A DNA stretch of 63,405 nucleotides, filler included, from Sphacelaria rigidula (lineage: Eukaryota): the NCBI GenBank assembly GCA_964200075.2. It is 6 parts of 6 records of this genome, joined end to end, with 100 filler letters (N's around TTAATTAATTAA, not from the genome) between each part and the next. Parts side by side here need not be neighbours in the genome. Positions count along the whole stretch, not along the records: positions 10,587 to 21,071 come from CAXNAA020006414.1; 5 more parts are not named here. One strand, 5' to 3'. The notes below the pieces were generated by a model. The model had not been told where the DNA came from. It saw only the letters and a program-made list of their open reading frames with translations, and searched no databases. Numbering within the stretch: position 1 is the first letter of the stretch; each line of letters opens with the position of its first letter. Positions 1 to 63,405 of the stretch are shown here, piece by piece. A program made the position numbers and the translations under genes.

Positions 1-2788
1 CCACTGCGCTCTTGGGGACAGTAAAAGAGTCGTACAGTGAGATGAAGCAAAAATGGCACAGTACTACAGTACACACGCAGTTGCAAATAGTGTAGTGGTG
101 TACTATGTTCGAACATCTAATTGCCAGAGAATGACATTTGTCGCGTTGAAATATATGATGTAATCCACTAGTCGTTTTCTGCGTCACGAAGGGCGTTTTT
201 TTTTCAAGTACCCGGGAGCAGCTGTGATTTGGTGCCGAACACATGGGGCATACCTTTCGATATATGTACAAGGAGTTCAGCCACGAACCAAAGCTTGAAC
301 GGAATCGTTCCATCGTTTGACCGCGAGGGTAGGTAGGTCATCTGGCTGTGATAACATGTTTGCCAGATTCAGAACGGATTTTGCTTTCGGAACGGGAAGT
401 TTTTCGTTATTTATAACAACAAGGCGGTCTAATCGCCCGGAACGGCCGTCACCCCCCTGAAGGCCCGTGATCTGAAGGGAGTTGAGCGCAATCAGATTTA
501 AAATCGCGGTGTTCCTCACGTGAGATACGGCTGAAATGTGCATTTGTTTCTCCCCCTAATTTGGACACATTTTCCCTTTTAACTCTGTACTGACCATGTC
601 TATTTCAAATATTCTCGCACCACAATTCCCGTCAGATAACGGGCTTTCAGCGGGGTGACGACCGTTTCGGACGATCCGACCGCGTTGGTGTCAATCACGG
701 AAAACCTTCCGTTCCGGAAAAAAACCCAGCTAATATCACAAACATGTTGTTCTATGTTTTCATTTTCCAAGTTAATTTGATGCTGATCAAACACATCACC
801 CATCTATGCTCGTGGTCAAAGGTTTGATATTGGGAACAGGTGGAGCACTGTAGATCGCTTTACTGTTGTTACTCGTGACGGCGTTTGGCGTAATTTTTCC
901 TCTGAAGATGGAGCGAATGCTTTGCGGAATTTCTACTTGGTGGTGTTTGCTTCCGTCCCAGATGTTTCCGACCATTTGTTTGGATGGTGGGTGTTGTTGC
1001 GAGGTGTGCATCGTCTTTGGCACCGTCTTTGGCACTGAAGACACTCTGGTGATACAAGAAGAACCACAACTGTACTGTATTGGCATGTAACTTATGTGCG
1101 GTAATAATGGGCCACGAAATTGTCGCGCGAAAATTAAAGCGAAATTTCATCAGAGGTATCAACATAATTTCTCCGAAAAAGCCGTACGTGGCACAAATAC
1201 AATTGGCTAGGCGATTCAGCGCCATTTCCCCCCAGGGTACAAAAGTAGCACGAGTAGTTCGAGGCTTTGCCGATTGTCACATTTCGACAAGTCTTTCAGT
1301 GCTTTTCCGAGAGGGTTCCAGCGCCCTTTCCGACCTTTTCGTACGTCCACTTGACTTTTAGCCGGTAATTTTAGCCTTTTTTAGTCACTTGCGAAACCGT
1401 TTTCGTGGACTGGGCGACAAATTATTCATCTGGCCAAAAGTCGAACCGGGCGCACGAGAGTTCGAAAAAGTGGGCCATAATCCTCCCAGAGAGTACAGTG
1501 GCAATTCTTCATGAGGTGGCATAATCCACCGAACCACGTATACCGGCGGAAATCGGCACTGGATCATCAAACAGGCTTTTTTGGAGAGATTGTTCGTTGG
1601 ACACGAGCAAGCGGCTTCATACGATTCACCCATCCCTCGCTTCCATGCCAAGCAATGACCCCGTGAAGTGAACAAGATGATATTGCCTGCACGTGTATGT
1701 CGGTCCGAGCTAGAATCAATATAATCTTCTTGACCTCCCTGTGAAACGGCGAGGCAGTCGGAAAGGCCACGATGCCACTAACCGGTAGCTGTGCACTGGA
1801 ATGACCCATCAAAATAGAGAGTTTCGGGGGAAACAAATTATGAGCAAGTTTGTAGTGCAGAATGGAAGCGTTAAAACTTCACTTCATATTGGAAGATGAT
1901 ATGACGTGGCTTGACGTGGATTTTTTCGGTCGCAGTGATCAGCCGCAGGTTCTGCCTACTCATGAGTACTTCGAAAACAGACGTATGGACCAATGCGCAT
2001 CGGTACAGGGGAGTTACGATAGCGCACCTACTGCATTGTTGAAATTGCTGCGGTCACCACACAGTGCTGCTACTGAGAGGAGTCAAGGTACATTCCAGTG
2101 CGTTCAGTAGAGTACAGTGCAATGCAAGCTCGATAGTAGACTGCCGCGGCACAAATGGATCAAGGTGGGCTATGCACTGTAGCAGACAGTAGCTACAGAG
2201 GAGCATATGACTGTACAAGTAGTACGGTGCACAAGTGCATTGCAGTGGTAATTACAGTACGTCCAACTGAATAACAGGGCATGCCGCGAGTACCCAACGT
2301 CGCATCATGGTGTCACCCTAAATCACGGCAGGCTTCGCTGGATTCATCAGCAGTACAGCACTGCCCCTGTGTAATTTCCCAACGTTTTTTTACTTTTATT
2401 TTGAGGAGTTAAGCAGACCATGACTCTGAAACAGATAAATGCCCTCTACTTAAATCAAGTTGCGCACGTCAATGCACATGTTACCCCGCGGGCGCGGAGC
2501 CGCTGGCAGGTAACTTTTGCAACTAGATGGGGTTCATTTTTTTCGCTGGCAGGTTGTCTTATTTCGCTTGCACGGGCAGTTCTACGCCCGCTGTGCGATC
2601 GCCAACCCACAGGCATCCTCTTTTTAGGATCCGATTTTTACTTTAGAATATCGAATCATCTGCAAATCATAGGTTCAGCACCGAACACTCCACGTTATCC
2701 TTTGCCTTGGGAAACGCTCCATTGAGCGGGGGCGCGAAGCGCCAATAACCTCGTACAGTACATACAGTTCACATTTTTTCCCAATTGC

Positions 2789-3640
2789 GAGCCCTACAGA
2801 CAGGTGCACTTTTTTCACTTGGTTTTAGAGTACATATCTTTCGGGTTCATTTCGTTTTCAGAAGCCCTGAGAAAGCAGCATGGCCTCTTATTTGATTTTA
2901 GAGTACAGTGAAACGGGCTCATTTCGTTCTCTGAACCTCCGAGAAGGCAGCTGATCTTCGAGTACATGTTTTCCATTTCAGCCTCTTCGCTTTCATTCCG
3001 CTAAACATTCATTCCGGTTCTGCTCGAGTTTCGGGAGCATCGTTTTCGTTTCGCTTTCCGGGCTGTGTTGTGCATGGCGTTTTCGCTCCGTTTTCTTACC
3101 TTGGTAGAACAATTTCTATCGTGAGCCGCGTCTTTCCTCTCTTCCTTATGTGTGCTGTTTGCTGCACACCGCGTTCTAGAGCCCTGCAGACAGGTGCACT
3201 TTTTCACTTGATTTCAGAGTACATATCTTTCGGGTTCATTTCGTTCTCTGAACCTCTGAGAAGGCAGCTGATCTTTGAGTGCACGTTCTCCATATCAGCC
3301 TCTCCGCTTTCATTTCGCTAGACATTCATTCCGGTTCTGCTTGGGTTTCGGGAGCATCGCTTCCGTTTCGCTTCCCGGGCTGTGTTGTGCATGGCGTTTT
3401 CGCTCCGTTTTCTTACTTTGATATAAAAATTTCTATCGTGAGCCGCGTCTTTCCTCTCTCCCTTGTGTGTGCTGTTTGCTGCACACCGCGTTCTAGAGCC
3501 CTGCAGACAGGTGTACTTTTTCACTTGATTTTAGAGTACAGTGAAACGGGGTCATTTCGTTCTCTGAACCTCTGAGAAGGCAGCTGATCTTTGAGTGCAC
3601 GTTCTCCATATCAGCCTCTTTGTTTTCATTTCGCTAGACA
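2789..3640. repeat. Tandem repeat with ~316-bp unit (about 2.5 diverged copies)
   Basis: GAGCCCTRCAGACAGGTG recurs at 2789, 3180 and 3496. The near-identical ORF translations 3001-3207 and 3318-3524 reflect the duplication. Confidence 0.9.
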
Positions 3641-3642
3641 TG

Positions 3643-5277
3643 CTTTTGAAGGATCCAAGGATTATGCGTTTTGCGTTTTTGTTTCTGAACCCTGTTCGGT
3701 ATGATGGGTAATGTCTGCGATGTGGGAGCCGTGGTTGAGCGTGTTTTAAGAGAGATCGATCCCTACTGTTCGTCGATTGTATGCATCACATGTCCCGTTT
3801 CTCATATACTATATCTATGACGTTGCGGATATTGCCTGATTATTGTGATATGGTATTTGAAATGTCGATGGCCAATGCGGTTACGGGCGTTTTTGCGGTG
3901 AAAAAGTACTGGACTCATGGTTGCCAACACTGGCGTGTGTCCGTCATAAGTCTTTGTGTCCTCGGGTTTGGGAGGCGCACTAATATTTTGGTTGATGGTA
4001 CGAGTGTCCCCGGGTGTGTGCTGTTGCAGTGAAAAAGAATATGTCGTTCCCACGTGACGGCATGTGATATACCGGATTTGTGTGCAGGGGTTTTCACAAT
4101 TGACCCTTTCGGGCCTTACCATGGATACTGATTATTTGCAATTGACGGTTTTCGAGCAAGATATGATTGATGGTTCACAGCTCAGACGCAACAATATTCG
4201 CCCAGTGCGTATTTTTCAGACCCGTGCGAATGACAAGTGGAACAAAATAAGATTTCCTATTTACCGATGTGCCGTACCAGACCCAGGAACCCATTGCTGT
4301 TTTTTTAATGAAATGTTTCAAAGTGTTTTTGCTAATTATTGCCGATGCATACAATTGGACACACTTCATCGGTTGCGTGGTATGATTGGACAAACCTCAC
4401 CTGACCTCTCGACGGAGGACACTTTTCCTGCACCCGCCGCGTGTGCTACTGAATTTGAGATCTTCTTTGGTTTTCTGTTTCAAAAATGGTTGGCGTCGGC
4501 CTTTTCTGTTTCCATATTTCCTCAATGTCGGGGCTTTTCATAATGAGGCGTTCGACCCGAGGACAGGAGGGTTCCAAAAGGGTAAATAAGTACGAGCTTT
4601 CGAAGGATCTAAGGAGCATGCCTTCTTCGTTTCTGTTTCTGGACTCTGTTTCGTACGATGGGTCATGTCTGTGAAGTGAGATCCGTGGTTCAGCGTGTTT
4701 TGACGGAGATCGGTCGCTACTGTTCGTCGATTGTATGCATCACATGTTCCGTTTCTCATATATAACAATGTTTTCGTGAGATTGAGAGTACAGGATATGA
4801 CTGATAGTGATAAGCGATCAATCAATCACTGAATCGTTTCAGTTCCGGAATGCCCCTCCACGAGGCCCGATATTATTTCTGTATTAGCTTGCCATTGAGG
4901 TGCTTGACATCCCTGAGTAGGATATCGACGTGTAGTTGTAAGTATACGGCAGTGATGGAGGCAAAAAAGAGCACACACGGGATGAAAAATTGGCTAAGTC
5001 AAAGCGAATGATCAAAGCCACTCTCAATCCGCGCTCTACTCTTAATCTCACGAAAACGTTGTTATATATCTATTACGTTGAGGATATTGCCTAATTATTG
5101 TGATGTGGGATTTGAAATGTCGATAGTCAACACTGTTACGAAGGTTTTTGCGGTGTAATAGTACTGGACTCATGGTTGCGAACACTGGCGTGTGTCCCGT
5201 CACAAGTCTTTGTGTCCTCGGGTTTGGGAGGCGCATCAATAGTTTGGCTAATGGTACAAGTGTCCCCGGTTGTGTGT
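3643..5277. repeat. Diverged direct duplication of ~380 bp (3643-4022 and 4597-5277; second copy interrupted by a MITE)
   Basis: Shared blocks such as CTACTGTTCGTCGATTGTATGCATCACATGT and AGTCTTTGTGTCCTCGGGTTTGGGAGGCGCA in both copies. Confidence 0.9.
4765..5062. mobile_element. MITE family A (Tc1/mariner-type, TA target site), ~298 bp
   Basis: TIRs ACAATGTTTTCGTGAGATTGAGAGTA and TACTCTTAATCTCACGAAAACGTTGT, TA on both sides. Absent from the paralogous site near 3805. Homologous copy in opposite orientation at 18104-18404. Confidence 0.9.
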
Positions 5278-7240
5278 TCGTTGTCGGTGGGCGATGTTTC
5301 CTATTCGTTGCTGCGTGTGGAAAACGTGGATGTGTGTCGCCATGTGTGTTTTTCGACAGTGTAGGTTGCCATTTACCTGTTCCTGTACGTACGACTTTCA
5401 AAAATGTATAAACATTTTCTTCATATACTGCTCCGGATACATGTCTCAACATATGCACACAGCGGTATAAACTCCACTTCAAACTATTACCTGTGCCGTT
5501 ACGCAATGCGAGCTACGATGACCGGTTCTGATGTACCTTGGCTGTCGATCTCATTGACCGTGGCGGCGTAAGCCGCCGAACACATGGTATATATATATAC
5601 ATATATTCTTTCTTTGAGAAGCAAAATCAAGGCCATCCTCCGACTCAAAGGTGGTCAAAACAGCACTCGTACAACAAAGAGGTGGATCTTAATGTGTACA
5701 AAAAAACTAGTACCATCAATAACACGTCTTCGCTAGGTGAGGTCGAATCCCTGTAAAACTCGATCGGGTCAAACTGGTACGTCATCGGCCGGTTTGGGCG
5801 TAGTAGGAGTAGTGAATTCGAATCGTCATAACGATGAGTGTGAAAGCGTGAGTTAACACAAAAAATCGCTACAGAAGGAAGTCGATGGGGCGCGGGAATG
5901 CTGGTAAGCCATAATCCAATACAGGGCAACGAACTGCAAGGCAGGTAGAGAATTTTCTGACGCAGTGTTGGGGACGAGCGCACTAGACTCTACCGTAGAT
6001 GCGGGAGCCGAGCAAAGCGCGTGTTTTTTTCATCGTCCAGCTACATACAGCGATCGCACACCGCAAAGTCGAGACGCGAGCTACATAAACTTACCCTGTG
6101 TGCTTAAGATGAGGCAACACTTCTTCACAACGTGCGGGTAGGGGTGTTTAGGGCCGTCCATACTCCGGGTATACAACCGTCCATACTCAGTAATTTAGAT
6201 TGTCGACACACAGGCAGGGCACCAATCCTGGGGTATGGTATCCTACCCAAATCACCTTTGCAGCAATTTTACCATCTCGCCCACCAGTCGGCGCTCGACC
6301 TCTGATCATCTCCAACGCAGAGTTCAGGTTGCTAGTGAGTTAGTTAGTTGGACGTCAGTCGGACAGATTTATTCTTGATCGGGGGACAGGGGCGGAGGGG
6401 AGGAAGGATGGAAACGTTTCTGGTTGATTACATCGCCTGATTACTCAGATGCATATCATAAATCCTCTTCTCAATAAAATTGTGTGAGTGAGTGCCCACG
6501 TCCAAGTACAGCGTTCACAAGCTCTACAGTATTACGTTTAACACAAATTGATCACTGTCTTCCAGTATCAACTATTTTCCGGTGGGCGGGATCGACCGCC
6601 AGTACCCAAACACCCACAACGATTAAATAATCTTGGCACGGTCACCGTAGAATGGACACACGTTCGTATCCGTCAACTGTGGGGGGAGGCGAAACACTTC
6701 AAGCCTTCCATTGTAGTTCACAGTGCTCCTGCGAAACATGCTGGTTTTGCAGACACAGGCCCCGTGTACTTGTCAACGCAGTCGTCATGCGCATCATTTT
6801 GAAGACCTTGGGGGACCTACACCGTACAAGAGCAACCGTGCCTCGTCTGTAAAAATAACCGACACACACTGAACGTAAGTGGAGCATTGGCATACACAGG
6901 ACTCCAGTGGGCATGGAGGACGTACTCCGCGATGAAACATGGTTTTCATATCAGGGAAGCAGCAACAACAGCAACAGCAGAATCAAGCGTATCTATCTAT
7001 TTATTTATTTTTCCCTTTGCTCCATCCACATATTCGAGCAGCAGAGAAACACACACAGACACACAGACACACAGACACACTCGCACGCACGCACGCGCGC
7101 ATCGAGATAGCTAGCTAGCTCTGTGCAGTGTAAAAAAGCGACCATTACTGCATGGTTGTGCCATACATCAAACGATCATGAGGGCGGGAGAGGGGGGGGG
7201 GGGGGGGAAAGGTGATGGGGGCGGGGGGGGGGCGACCAAC

Positions 7241-7404
7241 CTTCTTCTACCAACGGTGCCGCCCACGGTCGTAGTAGGTGTGGATAGCCTTGGGAGAACG
7301 GCAGGTGAAGATGCTCCCACCTCCACGTCCAGGGAAGCAGGTGAACGACGGCCGTTGGTTCGGCTGGGTGACCTACTACTGAGGCGTTCCTGCGATGCAT
7401 CCAT
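7241..7404 (-). CDS. Possible first coding exon of an unidentified gene (MDASQERLSSRSPSRTNGRRSPASLDVEVG...)
   Basis: ATG at 7404, GC-rich Ser/Pro/Arg-rich reading frame, AG|GTTGGT donor followed by a C-rich tract. No convincing downstream exon or recognisable domain. Confidence 0.3.
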
Positions 7405-9309
7405 CGATTTGTTGGATGATTGATTGGTTGAATGATTGTTGATCGACTGATTCATCGTCTTAGATCAGCTCATCTGATACGAAGCCAGTCCTGGGTCACG
7501 CAAGATGTAATGTGAGACTGTGCCAAAAGGTGACGAAAAACTCCCCTTATTTGAAATAAAACTGAAAACAAGAAGGGAGAAAATGAAAAAAGGACATGAA
7601 AAGGTAGAAAGCAACAGGGCGGGGGTAAAGGAAAATAATATAAATTGGAAAACGGGAGTGCCACAAATGAAAGAGCGTGCGAAACAAAACAACTGAAGAA
7701 AATGAAGATTTTAAAAGTGAAAAAGCGCCGACTTTCGTCACTTGAATTTATCTTTTGCTACCCACGTTCTCACGTTTCCAACGATAGAAGTTACGTATTG
7801 CAAAAGCTCCGCGAAAGAAAGAAAGAACAGAAGAATCTGGAGTTGTGCCACGGCAGGATTTACATAAATAGGCCCAGGGGTTCCTCCTAAAGTTAGGAGC
7901 TCAACGAGAGAATGGATCACGTTCATTCCCGTTTCAAAATTACTTCGAAATAATCCCTCCTAACTCAGCAAAATGCTAATCGCGGCGTGCTCTCGCATGC
8001 TCCATCACGTCGTTTTATGGACGGGATGACGGGCTCCCAACAACTCAAATCTGAGAAACGTTTGGTGCCCCCCCTACCGTGACACCACTCTCTGCTGGGA
8101 TTAAAATCCTCAACTTTGCTTGCCCTATGCGGTTCCAAGACGTACCGGTCAAACCACGGGCGTGCGGCTCTATTTCTTTCTGTTCCTACTGATAGCTCCT
8201 ACCCTTCCTCGGGACGACTCCGCGGCCCAGAGGGATCAATCCATTTATTCCCCGGTACCCGATACACGCCTTACATTTTGGTATCGCGTTTTGGATCATG
8301 ACCACCAGCACTCTCGCACCGCGTCGACTGTCATGTAACATAGCAAACTCAGCCAAACAGATTACTTTTGCTAGTCACGTCACGCTTTCAACGATGAAAA
8401 GTCGGATTTTTGTGAGGGTAAGATTTAAAAACAAAAGTCAAACAAGACGCATCTGTTCCGAATTGAACCTTTTATCTCGGCCTAATCATGGTGTCAGCTG
8501 TACTGTACCATGAAACCACCGGGGCGCGGCTATCGTAAAAAGTAACTGTTCAAGACAAAGCAAAACAGTACAAAACACAGTATACTTACTTTGCCGTATC
8601 ATTGTCTCAGCCGTTCACACAAACCATCTACACGTCGTCGTTTACTTGTGATGCCCAGTACACACAGACACACACATATACTTCAAAGTATATATATATG
8701 TATATATAAATATATATAAACAGACACGGCCATACTGCGGTACGCGGTAATTATTGATCATGGCCTACGCTGAAACAGCTTTTTGCATGAGTCCCGGTTA
8801 CATCGGACATTTTACCACTTCTTCTCTTCCCAGAAAACCACTTGATCATGACAAGCAGCTGTTGTTTTTTCCTTCGTTTTTCCTCCTTGCGCATACAAAT
8901 CCTCCCTGCTGAAAACAACGGCGAAACTAACACGTACGAAACTTACAGGCACTGCTATTGCAAATTCTCGTTCATTTACAAATCAAGTGTCAAGCACGGA
9001 GCACGCTGCTTATCTTGGTGGTGGTGGAGAGACTCGTTGCGTAAGCTGATAAGCAGGTTACCTCTTTTTTTCTCGCGCTTGCGTTTTTTTTGCAGCAACC
9101 ATGATGGTGGTGGAGCTAGATCATATTGTGCGGGATGGGAGAAAGCAATTCCGCCACACCCTAGACAAAACATTCCTTGGTAAAAAACTGTGCTGCGTAC
9201 AGAATGGAATCTGTTGTCTATTGCAATCGAAGCAGTAGTCATACTTTACGCAGTACACTTTTTGACAATGTAATCTGCTGTCCAGGGTGCGAATTCCGCG
9301 CAAGGAGGA

Positions 9310-9605
9310 TGATACATACTACGTAGTGTGTAAATGGTGAGACACCCATGAGGCAGTGTAGGACCCGTGGCTGTCTCTGGAAGTGGCGATACCAGAACAT
9401 GAAGCAACTCACCGGAGGCTGTCATCGGAACGCAATATAATTAGTACGCTTCGGGCGGAATAATCATCGCAAGATGCAGCTCACCCTCCATGCAACTCGC
9501 CGAATAAGACACGGCGCTTCGCGCTTGGTGATTGAGTGCGAGCCTGGTGCGGCGAAAAAAACCCGGCGTGCTCCGTCCCGACTTTGTAGGGATGAGAGGT
9601 CATGA
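9310..9605 (+). repeat. Dispersed ~290-bp repeat, probable 5' region of a LINE family
   Basis: Reverse-complement homolog at ~30500-30790 (shared GAGACACCCATGAGGCAGTGT, CACGGCGCTTCGCGCTT, AAAACCCGGCGTGCTCCG). Both copies abut LINE ORF2 remnants. Confidence 0.8.
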
Positions 9606-10486
9606 ATACACTTTTCCATACTTTCTCGACTACGCTGTACCACCTTTTTTCCAGCTGCCCTTTTGTTACTGCTTTCTGTACAGCCTCATCAACTATGAAT
9701 TGCAATCTCTTTCTTGGCATGTTCCTCACGTTATAATACCATTTTCAATTTTTCACAACTTTATTTGTTTCAAGTGGGTACATCCCCGATTCTGCTCTCA
9801 ACACTGTATTACTCGTTGATTTTGAGCATCCAAGTATTTTCTTAGATACTGCCATCTGTGCTGTTTTTTCATATTATTGGTCAACTTCGCGTTCCCCTCC
9901 CATACTTCTCCTGCATATTACAAACTTGGTACAATCATATTCATCAGAATACATGTCGTAATCCTAGTATCTAGGTTATGATCCCCGATACCGTATCTGG
10001 CCCCACCCTGACTCCTCGCTTTGGTACTTTTATTTTTACTGTCATGTCATTAATGAATACCTTAAATACGGTGAGTACATCTGCTTCTATCTCTCCAAAC
10101 CTTCTCTGTATATCGTTTACCATACTCTTCGACTCTGGGGGTCATACAGGTATGAAGATGCTCCCTGCGAAAAAATAATTCGTTCCCCGCTCTCCTGGTA
10201 CCCTTATTCATATTCTCTGTTCGAAATTTTGACTTTGATCACTTCTATTATGTCACACATGTATTCTTGGCTACAAATCTTACCGCTCCCCTATTCTTGG
10301 GTTTCTATCCCTTCTGTTTTACCCCGATCCATGCGTATTCTCCAACTTTGCAGGCGAGGAGAAGTAATGTTAGTGGGAGATTTTAATGCGAGGGTAGGAA
10401 GAGCAGGCCAACCGGATAATATCATTGGGCAATACGGGGAAGGTACGAAGAACATGAATGGGGTAGAAATGCTCAAGTTCCTTGAG
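9606..10486. mobile_element. Degenerate, internally rearranged non-LTR retrotransposon (LINE; APE endonuclease and RT remnants)
   Basis: Plus strand ~10348-10486 reads GEVMLVGDFNARVG...IIGQYGEGTKNMNG (APE motif GDFNA). Minus strand reads IRVPGERG...PPES...FGEIEADV, then FKVFINDM (RT) and KRLQFIVD...KGQLEKRWYSVVEKVWK (post-RT). Confidence 0.85.
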
Positions 10487-10586
10487 NNNNNNNNNNNNNN
10501 NNNNNNNNNNNNNNNNNNNNNNNNNNNNNNTTAATTAATTAANNNNNNNNNNNNNNNNNNNNNNNNNNNNNNNNNNNNNNNNNNNN
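10487..10586. other. Artificial contig-joining linker (N44-TTAATTAATTAA-N44)
   Basis: 100-bp spacer with a 12-mer giving stop codons in all six frames; identical at five positions. Confidence 0.98.
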
Positions 10587-12347
10587 TTTTTGTGCAACCA
10601 AATACCCCCCCCCCCCCTATCGTAGGATGACTCGGCCATTCTTCATTTGCCGGGCGTTGAACATGTTTCGCCGCCAGGATGACTCCAGCATAGAAGCCCC
10701 GTATGGTAGTCAGAAATTCAATCGGACTCACACAGAATAGTCCGAAGAACTGCTCGAGCAGTCCTGTTTGGTACAAAGTTGCACAGTGCAAACACGCTGC
10801 CACAGCATACAGTACAATGCGAACACCATCACGTACCTGGCTAATATGGTGCAAATACCGTGCTAACACGCACCTGGCTAACATGGTAGGTACCTGGGCA
10901 CCAGATCTAACAGGAGCTGTTTTCTGTCACAGTACGCACCTGAATAATGAACGCGGGTTACAGTCTCGCAGTCCCTCCAGGTGCACAGCACCAACAACCG
11001 CCGCCCATGTGTACTTTGCGCACGCATGTTCGCCGGTTTCCGTCTCGGGCCACTTCACTCTCTAGGAGTGGATCAACAGTACTTACCTCCTGCCTGCGAA
11101 GCCCTTCGTACACAGCATGCCCGCTGTGAGTACTGTATGAGACACATTGACCGAACGTGCGGTACTGTAAGATCCCGACCTGGAATTTTTGAATTTTGAA
11201 ATTTGAAATTTTGAAAAAACAGTCCTCGTACACGGAAGCAGGCGCACGTGAAATGATGAGTCACAGGACGTACCTGTGCTGTCGTGTTAGCACGGAGGGT
11301 GGCAAGCATACGCTGCAGCCAGGTGTCCCAGTTCTGTTCTGCCCAGCCGATGATCTTTTCGAGTAACCAACAGGCATGTAAGATTCTGGCACCTCAACAC
11401 GTGATCGTTGCTCAGAAGACCCCACGCTGAACAGAAAGCACGATTGATGCACTACTGTACACCGTATGCAAAGACAACGCGAAACAGTGCAGCTCTACAG
11501 CGATGCGAGTATGCGGTACTGCTTACATTCTCGATTGATCATCATGTCGTGGTCGAGTCTCAGGGCGTATCAAGCTCGTGGGACATAGGCTGGGGGTGGT
11601 GTAACTACTGCAGCCCAGCATAACCGTTACTGCAGCACACAACGGTGTTGCACCAGAGACTCACCAGAGTTCGGTTCAAACAGTACTACATGCATCGTGC
11701 AAAAGACAGGCTAACTTCCACGTGCAGAAGAGATGCTCTTGACTTGCTTGCAAGCAGGATGTCTCCAAGTATGGCTGATAGCTTTTGTTATTAAGTTCGC
11801 TGGTTGCTAAACCTGAGTGATCCCCGTGGGGTGATATTGTATAACCAGACTAGAATATAACCTGACTAACGTACGGCTGGAATACGACCTATCGCCCATA
11901 TCACGCACATCGAGAACGCCTTCTACATAAGCGACTGATATCCGCCGTCACAATTGCTATCTCGACTCCCCCGGCACTATCCAGGAGCGTAGCTGACGGC
12001 CGTTCATATCGACCCCCGTCTCGAACCTCCACACAATTTTCAACAGAGCCCGCAGAGTCCGCGACTAAGATTGTCCGCCCGGCTCTCCCGGCTCTCCCGG
12101 CACTATGCAGGAATGCAACTGACGGCCGATCAAATCGACCCCGTCTTCATCCCTCCACACACCGCGTAACAGTTGTGTCACCCCGTGACTCAGATCTATA
12201 TCCGGCACTGAACTTGGTCCTTCAGTACCGAGTATAAGTCTGAGGTGTGGGAAGACCAACCGCCAGTCCCTGAGGCAACGGCTTCCCTCAGCGATCGCAC
12301 GCACAGGTAGCAGCAAGCCTTTTTCAGCTGACCCAAATGTTGCTGAT

Positions 12348-13880
12348 GTGAACCTGACCATATCGAATCATGTAATTCCCAATCAATTTGATCGGGCTCC
12401 TTCCCCGCGATTTTCAAGACGCACGGACCTGCCTTCGGCCGGTTTGACTAACAACCGCCCCGACATATCTTCGGCTATGCCCCAACAGCCAAGCTTGCCT
12501 ACGGAAAGCAGCCCACAAGTGTCGCTCCGACATGCCTCGATGCTGATCCCATCCACACAACTGGACTCAGTTGTGGTTTTATCCCCAAATGTTTTGGAAG
12601 TTCCCCGACCTTTGTCACGGCGAAAGAGAAAGCCCCGTAAGCATGCCCCCAAGGACGCGCGCGCATCATTACGTACACCTCTTTCGAGCGGAAATCCTCG
12701 ACCTCAATCTCTCCAAAATGCGACGACTTTGAGCTCGACGGCTCTATCAAGTATCCCGGAAGAAATAAAATCACATGATTCTAACGGCACTACTTCTTCA
12801 ATCGACGACTCCAGCCCTGTACATTCTGGATCCCCCTTCGACGGTGATCCCTGTCAACCAAAGACGATGATTTACGAAATCGCCCCTGACCGTGCCACAC
12901 CTGGAAATAATATACCGTCCACCCCCTTCTCTGGTGAGACATCTGACCCACCGGCGGACAATCCGCCGTGCGTTTTTGCTGTCAGCTCCGCTGATCCTGA
13001 CCAGTTTACCTTGCTGGAACACGGTCCGGATCTTGTCGGCGGCAAAGTGTCTTTAGACCCGGCCACTTTCACTACTCGCGTTGCGATCCATGCCGGTCCA
13101 AACGCTATCACGCCTACGAAATGCGTATCCTTGTTGGACAGCGGCAGCCCGCAAACATTTATTCGAGAATCAACATGGAAACACATGAAACAGACTGGCG
13201 CTGCTACTGCAGCTTGTGAAACCACCACCGAACCTCGCGTGTGGGACGGTTTCGGTGATTCTTCCGCGCCACTGACGACACGAAAATCCGTACGTCTCAG
13301 TGTACAACTATTTCACAACACCACTCGATCTGCCAGCCTGGCCATCTGGGCATACATTGTCCCCGACAGCACAATGCATCACGCCATGTTATCGGGCAGA
13401 GATAGCTATATGCGGTTTAATAAACGAACCTACCGCACGCTTCCACCACAATCGCCACATTCCACGCCGCGTGGAGAGTTCAACCTCAAGCACTTCGGTA
13501 GTCTCCACGGCGCCCTGGCTTATCGAAAGAAACCTCAAGCAACCGGAGCTACTTACCACCTACGATATAACGGTAGTGTGGGTATTACACTTTTCGACGA
13601 CCCCCAACTTTTTGAAGATGCACTAGTTCGCCGAAATGGCATGCCAGCACTTACGGGCCATTATCTTGCCGAAATGTTACCCCGTATTGGCGCACCAGCC
13701 GACGCAGAACATTTTGTGTCGGCGGGACAACAACCCCTTCCTCTTACGGGCCATGCTAACTTGGAACCCGGCGATGGTTTAGGAATCACCGCTGCTCCCC
13801 TGATGCACATCCCACTCGAGACGTGCGTCACAGAGCCTGCCGCGCCAAACAGCTCATCTCCGGCGGAGTCAGTCCATTGT
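12348..13880 (+). pseudogene. Gypsy gag-tail/aspartic protease region
   Basis: Retropepsin motif CVSLLDSGS (~13123-13150) with downstream AMLSGRD. The 649-aa ORF leaves the true pol frame near 13880. Confidence 0.8.
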
Positions 13881-14089
13881 ATCGATGAACTCTATTTCGA
13901 TCTCGCTCTGCGACTCCACCCCAGGTCCACACCGTGGATCCTGCCCAATCAAATTCCGATCCTCCTCCTGAAGTGCTTTAACGCTCATCACCGGATTCTC
14001 GGAGTAGTTTCTTGCTCATGTGGAACCAACTGCCGCAACACATGCGCGACATCAATTTTGACCTTCATGGGCTCGGCTGGGAACCGACA

Positions 14090-15480
14090 GTCATCCAAGA
14101 ACTCAGTGATGTCCTGCTACAGTACCAAGATCGATTTTCCCGATCCAAGACGGATCTTGGGCATTGAAAAACATCGCCCTTTGAGGTTACCCTCCAACCC
14201 GGTGTCTCGCCGATTTCTTCTCGGCCATACCGTACCAACCCAATCCTTACCAAGAAAGTTAACGCCATCTTGGATGCGTATTTGGGAGCGGGGTTAATAC
14301 AACATTTCTCCTCTCCTTGGGCCTCGTCACTGGTGGTCGTCCCCAAAAAGGATGGAAACATACGCATAACCGTGAATTACCAACGGTTGAACCGCGTCAC
14401 TGTGGTCGGTAAACTTCCAATTCCCCGCATTGATGAAGTCTTCGACTCCTTGGGCGAAGGGAAAATATTCAGCACCTTCGCCCTCGCTTCTGGATTTTTT
14501 CGGAATGCTATACACCCTGACACAGTCCAACTGACGGATTTTTGTACCTCGTCCGGACTCTATGAGTGGCTTCGAATGCCACAAGGCGCCGCCACTGCCC
14601 CGGGATGCTTTCAACGCTGAATGTAACGCGTCACCAAGGGCCTCGAGCACATCATCATGTATTTGGATGACGCTATCGCTTTCGATGCCTCACCTATTGC
14701 ACATATACGCACTTTACGAGAATTTCTCTCTCGCCTACGCACGCACAATTTGAAACTGCCTCGATCCAAAGCTCGCCTTTGTGCGACTGACTTGGATTTC
14801 TTGGGGCATTCTATTTCGCCAGCGGGCCTGCATCCGGATACAAACAAAGTCAAGGCGATGACTGATTTGCCGATGCCAACTAACATTTCTCAACTTCGCT
14901 CATTGTTGGGCGGACTATCCTACTACCGTAAATGTTTGCCGAATTTGTCTAAACCGATTCGCCCCTTTCTGAGCTACTCAAGAAAGGAGCTGTGTTCTTT
15001 TTCACCACCGACATGGAGAATATCACCCGCCGACTACTTAAGACGCTTACCGAAAAGCCCGTACTTTGCTTTCCTGATTGGGAGGCAGTACAAGACGGCT
15101 CCTGCCTTTTCCAACTCCACACTGACGCCAGCACAAATAGATTTGGAGGAGTTTTGAATCAACCTTAGGTTGATGGCTCTGTCCGACCCATCCTTTATAT
15201 CAGCCGCGCTACCCTGCCCAACGAGGCCAATTGGAGCCCGCTAGAACTGGAAGGCGGAGTAATCACTTGGGCCATGAAGCGCCTTCGATAATATCCGTTT
15301 CACGTGCCCTTCGAGATCTATGCGGATCATGAAGCACTTGAACAACTCGCCAAGGTTGGTGAACACAACCCTCGTGTTCAACGATGGTTGGAGTTTCTAA
15401 CAGCATACCAGTATACAATTGAGCATCGTCCAGCCAGGCAAAACCAACGGGAACGCAGATCTTCTTTCCCGCCTACTTCT
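14090..15480 (+). pseudogene. Gypsy reverse transcriptase-RNase H (disrupted)
   Basis: SRPYRTNP, LPIPRIDEVFDSL, LYEWLRMPQG, MYLDDAI, FLGHSIS, QLRSLLGGLSYYRK, RVQRWLEFL. In-frame stops (e.g. 14618) and frameshifts. Confidence 0.92.
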
Positions 15481-16439
15481 GCCGCCTACGGCCGCAAATT
15501 CCAGCCCGGCTTGCCGTTTAACGGAACCCGATGAACCCGGAATTCACGCGATCAGACGTTTTTCAACGCCCGTTTACGCCCTCGACCTCCAGTGCCCGGA
15601 AACCGGTATGCATATGGGAGGACCTCGCCCTCTACCATATGACGCCGTCTTGGGTGGGTTGAAGCCCACTACCTCCGATTTTGTCGATTTTCGCACTTTC
15701 GGTACTCGCGCGAAACTCTTCGTGGAGACACCTCCAGTCACCTACCTTATCTCCGACAACACGCGCTCCCGGTCTGCCGCCCGCACCACACCGAGTGCCC
15801 CGCCGCCACCAATAACACCTTCAACCTCTATGAGCCACCCAGCACAAGTTCCACGGTCCAACACACGAAGCTCCGCGAAAACTTCTGCGTCGTGCGCCAC
15901 GCGCCGCGAACAATCTTCGCCGCGCACTGATACAACCTCGCCGCCAATAACGGCGCCGCAAACATCTCCTACCTCCGAGCACGGAACTGACGACTCGTCC
16001 CCTGCTCCCGGGACAGATATTGACGTCGGCATTTTTGCCCCGTCGCCTATTCTCCCGTCGCCTATTCCCCCGTTGCCTGCCCCACCATGTTTGGTCGACT
16101 CGCCAGCGGAAGGTCAACTATGCGAGTTTCTCGCCGGCTACTCCAACCGCGATTGGGATCGCGAACAGAACGCAGAAGCGCTATGTCGCGCAGTCATCCG
16201 GTACTTACAACTTGACTGTCCAGTCCCTTTTCCGTCTACTCTTCTGGCCCCGGTTGGTGCACTGCCACCACCAGTTATTTCTGACGTATAGCTCGTGCGT
16301 AAAGGCACCCTTTTTACCACGGATGAAGACGTGCAACCTCTCGTACGTCGGCCCACGCCCTTGACAGGCGCAATTGCCGCCTCAACTACGAGACGCACCG
16401 CACGACTAGTCAATGACGATTCAACGCGCATATATGTGT

Positions 16440-18590
16440 CATTATTCATGCGTCCCTAGGTCATGAAAGGCTGCCACACGGACTTGTCATGTCACCTTGG
16501 CCTCACCCGCACCCTCGCGCTCTTGGAACGCTTCTACTAGTGGGTTGGCATGGAAATTTCAACCCGCTTCTGGATTCGGCGATGCTTTAAATGCCAAGCC
16601 CGCAAAACTTCACGACAGATAGTACGCTGCCCCGTGGTCTCTATGGGACTCCCCGACGAGCCCGGCCACCTTGTGTCCTTTGATTACGTCGGCCCTCTCC
16701 CGACCACAGGTCGCAGCAACACCTACATCTTACTCTTCACTGATCGCTTTAGCCGCCACGCGTCCATATACGCGGTGACTGCCGCAGATTTCACTGCCGC
16801 CGGAACGGCCGACATACTGGTCCATGATTACATTAAGCACTACGGCTGCCCAAAGCGACTACTTTCAGACAATGGTCAGCAATTTTGTTCAGACCTCTCT
16901 GATGAGCTTTACAAGCTCCTGGGCATCCGCAAAATTGCCACGAGCGCCTACCACCCGAACGGTAACGGTGATACCGAAAGAGTCAATCACACCATGGCCC
17001 AGATGCTCTCTATGGTCGTCAATGACCGCCAAAATGACTGGGACCTACATCTCTCGCACATCATGTTGTCCTACAACAACTCGGACGTTACCCTCGGCTG
17101 CCTATCACCGTGTTTGAGCGACACACGTTCGACGACCACCAAGGATTGGATCAGGATCAGCTATCCTGTCACCAGCTAGCGCACGCGCGACAACGCAAAG
17201 CGTTTACCCTCGTGCGCAAACAACACATTATCAATGCCTCGCGCCTGGAGAGATCTAACACTGCTCTCCACAACCTCATGCACAAACGCCCTAACTGGAC
17301 AGTTGGTGATTGGATTTGGATCTACAACAGCTTGTCGACGATCCGCCAAGGCACCAGCAAGGCAGCCAACGAAACAATTTTGAAGACAAAACTATCCCTC
17401 AATTGGACAGGACCATTCAAGATCCTGACAGTCGGACAATCGTCATCATCACCGGATGAAAAAGCCGTTGGTGACAAACTGCTCTATCTCGACTTACCTC
17501 GCGACTTCCAGGGCAAAGACACCAAGCCCCGCGTTTCCGTGCACAGATGCAAACCCTGCACGAACCCGCATGGTACAAGCGACATGCCCAAGTACCTGCC
17601 TTCCGGACTCACACAGTATGTTTTCAACAGCTACTCGACCAAGTCCCCGCCCTACCACGTTACCACCGACGACGTGACGGAACAGCCCCTTCGGTTGGCT
17701 GTATCCTCCATTTCCGGCCACCAGATAACCCGTGGTCGAGGAGGCAAGATCACTGTCATGTATAAGACACACTGGCACGGTCTTCGGAGAGCGTAGAGAG
17801 CGTCTTGGGAACGCGAATCCGACCTACAATTGCACCGTCGTGCAATCCTCCTGTACTGGACGCAATCCCAACATCAGCATCTTGCTCACAACAAGAAATA
17901 TCGCAACATGCGCCGTGGCGCAGCAGCCCGCGAACTTCACCGCAATCAGGGACTACGCTTTGTCGCCGATGGTTACGAACTTTCATCCTCCAAGACTTGT
18001 AAGACGAGCTTCTTCGCGAACCAGTGACTCCTGCCCAAGGGCAACTGCCTTTGGTTCAAAGGCAGCGACAACCTCTGGTGGTTGGGTCAGGCCCACTCCG
18101 CTAACATCAACGTTTTTGTGAGATTGAGAGTAGAGCGCTGATTGAGAGTGGCTTTGATAATTCGCTCTAACTTCGCCAATTTTCATTTCGGGTGTGTTTC
18201 TCTTTGCCTCTATCACTTACATGTCCTTACAGCTACGCGTCGATGTCCTACTCGGGGATATCAAGGGCCTCAGTGGCAAGCTACTGTAGAAAGCATGTTG
18301 GGCTTCGTGGAGGAACATTTCGGGACTGAAACGATTCATTCACTAATTGACCGCTTTTCACTCTCAATCCTATCCTCTACTCTCAATCTCACGAACACAT
18401 TGTTTAACCTGGTTTCGGCCGACACATACATCGTGCGCTTCATCGATGACCCTGGATCCATACAGCTCAAGCTTCGGCCAGCACTATACACCACCAGCCC
18501 ATCTGCAGAACGCGGATCCTGGTGTCTCCAGCGCCTCAAGTCCAAAGGACTTTGCCGCGGTCTCCAGCGCAACATCGACCCTCACGACGT
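16440..18590 (+). pseudogene. Gypsy integrase with GPY/F motif, chromodomain and Tudor-like C-terminal extension (disrupted)
   Basis: CH...CHLGLTRT...CFKCQ zinc finger; FDYVG / SDNG / TERVN catalytic core; WTGPFKIL; YKTHWHGLRRA*RASWERESDL chromodomain; KGNCLWFKGSDNLWWLG...TYIVRFIDDPG. Confidence 0.88.
18104..18404. mobile_element. MITE family A copy inserted into the Gypsy integrase tail
   Basis: Reverse-orientation homolog of 4765-5062, TA at 18102-18103 and 18405-18406. Removing it restores the frame WLGQAHSAN-LVSADTYIVRF. Confidence 0.9.
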
Positions 18591-19699
18591 CCATGCCCCG
18601 CTTTGGATCACGCTTCTTTGTCACGACTGCTGCCCCACCCCCATTTTTTTCGTAAGCATTGTCTGCCCTCCTTTCTCCACCAGGATCCTCTTCTACAACA
18701 CCACAACAGCGCGACCTACATCGGACGACGATCAAGAATTACTGAGACGACCACTACCTACGGCTGCTGGAGCTATAGTATCCCCTTCAGCTGGCGCTCG
18801 ATCTCGTTGGATCACCGATTTTTAGATTTCCGATCTTGCAGTTTTTAGCACCTTTGGGTTCCCCCAGGTTGAAGCTCTGCTCCCTGTTGTACCTCCCTGT
18901 TTCCCCCCCTTGACTTTTGCTAGGACGCCGAAGCAATGTGTGCTTCTTCGTTGCTCGCGTACACGCCGAAGCCGTTTGTGCTTCCGCGTTTCGGAGCAGT
19001 TTTTTCTGCTCCTCTAAGCAGTCTATGCTTCCCTCCTTTTGAGGTGTGGGGGTGGGTACAGGATTATTGGTACGGGAATCTTAGGCACGGGAGTGTTCCT
19101 TTGGGTATGCTTTATTAGCCGCTCATGACATGACGAGTAGAGAAAAACCTTAGTTTTCGCTGCCTTGAGGATAAATCCTCGCAGCTGTAATAAAGGTTTG
19201 TTTGGGTGGGTTAGTGTCATGAAGACGCATATTAGCCTGATTGTCATGCCGCTTCAGACCCGTTGTCGAGTCTGGCTATTTGCTTTGTTTCAGTAGCCAA
19301 GACTACAGGTCTGCTCAAATTTGGTCGGGTGCGAATGTAGACCTGTATAATTTCAGGGATGATACTGGCTTTGGTCGCTAACCACGACCAAAACTCCCAT
19401 CATCGAACACTACCAACTGCTCCCCTACTGCTTTCCAGCAAAAGAAGTCTAACCATCGGTGAGACGTATTGACTGGTGTGGATTGGATTGATTAATTGGG
19501 TACTGGAGTTGGAATCAAGGCAATCAAGAAGAAGTTAAAAGGACCACCGCGTGAGCTACTTGTCTGATATTCGGACGCTGAGCTTGGGTGCGGCTTATAC
19601 AAGCTATAGCAGCCTGTCGGTTGTTTGCTCGCCCCGAAAGCTTGTGCCCTGGGTTGCAAGCTGCGTCCCTGCAATATACTACCGCTTGCTCTTCATTCC

Positions 19700-20000
19700 A
19701 GTCGCGGGTTCGAGTCTCAGAGCGATCTCGTATTTTTTTCAAACCATGCCCATCAGTGGAGCACGACCATGTCGTGAGTGTACAAAAATTCGAGTTCACG
19801 ATCGACGAGGGAAGGGACCGCTGAAGCCCTCTCGCGATAAAAAATAAGGCTGGCACCGCAGAAGGAAGGTGGAGTACTAAAACGAAAGAAAAAGGAAAAA
19901 GCTCCTGTGTTGGCCTTCCTTTGGTGTGGCCCCGGCTGATGCGCCCAGATATACCGAAAGGCGTAGACTGGCGTCCCGAATAAAAGGGAGTTATCAACTG
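19700..20000 (+). mobile_element. tRNA-derived SINE family copy (5' divergent or truncated; B-box GGGTTCGAGTC retained)
   Basis: Body aligns by eye with 34381-34720 and 53453-53794 (CAGTGGAG, GCACCGCAGAAGGAAGGTGGAGT, GCGCCCA, GTAGAC.GGCGTCC). Confidence 0.8.
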
Positions 20001-20054
20001 AGCCACCATCCTGGTACACAACTATTATGCTGTACAGTAGTAGCAGCTGGATTG

Positions 20055-20317
20055 CCGCTAGAGTGGTGCTACGGTAGGGGTGCACATATATTTTGTGAGG
20101 TTGAACGTTTCAGGAACACTTTGTCTCTTCGGAAAAACGACTTATGAAATATTTGACAGTACGCCAGGATCAATCACTATTCCAACGTGCTGGGGATACC
20201 TCGACGGAATTTGTGAACGGGGATGCCCTGACCCATGTTCTTGTACATCTTGAATCATTATGAGCCACTGAACCAGATACGATTTGCGAAAAAAGTACAC
20301 CCCTACCGTAGCATCGC
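20055..20317. mobile_element. Small non-autonomous inverted-repeat element, family B
   Basis: TGCTACGGTAGGGGTG(C)AC at ~20067-20085 and GTACACCCCTACCGTAGCA at 20295-20313. Related shorter copy at 35225-35374. Confidence 0.65.
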
Positions 20318-21071
20318 CAGCTGGCTGCTCAGACGTCGTGCACTGTTGCAAAGCTTCGACGCGGGTAGAAAGAAACTTCCATGTTGGTAGCAATGTGCAT
20401 GTACTGTACCACGGTAGTGGAGAAGTACAGTACAGTAGTCAAAGCGTAAACAGTCGATCGCTGCAGCGCAGGCAGAGCCGCAAGCACAGAGAACGGTGCC
20501 AGCAGGGATAGCCGCCTGTGGAATCGGGATGCAGCGAGTAAGTGGGCAGCAGGAAAGTACTTGACGGAGCGTGTTGACACGGTCATAACGTATAGACATT
20601 TAGGATTACAGTATCATTATAGTGAAAAATCAATGTGTGTTACATGACGGCTCGTTTGAGCATGATATCGGTGATCAAGCCCTGCGAGAGAGCAACAAAC
20701 GAGGATCAATCAATCTGTAAACAAGTGAGAAGAAGTTTCTTCTCTGATTAATAGTCATGTACACCTTCCGCGTGAAATAGGAAGGAAAAGCGGTCATTCC
20801 AGTGAGTCAGATACTCACTCGATGTAACGCTGGTTGACCGATATGACATCCACCGTGTCATGTGTAAGATCACCTGCTCATGCTATTTTCGTCCGCGAGG
20901 GTCAGATAAACGAAGATGTCCCTGAACGAGTGCTGGTGCTGGACAACGATTGTCACGTGTAAACGCTGTGCCGAGAATATTTTCACCTTCCAAGGCCTGA
21001 GTGAAGATGATATCCCCGGCCAAGTGCTCATGGTTAAAGACGAGTATCATGTTTAAGGTCTCTTGCTCTTT

Positions 21072-21171
21072 NNNNNNNNNNNNNNNNNNNNNNNNNNNNN
21101 NNNNNNNNNNNNNNNTTAATTAATTAANNNNNNNNNNNNNNNNNNNNNNNNNNNNNNNNNNNNNNNNNNNN
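21072..21171. other. Artificial contig-joining linker
   Basis: Same 100-bp N/TTAATTAATTAA spacer. Confidence 0.98.
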
Positions 21172-23150
21172 GTGTAGACACAACACAGCCGATTTGATCA
21201 GAGCAAACTATATGGTTCGTGGTACTTTATGTTGGGAGAATGAATTGCCCCTTGTACACGAGCGCATACAAGATATCAGCACCACATGGCAGGACAGAAG
21301 ATACATACGCATACCCTTCAAAACGAAGCTTGTCCCATGTTGCATTGTTCACATGTTGTTATTGGTGTTCACAGTCAGTTACGGAAAACATCATTGCTGT
21401 CTCCCGACTGTGAAAGGTTCAAAGGACCGCAGTAAAAATTGGGCGCACCGGCTTGGCTTATGCGGCGGACCTCTAACACTCTGGCATGAAACAGACGCGT
21501 GAAACTTTTCGGTGACCGCGTTGAGCCTTTCGGTGGCTGCCTTGAGTTTTGTTTCAGCCTTCTCTGCGCGTTGAGGCGCCGCCTTGACCTTGCGCGCGGT
21601 CGCCAGGGCACAGGTCAAGTATCTTTATCGGGAAGACTCCAGAGTCTAAAGGAACTGACCCATCTTTTCCCTGGTGCACGTCTCACATCTTAACATTGTG
21701 GATTGAATCAGCACTCCCGCACCGCGTCGAATGTCGTGAAATAATTGATTGCACTCACCCCACTGTTTCGATGACGAGCATCTGCCGGGATCGGAACGCA
21801 ATCCCCCCCTTTAACAGGTTTCAGTTGTACCAGCTAGACCACCGGAGCACGGCGGCATTTAAGGCAGATAATCATTCAATCATTCAATGGTGTGGGTTGG
21901 TTTTACCACGTAGGTAGGTTGGGCCTACTCCTGTTCGAGGACAAGTAGTGATAACCAATACCAACTAAAATTAATGCACCGCGTTGAATCTCGCGCCAGC
22001 AACGGAGGGGCAATATATTCACCTGGAGAATCCCTCGCTAATGAAAACGTGAAAGAGATGATGCTCGTGACGATGTCATCCCAGGCCAACAACGAGATGC
22101 TCGGTGGCATCATGTTCATCTGCATCACGGTTCGACCACGACTTGCAGCAAGTAACGTGTACAGTTATGGGGGTGAATGAAGGCCTTACCGACCAAAAGT
22201 CCGGTTCCCACAAAAAGAAAAATGAATGCGGACGGATATTGAAGACGTATTGAAAACGTCATAGACTGGTCGGGCCTGTGCCGAACCTCTGCCGAAAATG
22301 ACACACGCTCCATCCCAAGTTACCCAGGTTTAGTATGCGACAGATGTAATTTTCTTCATCGAAATCATCTCGAGAGAGAACGCACAGTGGCCTCTGGAAC
22401 TTCACAGCCCTCAGCACACACAGAACACCTGTACAGCAGCGCAAGCAGGTTTGCTCCATTCGCCACAGGGGACCCCAAAAGTCCCAGAACGTTGCAGGAA
22501 ACGCATCTTTCAGAACATTTCGTGTTTGGTGCAGCGGTTTCTAAAGTTCTGGGCACGCGCACGGAAATATGTCGCCACACTGTACAGTTCCGGTTTATGG
22601 GAAGCGCACGCATCAAACCGCAGTCGAATCCTCTACTGGTTGCCGAGAAAATAGAGTTGAAAAATCGGCAGTTGTGGGTTGAGAACCAGCAGCTTTTGCG
22701 GAGGTGAAAAATGGGAAATTCTCAGAAGCACGGTGTTTCGAAGTCTTAAAAGAGAAAATCGAAATTCCGCGAAACATGGGCGAAGTACAAGGAAAGAACC
22801 GATCAAGACTTGGGGGAATATATCTATTCAGAAAACAAAAGCCAAACAAAGTTTTGATAATAAAAACGAAAAATAACCGGTACACTGGGAATCCATCGGT
22901 GATGTCAATGTGAACAAAGACCTAACTCTTTATTACTATTTTATGCATCATACATACACTTAGCTTGTGCCATCCCCGCCCCCCCCCCATGAAGCAAACA
23001 CAATGCTCAACCATTCAAGCCTTTCCCGTCAACACACTTGCGTGAAGCCCTCAATGATTGATTCCCCGCAGTGACTGACGATTCCCATCCGATGATCGAT
23101 CACCTCAGTGAAAGCGTTGTACTGTTCAATTCCCAATCCGAAAAAAATAG

Positions 23151-26100
23151 GCGGTCGTCACCTGCGGTTGGCGTGGGTCCACTCTCTACCGGCAAAAGAG
23201 CAAGGCTGGCCTGGTCGCGAAGGTATGGCGCGCATACGGATAGACACAGCGCTGCGAGCGGCAGATCCGGCCGTGCTCATCATGGCGGGAGTTCCAAGCG
23301 CAACCGCCAGGGACCCGGTTGTTGAGATCGAAGTACGCACTGTCCCGCCGCATTTCATAGAGCCGTGGGCAACTGTCGAGGTGATTCGAGATGCTACAGA
23401 TGGTAGCAAAAGCGTACCCCTCCGGCCCGAGGCTGCACTTGAGATCCTCCGTGGTTCCGTCGTTCGAACGAGTGGTGTCATACACCTCCTTGCCTCCCCT
23501 ACAGACAGCAACTGCCAAGGTATGAGCCTGCGCTGTAGGCGAGGAGCGGACGGCGCCACTGCCGTAGGTGCCGCCGCAAACCCCAAGGCTGCCGTCGAGG
23601 ATGGTCTTCGTGCAGCGGCCGCACAAAGCGACACCGAACGCACCGTAATAGTAGACATGAACTCTGGGCCGTGCCGGGCGTCCCGCCGCGTTACAAAGCA
23701 CAGCGACGACGGTCGTACGCGAGGGGGTCGAGGCGACGCAGAAGATAAAAGATGCGGAAGGACGTCACGGAGCGATGAGGGCGTGGGGCAAGCCGGACCG
23801 GATCACAACTACCGGGGAAGGGGAGCCAGAACGAGAGACCGCGGAGGAAACTTGCGAGAGCTCGACTCAGACAATGATGGTCGTCACAAAGGTAGCGAAA
23901 GACCGCGGCGGCACGGTGTCGATGGCGTACGTGGTGGGAGGGAGCGACGAGATGAGAAGGCTGGGTGTGGAGAAGAAATTGCGCCGACGCCAATTGTTGC
24001 TACGGCGGAGGAGGGGCATGGTGTTGGCGACAGAACGTTAGATGGGGGAAATCGGGGGAAAGGGTGTGAGGAGTGGGCTACCGAGGCAGGGAGGGATTGG
24101 GCGTCGCGGTTGTACGATTGGGGAGTGGTGACCGAGAGCACCAAGGTATTGGTGCCCAGCAGCGCGATTGAGGTGTGGTATCACGACACTGAGCATACGG
24201 CCGATGGTGATCCTACGGTTGAAGAGAAGGGTGCGTGCTTGAAAGGTAGCAGGCGAGGTGTTTGGCGGCAGCCTGTATCCCACGGTGTGGCAGTATGCAT
24301 GATGATACACAACCGATTAAATCTTGCCGTGATGTTATAGAAGATGGAATCGCGATGACTGTGGTACATGATACTCGACGGTTTCTACACCGCACGCGTG
24401 ATTTCCCCGCGGCAATGTACCGTCATATCGGAAAAGGAGGCCTGCACCCATACGTACACGATTTTCTTGTGACCCTTGACGTAGAATCGTGGTTGTTTTC
24501 CAAGGCGTGTCGTTGTCGCCCGCGAAGCTCAACGCAAATATATCGATGTACGCCGTTTTGTTTCAGTTGAGCGCAATGAGTGTGCCGTGCATGGTGTTTT
24601 CGAGGGAGGCAAATGGTATGCTGTCCCCCGTACAGCGCTGCAGCACAAACGAGTATTGACGCATGACTCGTCGCGACCAACGACATTTCCGGGGGATCTA
24701 TACAATGGCGTGTTGTCCACGAACCAGTGTGACATTATGGCCACTGTGTGCCGAATTGAACGTAGTAGCCTACAGTGCGAACGCGCTTGGAACGGCCAAA
24801 CTACGTCGATTGTACCACATCTCGTGCGCTCCGTGAGGGGAAGCAATGGCGGGCCAGGTTAATGCAACGGTGAGGGATTTTTCGGGCAGTCCTTGTGCCG
24901 TTCCTCTGTTACCACTGTCCCGAAGCTTCATAGTGTCAATTCAACAACATCCGAAAGTTGTAAACTGTATGGCTATCATCGCCGCCCCCGCCCTACCTCT
25001 CCCTGACACGCATGATGAGTAGTTGAAGGCGAGTGATGAGTCACGGCTTCAACACTCCGCCTTGGTATACCCTCCACCGAGATGGTGATGCCGCGCTTAA
25101 CTGTTCACATGTTTGCATTGGGCGCCGTCTCTGTTTTTACCGACAGCTTAGCAGTCGTTCCCGTCGACATACCTACCCTTGCCTACCTGCTCGTCTAGAC
25201 AAACGGCACAAGAGTGCCAGGGAGTTTGATTCATCCATGTAATAGGTTGCTGATACGTCAATTTTCCAATTCGACCGTGTGTTGAGACTTCCTGTACCGA
25301 GCATTCGCATTCAACTATGCGGTACGTCCATCACGTCTGTGTACTTCTGTTTTTGGTTTTGGTACGTGTACGTATGCATTTTCTAGGGAGTCTGGAAGAC
25401 CCCACTTCGTCGGTGGAATCAGTCCTGCGAAGCCACGACCCTGCGCTAGTCCGAGACCTCTCCATCAGCCTGGACCTCGCTCCCCCGACATTAGCCAACT
25501 CTAGCCAGTTGGTGCGGCGCGGTGACGACCGCGTGACGACTGTCGAGATGGAAGATGATGCAGGCACGATAGAAGAGACCGCGCAAGGCTCTGCTGTCGG
25601 ATGCGGGATTGGGGTGTTCCGTGGCGGCGCTGGCGCTGGCGCAAACGCAGACGAAAGAAGTAACGGAAACGGTGCGGTACTTGTGCACGGTCCTCCCGGA
25701 GTGGGCAAGACGCGCCTGGTGAGGGAAACCACGATCCGCATTAATGGAGAGGCAGAGCACGATTGGTACTATTGCTGAGAAGACGCGATGGGAGAGATCC
25801 TCGTGTTGTTGATGCTAGTGTGGGAAAAGGCTGCGCCCTTTTGCGTGTAAGGGGCTGTTGTCGCTGCGGGTGTTCGCTGTTGTTGTGTTTGCAGCACCCC
25901 CAACGCGCGCCGAATGTAGATCAGGTACGTGCGGTATTCTTTAAGGTCCATGTATCGTGCTGACGGTGATAGCAATCACCCAGCCCGGTGCGCAGTACAC
26001 GGCACGTCATGTCCTTCCGCTCCGGTTACTGTAAGCCATTTCTTTTGGTGCGAATAGTGCCTCGTGTATCCCGTCGCGCCGTCTCGCCCCGTCAATGTGC

Positions 26101-27330
26101 GGGGAGCGCTTAATATTTATAGCCTCGACATTTAACTTCATGATGTTTTTTTTCTTTTCAAGTTATTCTCCGTCCCTTTCCTTTCCCTTCCTGCTAGATT
26201 ATTGTTGTTGCTGTTGTTGTCTCTTGTCTTTGTTTTTTGTTTGATTTAGTTTTTGTATTCTAGTATACCCCCCGCTTTGGTTGCTCCATCCTTTTGACTT
26301 TGTTTCCACTTTTTTTCTTTCCTTCAGCACACGCTTTCGTTTTGTTTGCCTTGGGGTGCATCTACCTTGTGAATAATGGCCATGACTGGCTGGCCTCGCG
26401 GATTAGTGAATGTGCGACAATAAATCAATGCGCTTCGCTTTCTCCCGCGCTACTGCACGGCTGTGCTATGGCTTTGTGACCAGCGGCGCTAGATTTATGG
26501 CAAAAGGGCTGATATGAGAAACAACAATATACCACGCATCACGACGTACTCGAGTCCTCTGCGTAGCTGCTCATACGTATGTTCCTCCTTTCTGTCGGAC
26601 AAACAAATCCGATGGCTCCGACTGTTGCTTATCTTGCGTTTGTGGTAGGTCGAAGCCCTTGCTGCGCGCGTGGGCTGTCGACTGGTCAAGATATCACCCG
26701 GCCGTCTGGCCGCGGCCGCGGGGGTTAACGCCGACCGGTAAGTAAGAGTGAGACAATGCGCTCGGCGGGAAGCGGGGGGGGACGGGGGGGAGGTTGATGT
26801 TGAAGAATAATAATGGCGATTATCGCGGTAGCTCATGCAAACTTGACTAACCGCCAAACCAAGCGCTTCAAGATATTACGTGGACGATAGAATCACGGGA
26901 GTCAATGTGTCACTGTAGTCGATAGTAGCTCATGCAAAGTTGCTCTTTTCTGTTCCGAGTATACCGTGCCTTGCTCGTCTTGTACGAGGTTGGCGGTTGA
27001 CCGACTGTGCTCGCTTACGGCAGGAGGGCGTGGCTTAACGTTTCTGCTACCGTTTTGTCTTGGAATTTTAGGCTGCTGGATTGCTATTTTCGCCCCCCCA
27101 TGTATTTGTACTTTGCACAAGCGTTGGTTGTGCTCTGTTTTGAACAGCCCTCTGCGCCACATTGTACTGGTCGTTGATGGAAAAACAGTTTTTTTTCGTA
27201 TTCATGTCTATCGGTCTGTCTGTCTGTCTGTCTGTCTGCCGGCCTGCCTGTTTCTGTGTGTTCATTATCTTCGGTGCCGTTGTACAACCACCGAAACGCA
27301 TCGCACCGCATCGGATCGCATTTGCGTGCT

Positions 27331-27373
<43 letters not shown>

Positions 27374-28295
27374 TTGTGGGTTTCATCAGGGTTCTGGCAG
27401 ATGCCCTGTTGTACTGCCGTCGGTGCGTTTCCGACAGAGTCCTGCTGCTCCTCGACTCCGTCGACAGGTAAAAACCCATCGCCCTCGCGGTGCCGATTGT
27501 ATCTACCGCCGCCATCTCTCCAAGACATGGGGACTCCATTTGTTGCTATTACAAACACAAAAACCTTCTCATCGCCTGCAGTTAATTGATGGCACGTTTC
27601 GTAGGCGACGATGAAAAAGAAGAGGGAGGGAGAAGTGTCCGAGTCGCGACGAAACTGTACAAGCATGTTTACTGCAGCAGCCCATTGTATATATGTATAT
27701 ATATATTTGTACTGGTGCTCTAGTTTGCTGCTGCTGTAGGACAGGAGGGACATGTTCGGAAGTACGAAATCCCAATAGGGCGGGTGAAGCGGAGTTCGGG
27801 CGATAAACCACGAAACTATAATGGTTGAGATGTTCCACTGCTAGTCTTGTTCCAACGAACGTCTTGGACTGGGTAACTTTCGTGTACCAAGTTTGGCTGT
27901 CGTGAAGAAGCTCTCTTCTGCTGCGGCGTGACGAGATGTTTTTTTTTCTTCTTCACATGTTGCAACCATGAACGTTCCTGCCTCTGTGTCCAAGGTGGTC
28001 ATATAGTGGAAGGAATCCGACCACTCCCCTCCCCCCTCCCCCCCCCGCCCGCTGGTCTTGTGACTTGCGGCATGCGAGATCATGAGTACACCCTCGTACA
28101 CCCTCCTCCCCCGTTGCTATGTTCACAGCATGGTCAGCTTAGCTGTTGCAAATGATTAGCTTAGTTGCGGCTCACACCTTGATTAATGCTCTCGCAAAAC
28201 GAAGGCTAGTCCCGGCTTACGACGGAGGTGTGGGAGCATCACGCGGCGAGGTGGACGCTGGTGTGCTGAATACTCTCGTGCTGGCGGTGGAGCAG
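23151..28295 (+). CDS. Partial multi-exon AAA+ ATPase gene (CDC48/AFG2/PEX1-6-like): N-terminal region and first ATPase domain
   Basis: Phase-consistent GT-AG exons 25387-25718 (VLVHGPPGVGKTRL, Walker A), 26649-26737 (VEALAARVGCRLVKISPG), 27390-27467 (RVLLLLDSVDR, Walker B-like) and 28205-28295 (LVPAYDGG...GVLNTLVLAVEQ). Probable upstream exon 23151-~24245 (donor uncertain). Both gene ends unresolved. Confidence 0.82.
27332..27370. repeat. (TG)n microsatellite in intron
   Basis: About 19 TG units directly upstream of the acceptor at 27389. A second (TG)n tract lies at ~28438-28470. Confidence 0.95.
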
Positions 28296-28436
28296 GTAGG
28301 TGGGGCGGGAGGAATGTACGCAGGGGTGGCTGCACTGTGTCGTGTGTATCCAGTAGTTTGCCGCCAAGCCCAGGTGGTCTAGCTGGGTCACCTTGAACCG
28401 GTCACGGCGGCACGTTGAGGGTCTGAACCCTGACAA

Positions 28437-28472
<36 letters not shown>

Positions 28473-28717
28473 CCCCCCCCGAGGAGTATCTGTTTCCCGC
28501 CGTTCAAAGCGTGTGATGGGATGAGTGGAAGTACACGACTAAAATTTGACGAGCATCGACGCGCGGGATGAGAGTGGTCATCCCATCGCGACATCAAATC
28601 TAGGATGCTCCAGGGGAAATATGGATGGGTCGATCTCTTGAGACCACGGAGTCGTCCCGCGGAGTGAGAGGGCAAGAGTTGACCGTTGCATCAAATGAAC
28701 ATGTGGCTTCTCCTCTC

Positions 28718-28718
28718 C

Positions 28719-28802
<84 letters not shown>

Positions 28803-28818
28803 TTTTTATTGTTGTTGT
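28718..28818. repeat. Compound (TTG)n(CTG)n microsatellite
   Basis: Directly visible trinucleotide runs. Confidence 0.95.
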
Positions 28819-29543
28819 ACTTGATTTTTTTTGTATGTGTCCAAGTTTTAGCTTTTGGCGTTGAAATCTGCTGTCACGATACTCTGGAGTTTAGTCATGA
28901 ATTAGCTTCTTGATGGATGGATCGAGACATGGGTGAGACTGCTCTGTCAAGTGATCCGTCGTGAACCCAGCCGGAGCGAGACGATAGAAATACGTTCACT
29001 CCAAGGTCAACACCCGAAAACACTTGCTTTTTTTTCTGTGGGCTCGTTTATTGGTCCTCCTCATCCTTATTTCCTTGTCGCGTTGTCTTGCCTTGCCTTG
29101 CCTTGCCTTGCCCTGTCCCGACTTGTTCGGTATCCAGAACTATGTAGTTTCCCTCGGTGGTCCCTTTTGGTTTCCCATGACCCACGTATTATGTAGCCGA
29201 CAATTTTTCCCGATTTTTCGCTCGTCCTTCCGAGCCGTACCTATATATATATATATATATATTTTTTTTTTGTGTGTGTGTGTGTGTTTTTCGCTGGCAT
29301 GTGCGTAGCAACCCACCCTTCAGGGCGCCGTGTTTTTCTGTTAGTGGGCGTTTCATTAATTTTGCGTTGTATTTTGTCGTTTTGTGCCATGGCTTTGGGA
29401 TCACGGGTGCTAGGTTTCGAGAAAAGCGCTAATGTGAGAAACAACCGTTCACCATGTACCCCTTTCGAGACGGACCACCGTCCCTACTTCTACTAGAGAC
29501 ATCTATTTGGGCGCTCATTTTTTTTTTCCGTACATTACACACA

Positions 29544-30790
29544 TTAATTTTTATTTATCTTATCCTCTTCCTGTTTCGCCGTCTGTGGCCACCATCTCTC
29601 TAATGATATAGCGATCGTTTCCTCGCTACTATTTAGCGTACCAAACGATTCAATGTCTCCTTCGTTTAGTCCCCTCCCCTCCTCCTCCTCCAATACGTCC
29701 CGTTCTTCGTTGTATACTTCACATTCTCCCACTTCATGAAATCTACTGTCTATTGTATTGCCACAGGGACAGTTCCGTGAATCTACCTTCTCCTCCTCTC
29801 GACTGCTGGTATACCTCTCTCTTCTTTCTGCAAGTCCAGGTCCCTCACTGGAAATCACAGCTCCAACTTTTTCGCGTAGTCCAGTGGGCCATGCAGACAC
29901 ATTTTCATCCCTTTTTCTTTTTCTCAACCCCAATATATCATCAGGTGCCCTTCCTCTTTCACTGTCTGTCTTAGCGCTTGTTCCCCCCTAGTTTTTACCA
30001 TGTATCTTGCTTTTGTCTCGTACCTCCCATATTCACCTATAGACGTTTTTCTCGCCTGGGTCTCCCCCTATATCCTTCCATACTATCTCGACGAAGGTAT
30101 CCCACCTGATTCGAGCCTGCCCTTTTGTTACTTTCTTGTATACAAACCATCAATTATGGCTGGTAATATTTCCCTTATTATGTCCCTTACGCTATATTGC
30201 CATTTCAATTTTCTTAGGTCTCCATCTGTTTTCAGGGAGTACATTCCAAATTCCGCTCTTGTTATTATCATCAATATTTATTTGTCGCACTTTGAACCCC
30301 TCCCCCTCCTCGGGACGAGTTCTGTGGTCTCAGGAGATCAAGCCGTCTCTCCTCCTGTGCACGCCTTGCATTTTGGTCTCGCGAACTGGGTCATGACTAT
30401 CAGCTCTCCCGCACCTCTTAATACCGCATTTCTAGTCGTTTTTGAGCATCCGAGAAGGGGGAGGAGGGGGGGTGTACTCGTGATCATGCGTGCCATAGTC
30501 ATAAGACCATTGACCTCGCATCCTTACGGAGCTGGGGCGGAGCACGCCGGGTTTTCACTGGACTAGGCTCGCAGCAATCACTAAGCGCGAAGCGCCGTGA
30601 TATGTTCGGCGAGTAGGTGCATCGTGCCAAGATTGTTCAACCCGACGCGTACTGAATGTCTTGCTTTTGAATGACACCCTCCAATGAGTTCGTTCATTTT
30701 CTGGTTTCGCCACTTCCAGGGACAGCCACAGCTTACACACTGCCTCATGGGTGTCTCATCATATAAACACTACGTAGTACGATCATCCGA
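29544..30790 (-). mobile_element. Internally deleted LINE (RTE/RTEX-like): 5' repeat joined to ORF2 3' end
   Basis: Minus strand LKWQYSVR (post-RT) and NCPCGNTIDSRFHEVGECEVYNEER (C-terminal zinc knuckle). The 5' part matches 9310-9605. Confidence 0.75.
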
Positions 30791-30814
30791 AGGGGGGGGA
30801 GGGAGGGGGGGGGC

Positions 30815-31390
30815 TTAGCCATGTGTTGCTTGCCTCAGTCGTTTGACCATTGACCACGCATCCCTTTCGAGACCGAGCATCGTTTCTACCCCTAACAAAG
30901 ACACCTCCGACATCTCGGTGCTCATTACGTGTCCTCCATACAGGACACAAAAACCTTTTATATATTTTTTCCCCGTCCTGTTTCGCGTTCTGTGGCCACC
31001 CTTTCTATCTCCTAGTATAGCCATCGTTTTGTCTCTACTGTTTAACGCATCAAACGATTTCATACCACCTTCGTTCACGTCCCGCATTTCCTCCTCTAGC
31101 ACGCCCGGTTCCTCCTTGTATAGTTCACACCCTGCCACTGTATGAGTTCTGCTCTCTACTGCATTGTCACAGGGGCGATTCTGTGCATCTTCTTCCTCCT
31201 CCATACGACTACCGGTATATCTCTCTCTTCTTTGGGGCAGGTCCAGGTCCCCCACCCGAAATCGCAGTTTCGTTTTTCGCCGCGCCCATGAGGCCATGCA
31301 GATATGTTATCATCCCTATCCCCTCTCATGACCCCCCGTATATCTCCAGGTGTTCTTCCTCGTCTACTGGCGAGGGGGGGGGAGAGGGGA
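30815..31390 (-). mobile_element. LINE ORF2 3'-end fragment (same family)
   Basis: KLRFRVGDLDLPQRRERYT...PCDNAVESRTHTVAGCELYKEE, homologous to 29544-29933. Confidence 0.8.
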
Positions 31391-31655
31391 TTGTGCCACA
31401 AGTGTAAGATATGGCACCCGTCGGGAAAAAAAAAGAAGTAAGAACCGAGAACAGGTTACCGTGAATATTCAATGTCTCGTGAAAACCCGCTTATCGCCTC
31501 TCTCCGCTATAGTGCTAAAAAACAGAATCTTGGTGGCACTGTTCGCAATAGTTCACTCGCAACCATACACTGACACAGTGCTACGTATATCACCTCGTCA
31601 GGCCCCGTAGTACTTTGCTCAGAATGGCACACGGTGAGGACGAATCATCACGACT

Positions 31656-31755
31656 NNNNNNNNNNNNNNNNNNNNNNNNNNNNNNNNNNNNNNNNNNNNT
31701 TAATTAATTAANNNNNNNNNNNNNNNNNNNNNNNNNNNNNNNNNNNNNNNNNNNN
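31656..31755. other. Artificial contig-joining linker
   Basis: Same 100-bp N/TTAATTAATTAA spacer. Confidence 0.98.
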
Positions 31756-32415
31756 TCTTTTTTCGCGCAACCAAATACCCCCCCCCTATTGTAGGATGAC
31801 TCGCCACGTAATCGTGGGTAGAGCCCATCATGGGTTGGGATGGTGGTGGTCGGGATGACAAATCTACACTCCCGATATTTAGCGGCCAGCTGCCGAATCG
31901 TAACAGAGCGTATGGTGACGTGTACATGTTCAGGGGCTGGCCGAGAACCTGCCGTCAGGCACGTCGATTGCCAAAAAACGGTGAAGTCGTCGCCAAAAAC
32001 CGGTGAAAGCCAAATTGCGTCGTCATCAACAGGTGCATCGCGCGATCCTTGCCAAAATCAGTTGGCAGCGTGATTTGGCCAATCAGGCGGCTGCATTTGT
32101 TGCATTTCTGAAGTAGAGTTTCAGCTATACCGTTTGCTGGCAAAGACGCAGGCGGGCATTCCTCGGTCGAGGACTGATGTCGCCCGACTATGTACGATAT
32201 ACCAACTTGTTTTGCCCATGTGCAGGCGGTACATGGTGAGCGCCGCGTGTTCAAGAATCTGCGGCACAATCGAATAGCCCTGCTTCGGCAGCATGAGTTG
32301 AAAACCTCTGCAGCTGCCATTTCGACAAATCCGTGGGTTACTCGAAGCAAACGCACGTGGTCAGTCTCCACAGCAAGGAACAAGAACTAATAGTTGAGCA
32401 TATACACGGGCTCAC

Positions 32416-35400
32416 CCACACGAAAACGTAGAAGATCCACTCAGTACGGGGAATTTCCGCGCTATCCTCCAGCCTGACGATGGAGTAGAACAACGCCAAC
32501 ATCACCCTGCGAAAACCGTTGCGAGTGCTCGTGGTCGTTCACTCATGTGAAATTTGTCGCGACACTTCTTCAGCCTCTAAGAGGTCTTGCGACGTTCAGT
32601 GCTCCATGACTTGTATAATCGTAACACAAGCCCAAGCGCTCGCTACGCAGCACCTACCCAAGTATTCGAAGGCATGAGGTGTGCGATCAAATGCATGTGA
32701 CGCCATATCTCACAATTCGATACCTGTACGGTCAAAGTCAATATTCAAGCCAGGCACATAACGCTGTTTGCCCAGCTATACATTGTGACGCAAAGAATCT
32801 CCGAACGAACATGTAACTCAGGAAGTCGAACATGAAGCGGACGACTGGGATGTCGAAGAACACGTCAGGCTTCCCAATCAGCCCAGCGAGTGAGAACTGG
32901 AGTCCAGGTAGTAATGTCTGGTGTGGAAACGTCCACCGAAGGAGTTCAATATTCTTGTTATGCACCATACCGCATTCCCACGTCCACCCTTGCAGAAACC
33001 TGACACCGACAAATAGGAGAGCATGAATATCGGTACATCATGTCAGGTTTGAACCTAGTCAGCAGATGCTCGCAAGACGTTGGCAGTACTGCAGAAGAAC
33101 AAAAACGGAATGGTAAAGCTGACGAGGGCCATGTCTTTTTTGTACAAAATTTGACCAGCGCTGCCGCATAGGCTGCTTCTCCATACGGCTTCTCCACATC
33201 TTCACCTCAAGAGGAAGGCCCAAGAAACTGCGCTTTCTTTGCTTCGCCTGTTGGTACCGTTGGCCGTATTGCCATCATGTCCGCCCGCGGTGCTGATGTC
33301 GTCGAAGCTGTAGAGGCCTTCATTGATGGCACTGCTGAAGGGGTTTCTGGTAAACAAGCCTGGCAACGTAGCTGTGAACTTGACGTGAATGAAGTCCAGC
33401 ACCAGTCTGGAGTTGATGAAGTCCAGCGCAAGCGATCCTTGATCCAGGGCGTTCTGTAGTGGGTCGATCCACTCGGAATACTGACTGTTGTGCGGACGAC
33501 GTATTGGCAGACGGACGACGCGGGTACGAACGTTTCGTTGGCCTCGAGCTTCTTGCAAGCTGCAGAATTGGTGGACTAGCGAGCGTTAGTGACGGGCAGA
33601 CGTTGAGCAGTGTCAGTCGAGATCGTGTGATACAAGGTGTTCGGACTACGGGTGACTCGAGACGTTGCTAGTTCCACACCCTGGACAATAGACGGCATGC
33701 ACTGCAATGGCAAAAATATCTGCTGCAGTACATGCCAATAAGCCATCCGTAATGGCTATCGGTCGACAAGTTTATATTTCTATTGTCGTTGGCAGTGCCT
33801 CCCGATAGAACCCTTTCCCAGACTATAGTCCGGGCAGCAGTCTGTTGTAGGCCTACACCGAAAACTATTGCCGCCAACCGAATGTATCGATCGATAGCTT
33901 CCCTCATCTATTGATGGCGGTACTGGCTATTGATAAACTGTGTGCCAAATATATCGGTGACGACGATGGCTATTTCAATATGGTGGACCAAGTCTATTGA
34001 TGACTGGCATCGCTATTGATAGATTACGCAAAGAATCTTCTAACGGCAATGGGTGTGGATATATAGCTCTACGTACCAGAATCTACTATGGTATACAATG
34101 CCTGCTAATATTCTCTGTCGTCTGTTGCCATATCTACATCGCAACACACAATGTATAAAGCATACTACGTAAGAGAAGCTAGAGGTGAGTATGCAGTGGG
34201 TATGAGTACGGCAGAGAAGCCGCAGGTGAACATACACTTGGTACGTGATGATACCATTTGGGAACACATTACGTCACGATTCTACATTTTTGGAACAGTT
34301 GTATGTTGTGGGGACCCGCAATATGTGCCGACAAAAGTTTACGAGTTTTGTTGGTGGTGTGGTGTTGGTACTCATGGTACCGGTCGCCCCGGTGGCTCAG
34401 TTGTTAATCTCGAATCTTCTGACGGTTGGGTCGTGAGTTCATACCTCGGAGCGGTCTGAGATTTTTTCTGACACCGTGCCCAACAGTGGAGAGCGGCTAT
34501 GTCGTGGGTACACAAAATTCGACAAAACGGTCGACGAGGAAAAGGGACTGTTGAACCCCTAAAAAGAAAGGCAAGCACCGCCGAAGGAAGGTGGGATGCT
34601 AAAAAGAAACAAAAAAGAAAAAACTCCTGTGTCGACCTTCCTCCATTGTGACCCCGACTGGTGCGCCCACATACACCAAAAGGTGTAGACCGGCGTCCAG
34701 AATAGATGGGACGACAACACTTACGATTGTCCTCCTGATGGACATGAGCGCTCATAGGACTTTGGTGCGTGAGTGAGATGTGCTTTTACCCTGGACAATG
34801 GACTATGTAATTTAGCATTGGCGCTGCAAAAGTCCCGAAATTTGACGCAAAGTTTATTATCAACTCTGATCGACTGGCACCACTGTCTTTTGATAAATAT
34901 TGTAGGCGACAATACATTTGGGACAAGGTACAGAATGTGTCATTGCCCTGACAATGAAGGGGCCATGTTTCAGTTGATATATGCTATTTGTTACAATGGG
35001 CTCTGAATTGAGGCCACCAATGTCTATTGCTGATCACAAAAGTAGCTGAAGGACGTCGATCACGAGCTTTGTATGCACAGTGTTTGGCGGACATTTCCAT
35101 CTTATTTCACAGAATATATGGCCAGCTATCGCCTCAGGTAGTTGCGTATTTATGTGTGAGGGGTATCGTCATTCATGTCATAAGACCACTGCAGTGAGCG
35201 ATATATTGATCAAAACCTACCATTGGCGAGGGATTCTACGGTAGGGGTGCACGTTCTACTTCAAAAGTGTTGCGAGGCTGCACACTAAGGCCCAGATGTT
35301 TGTCATCCAGACACTCCGACTGTGCAGAGCCTCAGAAAGGAGATGCGGACCCTTACCGTAGAACCACTCTGGCGTCACTGGCTATCGATAGATGCTCCCT

Positions 35401-38400
35401 GGAACAATCGATTGTTGGCAAAATTGTATTGATATATACCCCAAAATCCATTGTTGGCGGCAGAGGCTATCGATAGATTGTTCCACAAAATCTGTTGATG
35501 ACGGCAAAGGCTACCGATAGACGGCTCACCAAATCTTTTGATGACGGAAATTGCTATCGATAGATGGCTCATCTAATCTGATGACAGCAATGACTATCGA
35601 TAAGTTGCTCATCAAATCTGTTGACTACGGCAATGACTATCGACATTTACTTTTCAGAACCTATTGCGGTATATGATGTCCATCCATGACAAGTGATCTC
35701 CATCTATTACAGTTGCCATAGACTACTGATTGACTCTTGCAACACCTTTTGTACCTTGCAATACGTACAGTTAGATATGTTCCATCATCCATTGAGTTCG
35801 ACACTACATGTCGATACGTTTTCCCCCGCTTCTATCACTGAAGCAATGGACTCTTATTGTGTCCACTGTTCAGAGTGTAAATGTTTCCCCAAAACGGAAT
35901 CATAATCGCGCAAGAGAACGTTTTCACTAACCGCAGCTTCAAAGTAGGACAACAGTACAACCCTCAGCCCTTGTGTGACAGGGAGACGCAGATTAGAATT
36001 GAGACACTGTACTGTAGCCTCAAACGTTAAAATATTGGTCGGTCAAGGGGATGGTAATCAAGTAATATCGTGCTACTACCCCAAAGTGCATTGGTGATGA
36101 TCCAGGATGGGCATGGCACTCAAAATTCGAAACATGACTTCAGATCACAGAGTATACAGATCACGTGATTTTTTGTAGACACACCAATCACTTAGATCAA
36201 GTATGGTTTGTCTTCATCACATGAACATAGCATGGTCAGTCTAAATCTAAGACAATGACCACAATTACTCGATCTTAGACTGCAGGTCATGACACCAAAA
36301 TGCCAGAGTGTAGTGCGCCCATTTACAAAGTACTTGAGGTTCGTGTAGGCCTCCGAATCACTCGGAATCTAGTACTACCGTTACCAAGTACTTGACTTCA
36401 GTATAGTTGGCCTACATCCCAGACATTGGCCAAAACTACTCGACTTGAGAGCATAAATACTTGATAGCTTGAAATAAATGTACGTGCATATGAATTCATT
36501 GAGTTTAGTGTAGGTCCACTAATCATTTTGATCTAGTGTCGACGGTGTTCACCACTTTGACTACCGTATGGTTAGTCCATATCCAAGACATTACCCGAAA
36601 CTATTTGACCGGAGACTACAGGAGACCAACCCACTCAGCTTTGACGCACATATGTGTAAACAGTACTTGAGCTTGGTACGGGCACCCAATAGTTGTATTT
36701 TCTCTCCAGCGGGAGAGAGAGGGGGGTGCATATGTGTGCGAAATTCTAATCCGCGCCCGCCCTTGATGTGACCCTAGTTTCAAATTAGTGATATGAAAAC
36801 GAGGAGCACGGGGCGCTATTGGCGTCTCCTCAAACCCCTCACCTGTCCATGAGGTTGCCCCGCAACTCGAGAAGCCTGGCTCGGGCATCAATGTGTGGTA
36901 GAGGTTCCAACATCCACTCCTGACAACAAAAACGGCGGTCAATAGCGAAATGCATGAAGGCAATCGCCCGATTGGTAAGGATACCGTGTGGATGGCTTGA
37001 GCAACAGACAATAACGACTACTTGAAGCGAATGTACACCCTGGTCATTCCTGAGGTTGCTCTATGGAAGTTTGCATTTCCTGTGTTCAGCACAAGCGTGT
37101 TTGATTTTACACAAGGCAGCTGAGGCGATTGTCCTCTTCGGTACTTGCCACGACCATGTAGCCCGCGAGATTTCCTAGTGGTAGATGCTCGTCATCGTCG
37201 TCCTGAGAAAAGCTGAGGTGGCTGCCAAGAACCGCTCGACCCATCCCATGGACGGTGTGGGGGAGGTTGTGCAGCACCTGGGCAACGAAACAAACATTGC
37301 ACCGGCCGAATTCAATCAACCGTTCATTAGTGTATTCGGCTCGAGGGCTGCAGTCGGAGAGTCAATCGCGATGATGTGAAACTTGGGATTGACAACGTCG
37401 TCTCGCTTCGCGGAGACTGTGGCAAACGACAGCAGCATTCGCCTGTATCACCTTCGCCTGTCGACTCTGGCGGTGACGAGTTGGGCATTCTGCGGCAAAG
37501 TATGCACTATTCACTCACAACCAGATCTTATTTGAACGCATATGGCTGGGGAATTCAGGGTGGAACTCGCTGAAATTGTGAAGGGTTACGAAAAAAACGC
37601 AAGTAAACCCGATCAAAGCAGAGAGAGAAGCGAAATACGACACCACTCGTCGTATCGGGATGGGCACCCTCTTCCAAAGTATGCCGGACCACAGTGCACG
37701 CTAAATAGAACGTATTTGGGGCGAGTCTACGTAATCACACTTGACCTTCATCACGAAGCTGTTCACGCGATTCCGGAGACGCTGTAGCCCCTGAGCGTAC
37801 ATCGGGTGTCTCGACTCGACCTCTCTGAGCTGCCTACTCACGCTAGCTGCCGCCACGAAGGGGTTGCTGATGACACAAGCAAAACCACGACCACGCACAA
37901 CCGTCGCGATTGCCAACCCTCATGTGAGTACACTTCGGTCGTTTGTCCAGCACGGTTAGCTACGCATTTAGTTGATTCATATGCTGGCATAGTCAGTAGA
38001 ACGATCATATTATATCACGTGACACTCTTGAATGTGTGACCTCGGGCAACGAGTACTACTACACATGTGGCCTTAACAATATGTACTACCCACTCCAGAT
38101 GACCCGTTGGGCCAAGCTACTGGTCGCACGCGATACTCACGTCGCGTTTCTGATGTTGAGCATAATGATGTCGATCACATCTTCTTCGTGGTCACCAATG
38201 TCGTGAAGAAGAAGCGCAATGTGGGTCGCGTGCAGAGGAAATCCATCCTGGACCAAACCCCTGCACATATCACGACACAGACCTTGTAGGGGGACTACGG
38301 TTTTTCATGTTCGAAGCGGTCAACGACGGATCGCAATCGACTCTGGGAGAGCAGCACGTCTTTGTTGGGGAACACACTTGTCAGCGTTGTCGACATACTC

Positions 38401-41034
38401 GTCAATATTGTCAACGTTTAGTGGGGTTGACAAATTTGCATGCACCATCGTGACATCCACCTGGGGTGGATATATCAATCTTGGATATCCATCTGGGACA
38501 TTCATCTGGGATGTCCCCGTACACGGGAAAGTTTCATCTCGTATGTCAGCAGATTCACCTGGGATATCCATTTGAAATATCCATCCGGGGGGTGCCAGAT
38601 GCATCCTGAGCTTTCGTCTGTGATACTCAAGGTAAATGTTTCGCAGTAACTGGAAATGTATCTGTGAGTTCAAGGCGAAACTCCAACATCAGAGTAGGAT
38701 TTATTATATATCGATCAGTCATTCTGCGTTCGATACTACAATGCAGACGAAGGCACCCAACCTAACGCTGTGGCTCTATGCTTGCGACCGAGATTTAGGG
38801 AGTAAGAGATTCGCCATTTCCTGCCCTAGGGATATGAATGACGACAGGTTGCAAATAGGAACGGGTGGGTTCCCAAATTCCAGGCGAGCGTTCACTTGGG
38901 ATATCCGAGCTTGGGATGGACAGCCCAGATGGATCTGACATCGCAGATGGACACTATAGATGGATGTCCCGGATGGATATCCATACTCCAAATGGATATA
39001 ATATACATATATATGCCGGACGGATAACCCAGGAGGTCATCCCGGACGGACATCCATATCACAGATGCATATCCGAAGTGAATCTGATATTTCAGATGGG
39101 CATACCAGATGAATGTCCCAGGTGAATCTGACATGCAAGATGGGCATACCAGATAGATGAATGTCCCAGAGCAATATCTATATTGAAAAAAAATGTCCCG
39201 GAACGATATCACAGGTCGACGTCCCGGATGGACATTGATATCCTGGATAAATATCTCGGAAGTACATTGTATCCCCAACGAAGGCTACACGATCATGCGG
39301 GTCTCCCCAAATGTAGTCACCTTATGTCGTCATACGATCCGCGAGTATGTGCCGTTTCCACTGCTCGTCTGGAATGGTCCTTGAAGTGCTCCTTCCACGA
39401 GACATTCCCGTACTTGTTTGCATCTGCTCCGGTGAGAGGCTCGCTGCGTCGAAACCCCTGCGAGAAACAGCCCTAAGGTGTTTCAGCGAGCGCCTTGTAC
39501 GGCTTTGATCTCAGTTCAATCGATCGTGTTTGTACTAGTGGGTGGTGACAACTTCCCGGTAGGTTGCTCATTCTTGTTCGTTTTTCTTAGCACAACCCCA
39601 ATAATATTTCGCGTATTGTGAGTGAGCTATTCGTATCTCGGGTGGCGCCAAGAAAAACGATCCAGCCTGAGCGCAGAAAAGCGTCTCTTACCTGCTCCCT
39701 TGACAATGACGCCGTGGGTATGGGAAAAAGTGATTTCGTGAAAAGCTACAAACGATATGACATTGTAAGTGAGACCTCAAACCGAACTCATACATTGAAC
39801 TGTGTGCAACCTGCAATGCATTCGTACCTCGACCACGTAAGGCCACATGGCAGATGGAATCCCAGCTTCGCCCACCGCGACCGACCTCTCGATGTGTACC
39901 CCTTCTTCGTGCATATCTTGATGCTCGTTGGCCAATATCTCCGACTTCTTCATCAATACTTTGGGGACTTGGTCCAAAAACTGACGATGTCAACGGAACA
40001 TAGAAGAACCAACAACCGTGAAACGGCCGTTAGAAGGTTGTGAAGCATTCCACTTGGACAACTCGTGGAGCTCCAACGGTATTTACTGACTCTATAATCG
40101 TGAAGTAGTACATCCCTGGAGGGGGTAAATGTGTGCTTGTGTGCTTGCACACGGTTATAAATAGCTCTTGGCCAAACGAAGCTGAAACGTTACGCGAGTT
40201 AATCCATCGCCATTATGCTTTTCTTTAAGGTAGAATGGAATACTTTTACATTTTCTCGAACTGATCCTTTGTTGCACCACAAGAGGTCCCAGACCATAAA
40301 ACCCCGACATGTCAAGTCGAGGCAAGTGTCTCGAGCGCACGCGATTTCCGTGGTGTACCTTCCAGGGTTATCACTACACAGCGTCATCACATCTGTACTA
40401 ACATCAGAGAATGTCACACTTTTCATGAGCCCACCTGCTCACGAGTCCATGGCGCACAGCGATCATATACGCATTTGAAGGTGTGCCAGTTGCCACTGAA
40501 GACGGCAGCTGTCAGCGGCGTGAGCGCTCTCGTTCCTCTTATTGTCGGTGGCGGCTTCAGAGCTGCCATCGCTTGCTGCCTTCCACGCCCCCCATCGTAG
40601 ACCTGGGCCGCAAACATACGCAGGTCAGAGCTGATCGGGTCTCAATGCTGTTGTACCCACTCTGCCCTGCCTGCACATCCTCGCTTTTATTTGTATGGTT
40701 TTTCATAGATTTAGAACCGGACCTATCAAAAGCAGGCGCAATGAAAAACGGAGTGCGAGATGTGGTGGTATTACTTGAAACATAGATGTATGGGGCTTTA
40801 CTTTCGCTGACGCTGACGCATTGAAGCCACAACTCTGGTCTCATAGACGTGTTGCGTACAGACCAGAATCACAAACGTAGATGTATCGAACATCACCAGT
40901 AACTTCACCTGTTCAAGTATGCCGAACACTTTGTCGAACATTTCCGCTCCTTGTAGATTGTCCGTCACAGGCGCCGATGCCGCACAACTTAGCGAGCTGA
41001 TCCTGCTCCTTCTCCCCGAGAGAATCTCCCATCT
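32416..41034 (-). CDS. Partial multi-exon TRP-like cation channel (N-terminal cytosolic region through S1-S2)
   Basis: Eleven GT-AG exons splice in frame without stops (1701 nt, 567 aa): 41034-40909, 40602-40435, 39980-39828, 39457-39321, 38260-38141, 37866-37746, 37277-37113 (weak donor), 36919-36843, 33559-33206, 32999-32811, 32506-32416. Motifs: ankyrin-like LTPLTAAVFSGNW; TRPC-like NPFVAAASVSRQLREV; pre-S1 DFINSRLVLDFIHVKF; S1 PVVRFMFDFLSYMVMLALF; S2 EWIFYVFVW. Confidence 0.82.
34381..34720 (+). mobile_element. tRNA-derived SINE, full length ~340 bp
   Basis: Head GGTCGCCCCGGTGGCTCAGTTG (A box) ... GAGTTCATACC (B-box-like), conserved body, ACAACAC tail. Further copies at 19700, 53351, 53453 and 53822. 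Confidence 0.85.
35225..35374. mobile_element. Family B inverted-repeat element (short copy, opposite orientation)
   Basis: TTCTACGGTAGGGGTGCAC and CCCTTACCGTAGAACCACTCTGGCG. The right end matches the reverse complement of the left end of 20055-20317. Confidence 0.65.
38445..39265. repeat. Low-complexity array built from GGATATCC/GATGTCCC/CAGATG motifs inside a TRP intron
   Basis: Repeated, partly palindromic short motifs at ~38450-38610 and ~38890-39260. Confidence 0.6.
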
Positions 41035-42239
41035 CTGCGGCAATCGACGAAGCAGGGGGGACGGGAAAACGTGGAATTCGAAACGTTCCGAGGTACAGTA
41101 GTGGGCGGTCCAACTATTCAGGGGTGTTTTAGGATTTTCCTCCCGTGCTAATCTTCGGTAGAAGTCGAAATTGCTAGTGTCGGTAGCCTTTGGTACAACA
41201 AAACAGGTCGTCTTCGAAACACAGTGCCCAAGTCAGTCTTAGTTGGGGTTATCGGGCGAAACGAGTAAAAACCTCGTTCATCAGAAGGGTGTTATTGACC
41301 GTGAAACACATTGTTTTGGCCCTAGTGCACTGAGTAGGCAAAAATTAAAAAAGTAAGACTGTACATTTGTTTTAAAAATATGATCGGGACGGACACGACC
41401 GACCGAAAATACAGAAGAAAAAGAATCTGGGCTGAAACGTGGCAGGACCCCCGATGACCGGTCAGCCTACGAGTTACTCAATATTGAGTACAGATTATTT
41501 TTTCTTCTTGGAATGTGGAGTGGGTACAAATATCTTGATAACCCCGATGTGATCAAGGGTGGCAAGCGAAAAGAGCCCAAGAAAATCGCCAATTACGAAA
41601 AAATCACAAAATGCCACAAAATGATTAGTTAGACCGCCCACTACTGTATGCACAAGAGTACGATACGGAACGCTCGATATTCGCACGTAGCAACTGCTCG
41701 CATTTTTCACAAACAAACGGTCTGGTCGAGGCTAGCATAGAACACAAGCTGACTAGACATCGAGCACCTTCAGGGTGCGAGAAGAAGAGTGTAAAGGCAG
41801 ACACAAGGACTGGATCCGCTGCCCAGCGGAAGACATAAAGACGTTCGGTATCCAATGGTAGGGATGCACTACGAGAGCCTTCAATTCAGTAGAGTGGCAC
41901 AGTAGTCTTGAAAAGGGAGCAGAAAGGTTCATGGTGGACTGGTGCCAAAAGGATGATGCAGAGACAGTGATACTGTTGGAATAATTCGTGGTCGTGGCAC
42001 TGTCCTTACGACAGGCCAACTACTGTTCAGCGAACAGTAGTATGCAGAGGTTGCACCGTGGTTGATTACACCACTTGCTTCCGTAGCTTCAGAATGAAAT
42101 CAGTGAGACAAATGGTTGATTGGGCGCTTATTTGGCCAAGAAAAGCTGAACTCGCAGTTTCCTCTCAAAGCGGAGAACTGATGGTAGTGAAGGAGAGTGA
42201 CTGCAGAGGGCGGTGAGGACCACCGACTACAATTGCTCA

Positions 42240-42339
42240 NNNNNNNNNNNNNNNNNNNNNNNNNNNNNNNNNNNNNNNNNNNNTTAATTAATTAANNNNN
42301 NNNNNNNNNNNNNNNNNNNNNNNNNNNNNNNNNNNNNNN
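42240..42339. other. Artificial contig-joining linker
   Basis: Same 100-bp N/TTAATTAATTAA spacer. Confidence 0.98.
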
Positions 42340-44149
42340 GCTCCAAGCGTGCTTCTAGCGTGCGCATAACGTGTTTGTGCCGACACCTATGCCTGTGGCG
42401 CCGAGTTGAGGTCTTGCGACGCACACATTGTGTGGGAAACATGTTTCACCCCCTTCCCCGGGGTATCCCCGGATGTCTTTGGGATTCGGGTTGTGGTTGG
42501 TGTTACGGTTTGGTCGAAAATTTAAATATCCGAGAAGTTCCTCTCTCTCCCAAACGATGAACTTACCTCTTCCTATTTCCGGCCGCCTTCATTTTTTTCG
42601 TTCTCATACATTGTACGGCAGTCAGGGAGACGCGAAGTCGTGCAGGAGGGGGTTCCAAATCCCCAAGCGCCTTGTATGCATCCGAAACTGTTGAATGTGG
42701 GTTGATTTCCCCATATTTGTCTCTCATCGGTTTTGAACATTATATACGTACACGATGGTTGATATTCATATGATGTTGGAATCTGAACTTGGAACGACTT
42801 GTGCGAACGTCGTGTTCTCGAGCGTGTCAGGATCATCCCTATCCTCATAGAAAGTGTGTTTCCTTAGACCATCGGCGCTCGTGCGCTGTTTTCGGGTCTA
42901 CCAATACTCACTTCCTACAGACTACGCGTTAGTCAGCAAACCCCTGATACATGTGGACTGGTCCGGGTCAGTGTTGAGATTATCGTCGCGGTTGTGATTC
43001 CTCCGTCTTTTTCGGTTTTGTATGCGGAGAATAGTCGCCAGGGTGACTCCTGTGGAATGGGAGTAATAAACCGTACTATTCCTCCGTTGGATTGGAGTGA
43101 CATGCACTGATGAAAAAGACTTGCCGCGTTTACAGAACAATTTCAGCATACTCGTGAACCAGCGGTAACCGAAATGTGTACACGCTATCCTGTGCTTTTC
43201 TCACAGACCCCATACCCTTTTGATGTCGTGCACGTCGTTTCTACTCATATTCGGTGAATTTGACCCCGAAGTATGATGCTTGTTTCGTTGTAGTGTCTGA
43301 TTGTGTTGGGTCGCATGACCAGAAATTTCCGGTTCCTCGTGCTAGTGTATTTGTTTGGAGTTAAAGGGAGGTGGGATCAACGTAGTGTTTACATTTCCGT
43401 ACTGTTTTCACCTCCCCATCCATCAGCATCACAAAGAGTTACGTCTGCAAAGCACAGCCTGTGCTTGTTCAGTAGTACAGCCTGTAGCACGAAGTAACTT
43501 CTTGAACACTGCTGTCTGTTGTTTACTGCTGTATATTGTTATACTGCTGTCGTAATGATCGAAGTCCAGCCACCCAGGAATACACAACGGAAATAAGTCA
43601 CTGCGGCTTCTCATCATGTGGCAGTACCGTACACGGGAGCATCTTTCTTCTGAGATGACGGGTGCAATACAAGTGCAGTTTCCGCGTAAGTGCTGCACGG
43701 TGCAGCCTGTGACGACGCAGTCTTGATAAATGAACGGGGGCGTGCACGATACAGTACAGTACATTAATTTTCGCGAAGTAACTACTAAACTACAGATCGA
43801 GTACAGGCTGTGCTTTGCAAACATAGCTTGGACCAGTCATACCGTCATTTATTGGCGGGGTGGGAGGGGGGGGAGGCAGCCTCGCATTTCAGGATCGTCC
43901 TGAAAGGATATCAGCGTCGGATGACAACAAACTGTGAAGATCCGAAACGGGGGTTCTTCTAAAATAGTTGAAAAGGTCCCTTCTCGTCGTCTCTGATTTT
44001 GGCATCTACAGTATGTCTTCCCGGTGCAGTGTTCCCTGTGAATTACCTATGTTCCTCGATCAAAACTCCTTCTTTCCTGGGAACACCATGTTGCTTGTAG
44101 TTTGATGAGGCTTATTTCAACGCGCGATTAGCAGCTACCAGCCGGTTGC

Positions 44150-44400
44150 CAATAATACAAGAAGCATCAACACTATCACGGACTGCTATCTCAGAGGAGT
44201 CTTTGGTCTTCACAAATGTAAGCCCGCGTTGCACGCAACATATGGGTCTTGTCTCCGGCGTGAACCATGGGCATTGCGCCTGGTCATTGATGTGTGGGTT
44301 GACTCCCCACCTGGCACATCGAGCTCAATGGCTTCGATACTAATGATTGTGTTTGAGCCCGCTAGCCTGGTGCCCACCGAACCGGCACCATTCCCAGCTA
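44150..44400 (+). repeat. Dispersed repeat, second copy at ~50030-50280
   Basis: Shared GGACTGCTATCTCAGAGGA, CACAAATGTAAGCC and CTCAATGGCTTCGATACTAATGAT. Confidence 0.85.
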
Positions 44401-45039
44401 GAGTATCGAACCATGACATGGTGTCCATCCGTGCTTGTGTAGAGTCAACTTCGGCATGACCCCCAAAGACGTAGCATGCGCTTCCGTAAAATATTTTTGT
44501 GGGGAGGTTTGAGATTTCATTTTGTCGCGTCACTAGACTTATATATGGTAAATAGTATGCCTTGCACAAATGGGACACAATCCACACAGCAACAGACGCC
44601 CTTCTTTCCACGAGTACGAAACAACACAACCGCGCTGCTTCACAGTTGCGTGCCCTCATTGTTTTCAATGGCAAAAACAACTGCACCAGGATATGCTTGC
44701 ACTACAATGATGTGGAACAGTAGAGAGTAAGCATGGACTAGGTAGGCTTTGTCGTCCTGTCTGTTCGTGGTATTGCGTTGTTGCCCGCCGCAATGCACTG
44801 CGTTACATACAACCCAAGCAGAGCGCCACCAACGGCTTTATGCACGAGTTCATCAAGGATGGTTCATCAGCACGCCACTGCAGACGTTCAAAGCAAAAGT
44901 GAAATAACCTAGCCAAAGCAATTGGTGAATGGCATATAGGTCGAACGAAATTATACGAGTCAACGAACCAGAGGGCCTACAACTACGTCGGGGTGTTTTG
45001 GGACATCAAGTTCCAGACAGCTCCGGAAGGTGTGCCGTC

Positions 45040-45154
45040 GCGTTGTTGTTATCCGTTGTTGTGGCTGTTCGTTGTTTGTTTGCTGCGGTTCGTTGTTGTC
45101 CTTTGTATTTGTTATTGTGCTGCTGCTACCGTCTGTCGCTCTTGTTATCGGCTG

Positions 45155-45186
<32 letters not shown>

Positions 45187-45309
45187 GGCGTTGCTTCGGC
45201 CTGTTATCGTCTGCTGTTGTCACGGCCGCTGCGGTCGCTGCTGCTGCTGCTGTGTTGCTGCTGCTGTTGTTGTCTGTTGTCGCTGTTGCCTATTACTACT
45301 GCTGCTGTT

Positions 45310-45371
<62 letters not shown>

Positions 45372-45410
45372 CGTTGTATGTTGTTGTATGTTGTTGCTGC
45401 GCTGCTGTTT
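45040..45410. repeat. (GTT)n/(GCT)n microsatellite region
   Basis: Long GTT run at ~45312-45372 with flanking degenerate triplets. Confidence 0.95.
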
Positions 45411-45934
45411 CCACCGTGCTTTCTTCTACCCTGATTGGCTGTTATTGTCCCGCTTGTTGTGTTTTTGCCTCTACCGCCTACTGTCGGCTGTATTTTTCTC
45501 GCTCGCTATCACACCGCATGTTGTCATGTGCACGTGCATTTTCCGCCCTCATGTTCTTTATGAACCTTGCTTCGATCTGATCGCACAGTTTTTGTTTTGT
45601 CATTGTCGCGTGCATTGTATCACCTTCGCTTAATCTACACCTGGTCAGCCATAATATCATCGCTATACCTAACCAGCAATGGTTGTGTTCTAGACATTCT
45701 CTAGATTATCCCGGTAGTATAAAGCAAAACAACCCACCATGATCAGGATGTACTTTGTTTCCGGGGTTGCATTTTTATTGTGGCCACGAGGATTTGTGGA
45801 ATGCACATGCAGTAAAGCTTCCATTTTATTTCGATCTTGTTTGCTTTTCTTTCATCTTACATACTCATATTGTCGGCATCTTCGGGTGTCGCGTCTACCA
45901 TAACTGTCTTTTGAGCCCCTCGATTGTACTTTGA

Positions 45935-46200
45935 GTGCTTCATAATTTTGCTCCGCCATCGTCCTGCTCTTTCGAGATGCACTATTTTTAATTTCATGCT
46001 CTGGAATGTTTGCATTTTATTTTGATTGTCTTATCATTTGCGCCCCCTTCGTCTTGCCCTTTCAAGCTGCACTATTTTTAATTTCATGTTCTGGAAATTT
46101 TTTACTTTACTTTGATTGTCTCATCATTTACGCCGCCGTCGTCTTGCTCTTTCGAGCTGCACTATTTTTAATTTTATGTTCTGGTAATTTTGTATTGTGT
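45935..46200. repeat. ~90-bp tandem repeat, 3 copies
   Basis: TGCACTATTTTTAATTT recurs at ~45978, 46068 and 46158. Confidence 0.85.
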
Positions 46201-46399
46201 TTGGCGCTCGCGATGTTTTTCTTTGACCGTGCGGGTGTAGGCTATCTGCAGGGTCTTGTCAGTTGCGCCGCCTGTACTCATCATGCTTGAGCAGGATTCC
46301 GCTGGTAATTGTTTCATCTACCTGGTTCGCAAGGCCGAAACGCCGAATTTACCGCCCGGCACACGACATTTCGATCTGCGTCACGTGGTATAAAACCGA

Positions 46400-46860
46400 G
46401 CCATATTTTCATGTCCCCCAAGACTTCCAACGTATACTAACCACGTCCTTTACTACTTCCGCCCTTGTTTCACCCACACTCTTGTCCTGGGTGTGTCGCA
46501 TCCTGATGAGGGAACCGGCGCTAAACGTTATTGCGTTGGGGAGGACACGCAGGAAACACTGAACGGTTTGCCAATGACGGTACGTTCCCGCGTGGAGTGT
46601 CTGCAATTTGGTTTGGTTTACCTAATCCCGGGTACCTTTTCATAGAACTTTGGTGGCAGGGTCATCACCTTGGTGCCACTAAATAGGATCCCCATTTTTA
46701 TCCCACTCTGGTGATCGATTGTATAAGTTTTCTATTCAACAGGTTGACTTCTTGACGCACCCTGTACCGTAGTTGACTACTACCTTGTCCCTCGCTGATA
46801 CCGTAGTTGGATACTACTTTGTTCAGGTGCTTTAAACTTGGCTTTCGATACCATGCAACC
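46400..46860 (-). mobile_element. Highly decayed LINE ORF2 remnant (tentative)
   Basis: RVLPNAITFSA...GETRAEVVKDVVSIRWK loosely resembles the post-RT segment at 9606-9730. Confidence 0.35.
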
Positions 46861-47078
46861 ATAAATATTTTCGTGCAATGTCTTGTCATTACTTATGCAG
46901 TTCGCAGACTTAGTTGCCCTGCTTTATCTTATTGCCTTTCATGTCTAGCGTACCATGCAAGGTGACTGCCAAATATTTTTGGGCAATGTCTTGTCATTAC
47001 TTGTGCAGTATTCAGACTTAGTCGCCCTGCTTTATCGTTTTGCCCTTCATGTCTAGCGTACCATGCAAGGTGACTGCG
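46850..47078. repeat. ~110-bp tandem duplication
   Basis: GCAATGTCTTGTCATTACTT...CATGTCTAGCGTACCATGCAAGGTGACTGC occurs twice. Confidence 0.85.
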
Positions 47079-48479
47079 CGACTACACACCGTGTCTTTGA
47101 TATTTTTTACAGACCCTACATATGGTTTTCAGACACTCATTCCGCCGAGGTGGTCGATGAACCCCCTCGGGGGGGGCGAAGCACGAGTTCCATATTTTGC
47201 TGGTTGTTGTCTCGCGTGCACACCCTTTGCCACAAAACAACGCGGCTTCCCACCATGAGAACGTCGCATGATCAGAAAAGAAATGCACAAGCTTCTTGAC
47301 CGAGGTGTTGCTCACCCAACGTTCCCCGGCGAAGTTTGTGGACTACACGAGTTTATGTTGAGTAAAATTCGCCAAGTTCGCCAAATATATCTTTACTGCA
47401 GGGTCTCACAGGTTCCTAAGCCTGTTAATCGATAATACCGGCATATAACCAGCTCCCTCCAATTGCAACGCAATTGCTCAGACGTCACGTCCATACAATC
47501 GAAAAACCACGTTCGTTTCTAAAGCCACCAGGTACCTTGGACAATTTGTCCAGGAGCGTAGCATTCTAGGCGCCCTGCTGACCGATATTCGAAATAAGTA
47601 GGACAGCCAACAGTATTGCTGTACGATGTAGGTAAACGCGCGCTCTCCTTTTGCTGTCAAACTCTTGTGCCGTATAACTGCAGCAAGACTTCACCCCACA
47701 ATCCGGTCGTCTCATGGTGGCTCAGCTAGGATATGGCATACGAACTAGACTCTCGCCCAATGAGCATCAATGTACAAGTCATGCGTGTGAGGGCATGTTT
47801 CTTGTCATTTCTGTGCTTTGTCTCGGTATATTTAGTACAACGTACCTCATTATTATATTTTTACTCAGCATGCCTTATCTATTTTATTCTCGCCATGATC
47901 ACGTCTACAGTTTCACAGGATTCGAAAACCTGGGGGGACGGCTGCTGAAAAGCTTACATAATTGTACAAATCTTGGCCCCAGAGAGAGTACGTTTCACGC
48001 ACACTCTTGCGCAACCGTACCCTACCCGACGACCTGACGCCATGCTACCGTCTGACACATTCCCCTTCGAGCACTGGACTGGCCGTAAACATTATACACG
48101 TACCACCGCTGTCTCAATAGCAAGAAGTTCCTTCCATATCCGTCCACCCCATCCAAAACACCTCATACCCGAAGTGTTTGCGTCACACCTTGAGGGGGAC
48201 CAAACTGGAACTCCACACCCACATTCCACCTGACCTCTGAATTTGTGTCGTGTTCGACTGCATTGCCTGTATCTGTCACCATGTTGGATTGTCGAGAACT
48301 CTACGTTGTTTCAGGCACTGACGGGTGGGGAAAGGGAAATACTTCAAAAGGGGGGGGGGGGGGGGGTACCCATTTGTATCNNNNNNNNNNCGGGCAACGG
48401 TAAGGGCTTCCGGGTGGGGGGGGGGGGGGCGTACTCATTTGTATCGAGCATCCAAGTAATTGCCCTAGCTGCTGTAATC

Positions 48480-48960
48480 TGCACTATTCCCCAACTCCTT
48501 CACCAACTTCACTTCATAAAGTAGTTTCTGAGCTGTTGCACGCTGTACTGTTTTCATCTTCTTCACTATTTTTATTGCATCCAAGTATTCTTTTCTTTGC
48601 TGCCATTTGCACCGTTTCCGCATCGAGGTATTCTCTTAGCTGCGGCCAGCTGCAATGTTCCCAGTTGTTTCATCAACTTCACCCCTTGCTTTTCCATGTC
48701 TCATGCTTGTATCAGGTCATCAAAGAATACCTCGGTTAGAGAGGGTGATAACGTACATCCTGGTGCGACTCCTATATCAAAATTTTTAGATATTTCCCTG
48801 TCTAGCATCGTCGCACTTTTGGCACGTTTCTTTCGTCTTAATCGCCCACAACTTTCCTCTGATCATAGTTTCTCATGCGTCATGAGCCTTTGGCACCTGT
48901 ATCACCCCACAGCTTCTTCGACCCAGCCATCGCACTCGAAGCACCCCGCTTCCTCACGTA
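48480..48960 (-). mobile_element. Decayed LINE RT fragment
   Basis: Minus strand REISKNFDIGVAPGCTLSPSLTEVFFDDL (RT QG.LSP.LF..ND motif) and LGTLQLAAAKRI, similar to the 9.8-10 kb copy. Confidence 0.7.
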
Positions 48961-51900
48961 GCGATGCCTTGAAGCTTTTGCCATAGGTGCTACCTCCTGG
49001 AAAGGCTACAGCAGTGCCGAGCTGAAGCACCACGTGTATGATTATGGGAATTTCTTTCGGCGAGTACGATACGAAGATGGAGACTGGAAACAGCCATCTC
49101 GCTTGGAAGTTGAGCGCCCCAAGCTGGAACGGAGGAGCCAAAGATAGACTGCAGCCATGGACGTGTACGAATGGCTGTTGTGTGGTTTGGTAAACGATAT
49201 CATTGCGAGAGAAATACGGTAGTGAAATAAGGGAATATGTAACTATATATTGCTGCTACCGCACGCTTCAGTCATGAATTTCGAGTGTTCCTTGTCTTTT
49301 TCTTGTGCCGCTTTGTTATCGATTGCTTCCCATTTGGTAATATACGGGCACATGTGTGAGCCAAGGCGCGTGGGCTCTATTTCCAGTAGAATAGGTGTCG
49401 GTAGTTACAGAAGAGCACCCCTCAAAAGCTGCACTCCTGTAACTGTTGATCAGTTCGCGGAAAGGTTGTTTTTAGCGAGGTTTAAGCCCCGCACTACCCT
49501 AGAATCCAGTGTAACTGATCCAGGGCGTCGACGCGCGATCACGCTAACTAGCCGATCGTTCTCCAGTCTAACTGGGATCCCGGGAAAACGACAGCGACCG
49601 TACTTGTCTGCTGTTTTTGTCGTTGGAAAGGGCGTTATAGATTTTTTCCTTTCCTAACGGATGGAGTGCCCCCCTGCTTATCAGGGTTTACCTATTCAGT
49701 GGATCTGCAACGACTTTTCCCCTGTACTTTAATTTGGCAGGTTTTTCTCGTTTTACTTTCAGGCGTATGATGCACACGCTTTGTTTTTGTTCTGGCCCTT
49801 CCAGCCCTCCAATAAATTTGTGTGTAGCTATATAAATATGGCTAGGGGGATGTTACAGATTTAGTGGTCATGTTCCAGTCGACTGGGTTCCATTTGTCAT
49901 ACTTTGTCATGCTTGGTACCTGATGGGCCATACTACATTGTTTGATTCAGTTAACTTGGCCGCCCCCTTTGGGTTACAGCGTTTTGGACTATGCATCTTC
50001 ACTAGCAACGCACAAGTTAGCCTGTACGCCAATAAAACAAGAGCATCTACGCCATCATGGACTGCTATCTCAGAGGATTCTCTGGTCGTCACAAATGTAA
50101 GCCTGACCTTCATGCAACACATGTTGTCTTGTAGCCTGCGCGGCTCATGGCATGCCACCTGACTACTGGTGCGGTGGCTGACTTTACACTTGGTAACGTC
50201 GAACTCAATGGCTTCGATACTAATGATAGTGTTTGGGCCCTCTAGCCCGGGTGCCCACTGAACTGGCATCTTCCTACCTAGGTGGTGAGTATCGTACCAT
50301 TGTGATATAGAGGGGGGGTATAGACAGGGGTCCACACCTTCCTAGCTATGATCAGTGTGCTGCAAGCTTGAGTGGGTGCGCAAACGCACCAGGTGTCCGA
50401 GTAAAACAAGCTGCAAATGCACACGTGCAGATTCACGTGACTGTTGGTCACAGTAGCAACAAACAAAAGGAGCTCAAAGGCTTGATATCTTTTTATCTCT
50501 CACTGATTATTTCCTTGATCGCCCAGCACACTGTTCTCACCAATGGTAAACAGTAGGAGCAGATGGTCCGGCTCGAAGGATAGCTCAAGAGTGAGCGAGG
50601 GTGCATGGGGCACAGTAGAGCAACCTATTTGAACTCGGCCCGGGAAGGCGTTTCGTCTCCCGGGGACTAGGGCACACCAATCTGTACACTACCCTTCCCC
50701 AACTAGGGTACGCCAGTCTGTACACCAAATCTTCCCAGAGCTATGGGAGCATTCCCCGTGGATAGATCGGATGATCTGTAAGCCAACCTGCCCCAAAGTT
50801 GTCTGTGGGAACTAATAACGCCTCGCTATCTTCCTTCCTCATGAGAATAATTGCAATATTTTCAATGTTGTAATAAATGATTATATCTTCGATGGGTACG
50901 ACCGGGTTTGATTTTTCATTGCACACAAAATATGTTTCAATGGTTTCTGGTGTAGGATTTCGGTCTTCGACGGGTACGACTGGATCTGATTTTTTGTTGC
51001 AGCAAAAAAAATATTTTTCAATAGATAAATAACAAGTAATGAGATACAGTTCTATTATTAAGGGTATACCCGATTTGTTGGTTGCAGCAAGGATCCGTTG
51101 AGAGGCAGACGCCAAATCGCGTGGCCAAGGAATTAGGCTCTGACGTGTTGTTTTTCTACATGAGTGGATCTTCATGAGTGACCACGCCCCGTTTTGGCAG
51201 TGCACTTTTCTGGATTTATTACGTTTTGGTGGAGAGAAAAATTTACATTAATCAACAAGGGGATCAGTTCAAGAACAGAGGTCCCACGTCCTTTTCTTAC
51301 ACATAGACCCCAGCGCTGAGTAGGAGATTCAGCCCTTACGCATCCCCTCCCCCTCCGAATATGATCACGCGGGCACTCGTGGGTATATCTACCGTTTTAA
51401 GCTCTTACACACGAACTGCGATACGACTGAACACAAGAGTGCATCGATCAAACACGGGAACAATAAAGTGCATATTCACGATCGTCGCTTCTCCCTCCCC
51501 GCGGATGGAACCGCTTGTGTATCGTACTCCAAGCATGATCGGGGGGGAGGGGTAGTACCTACCGTTTCGGCTAGGTACGTACGAGCTGGGCCAGCCGAAA
51601 CGAAAGCGCACATCACACAACAGCTTTCCAAGTTCCCCGAATCAGCCTGATTTGAGCATATTGCTGTGAGCTGCAGACCAAGACAAAGGCTGGGTTGAGG
51701 CGACAGGATCACCTTAGTTTAGCCTATTCCTTCGCTAGTTCTTTCTTATTTATAATTCCTTTTTTTGCTTCACTACTTTTTTACAGGGTGTTATAAATAG
51801 ACCATCCATCTATTATGCCAATCACCGATGTCGACGTTTTTCCACATCGAGGAATAAAAAGTTGGGGTGTCGCGATCTCAAAACAATTTCCCCCCATTTT

Positions 51901-52785
51901 TCGAAACAATCGGAGAAAATCATTCCGAGATCGCGACTGCCCCCGACTTCGAGAAGTTGATGCATGTGCACTGACGTACAATGGTAGAGGACGAGGCTTT
52001 TGATATTTCTGCAACCGCAGCAGAAGACAGTCTCATGACAACGCAGTGTGTGCCTGCCCGCGCCAGCTGCTGCAGCAGCTTCGCACGGCGTTTGGCGAAT
52101 GGATAATAACTATTGACGCCTCACTCTGTGGCGATGGTAATATCTCATGCTGCACTGCGCTGCCACCTGTATCACTATACCGAACGGTGTTGTACTCTCC
52201 TGGTCTGTTGTCGCTGTATTTGCAGGGTGAAGTTTTGCACTGGACTACTAAACTCTTCTCGCGCACTGATCGCTCACTGTTCTCATAACACCGACTGTGC
52301 CATCATCATGTACTACTACCACATGGCATGATCATGCACTGTAATAATAGAGTGTCCTGCCCTGTATTACCCTAGGCTGATTGCTCATTGTTCTCGCAAT
52401 ACCGACTGTGCCATCATCATATACTACCACACGGCATTATCATGCACTGTAATAATGGAGTCTCCTGCACTGTATTACCCTAGGGTATCATAGTAGGACA
52501 CTGCACTCGAAAGACTATTCACCGTCTGCCTGCTCTTCGGCTTCATGCACGAGTACGCACTTCCCCTTTGGTGCAGAAAATGTCCGTCTATGTACAGAAC
52601 TATTTCACAAAATTGTGATACCGTCTGTGCCATGAAGCTGCCCTCCCGATTTTGAGTTCGCGAATTGAAGTCCCCGTCTAAAATAATCAAGATTTTTCCC
52701 CATAAAACATGGTATAATATACATCGTCTCATCGACGGGCAACAGTGAATTCCTTCATATTGTCGATGCTGTCATCTTCCTCCAT

Positions 52786-52822
52786 AGAACAGTGTTTTCG
52801 TGAGATTGAGAGTAGATGATAC
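52786..52822. mobile_element. End of a third MITE family A copy, truncated by the contig end
   Basis: AACAGTGTTTTCGTGAGATTGAGAGTAGA matches the family A TIR. Confidence 0.8.
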
Positions 52823-52922
52823 NNNNNNNNNNNNNNNNNNNNNNNNNNNNNNNNNNNNNNNNNNNNTTAATTAATTAANNNNNNNNNNNNNNNNNNNNNN
52901 NNNNNNNNNNNNNNNNNNNNNN
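52823..52922. other. Artificial contig-joining linker
   Basis: Same 100-bp N/TTAATTAATTAA spacer. Confidence 0.98.
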
Positions 52923-53350
52923 GGGGGGGGCGGGGGGAGGGCGGGGGGGAGGGGGGGGGGGCGGGAGGCGGGGGGGGAAGGGCGAAGAATGGACTATGAA
53001 CAAACGCTTTTTTTACCGCGAACAAAATCATCAATTCGAGGCTAAAAATGGATACGAAGTAATGTTAATTATTTTTTTATGCACCTGCTCTTCTTTTCAG
53101 GAGAGGATTCAAAGAACAAATTCGCAGTCAAAGTTTTGTTTTCATTTGTCCCACCCACAACAATCGCGTGGACATATTACTGTACGAAGCAAAACGGAGG
53201 GAAAGTAAAAAAAAAACACTAATATACATTAATAATGACACGCTGCGTGACACGTGGAAAATAACACTTGTTGTACAAGCATACGTACGAGAAGAGCATT
53301 CATCACCAACTCAGTTGTCCGCGGCATAATAACTAACAAGTACCTTGTGT

Positions 53351-54073
53351 CGGTCGCCCCGATGGCTCAGTTGGTAATCTTGGAACCTTCTGACGGTTGG
53401 ATCGTGAGTTCGAATCTCGGTGGAGTCACACCATGTGGGATTATTTCTCACACGGTCGCCCCGGTGGCTCAGTTAGTAACCTCGAAACCTTCTGACGGTT
53501 GGGTCGTGGATTCAAATCCCAAGGCGATCTGGGATTTTTTCTCACACCATGCCCAACAGTGGAGAGCGGCCATGTCGTGCGTACACAAAATTCGACTTCA
53601 CAGTCGACGGGAGAAACGGAATGCTGAACCCCTCTCGCGATCAAAAATGAAAGGCAGGCACCGCAGAAGGAAGGTGGAGTAGTAGAAAAAAAAAAACTCC
53701 TGTGTTGACCTTCCTCCTGTGTGACCCCGGCTGGTGCGCCCACATATACCGGCAGGTGTAGACCGGCGTCCAGAACAGATGGAACGACAACACACATACA
53801 CACAGTGTCGTGTGTGCAGTGCAGTGAGCGACAATGTCGTGCCTACACAAAATTCGACCTCACGGTCGACGAGGGAAAGGAAGTGCCGAAGCCTTTTCGC
53901 GATAAAACAAAAAGCAAGCACCGCAAAAAGAAGGTGGAGTAGTAAAAACTAAGACTAAAACAAAAAAAACTCCTGGGTTAGCTCTCCCCCTGTATGATCC
54001 TGGCTGATGCGCCCACCTATACCGAAAGTTATGGACTGACGTCCAGAATACTATACGGAATGACAACACACAC
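53351..54073 (+). mobile_element. Cluster of three tRNA-derived SINE pieces: head only (53351-~53430), full copy (53453-~53794), headless body (~53822-54073)
   Basis: A box TGGCTCAGTTRG and B box GAGTTCGAATC / GGATTCAAATC. Bodies match 34381-34720. Confidence 0.85.
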
Positions 54074-54597
54074 ATGATGACAAGATATAAAGAATACATC
54101 TTCGCAAAACTATGGAAGAGATCAACGGACAGCGGGTACATTCCACTTCACCCAGGGTCGTGGGTGTTTGGGCAATAACTGCTTACTTGGTGGGATGTCA
54201 CGGGACGTGTGACTGAGTCCCGTGGGTAGGAACTGGAGTGGTCACACGGGACTCTCACGACTGGATTGTGTAGTGCATCAATCGAGATAGGGCAGAGGGC
54301 CTTCCCACCTGCCTAGGATAAGTACCATCGTCACGCGGACAGGGATGGATAGCGACAAAGCTCAAGACGGACAGCCCGCACGTTGAAGAGTGGAATTTCT
54401 GATTGTGGGTGCAAATTACAAGGATATGGTGAGGCATGTTATCCTTATAAGTCATTTCAGTACGCATCACGATCGCCGCGCCTCGTCTGTCAAGCTGGTG
54501 CATCAGGAAACAATCCAGGATGGAAGTTCAAGAGTTCGTTAGGTCTGTCGGACATGGAGAGGTGGCAACCATGATAATCATCAATGTTAATGCATAC

Positions 54598-54960
54598 CTC
54601 CGGGTGCGGATCCTGCGATGGCGACGCTGACGCCTTGGTACACTCCCGCGAAGCCCCCCGCGCTCATGAAGCCCTTAGGAGACTGCAATCTTGTCTTCAT
54701 GGTGTCAAGGGGATACAACGACACGTCCACGGCTGTGCCGGCCATACCCCCCGCCTATGCTCAGGTTCAAATAAGGAATAGAAGGGCAAACAGGGAAAAA
54801 AATAAAAGCGAGGACGAGTGCCCCCCCGCGGGAAGGAGCAGGGTGGGTCGGGAGCATCGGGAACAATGTTAGAATGGACTTGTTTCTCTGCCATCTTCAG
54901 GATAGCAACATTGACCAGCAAGCTTTGAACAGGCTTGGCGTCTTTGATGCAGCTCCGGGT
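54598..54960 (-). CDS. SAMC: Mitochondrial carrier, S-adenosylmethionine transporter-like (SLC25A26/PET8/SAMC), two exons of a partial gene
   Basis: Exons 54960-54916 ([15 protein letters not shown]) and 54754-54598 ([52 protein letters not shown]) join in phase 0. Contains the carrier signature Px[DE]xx[KR]x[KR]. Not present in the ORF track. Confidence 0.88.
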
Positions 54961-55485
54961 CTTGAAAGAGTTGAGGCAAACACCATTGAGGTAACTTTCA
55001 TTTTTCAACCATTGCATGCGCTTTTTTTTGTCTTCAGACCCGCGGTCACAAAACACAAGGTTCAAGATTCCCATGCAACCACGCACATTTTTTTTTAATT
55101 ATTTCATTCATTTATCTGGTGGGAGGTACGTACGTCACCACAGCGGCAGGCAGCGGGTGGTATGTATGTCACTGTCAACATGAAAACGGGTATAAACACG
55201 GTATGGCAACAAGAAGGAATCTCGAGGATAGCGTGATATTGTGTGTACAGTAGATATGTACGGACACACATGGCATGATCCGTAAACAGAGACAACCAAG
55301 AAGAGGAGAAAATATTGAATAAAAGCAGCCATATACAACGCACATGGAATCTCGGTGCTCGTCTCGTCCTCCTCACTTCCCCCCCTGCTGCCTAAGCGAG
55401 AGCTCGCGGCGTTGAGAGATTGCGGAAGGACGGGCGAACTTCGTTCGGCTCGTCGTGCGTTTCGAGCACATGAACATTTGAACCT

Positions 55486-57381
55486 CGTGACAGTTATGGG
55501 TAGGAATGTGGGCCCTAACGACCAAAAATCGGCACAAGATTTGAAATAAAAGATAACGCGGAGGAATGATGAATACGTCAGTAGGTGGTCGGACCAGTGC
55601 CGAGACCCTCACGAACAGGACACATGCTTCATCACTTACTCACTTGGTGTAGTGTAGGAAACCTGTAGCACTGGAGATCGCTCGGTTTTCGACACAGGAA
55701 GCACACCGGTCCACGGTACTTGACAGCCCCCCGCATACATACAAGATCTAGAGGATCTAGTTTGATATTTTGCTGGCGTCGCGTCAGCGGCCCGAAAATC
55801 CCCCCTCAGAGCGGAAAACACATTATTTTAGTACATTTGGGTTATTTGCGAGTCAGCATCGCGCTCAAACGCGAAAAACAAACTATGCGACGTAGCTTGG
55901 GTGTGTGGGACGCGCACGCAAGAAACCGCAGTCCAATCTCCCGCTTCGGTGTCGAGTTGTAAGCGTTGCGCGATCGACACTTTTGGGTTGAGCATCAGTA
56001 GCGTCTGGCGAGGTCGAAGATGGCAAATTAAAAAAACTCGGTGCGCATATTTCTTTTCCTGCCGCAAGAAAGTTGTGACAATATGCAGTTTGGTTGCGTC
56101 CCTCATGCGCTGCTTTGTTCCCTGCGGCTGTGCACAAAGGGCAAATTCGCCTTTCAACGGCGAGTATCCTTTGGAGTGTCGAATTACAGAAAAAAGACGA
56201 AGCCTGCGGCTGCTTCATGTCGGCTCCAGTGCAGAAGCCAAGGCGTCGAGAGCGATTTTAGTACGAGTATGTGCATTACATCTGCTGGCTACCGCGGTCA
56301 TGTATTTAGTAATTGTCTGTATATACTATTAGTAGTATCAGAATGAGATGCAAACTATGCGATGTTCGACAAGCTTCGTTTTGAGCTGCGTGCTTTTTTC
56401 TTGCGGCGAGCAAGCAGTGTGTGACGGATGGCATTTGACTTTGTGGCATGCCACCACGTGCTGCTTCGTTCTGTACGGCTGAGCACAAAGGGCGAATTCG
56501 TCGTTCAACAGCGCGTGCCCTTCATGTATTGAGTTACAGAGAGCGAGGTCACACATGAACTTCGGCTGTTGTGTCTGAGGGTTTCAGCGGAGAAGCCAGG
56601 GCGCAAAGAGTGGTTTTAATTTCAGACTGCGCACCATGTATGCCTAGGTCAGCACAGCCGCAATGTTTCAACTGACTGCCTATACATACTGAAAATGGGG
56701 GGAAAGTTGACGCTGAAGATGTTGATCTGGACAGAGAGAACCAGACCGTGCCCAAGCGACTGACAAGACGGGATTCCTTCCACTCATGCCATGACCCTGA
56801 TCCCATGGGGCCCATGAGAAATTAACTCTCCAATCCCGCAGTCATAGCTGTGCGTAGCACATGCAGCGCGTAGCCAACCCGCATAGCGTGAACCTCTTGA
56901 TCGTCAACATCATCAGCATCGTTCTTCAGTAGTTTTCGGCTCCGCGACGCTGCTGCTCATGATCTCCAAAACTCCGTACTTTCTCGTTCTAGCACAATGT
57001 CAGGCACGCCTCTCATTGCAGTTACGTTGGTGTCTAGCGGCCACAACAGCTGCTGTTCGTGCTCTTGTCTTGTTATATTCGCAATGACGGTAAACGTGGG
57101 GTGGCAGCTCGGGGGCGTGTGCTTTCCGGCTGGTACAGACAGAAGCAGGACACTAGCTAATGCAACAAGATTGTCCATCTACTGATGTGGAGCAAGCTTT
57201 CCGGAGGAACAAAATCACCTCAACACCGACCACTCCCAGGCTTGAAAAAATGTACTAGAAATATAGCTCATTTCTTATGAGCCAAATCATCATTCGTGGG
57301 TGACGCATGTAGCGTTCAGCTTGCACTTTCCAGGGATATAGTACCCAAAATCGGCCCCCATTCCTACCCATAACAGTCCCG
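55486..57381. mobile_element. Candidate ~1.9-kb non-autonomous TIR DNA element
   Basis: GACAGTTATGGGTAGGAATGTGGGCC (55489-55514) and GGCCCCCATTCCTACCCATAACAGTC (57353-57378) are 24/26 inverted matches. Internal direct duplication ~56030-56265 and ~56380-56620. No TSD found. Confidence 0.4.
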
Positions 57382-57441
57382 TCGTTGTGCAACCATTTGT
57401 GTCAAAAAACGGAAAATGTGCGAAATCAATCGAAATCACCC

Positions 57442-57739
57442 AATGGACCCGTACGTAGGAGTCCATTATTTCCTGGGACCCGAAGTTTTATTGACGGTGC
57501 CGCTACGCGGCGCCTGACCTCAACTCCCCGAAGGCACACTTTCCTTCGGCATTGCTACCCTGTCTCTAGCGTGAACCCCATTGAGCCCGAAGATACGCGT
57601 ATATGTTTTGCGTTTCGCTAGGGTTAGGGTTAGGGATTGGTTAGGTCGGACGGTGGATCAACAGTAACACAAGGGATCCCTTGGAGACAAGTAATAACAC
57701 TTCGGGTCGCAGACTTTCGGGGACCGGTACAGGGCCATT
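57442..57739. mobile_element. MITE-like element with internal (TTAGGG)n
   Basis: Imperfect TIRs AATGGACCCGTAC...CTGGGACCCGAAGT and ACTTCGGGTCGCAG...GTACAGGGCCATT. TAGGGTTAGGGTTAGGG at ~57619-57635. Confidence 0.55.
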
Positions 57740-58406
57740 CCGAGGTTTTGGAATTCGATTCAACGCCCCATCGGCCCATTAGGGGCCATTTATGCCTTAT
57801 GCTAAACTCGTTCTCTACAACTGGCGGGACTGTCAAGGAAACGGATTCGTGGAACAGGGGGCCAGGGACGCTCGAAGTCGGTTGACCGTCTGACTGCGAA
57901 GCAGCCCGTTTGAGTCCGTGTATGGCAATGTACCAGTTTCTGTATTATTTTGATCTTTGTACTAGTACAGTATACGGTTGCGCTGTACTTCCAAATACAA
58001 TACTTCACTGCAGTGTAATGTGCAGGCTGGTTCCATCAATACGAACGAGCTACGACCCTTTTGATCCTTCACAACGTTTCACAACCTGGATGATGACGAT
58101 ATATCATATTGGCAAAAAGTGTACTGCGTACAGTTGTATAGAATATTTTGTTTATTGTAAATAGACAGTAGATTGGATACTGTACGCAACGCAGTACACT
58201 CTTTGGCAATGCTGTCTTTCGTCCACTCGTTGGGCGTGCCATATTTTCTCGAGTCGACATTCGAATGTCGACTCTTTTTCACCACTTCCATACACAACTT
58301 CTTATGGAGGGGACTAATGCGTACGGTAGAAAATCATCGCCGCTCTTCATTCGCGCGCCTGTACTTTTTGTTTCAAGCAAATCAGGTTTTCGTACAGGCT
58401 GGTCAG

Positions 58407-58885
58407 CCTAACGCCAACTCTAATGGGAGCCGCTCAAAGTTCCTGTCGAAAACTGCCTTTTGGGCGCTTCTCCGTCGATTTACGCTCGAAAAGAGGGCCA
58501 GGCGGGTGTTGACGTCTTGGAATGACTTGCTCTACTCGTTGATACCGTTCTAGGGCAACTCTGCATTTCCCGCTGACCGCACTTTTGTTTTTGACCAAAT
58601 CAGCCTGAACACGAATTTTCAGTAAAGAACGATCAGGTGATCAAAAATTTCCCCAGTATTTTGATCGCTTGACCGTTTTCATTGAAAATCAGCGTTTGGC
58701 CAGAAATAAAAGTGCGGCCGGCGGGAAATGCAAAGTTGCCCTGGAACGATCTCAATGAGTAGAGCAAGTCACTCCAAGGCATCAATATCCGCCTAGCCCT
58801 CTTTTCAGGCGAAAAACGATCGAGAAGGGCCAAAAAAGCAGTTTTGAACAGGAACTTTGAAAGGCTGCCATGAGAGTCGGTCTAA
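58407..58885. repeat. ~480-bp imperfect palindrome (foldback element)
   Basis: Arms ~58407-58645 and ~58659-58885 are reverse complements (TCAAAGTTCCTGT / ACAGGAACTTTGA; GACTTGCTCTACTC / GAGTAGAGCAAGTC; AGGGCAACT / AGTTGCCCT). Confidence 0.88.
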
Positions 58886-58944
58886 GAAGCCCACTTTACT
58901 TCAGCTCCTTTCAACTGACGCTGTATCGCGAGTTGTGCCTACTA

Positions 58945-61900
58945 TAGGGTTGCTCATCAACTAAATAATCACGGGTGATTATGATTAAAAAGTTGATTTG
59001 ATTGTGTATCAACATCGCATCAACTTTCTCATGATTAGTTGATTGTCATCAAGTAATCAACAACAATCAAATAATATAAAATAACTTGATTTATTGTTGA
59101 TTTGTTGACTTTTGGGGGGAAAAGAGGAGGCGTTTGCGTCGTGTAACGCCGTGTAACGCCATTTTTTGCCTGCGGCGCAACCACTTGACGGGGAAATATG
59201 ATCCTGACGGCCGACGTCAGCACACAGCAGAGTGTGCGCCGCACAGCACAACATTCCAGCAGGCCGCTGAAAGTCATACACAACTGCATGAGTGGCGCGG
59301 CTAGCACAAGCGCAGGGGTCGCATCCGCCTCCGACGATGCGGGAAGTCCTCCCAACAGCAGTGAAATCCACGCTGAAGGTGATGGACATACAGCCGACGA
59401 TACCGTAATGCTGCAAAGCTCTGACGAAGGCTCTGATGACGGCTCTGACTCTGACTACGGTAAGGGCTTGCGCCCGGGCGGCGGCGATGGTGTCGACTCC
59501 GACAACGACGACAGCGGCGAATTTTCGGAGAGCGAAGAAGTGTCTCCACGGAGACTTGAACATGAAGAACAGTCAGCCAAGGCGCAGGCTAACTCTTCTC
59601 AAGAGTTTATGCACACCAGGTGGAAGTCGCCTGTTAAAAACAAATCCCCAGTCTGGAAATGCTTTTTGCAAGGCGCGGACAAAGCACACAAGGACAACGC
59701 TCTGTGCAAGGTTCCTGGCTGTAATCAGAAAATTAGCGCCAAGGCGACCTCCAACTGAAGACAGCATATGAACGCCAAACACATGAAACACCCCCCGTGG
59801 GCCGACTTTCTCAAGCAGAAAGCACTTCAGAAAGCGGGGGAAATTCCTAATGATGAGAGGAGAAAGTCAAAACTACTTCGTGGCTGATGAGGAGGCGAGG
59901 CACACCCGGCTCGTCCTTGGGTTCATTATCGGCGGACACAAGCCGCTCACTGTCGTCGAAGAGCCGGAGTTCCAGAAAATGCCCCGTGGCTTTACGAAAA
60001 CGCCGATCCTCATTGTTCCGTCTCGAGCGAGCGTTGGAGACAATCTGACCGAAAAGGCGATCGTCGCCCGGAGGGGGCTAATGGAGATGATAAAGGGTCA
60101 ACAACTGAGCATGACCTGCGATGGTTGGACTTCGGGCAACGAGATTCCGATGTTGGCCGTCACAGCGCACTGGATTGATGATGCTTGGAAAATGAAGTCG
60201 GCCTGCCTCGGTGCGTTTGAGGTCGCCGGATCTCACACTGGTGTCAGGTAAGAATCGCATTGGAGTTACAGTACAAGTAACTCTTGTTTCATATTCCTGA
60301 CTCATCATCTCAAATACCCAAACAAAATGTGCGATGAAGCCGCAGCTTACAGCAACATAAGCTTTCGCGCGTGTCCTAACAACATGTCGCTGTCGATTGC
60401 TCTTCCGATTACGCAAGGCTCGCTGACGCTTTGAAAGGCGTCATGGCTCAGTACAACATTCGTCAGAAAGACATTACGGTGGTGACGTCAGACACCGCGG
60501 CAAACCAGAAGAATGCGATCGTGGTTCAAACGAAAATGGCGTGGTTACCCTGCATCTGCCATGTGATGGAGTTGGTCATGGGCGTTCTCATGAGGCGCTT
60601 GAGCAAGGTGCGATTGAAGTAGTGTGTCCAGACCAAAACAAAAGGCGTTGAGTCACAGAGCAAGAAGTATCACTTCCTGGTTACCCTGTCGACATCCAGA
60701 TGCAGCTTGAAATTGGCCTATCGGGTGGACCTGGATGACCTGCAGCAGACAAACGCATCATTCGTCATTCGCATCACGAAGGCGACCAATTGTTCTCCAC
60801 TTGTTTGTCGCTCGACCAAAAATTCTGAATTCTTGCAGACTCTCGCCAAGGTTCATCGGATAATTACCTACGTTCACCGTTCGCACGCGGCTAAGACCAA
60901 GCTGCACGAAGCGCAGAAGGTCCATCAGCTGTACCAGACCACCCTTCCCACCCACGTGGCTACGAGGTGGTGGTCCACGACAACATTAGTTGTAGCATTC
61001 CTCCACAACAGACGGGCGATTGTTCTGCTGTGCGAGTGGGCGACCACGTTTCAGTCAAAGGAGAACATAGCTCTCTTGGAGGACGAAGAGTGGCAGGTAC
61101 TGTAGGATGTTCAAAATTGTAACCTGAGTCGGAAATGCTCTCAAGAGTTACAATATTCTGGCGCGCATGGTTTGAAGGGTCGCCGACAATTGTGTTTCCA
61201 AAGCTTCAAAACTGGTTTCAAAAGCTCCTCGCGCTTCTTACCTGTTACAGGTTCTTGCAGACGTCGAACCCACCTGCGTGAAGTGGGCACAGCTGCAGAA
61301 GCAACTGGAGGCGGAAACAAAGGTCGTCATAAGCACCCTCGACTTAATCGTCGACGACGCTTTCAACACGGTCTTCACCGCAAGCACCAACATGAACTTA
61401 ACCGAGCAGGTACGATCAGTTTCATTCCTTTCTGATGTATCGACGCCATGCTGCCCATGAGTACTGCTGTAGCCATAAAGCACCACAAATCGTGGGGCGA
61501 AATAGTGTCGATTAGGTGCCGCTGCAAGTACTACTACAACAGTTAACTGTTCATAGTGTCACCGTTAATCACTCGTGCTATTTTTACCTTCCAGGCCAGG
61601 GAATGCGCCGAAGCCATGGAGGCTGATACGTACAAGCGGTTTCACCCCGAAGACGAGATCCGGAACATCGGGGGCAAGCTGCATAACGGCAACCCCCTAC
61701 GGATCGCCCGCACGGCTTGCGTTCTTGACCCACGTACGAAGAGCTGCATGTGGGCCGACCTGAGCGACATGGAACCGTGAGTACAACGGCCAGAGGTCTA
61801 CGCGATACAAAATAATCCCTGATTGTGCAATCAATACTCCTTGTATAGTGTATGCCCTCGAATATTGGGTGTATTTGAAGCAAAATGTGAGAACACGTAT

Positions 61901-63261
61901 CGTTCAGCTGCGTCAGCGGTTATTTAAACGTTTTCGTAGTGGTTTTTGCAGATGATGACTGATCGAGTGCTCCCTATCTTCTGCTTCCCAAACCAGTCTT
62001 TTTTTGGGCGAGGTAGAGAACCAGCTGGAAAGTGTCATCAGCGCGGAGGAAGCGAAACAAAACAAGCCACCTCCACCACCACAAGTCGTGGTGGTGGCCA
62101 TCCCGAGCGCGAAAAAGAAGAAAGAAAAACATGGCGGGTTGTCGATCACGAGCCTCATGGAGCAGGCAGCCGCGAGGAAGCAGGCTCAAAGAGACATGGA
62201 CATGACGGATGCCGATGTGGATGGAGCTGTTCCTAGCCCAACCAGGAAGAGGACGAAAAGACAGTCGTTTCGAAGAGGATGCAGATCATGACTGAATGGG
62301 GCCTCTACAAGGATGAAGAGGTTTCGGCGGATGATGTGGCCGAAGCAGGCGGTGAGGTCGCTGAGGTGGTGGGCGAAAGCCCAGCGGGTGTGTCCCCATA
62401 TTGCTACCCTGGCTCGCAAGTACCTCGCGGTTCAAGCTTCATCTGCTGCATCCGAGCGTGTCTTCTCCGTAGGCGGACTCGTGGTCAAGAAGACCCAAAA
62501 CCGCCTTAGTGGGGACCGGGTGGAAGATATCGTCTTCCTCCACGAAAGCATGAAACATGATCTCTGGTAGAAATCAAACCGCTACCCTGGTGGAGATTGC
62601 TGCTGGGCTCTGGAACATGAACTTTTCTGTTCACGACGCACTGATTATAGGGGATCGGATTTGAAAGAAATATTCCACTCATTGCACATTACTAGCACAT
62701 CATCACTTGCAGCAGCACACTGGACTTACATATTGGAATACGAGTGGTTTTCATATATGCATAGATGTCTAGTGGGCACGTACGTATGTGGTGGTAGGTG
62801 TACTCCTGCGCACGTACGGACCCACGATTTGACACTTCGGCATTTACTTTGAGGTGGAAAAGTGGTACACCACACAGGCACGACAACCCGATACATGTAG
62901 CCTTCTTGATGTTGCAAACATGTTGCTTCAGGCAAACAGCACACGAAGTACAACACAACGACCGGAGACAGACAAAGCGCGTGGTGCTCATGCAGCTGGG
63001 ATATTGAACCGAAGACTGCTGCTCTGAGCGTGCGCATGCGTGGGTGTGCGCGGTGAATGCCATCTACCGAAGGATCAGCTCCTGTGGCTTGTCCGCTGTT
63101 CAAAAGCTTGAAAAATACTCAACAATCAATGACTAGTTGATTCAGTTCCCGTGGAGTTGATTGTTTGATTATAATCAAACAATCATGATTATATCAACAC
63201 GAGTTGGACGAAATAATCAAGAATCAAATCAACCCCAAAAAAAAGTTGATGAGCAACCCTA
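58945..63261 (+). mobile_element. Complete hAT-superfamily DNA transposon, 4317 bp
   Basis: Perfect 18-bp TIRs TAGGGTTGCTCATCAACT (58945-58962) and AGTTGATGAGCAACCCTA (63244-63261). Perfect 8-bp TSD GCCTACTA (58937-58944, 63262-63269). Internal hAT transposase. Confidence 0.96.
59198..62570 (+). pseudogene. Five-intron hAT transposase (BED zinc finger, DDE, C-terminal dimerisation domain), disrupted
   Basis: Exons ~59198/59288-60247, 60418-60607, 60839-61096, 61251-61409, 61595-61776 and 61997-62570, all phases consistent. Motifs SPVWKCF...CKVPGC...H...H, TCDGWTS, TSDTAAN, CICH, TRWWST, LDPR, SSAASERVFS. TGA at 59756, frameshift near 59850 and lesion(s) at ~62235-62357. Confidence 0.92.
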
Positions 63262-63405
63262 GCCTACTATGAGAAATTGTGGTAATCTGCAAATCAGCGC
63301 ATGTCTTCAGATCCATGTAGCACTGCAATCCGGCAAGGTCTCATCAAACGAAATACCAAACTGTAGTCAAGTGCGAAAGTGTAGGGAGTTGAGGGCACCA
63401 TGTGC

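Follow-up and report, generated by a model that had tools for sequence, protein, structure and literature searches.

A predicted chromodomain and Tudor-like barrel at the integrase C-terminus of a brown-algal Ty3/Gypsy lineage

In Ectocarpus, the element Gypsy-10_Ec32 carries a C-terminal Tudor domain on Pol and was presented as the first transposable element reported with such a domain, accompanied by 'many deletion derivatives' (PMC12477816, accessible text). According to the same text, chromodomains occur on three other Gypsy lineages of Ectocarpus, and the chromodomain lineages of this alga are unrelated to chromoviruses or Chronos (PMC12477816). For a NADAR-bearing Gypsy lineage described in 2025 (e.g., Gypsy-12_Ec32), the accessible description goes as far as a 'putative C-terminal chromodomain' (PMC12477816). 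Chromodomain-guided integration is cited in the available part of PMC11541908. Brown algae are described as being without DNA methylation and without H3K9 and H3K27 methylation (PMC12477816, accessible text).

A decayed pol remnant and its lesions

The window, i.e., the whole stretch of Sphacelaria rigidula DNA that was analysed (63,405 nucleotides, filler included), contains a Ty3/Gypsy pol remnant, the features of which are collected in Table 1. Its reading frames follow one another in the order 3, 2, 1, 2, 1, meaning that at least four frameshifts have accumulated, and it aligns with residues 455-2321 of P0228, a relative of 2338 residues bearing RT, RNase H, an integrase zinc domain and rve. 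The order protease, RT, RNase H, integrase is that of Ty3/Gypsy elements, with RVT_1 and rve detected on window ORFs and colinear with P0228. The stretch that follows the catalytic core, GDWIWIYN...LSLNWTGPFKIL, is presumably the GPY/F module of Gypsy integrases. A search for LTRs in the segment 10587-21071 found the two sides of pol unpaired by any direct repeat of at least 60 nt, and this 10.5-kb segment may miss the element ends; published relatives are 12-14 kb long (PMC12477816, accessible text).

Table 1. Features of the pol remnant and its C-terminal extension (positions along the window)
Feature	Position	Strand	Evidence or remarks
Ty3/Gypsy pol remnant (protease, RT, RNase H, integrase, tail)	12918..18579	+	tblastn of P0228, P0014, P0001; Pfam on ORFs
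Reverse transcriptase RVT_1, across two frames	14339..14815	+	Pfam E 2.9e-08, 3.5e-06
Integrase catalytic core rve	16655..16957	+	Pfam PF00665, E 2.9e-10, 40.7 bits, cut-off 32.6
Integrase C-terminal stretch	17305..17427	+	translation; kept in relatives
Chromodomain-like domain	17689..17859	+	LRLAVSSISGHQ...AILLYW; interrupted by the 9-nt repeat and TAG; fold matches Z 6.0-7.3
Near-tandem 9-nt repeat, including in-frame TAG 17794-17796	17786..17803	+	three extra codons relative to relatives
Linker	17860..18024	+	helical in the model of a relative; ends at in-frame TGA 18025-18027
Tudor-like barrel, first half	18028..18105	+	strands 1-2 (LPKGNCLWFKGSDNLWWLGQ) and beginning of the strand 2-3 loop
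MITE, non-autonomous DNA transposon, 299 bp	18106..18404		imperfect inverted ends; TAAC at 18102-18105 and 18405-18408
Tudor-like barrel, second half	18409..18531	+	strands 3-5: YIVRFIDDPGSIQLKL ... GSWCLQ
C-terminal tail, poorly conserved	18532..18591	+	similarity of relatives stops near 18579

The window copy has no NADAR domain detectable by Pfam on its ORFs or by tblastn of relatives. The domain is present in the relatives P0228, P0207, P0219, P0214 and P0045 (E 5.5e-38 to 3.6e-48) and, as a precomputed assignment, in P0264. The N-terminal NADAR of the full-length relatives assigns the family to the NADAR Gypsy lineage. The window pol shares 45-57% identity with NADAR-bearing P0228 in the stretch from protease to integrase (RT and RNase H included), and because of this similarity we file the window copy, its own NADAR missing, as a relative. 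In P0228, P0207, P0214 and P0264, NADAR is found within a single protein together with RT, RNase H, integrase, chromodomain, linker and barrel; the gene models of P0219 and P0045 stop inside or before the chromodomain.

Beyond the integrase, four pieces of the window are colinear with the intact tails of relatives and tile them, and the gap left when the relatives' proteins are compared with the window by tblastn amounts to 303 nt plus 9 loop residues. Three lesions interrupt this tail. The first is the in-frame TAG in the frame 1 translation ...YKTHWHGLRRA*RASWERESDL..., which an earlier note on this DNA had attributed to an AGAGCGT duplication: the stop does lie in a repeat and the frame is kept, but the repeat is a near-tandem one of 9 nt (17786-17794 and 17795-17803, identical but for one letter) and not a plain 7-nt duplication. 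In the public sequencing runs, one contig (run X6) is missing 9 nt at 17787. The second lesion, absent from the earlier note, is the TGA at the end of the linker (FFANQ*LLPKGNC); position 18025 carries a different letter in every covering contig (8, 18, 18 and 1 contigs in four public runs).

The third is a MITE which, as the earlier note had proposed, divides the domain downstream of the linker. Its inverted ends are 28 nt long (18108-18135 and 18375-18402, 89% complementary), a further copy lies in the window on the minus strand (4764-5061, 82.6% identical), and related contigs cover the insertion about ten times as deeply as its flanks. The joint expected of an empty site, 18101 to 18405, which skips 303 nt and has 4 shared letters, was found in 4, 4, 8 and 2 contigs of four public runs, so that the MITE-less site is represented by 18 contigs altogether. 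Inverted ends, flanking TAAC, empty sites and the second window copy all mark the insertion as a MITE, with flanks that would suit a target-site duplication of either 4 nt (TAAC) or 3 nt (TAA). Since the insertion and the duplicated site together measure 303 nt, the frame is preserved across it. The MITE occupies the loop that connects strands 2 and 3 of the barrel, and the two halves on either side translate in frame 1 as originally read, as LLPKGNCLWFKGSDNLWWLGQAHSAN and LVSADTYIVRFIDDPGSIQLKL.

The repeat with its TAG, the TGA and the MITE are all private to the window copy or to a few copies, because the public-run contigs include versions without each of them. Four or more frameshifts, the two in-frame stops of the tail and the MITE within the barrel loop leave the window copy dead. 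The depth of related contigs falls beyond 18595, and the open frame that continues to 18825 is probably not coding.

Conservation and predicted fold of the extension

The tail matches its relatives down to E 1.6e-96 and the Tudor-like part alone down to E 8.5e-39, values that exclude chance similarity. A protein search gave 47 relatives of the tail at 41-63% identity, in clusters of up to 197 members; a WWLGK-type motif is present in 31 of the 47, the other 16 mostly stopping earlier or shifting frame. The barrel matches 424 representatives at E ≤ 0.001, and 192 of them reach E ≤ 1e-10. Of 91 proteins that extend for more than 130 residues before the barrel, 87 have the chromodomain, the linker and the Tudor-like part in one frame. 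The earlier observation of a tail running in one frame through a chromodomain-like stretch into a further domain is confirmed, and this domain is conserved and in frame in intact relatives. Among cluster-representative matches with upstream room, the chromodomain was seen in only 9 of 24, many of these being short or chimeric gene models. Two relatives are named Ectocarpus sp. CCAP 1310/34, and in one of them (P0264) NADAR is joined to the chromodomain–linker–barrel tail; others are labelled Nemacystus and Undaria. The domain had been thought invisible to ORF callers, and this holds for the broken copy in the window but not for the databases, where hundreds of predicted proteins contain it. 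A bacterial repeat protein (P0185) was rejected as a barrel relative, its similarity being a short-motif match with nine YTVRFLDEDG repeats.

In 18 aligned tails, mean pairwise identity was highest for the chromodomain (69%), followed by the barrel (58%), the linker (50%) and the C-terminal tail (35%). Residues W136, W144, W145, G147, R163, L165, P168, G169 and P170 are invariant, and the barrel is marked by an invariant WY in strand 1, two adjacent Trp residues opening strand 2 and RFLDDPGP ending strand 3, while its final strand is the motif GSWCLQxH. The extension, which spans about 190 residues in intact members, is genuine coding sequence with one conserved reading frame.

AlphaFold models, each based on 17-18 sequences of one family, were obtained for the two-domain tail of a relative (pLDDT 81.9, pTM 0.71) and for the barrel alone (pLDDT 90.5). 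The chromodomain is modelled as a three-stranded sheet with a C-terminal helix (strands 24-34, 40-48 and 55-58, helix 59-75), the linker has a pLDDT of 91-94 over residues 90-150 of the two-domain model, and the barrel shows five strands in an SH3-like arrangement (31-35, 41-49, 56-61, 67-71 and 88-93). In Foldseek searches of the PDB, in which no match reached E 0.001 or better, the barrel retrieved the PHF1/PHF19 Tudor domains with probability 1.00 and a modest E of about 0.02 (TM 0.62-0.70 by target, rmsd 2.1-2.3 over 49-50 columns), in keeping with the Tudor-like fold that the earlier note had anticipated, and the first domain retrieved the MPP8 chromodomain (TM 0.63-0.69).

VIA-align gave a similar picture, with all Z values below 8, a range that the tool terms middling. 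Residues 19-82 matched chromodomains at Z 6.0-7.3 (Oxpecker 7.3 over 59 of 61 residues, Chp1 7.1 with rmsd 1.8, HP1 6.8), the chromoshadow domains of HP1 scoring like chromodomains (6.8-6.9), and residues 121-199 matched domains of the Tudor, Agenet, PWWP and Spindlin types (Z 5.2-6.4). For the barrel alone, Royal-family domains, judged by their titles, made up 25 of the 30 top rows, including Spindlin-4 (Z 6.4), TDRD3 (5.9) and PHF19 (5.8 over 56 of 57 residues, rmsd 2.2); the best row was the TraI translocation-signal domain (Z 7.1), which is not a Tudor. A resemblance of the whole tandem to Spindlin, FMRP or the tandem Tudor of UHRF1 was discarded, the long alignments having rmsd 9-18.

Profile searches pointed in the same direction. 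Against the PDB, the PHF19 Tudor came first for the barrel (E 0.12), and the Swi6 and MPP8 chromodomains for the first domain (E 0.037-0.17). Pfam matched no family on the broken tail pieces of the window, because the breaks cut both domains. On the 18 tails no family reached its curated cut-off, and no Tudor model was among the matches: Chromo (PF00385) appeared below cut-off in 12 of 18 (best E 3.7e-4; first member 16.7 bits vs a cut-off of 25.1), Agenet in 6 of 18 (best E 0.0047) and PWWP in 1 of 18; P0237 carries a precomputed PF00385. Foldseek against BFVD viral models gave nothing at E ≤ 0.001, the top rows having rmsd 5-27, and the nearest named ESM Atlas clusters (Spin/Ssty, PTM/DIR17 Tudor, SAWADEE, Tudor-knot, Agenet) all scored below 0.9 and serve as leads only. 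The fold predicted for the extension comprises a chromodomain, a linker that is helical and structured, and a Tudor-like SH3 barrel of five strands.

Possible roles of the two domains

The explanation that we favor, with some confidence, is that the window holds the decayed 3' end of a brown-algal Ty3/Gypsy pol whose intact chromodomain–linker–Tudor-like extension tethers integrase to chromatin and thereby biases insertion; two chromatin-reader-like domains would probably steer the insertion of new copies. Intact members have NADAR, protease, RT, RNase H and integrase ahead of the extension, which in active copies may tether the integrase–cDNA complex to nucleosomes, much as chromovirus chromodomains are presumed to do, and this tethering would bias the choice of insertion site. 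The barrel could be the main or the second binding surface, since only one of the three cage aromatics survives in the chromodomain. The Tudor domains of PHF1, PHF19 and MTF2 bind H3K36me3. Candidate ligands would be brown-algal methyl marks, such as H3K79me2 and H4K20me3 on repeats, or H3K36me3, as suggested by the likeness to PHF1/19.

Both aromatic cages look incomplete in the alignments. In the chromodomain, one of the three canonical positions is aromatic (Trp, W48), and the other two are V/L/M/I and I/L in all 18 tails. In the barrel, an HMM alignment places aromatics at two of the four PHF19 cage positions, Y56 corresponding to the invariant W145 and F74 to F164 (F in 15 of 18 tails, L in 3), with W136 and Y137 nearby. 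By this alignment the cage looks partial, with G, A or S in place of W50 and P or an aliphatic residue in place of Y80.

This apparently partial cage is also compatible with a barrel that is no methyl-lysine reader and instead binds DNA, RNA or a protein of the host or the element (e.g., a methyl-arginine or a peptide), stabilizing the intasome or recruiting a factor, a reading that we hold to be possible though doubtful. The basic residues K148 and R163, invariant or nearly so, would suit it, as would fold neighbours such as an ssDNA-bound PWWP, KOW, the PcrA/UvrD Tudor, the methyl-arginine Tudors of SMN and TDRD3, and TraI. The same barrel, moreover, terminates RS-rich proteins that have no integrase (P0059, P0064 and P0204); when the N-terminal part of P0064 was used as a query, the only match was P0064 itself. 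By both profile and fold, however, the closest domains are the histone-binding Tudors of the PHF1/19 type, a chromodomain adjoins the barrel, and two adjacent invariant Trp residues and the conserved FLDD fall at Tudor cage sites.

We think it unlikely that the extension works as one composite module and offers a single binding site, with a cage-less chromo- or chromoshadow-like unit as scaffold or dimerization element and the barrel as the sole reader. The one remaining cage aromatic of the chromodomain, the equally good match to HP1 chromoshadow domains and the confidently structured linker (with the pTM of the two-domain model) are consistent with it. Nevertheless, no other part of the extension is as well conserved as the chromodomain. 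Plant chromovirus chromodomains of group II also count against such a module: they are without the same aromatics and are still presumed to target integration.

That the family is simply the published Gypsy-10_Ec32, with nothing new about it, appears quite improbable. Its reported C-terminal Tudor with 'many deletion derivatives', and the missing NADAR of the window copy, would agree with this identity, but the window pol is close to that of NADAR-bearing P0228, Ectocarpus sp. CCAP 1310/34 relatives combine NADAR with this very tail (P0264), and NADAR is assigned to the chromodomain lineage Gypsy-12_Ec32, from which Gypsy-10 is separate (PMC12477816, accessible text). Finally, decayed non-coding read-through with a Tudor-likeness arising by chance, although the window copy is stop-rich and its open frame to 18825 resembles nothing, is refuted by the hundreds of in-frame relatives, the invariant core residues and the confident fold prediction, and may be set aside.

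The architecture proposed in the earlier note is supported and its interpretation overall partly so; the two-reader function stays putative, and the incomplete cages counsel caution. Programmed choice of insertion site has its clearest examples in nature where an integrase is fused to a chromatin reader, and the conserved two-domain tail is a concrete, testable reagent for chromatin targeting, which may explain how so abundant a family finds its sites. More tentatively, the whole lineage might carry a fixed chromodomain–linker–Tudor module acting as a combinatorial reader of brown-algal chromatin, with the barrel replacing the cage-less chromodomain; if this were true, the barrel on RS-rich proteins of the P0059/P0064 type would be a mobile targeting cassette.

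Comparison with known integrase-linked readers

Integrase chromodomains are known from chromoviruses, e.g., MAGGY and Tf1 (PMC11541908; bioRxiv 10.1101/2021.11.30.470311; accessible parts of both). As there, a chromodomain is here fused C-terminally to a Gypsy integrase as a presumed chromatin tether. Chromoviruses have this single domain, whereas the present extension is missing two of three cage aromatics and has a second barrel.

The Gypsy-12_Ec32 lineage, compared by its accessible description, shares with the full-length relatives of the window copy an N-terminal NADAR and a post-integrase chromodomain; unlike them, it is described with no second domain, and unlike it, the window copy has no NADAR. 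Gypsy-10_Ec32 resembles our family in being a brown-algal Gypsy element with a Tudor at the C-terminus of Pol, but it is a separate lineage without chromodomain or NADAR, again compared by description only (PMC12477816, accessible text). The novelty of the architecture is reduced by the published Tudor of Gypsy-10_Ec32 and by the chromodomains of three other Gypsy lineages, and stands for the tandem: the accessible text of PMC12477816 contains no description of chromodomain and Tudor together that we could find, and the combination looks undescribed. Provided that the supplement of PMC12477816 does not already show both, the published picture of the lineage would be corrected by the addition of a Tudor-like barrel to the chromodomain.

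The Tudors of PHF1, PHF19 and MTF2 are the best matches of the barrel by sequence profile and by Foldseek. Their motif DGLYYLGKI...VTFEDN parallels DGLWWLGKI...VRFLDD in the barrel, with aromatic counterparts for Y56 and F74; identity, however, is 18-22% at E values of only 0.02-0.13, and the W50 and Y80 positions are non-aromatic in the barrel. The barrel further differs in an additional N-terminal strand and helix and in a long loop before strand 5, and it does not belong to a PRC2 accessory protein.

The PWWP domain of LEDGF/p75, acting with lentiviral integrase, exemplifies tethering through a host factor. In that system a Royal-family barrel couples integrase to marked nucleosomes, as the Tudor-like barrel may do here; with lentiviruses this reader is supplied by the host as a protein of its own, whereas the present barrel belongs to the integrase polypeptide itself.

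The window copy and its lesions

The window (63,405 bases) consists of six ~10.5-kb segments with N...TTAATTAATTAA...N spacers between them and no genomic neighbourhood implied for adjoining segments. The Gypsy tail sits in segment 10587-21071, where a repeat search detected no LTR pair. Translation of frame 1 from 17038 gave the integrase C-terminal region and then ...ISGHQITRGRGGKITVMYKTHWHGLRRA, a stop, and RASWERESDLQLHRRAILLYW...; past a second in-frame stop the frame reads LLPKGNCLWFKGSDNLWWLGQAHSAN and enters the insertion, a MITE, beyond which it is unchanged (LVSADTYIVRFIDDPGSIQLKL...GSWCLQ). The ends of the insertion are inverted over 28 nt (89% complementary), TAAC is found on both sides, and insertion plus duplicated site make 303 nt. 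A second copy, on the opposite strand, is 82.6% identical. When P0001, the closest relative among database proteins, was aligned by tblastn, 330 nt of the window were left unaligned opposite nine residues of the protein, that is, the 303 nt plus the loop.

The earlier note had thus correctly described one frame continuing past the chromodomain and split by the insertion. It had also ascribed the first stop to an AGAGCGT duplication: a duplication with an in-frame TAG is indeed there, but it is a near-tandem 9-nt repeat whose units differ by one letter, and in the alignment the three residues that the window has in excess of its relatives fall exactly at this repeat. The second stop, a TGA, was missing from that note.

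We compared the contigs of four public runs over 17300-18900. A joint from 18101 to 18405, skipping the 303 nt with four letters shared, occurred in 4, 4, 8, and 2 contigs; every contig covering position 18025 (8, 18, 18, and 1) had a different letter there; and one run contig lacked the 9 nt at 17787. Because run contigs show intact versions, the three lesions are genuine features of the window copy, which is decayed; other copies of the family are free of them.

In the same comparison the MITE family was very abundant, with a summed contig depth ~10x that of the flanking Gypsy sequence, and many contigs switch from the MITE to different flanking sequence at 18108 and 18404. Further repeats and a Pro/Ser/Thr-rich stretch of the window are included in the table.

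Coordinates of features in the window
Feature	Position	Remark
Spacers	10487-10586, 21072-21171, 31656-31755, 42240-42339, 52823-52922	N with TTAATTAATTAA mid-spacer
80-nt stretch, twice	11956-12035, 12082-12161	80% identical, 126 nt apart; upstream of pol remnant, at expected place of gag or NADAR part
Pro/Ser/Thr-rich stretch	15401-16291	~300 codons between RNase H and integrase; no family match; relatives have 370-400 residues there as well
9-nt repeat	17786-17794, 17795-17803	
First stop, TAG	17794-17796	inside 9-nt repeat
Second stop, TGA	18025-18027	
Insertion (MITE)	18106-18404	
Second MITE copy	4764-5061	opposite strand
Dispersed repeat, ~280 bp	19701-19989	76-80% identical among copies; downstream of Gypsy remnant
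Other copies of this repeat	34445-34711, 53503-53775, 53829-54050	in two further segments

Conservation of the extension

A query made of the 252 residues that precede the first stop matched 47 longer proteins at 41-63% identity (E down to 1.6e-96). According to a simple motif test, 31 proteins among them run past the chromodomain into ...LPxGAxxWYKxxDGLWWLGKI...YIVRFLDDPGPxKIxL...GSWCLQxH; the remaining 16 are mostly frame-shifted or end upstream of the motif. An alignment of 18 complete tails out of the 47, drawn from both subgroups, showed W136, W144, W145, G147, R163, L165, P168, G169, and P170 to be invariant. Mean pairwise identity was 69% for the chromodomain, 50% for the linker, 58% for barrel strands 1-4, and 35% for the tail.

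A barrel-only profile (17 rows, the relative P0022 being left out) retrieved from 1.84 billion proteins 424 cluster representatives at E <= 0.001, 192 of them at E <= 1e-10. Among the 150 matches listed, the barrel was preceded by >130 residues in 24 representatives, of which only 9 had a chromodomain; many of the others are short or chimeric gene models. In a second set, made up of P0234-P0315 (word-indexed search) and 29 proteins of the 47 picked for having tails, the barrel was present in 111 proteins, and 87 of the 91 with room upstream carried a chromodomain. As anticipated earlier, the extension is in frame in intact copies, and these alignments indicate that it is conserved coding sequence.

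Some database proteins have other arrangements. P0051 (373 aa, eukprot g3980.t1) has TIMP and WSC domains fused to linker and Tudor-like barrel, and is probably a chimeric prediction with a swallowed transposon fragment. P0235 (1217 aa), from Ectocarpus sp. CCAP 1310/34, has an internal duplication in its tail, with linker and barrel start present at both 1020-1087 and 1110-1216. P0059 (612 aa), P0064 (828 aa), and P0204 (832 aa) combine a conserved N-terminal part with a C-terminal Tudor-like barrel, separated by coiled-coil-like and Arg/Ser-rich stretches; no chromodomain, integrase, or Pfam family was found in them, and a full-length comparison of P0059 with P0064 gives 29% identity. This type may be gag-like, or a host protein sharing the barrel.

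Predicted fold and cage residues

AlphaFold2, given the P0001 tail and the 18-row alignment, returned a model with mean pLDDT 81.9 and pTM 0.71. It comprises a first domain (strands 24-34, 40-48, and 55-58, helix 59-75), a linker (helix 85-102 followed by one short strand and one helix), and a barrel (strands 134-138, 144-152, 159-164, 170-174, and 191-196) that reached pLDDT 90.5 when modelled alone.

Foldseek gave no PDB match at E <= 0.001 for the predicted models, with mutually consistent top rows. The PHF1/PHF19/MTF2 Tudor domains had E 0.024-0.09 at probability 1.00; they superpose over 49-50 columns with rmsd 2.1-2.4 and 18-22% identity, at TM 0.62-0.70 by target. The other top rows were the MPP8 chromodomain (TM 0.63-0.69) and also Spindlin, TDRD3, and PHF20L1. 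Exhaustive VIA-align, with every Z < 8 and hence middling on the tool's scale, placed chromodomains on residues 19-82 (Oxpecker 7.3, Chp1 7.1, HP1 6.8, Polycomb 6.2) and Royal-family barrels on 121-199 (Spindlin-4 6.4, TDRD3 6.0, RDM15 5.9, PHF19 5.8, AGDP3 Agenet 5.8). With the barrel as sole query, the TraI translocation-signal domain ranked first (Z 7.1, rmsd 3.4), and 25 of the best 30 rows, judged by titles, were Tudor, Agenet, PWWP, chromo-barrel, or Spindlin. Since the matches span nearly the whole of these 55-60-residue domains at ~2 A, the models agree with a chromodomain and a Tudor-like domain at the level of fold, not of family membership; at that level the Tudor-like domain proposed earlier holds.

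Sequence-level links are weak, yet point in the same direction. Profile searches of PDB sequences linked the first domain to Swi6 (E 0.037) and MPP8 (E 0.16-0.17), and the barrel to the PHF19 Tudor (E 0.12-0.13). Among the 18 tails, Pfam matched Chromo in 12 (best E 3.7e-4) and Agenet in 6 (best E 0.0047), no family reaching its curated cut-off, and the Atlas neighbours were Royal-family clusters only, all scoring <0.9.

Aligned with Swi6 and MPP8, the chromodomain keeps one of three cage residues, the central Trp; the other two positions are aliphatic in all 18 tails. The PHF19 cage is described as W50, Y56, F74, and Y80 (PMC7105160). In the HMM alignment Y56 corresponds to the invariant W145 and F74 to F164, a position with F in 15 tails and L in 3; W50 corresponds to G/A/S, and Y80 to P170 or V171. 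W136 (18/18) and Y137 (17/18), three and two residues before the W50-equivalent position, may fill this gap in the barrel cage.

Family placement and proposed role

P0228 (2338 aa) and P0207 (2184 aa), which fall in the 90% cluster of the relative P0003 and in the cluster of P0005, respectively, contain NADAR, RT, RNase H, integrase zinc domain, and rve core, followed by chromodomain, linker, and barrel. NADAR and the same tail also share one protein in P0264 ('unnamed protein product [Ectocarpus sp. CCAP 1310/34]'); P0026 has a Nemacystus decipiens accession and P0038 an Undaria label. The window copy, reading through frames 3, 2, 1, 2, 1, matches P0228 over residues 455-2321 with 45-57% identity; Pfam found no NADAR in its ORFs. 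The accessible part of PMC12477816 (Genome Biol 2025) reports four Gypsy lineages in Ectocarpus, three with 'putative C-terminal chromodomains', one of which also has NADAR (e.g., Gypsy-12_Ec32). Given the NADAR of the full-length relatives, the family is placed with this lineage. The rival assignment is to Gypsy-10_Ec32, reported to carry a Tudor domain. That part of the paper mentions no second domain for the NADAR/chromodomain lineage; its TE library and supplementary figures may bear on this.

The tail is one conserved frame with two predicted Royal-family folds and a structured linker between them; invariant aromatic and acidic residues stand at the places of Tudor cages. This two-domain architecture is supported by predicted fold and conservation, and we hypothesize a reader function. 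By analogy with chromovirus chromodomains, the tail would tether the integrase to chromatin and bias insertion, the barrel probably adding to or replacing the binding lost by the cage-poor chromodomain. Two rival readings are that the tail is a composite module with a single binding site, and that the barrel binds nucleic acid or protein.

For a chromatin reader, a non-canonical ligand is plausible, because brown algae are described in PMC12477816 and bioRxiv 10.1101/2021.11.30.470311 as having no H3K9 or H3K27 methylation and no 5mC, with H3K79me2 and H4K20me3 on repeats. The likeness to PHF1/PHF19 would point instead to H3K36me3, whose binding by PHF19 is reportedly abolished by Y56A (PMC12132310).

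The available portions of the literature, including PMC11541908, bioRxiv 10.64898/2025.12.07.692804, and bioRxiv 10.1101/2021.11.30.470311, describe no chromodomain and Tudor together on one integrase. As a putative reader, the tail would belong to a known kind, that of integrase-reader fusions. The centromeric Ectocarpus Gypsy ECR-1 keeps all three chromodomain cage residues (PMC11541908), whereas the tails studied here keep one.
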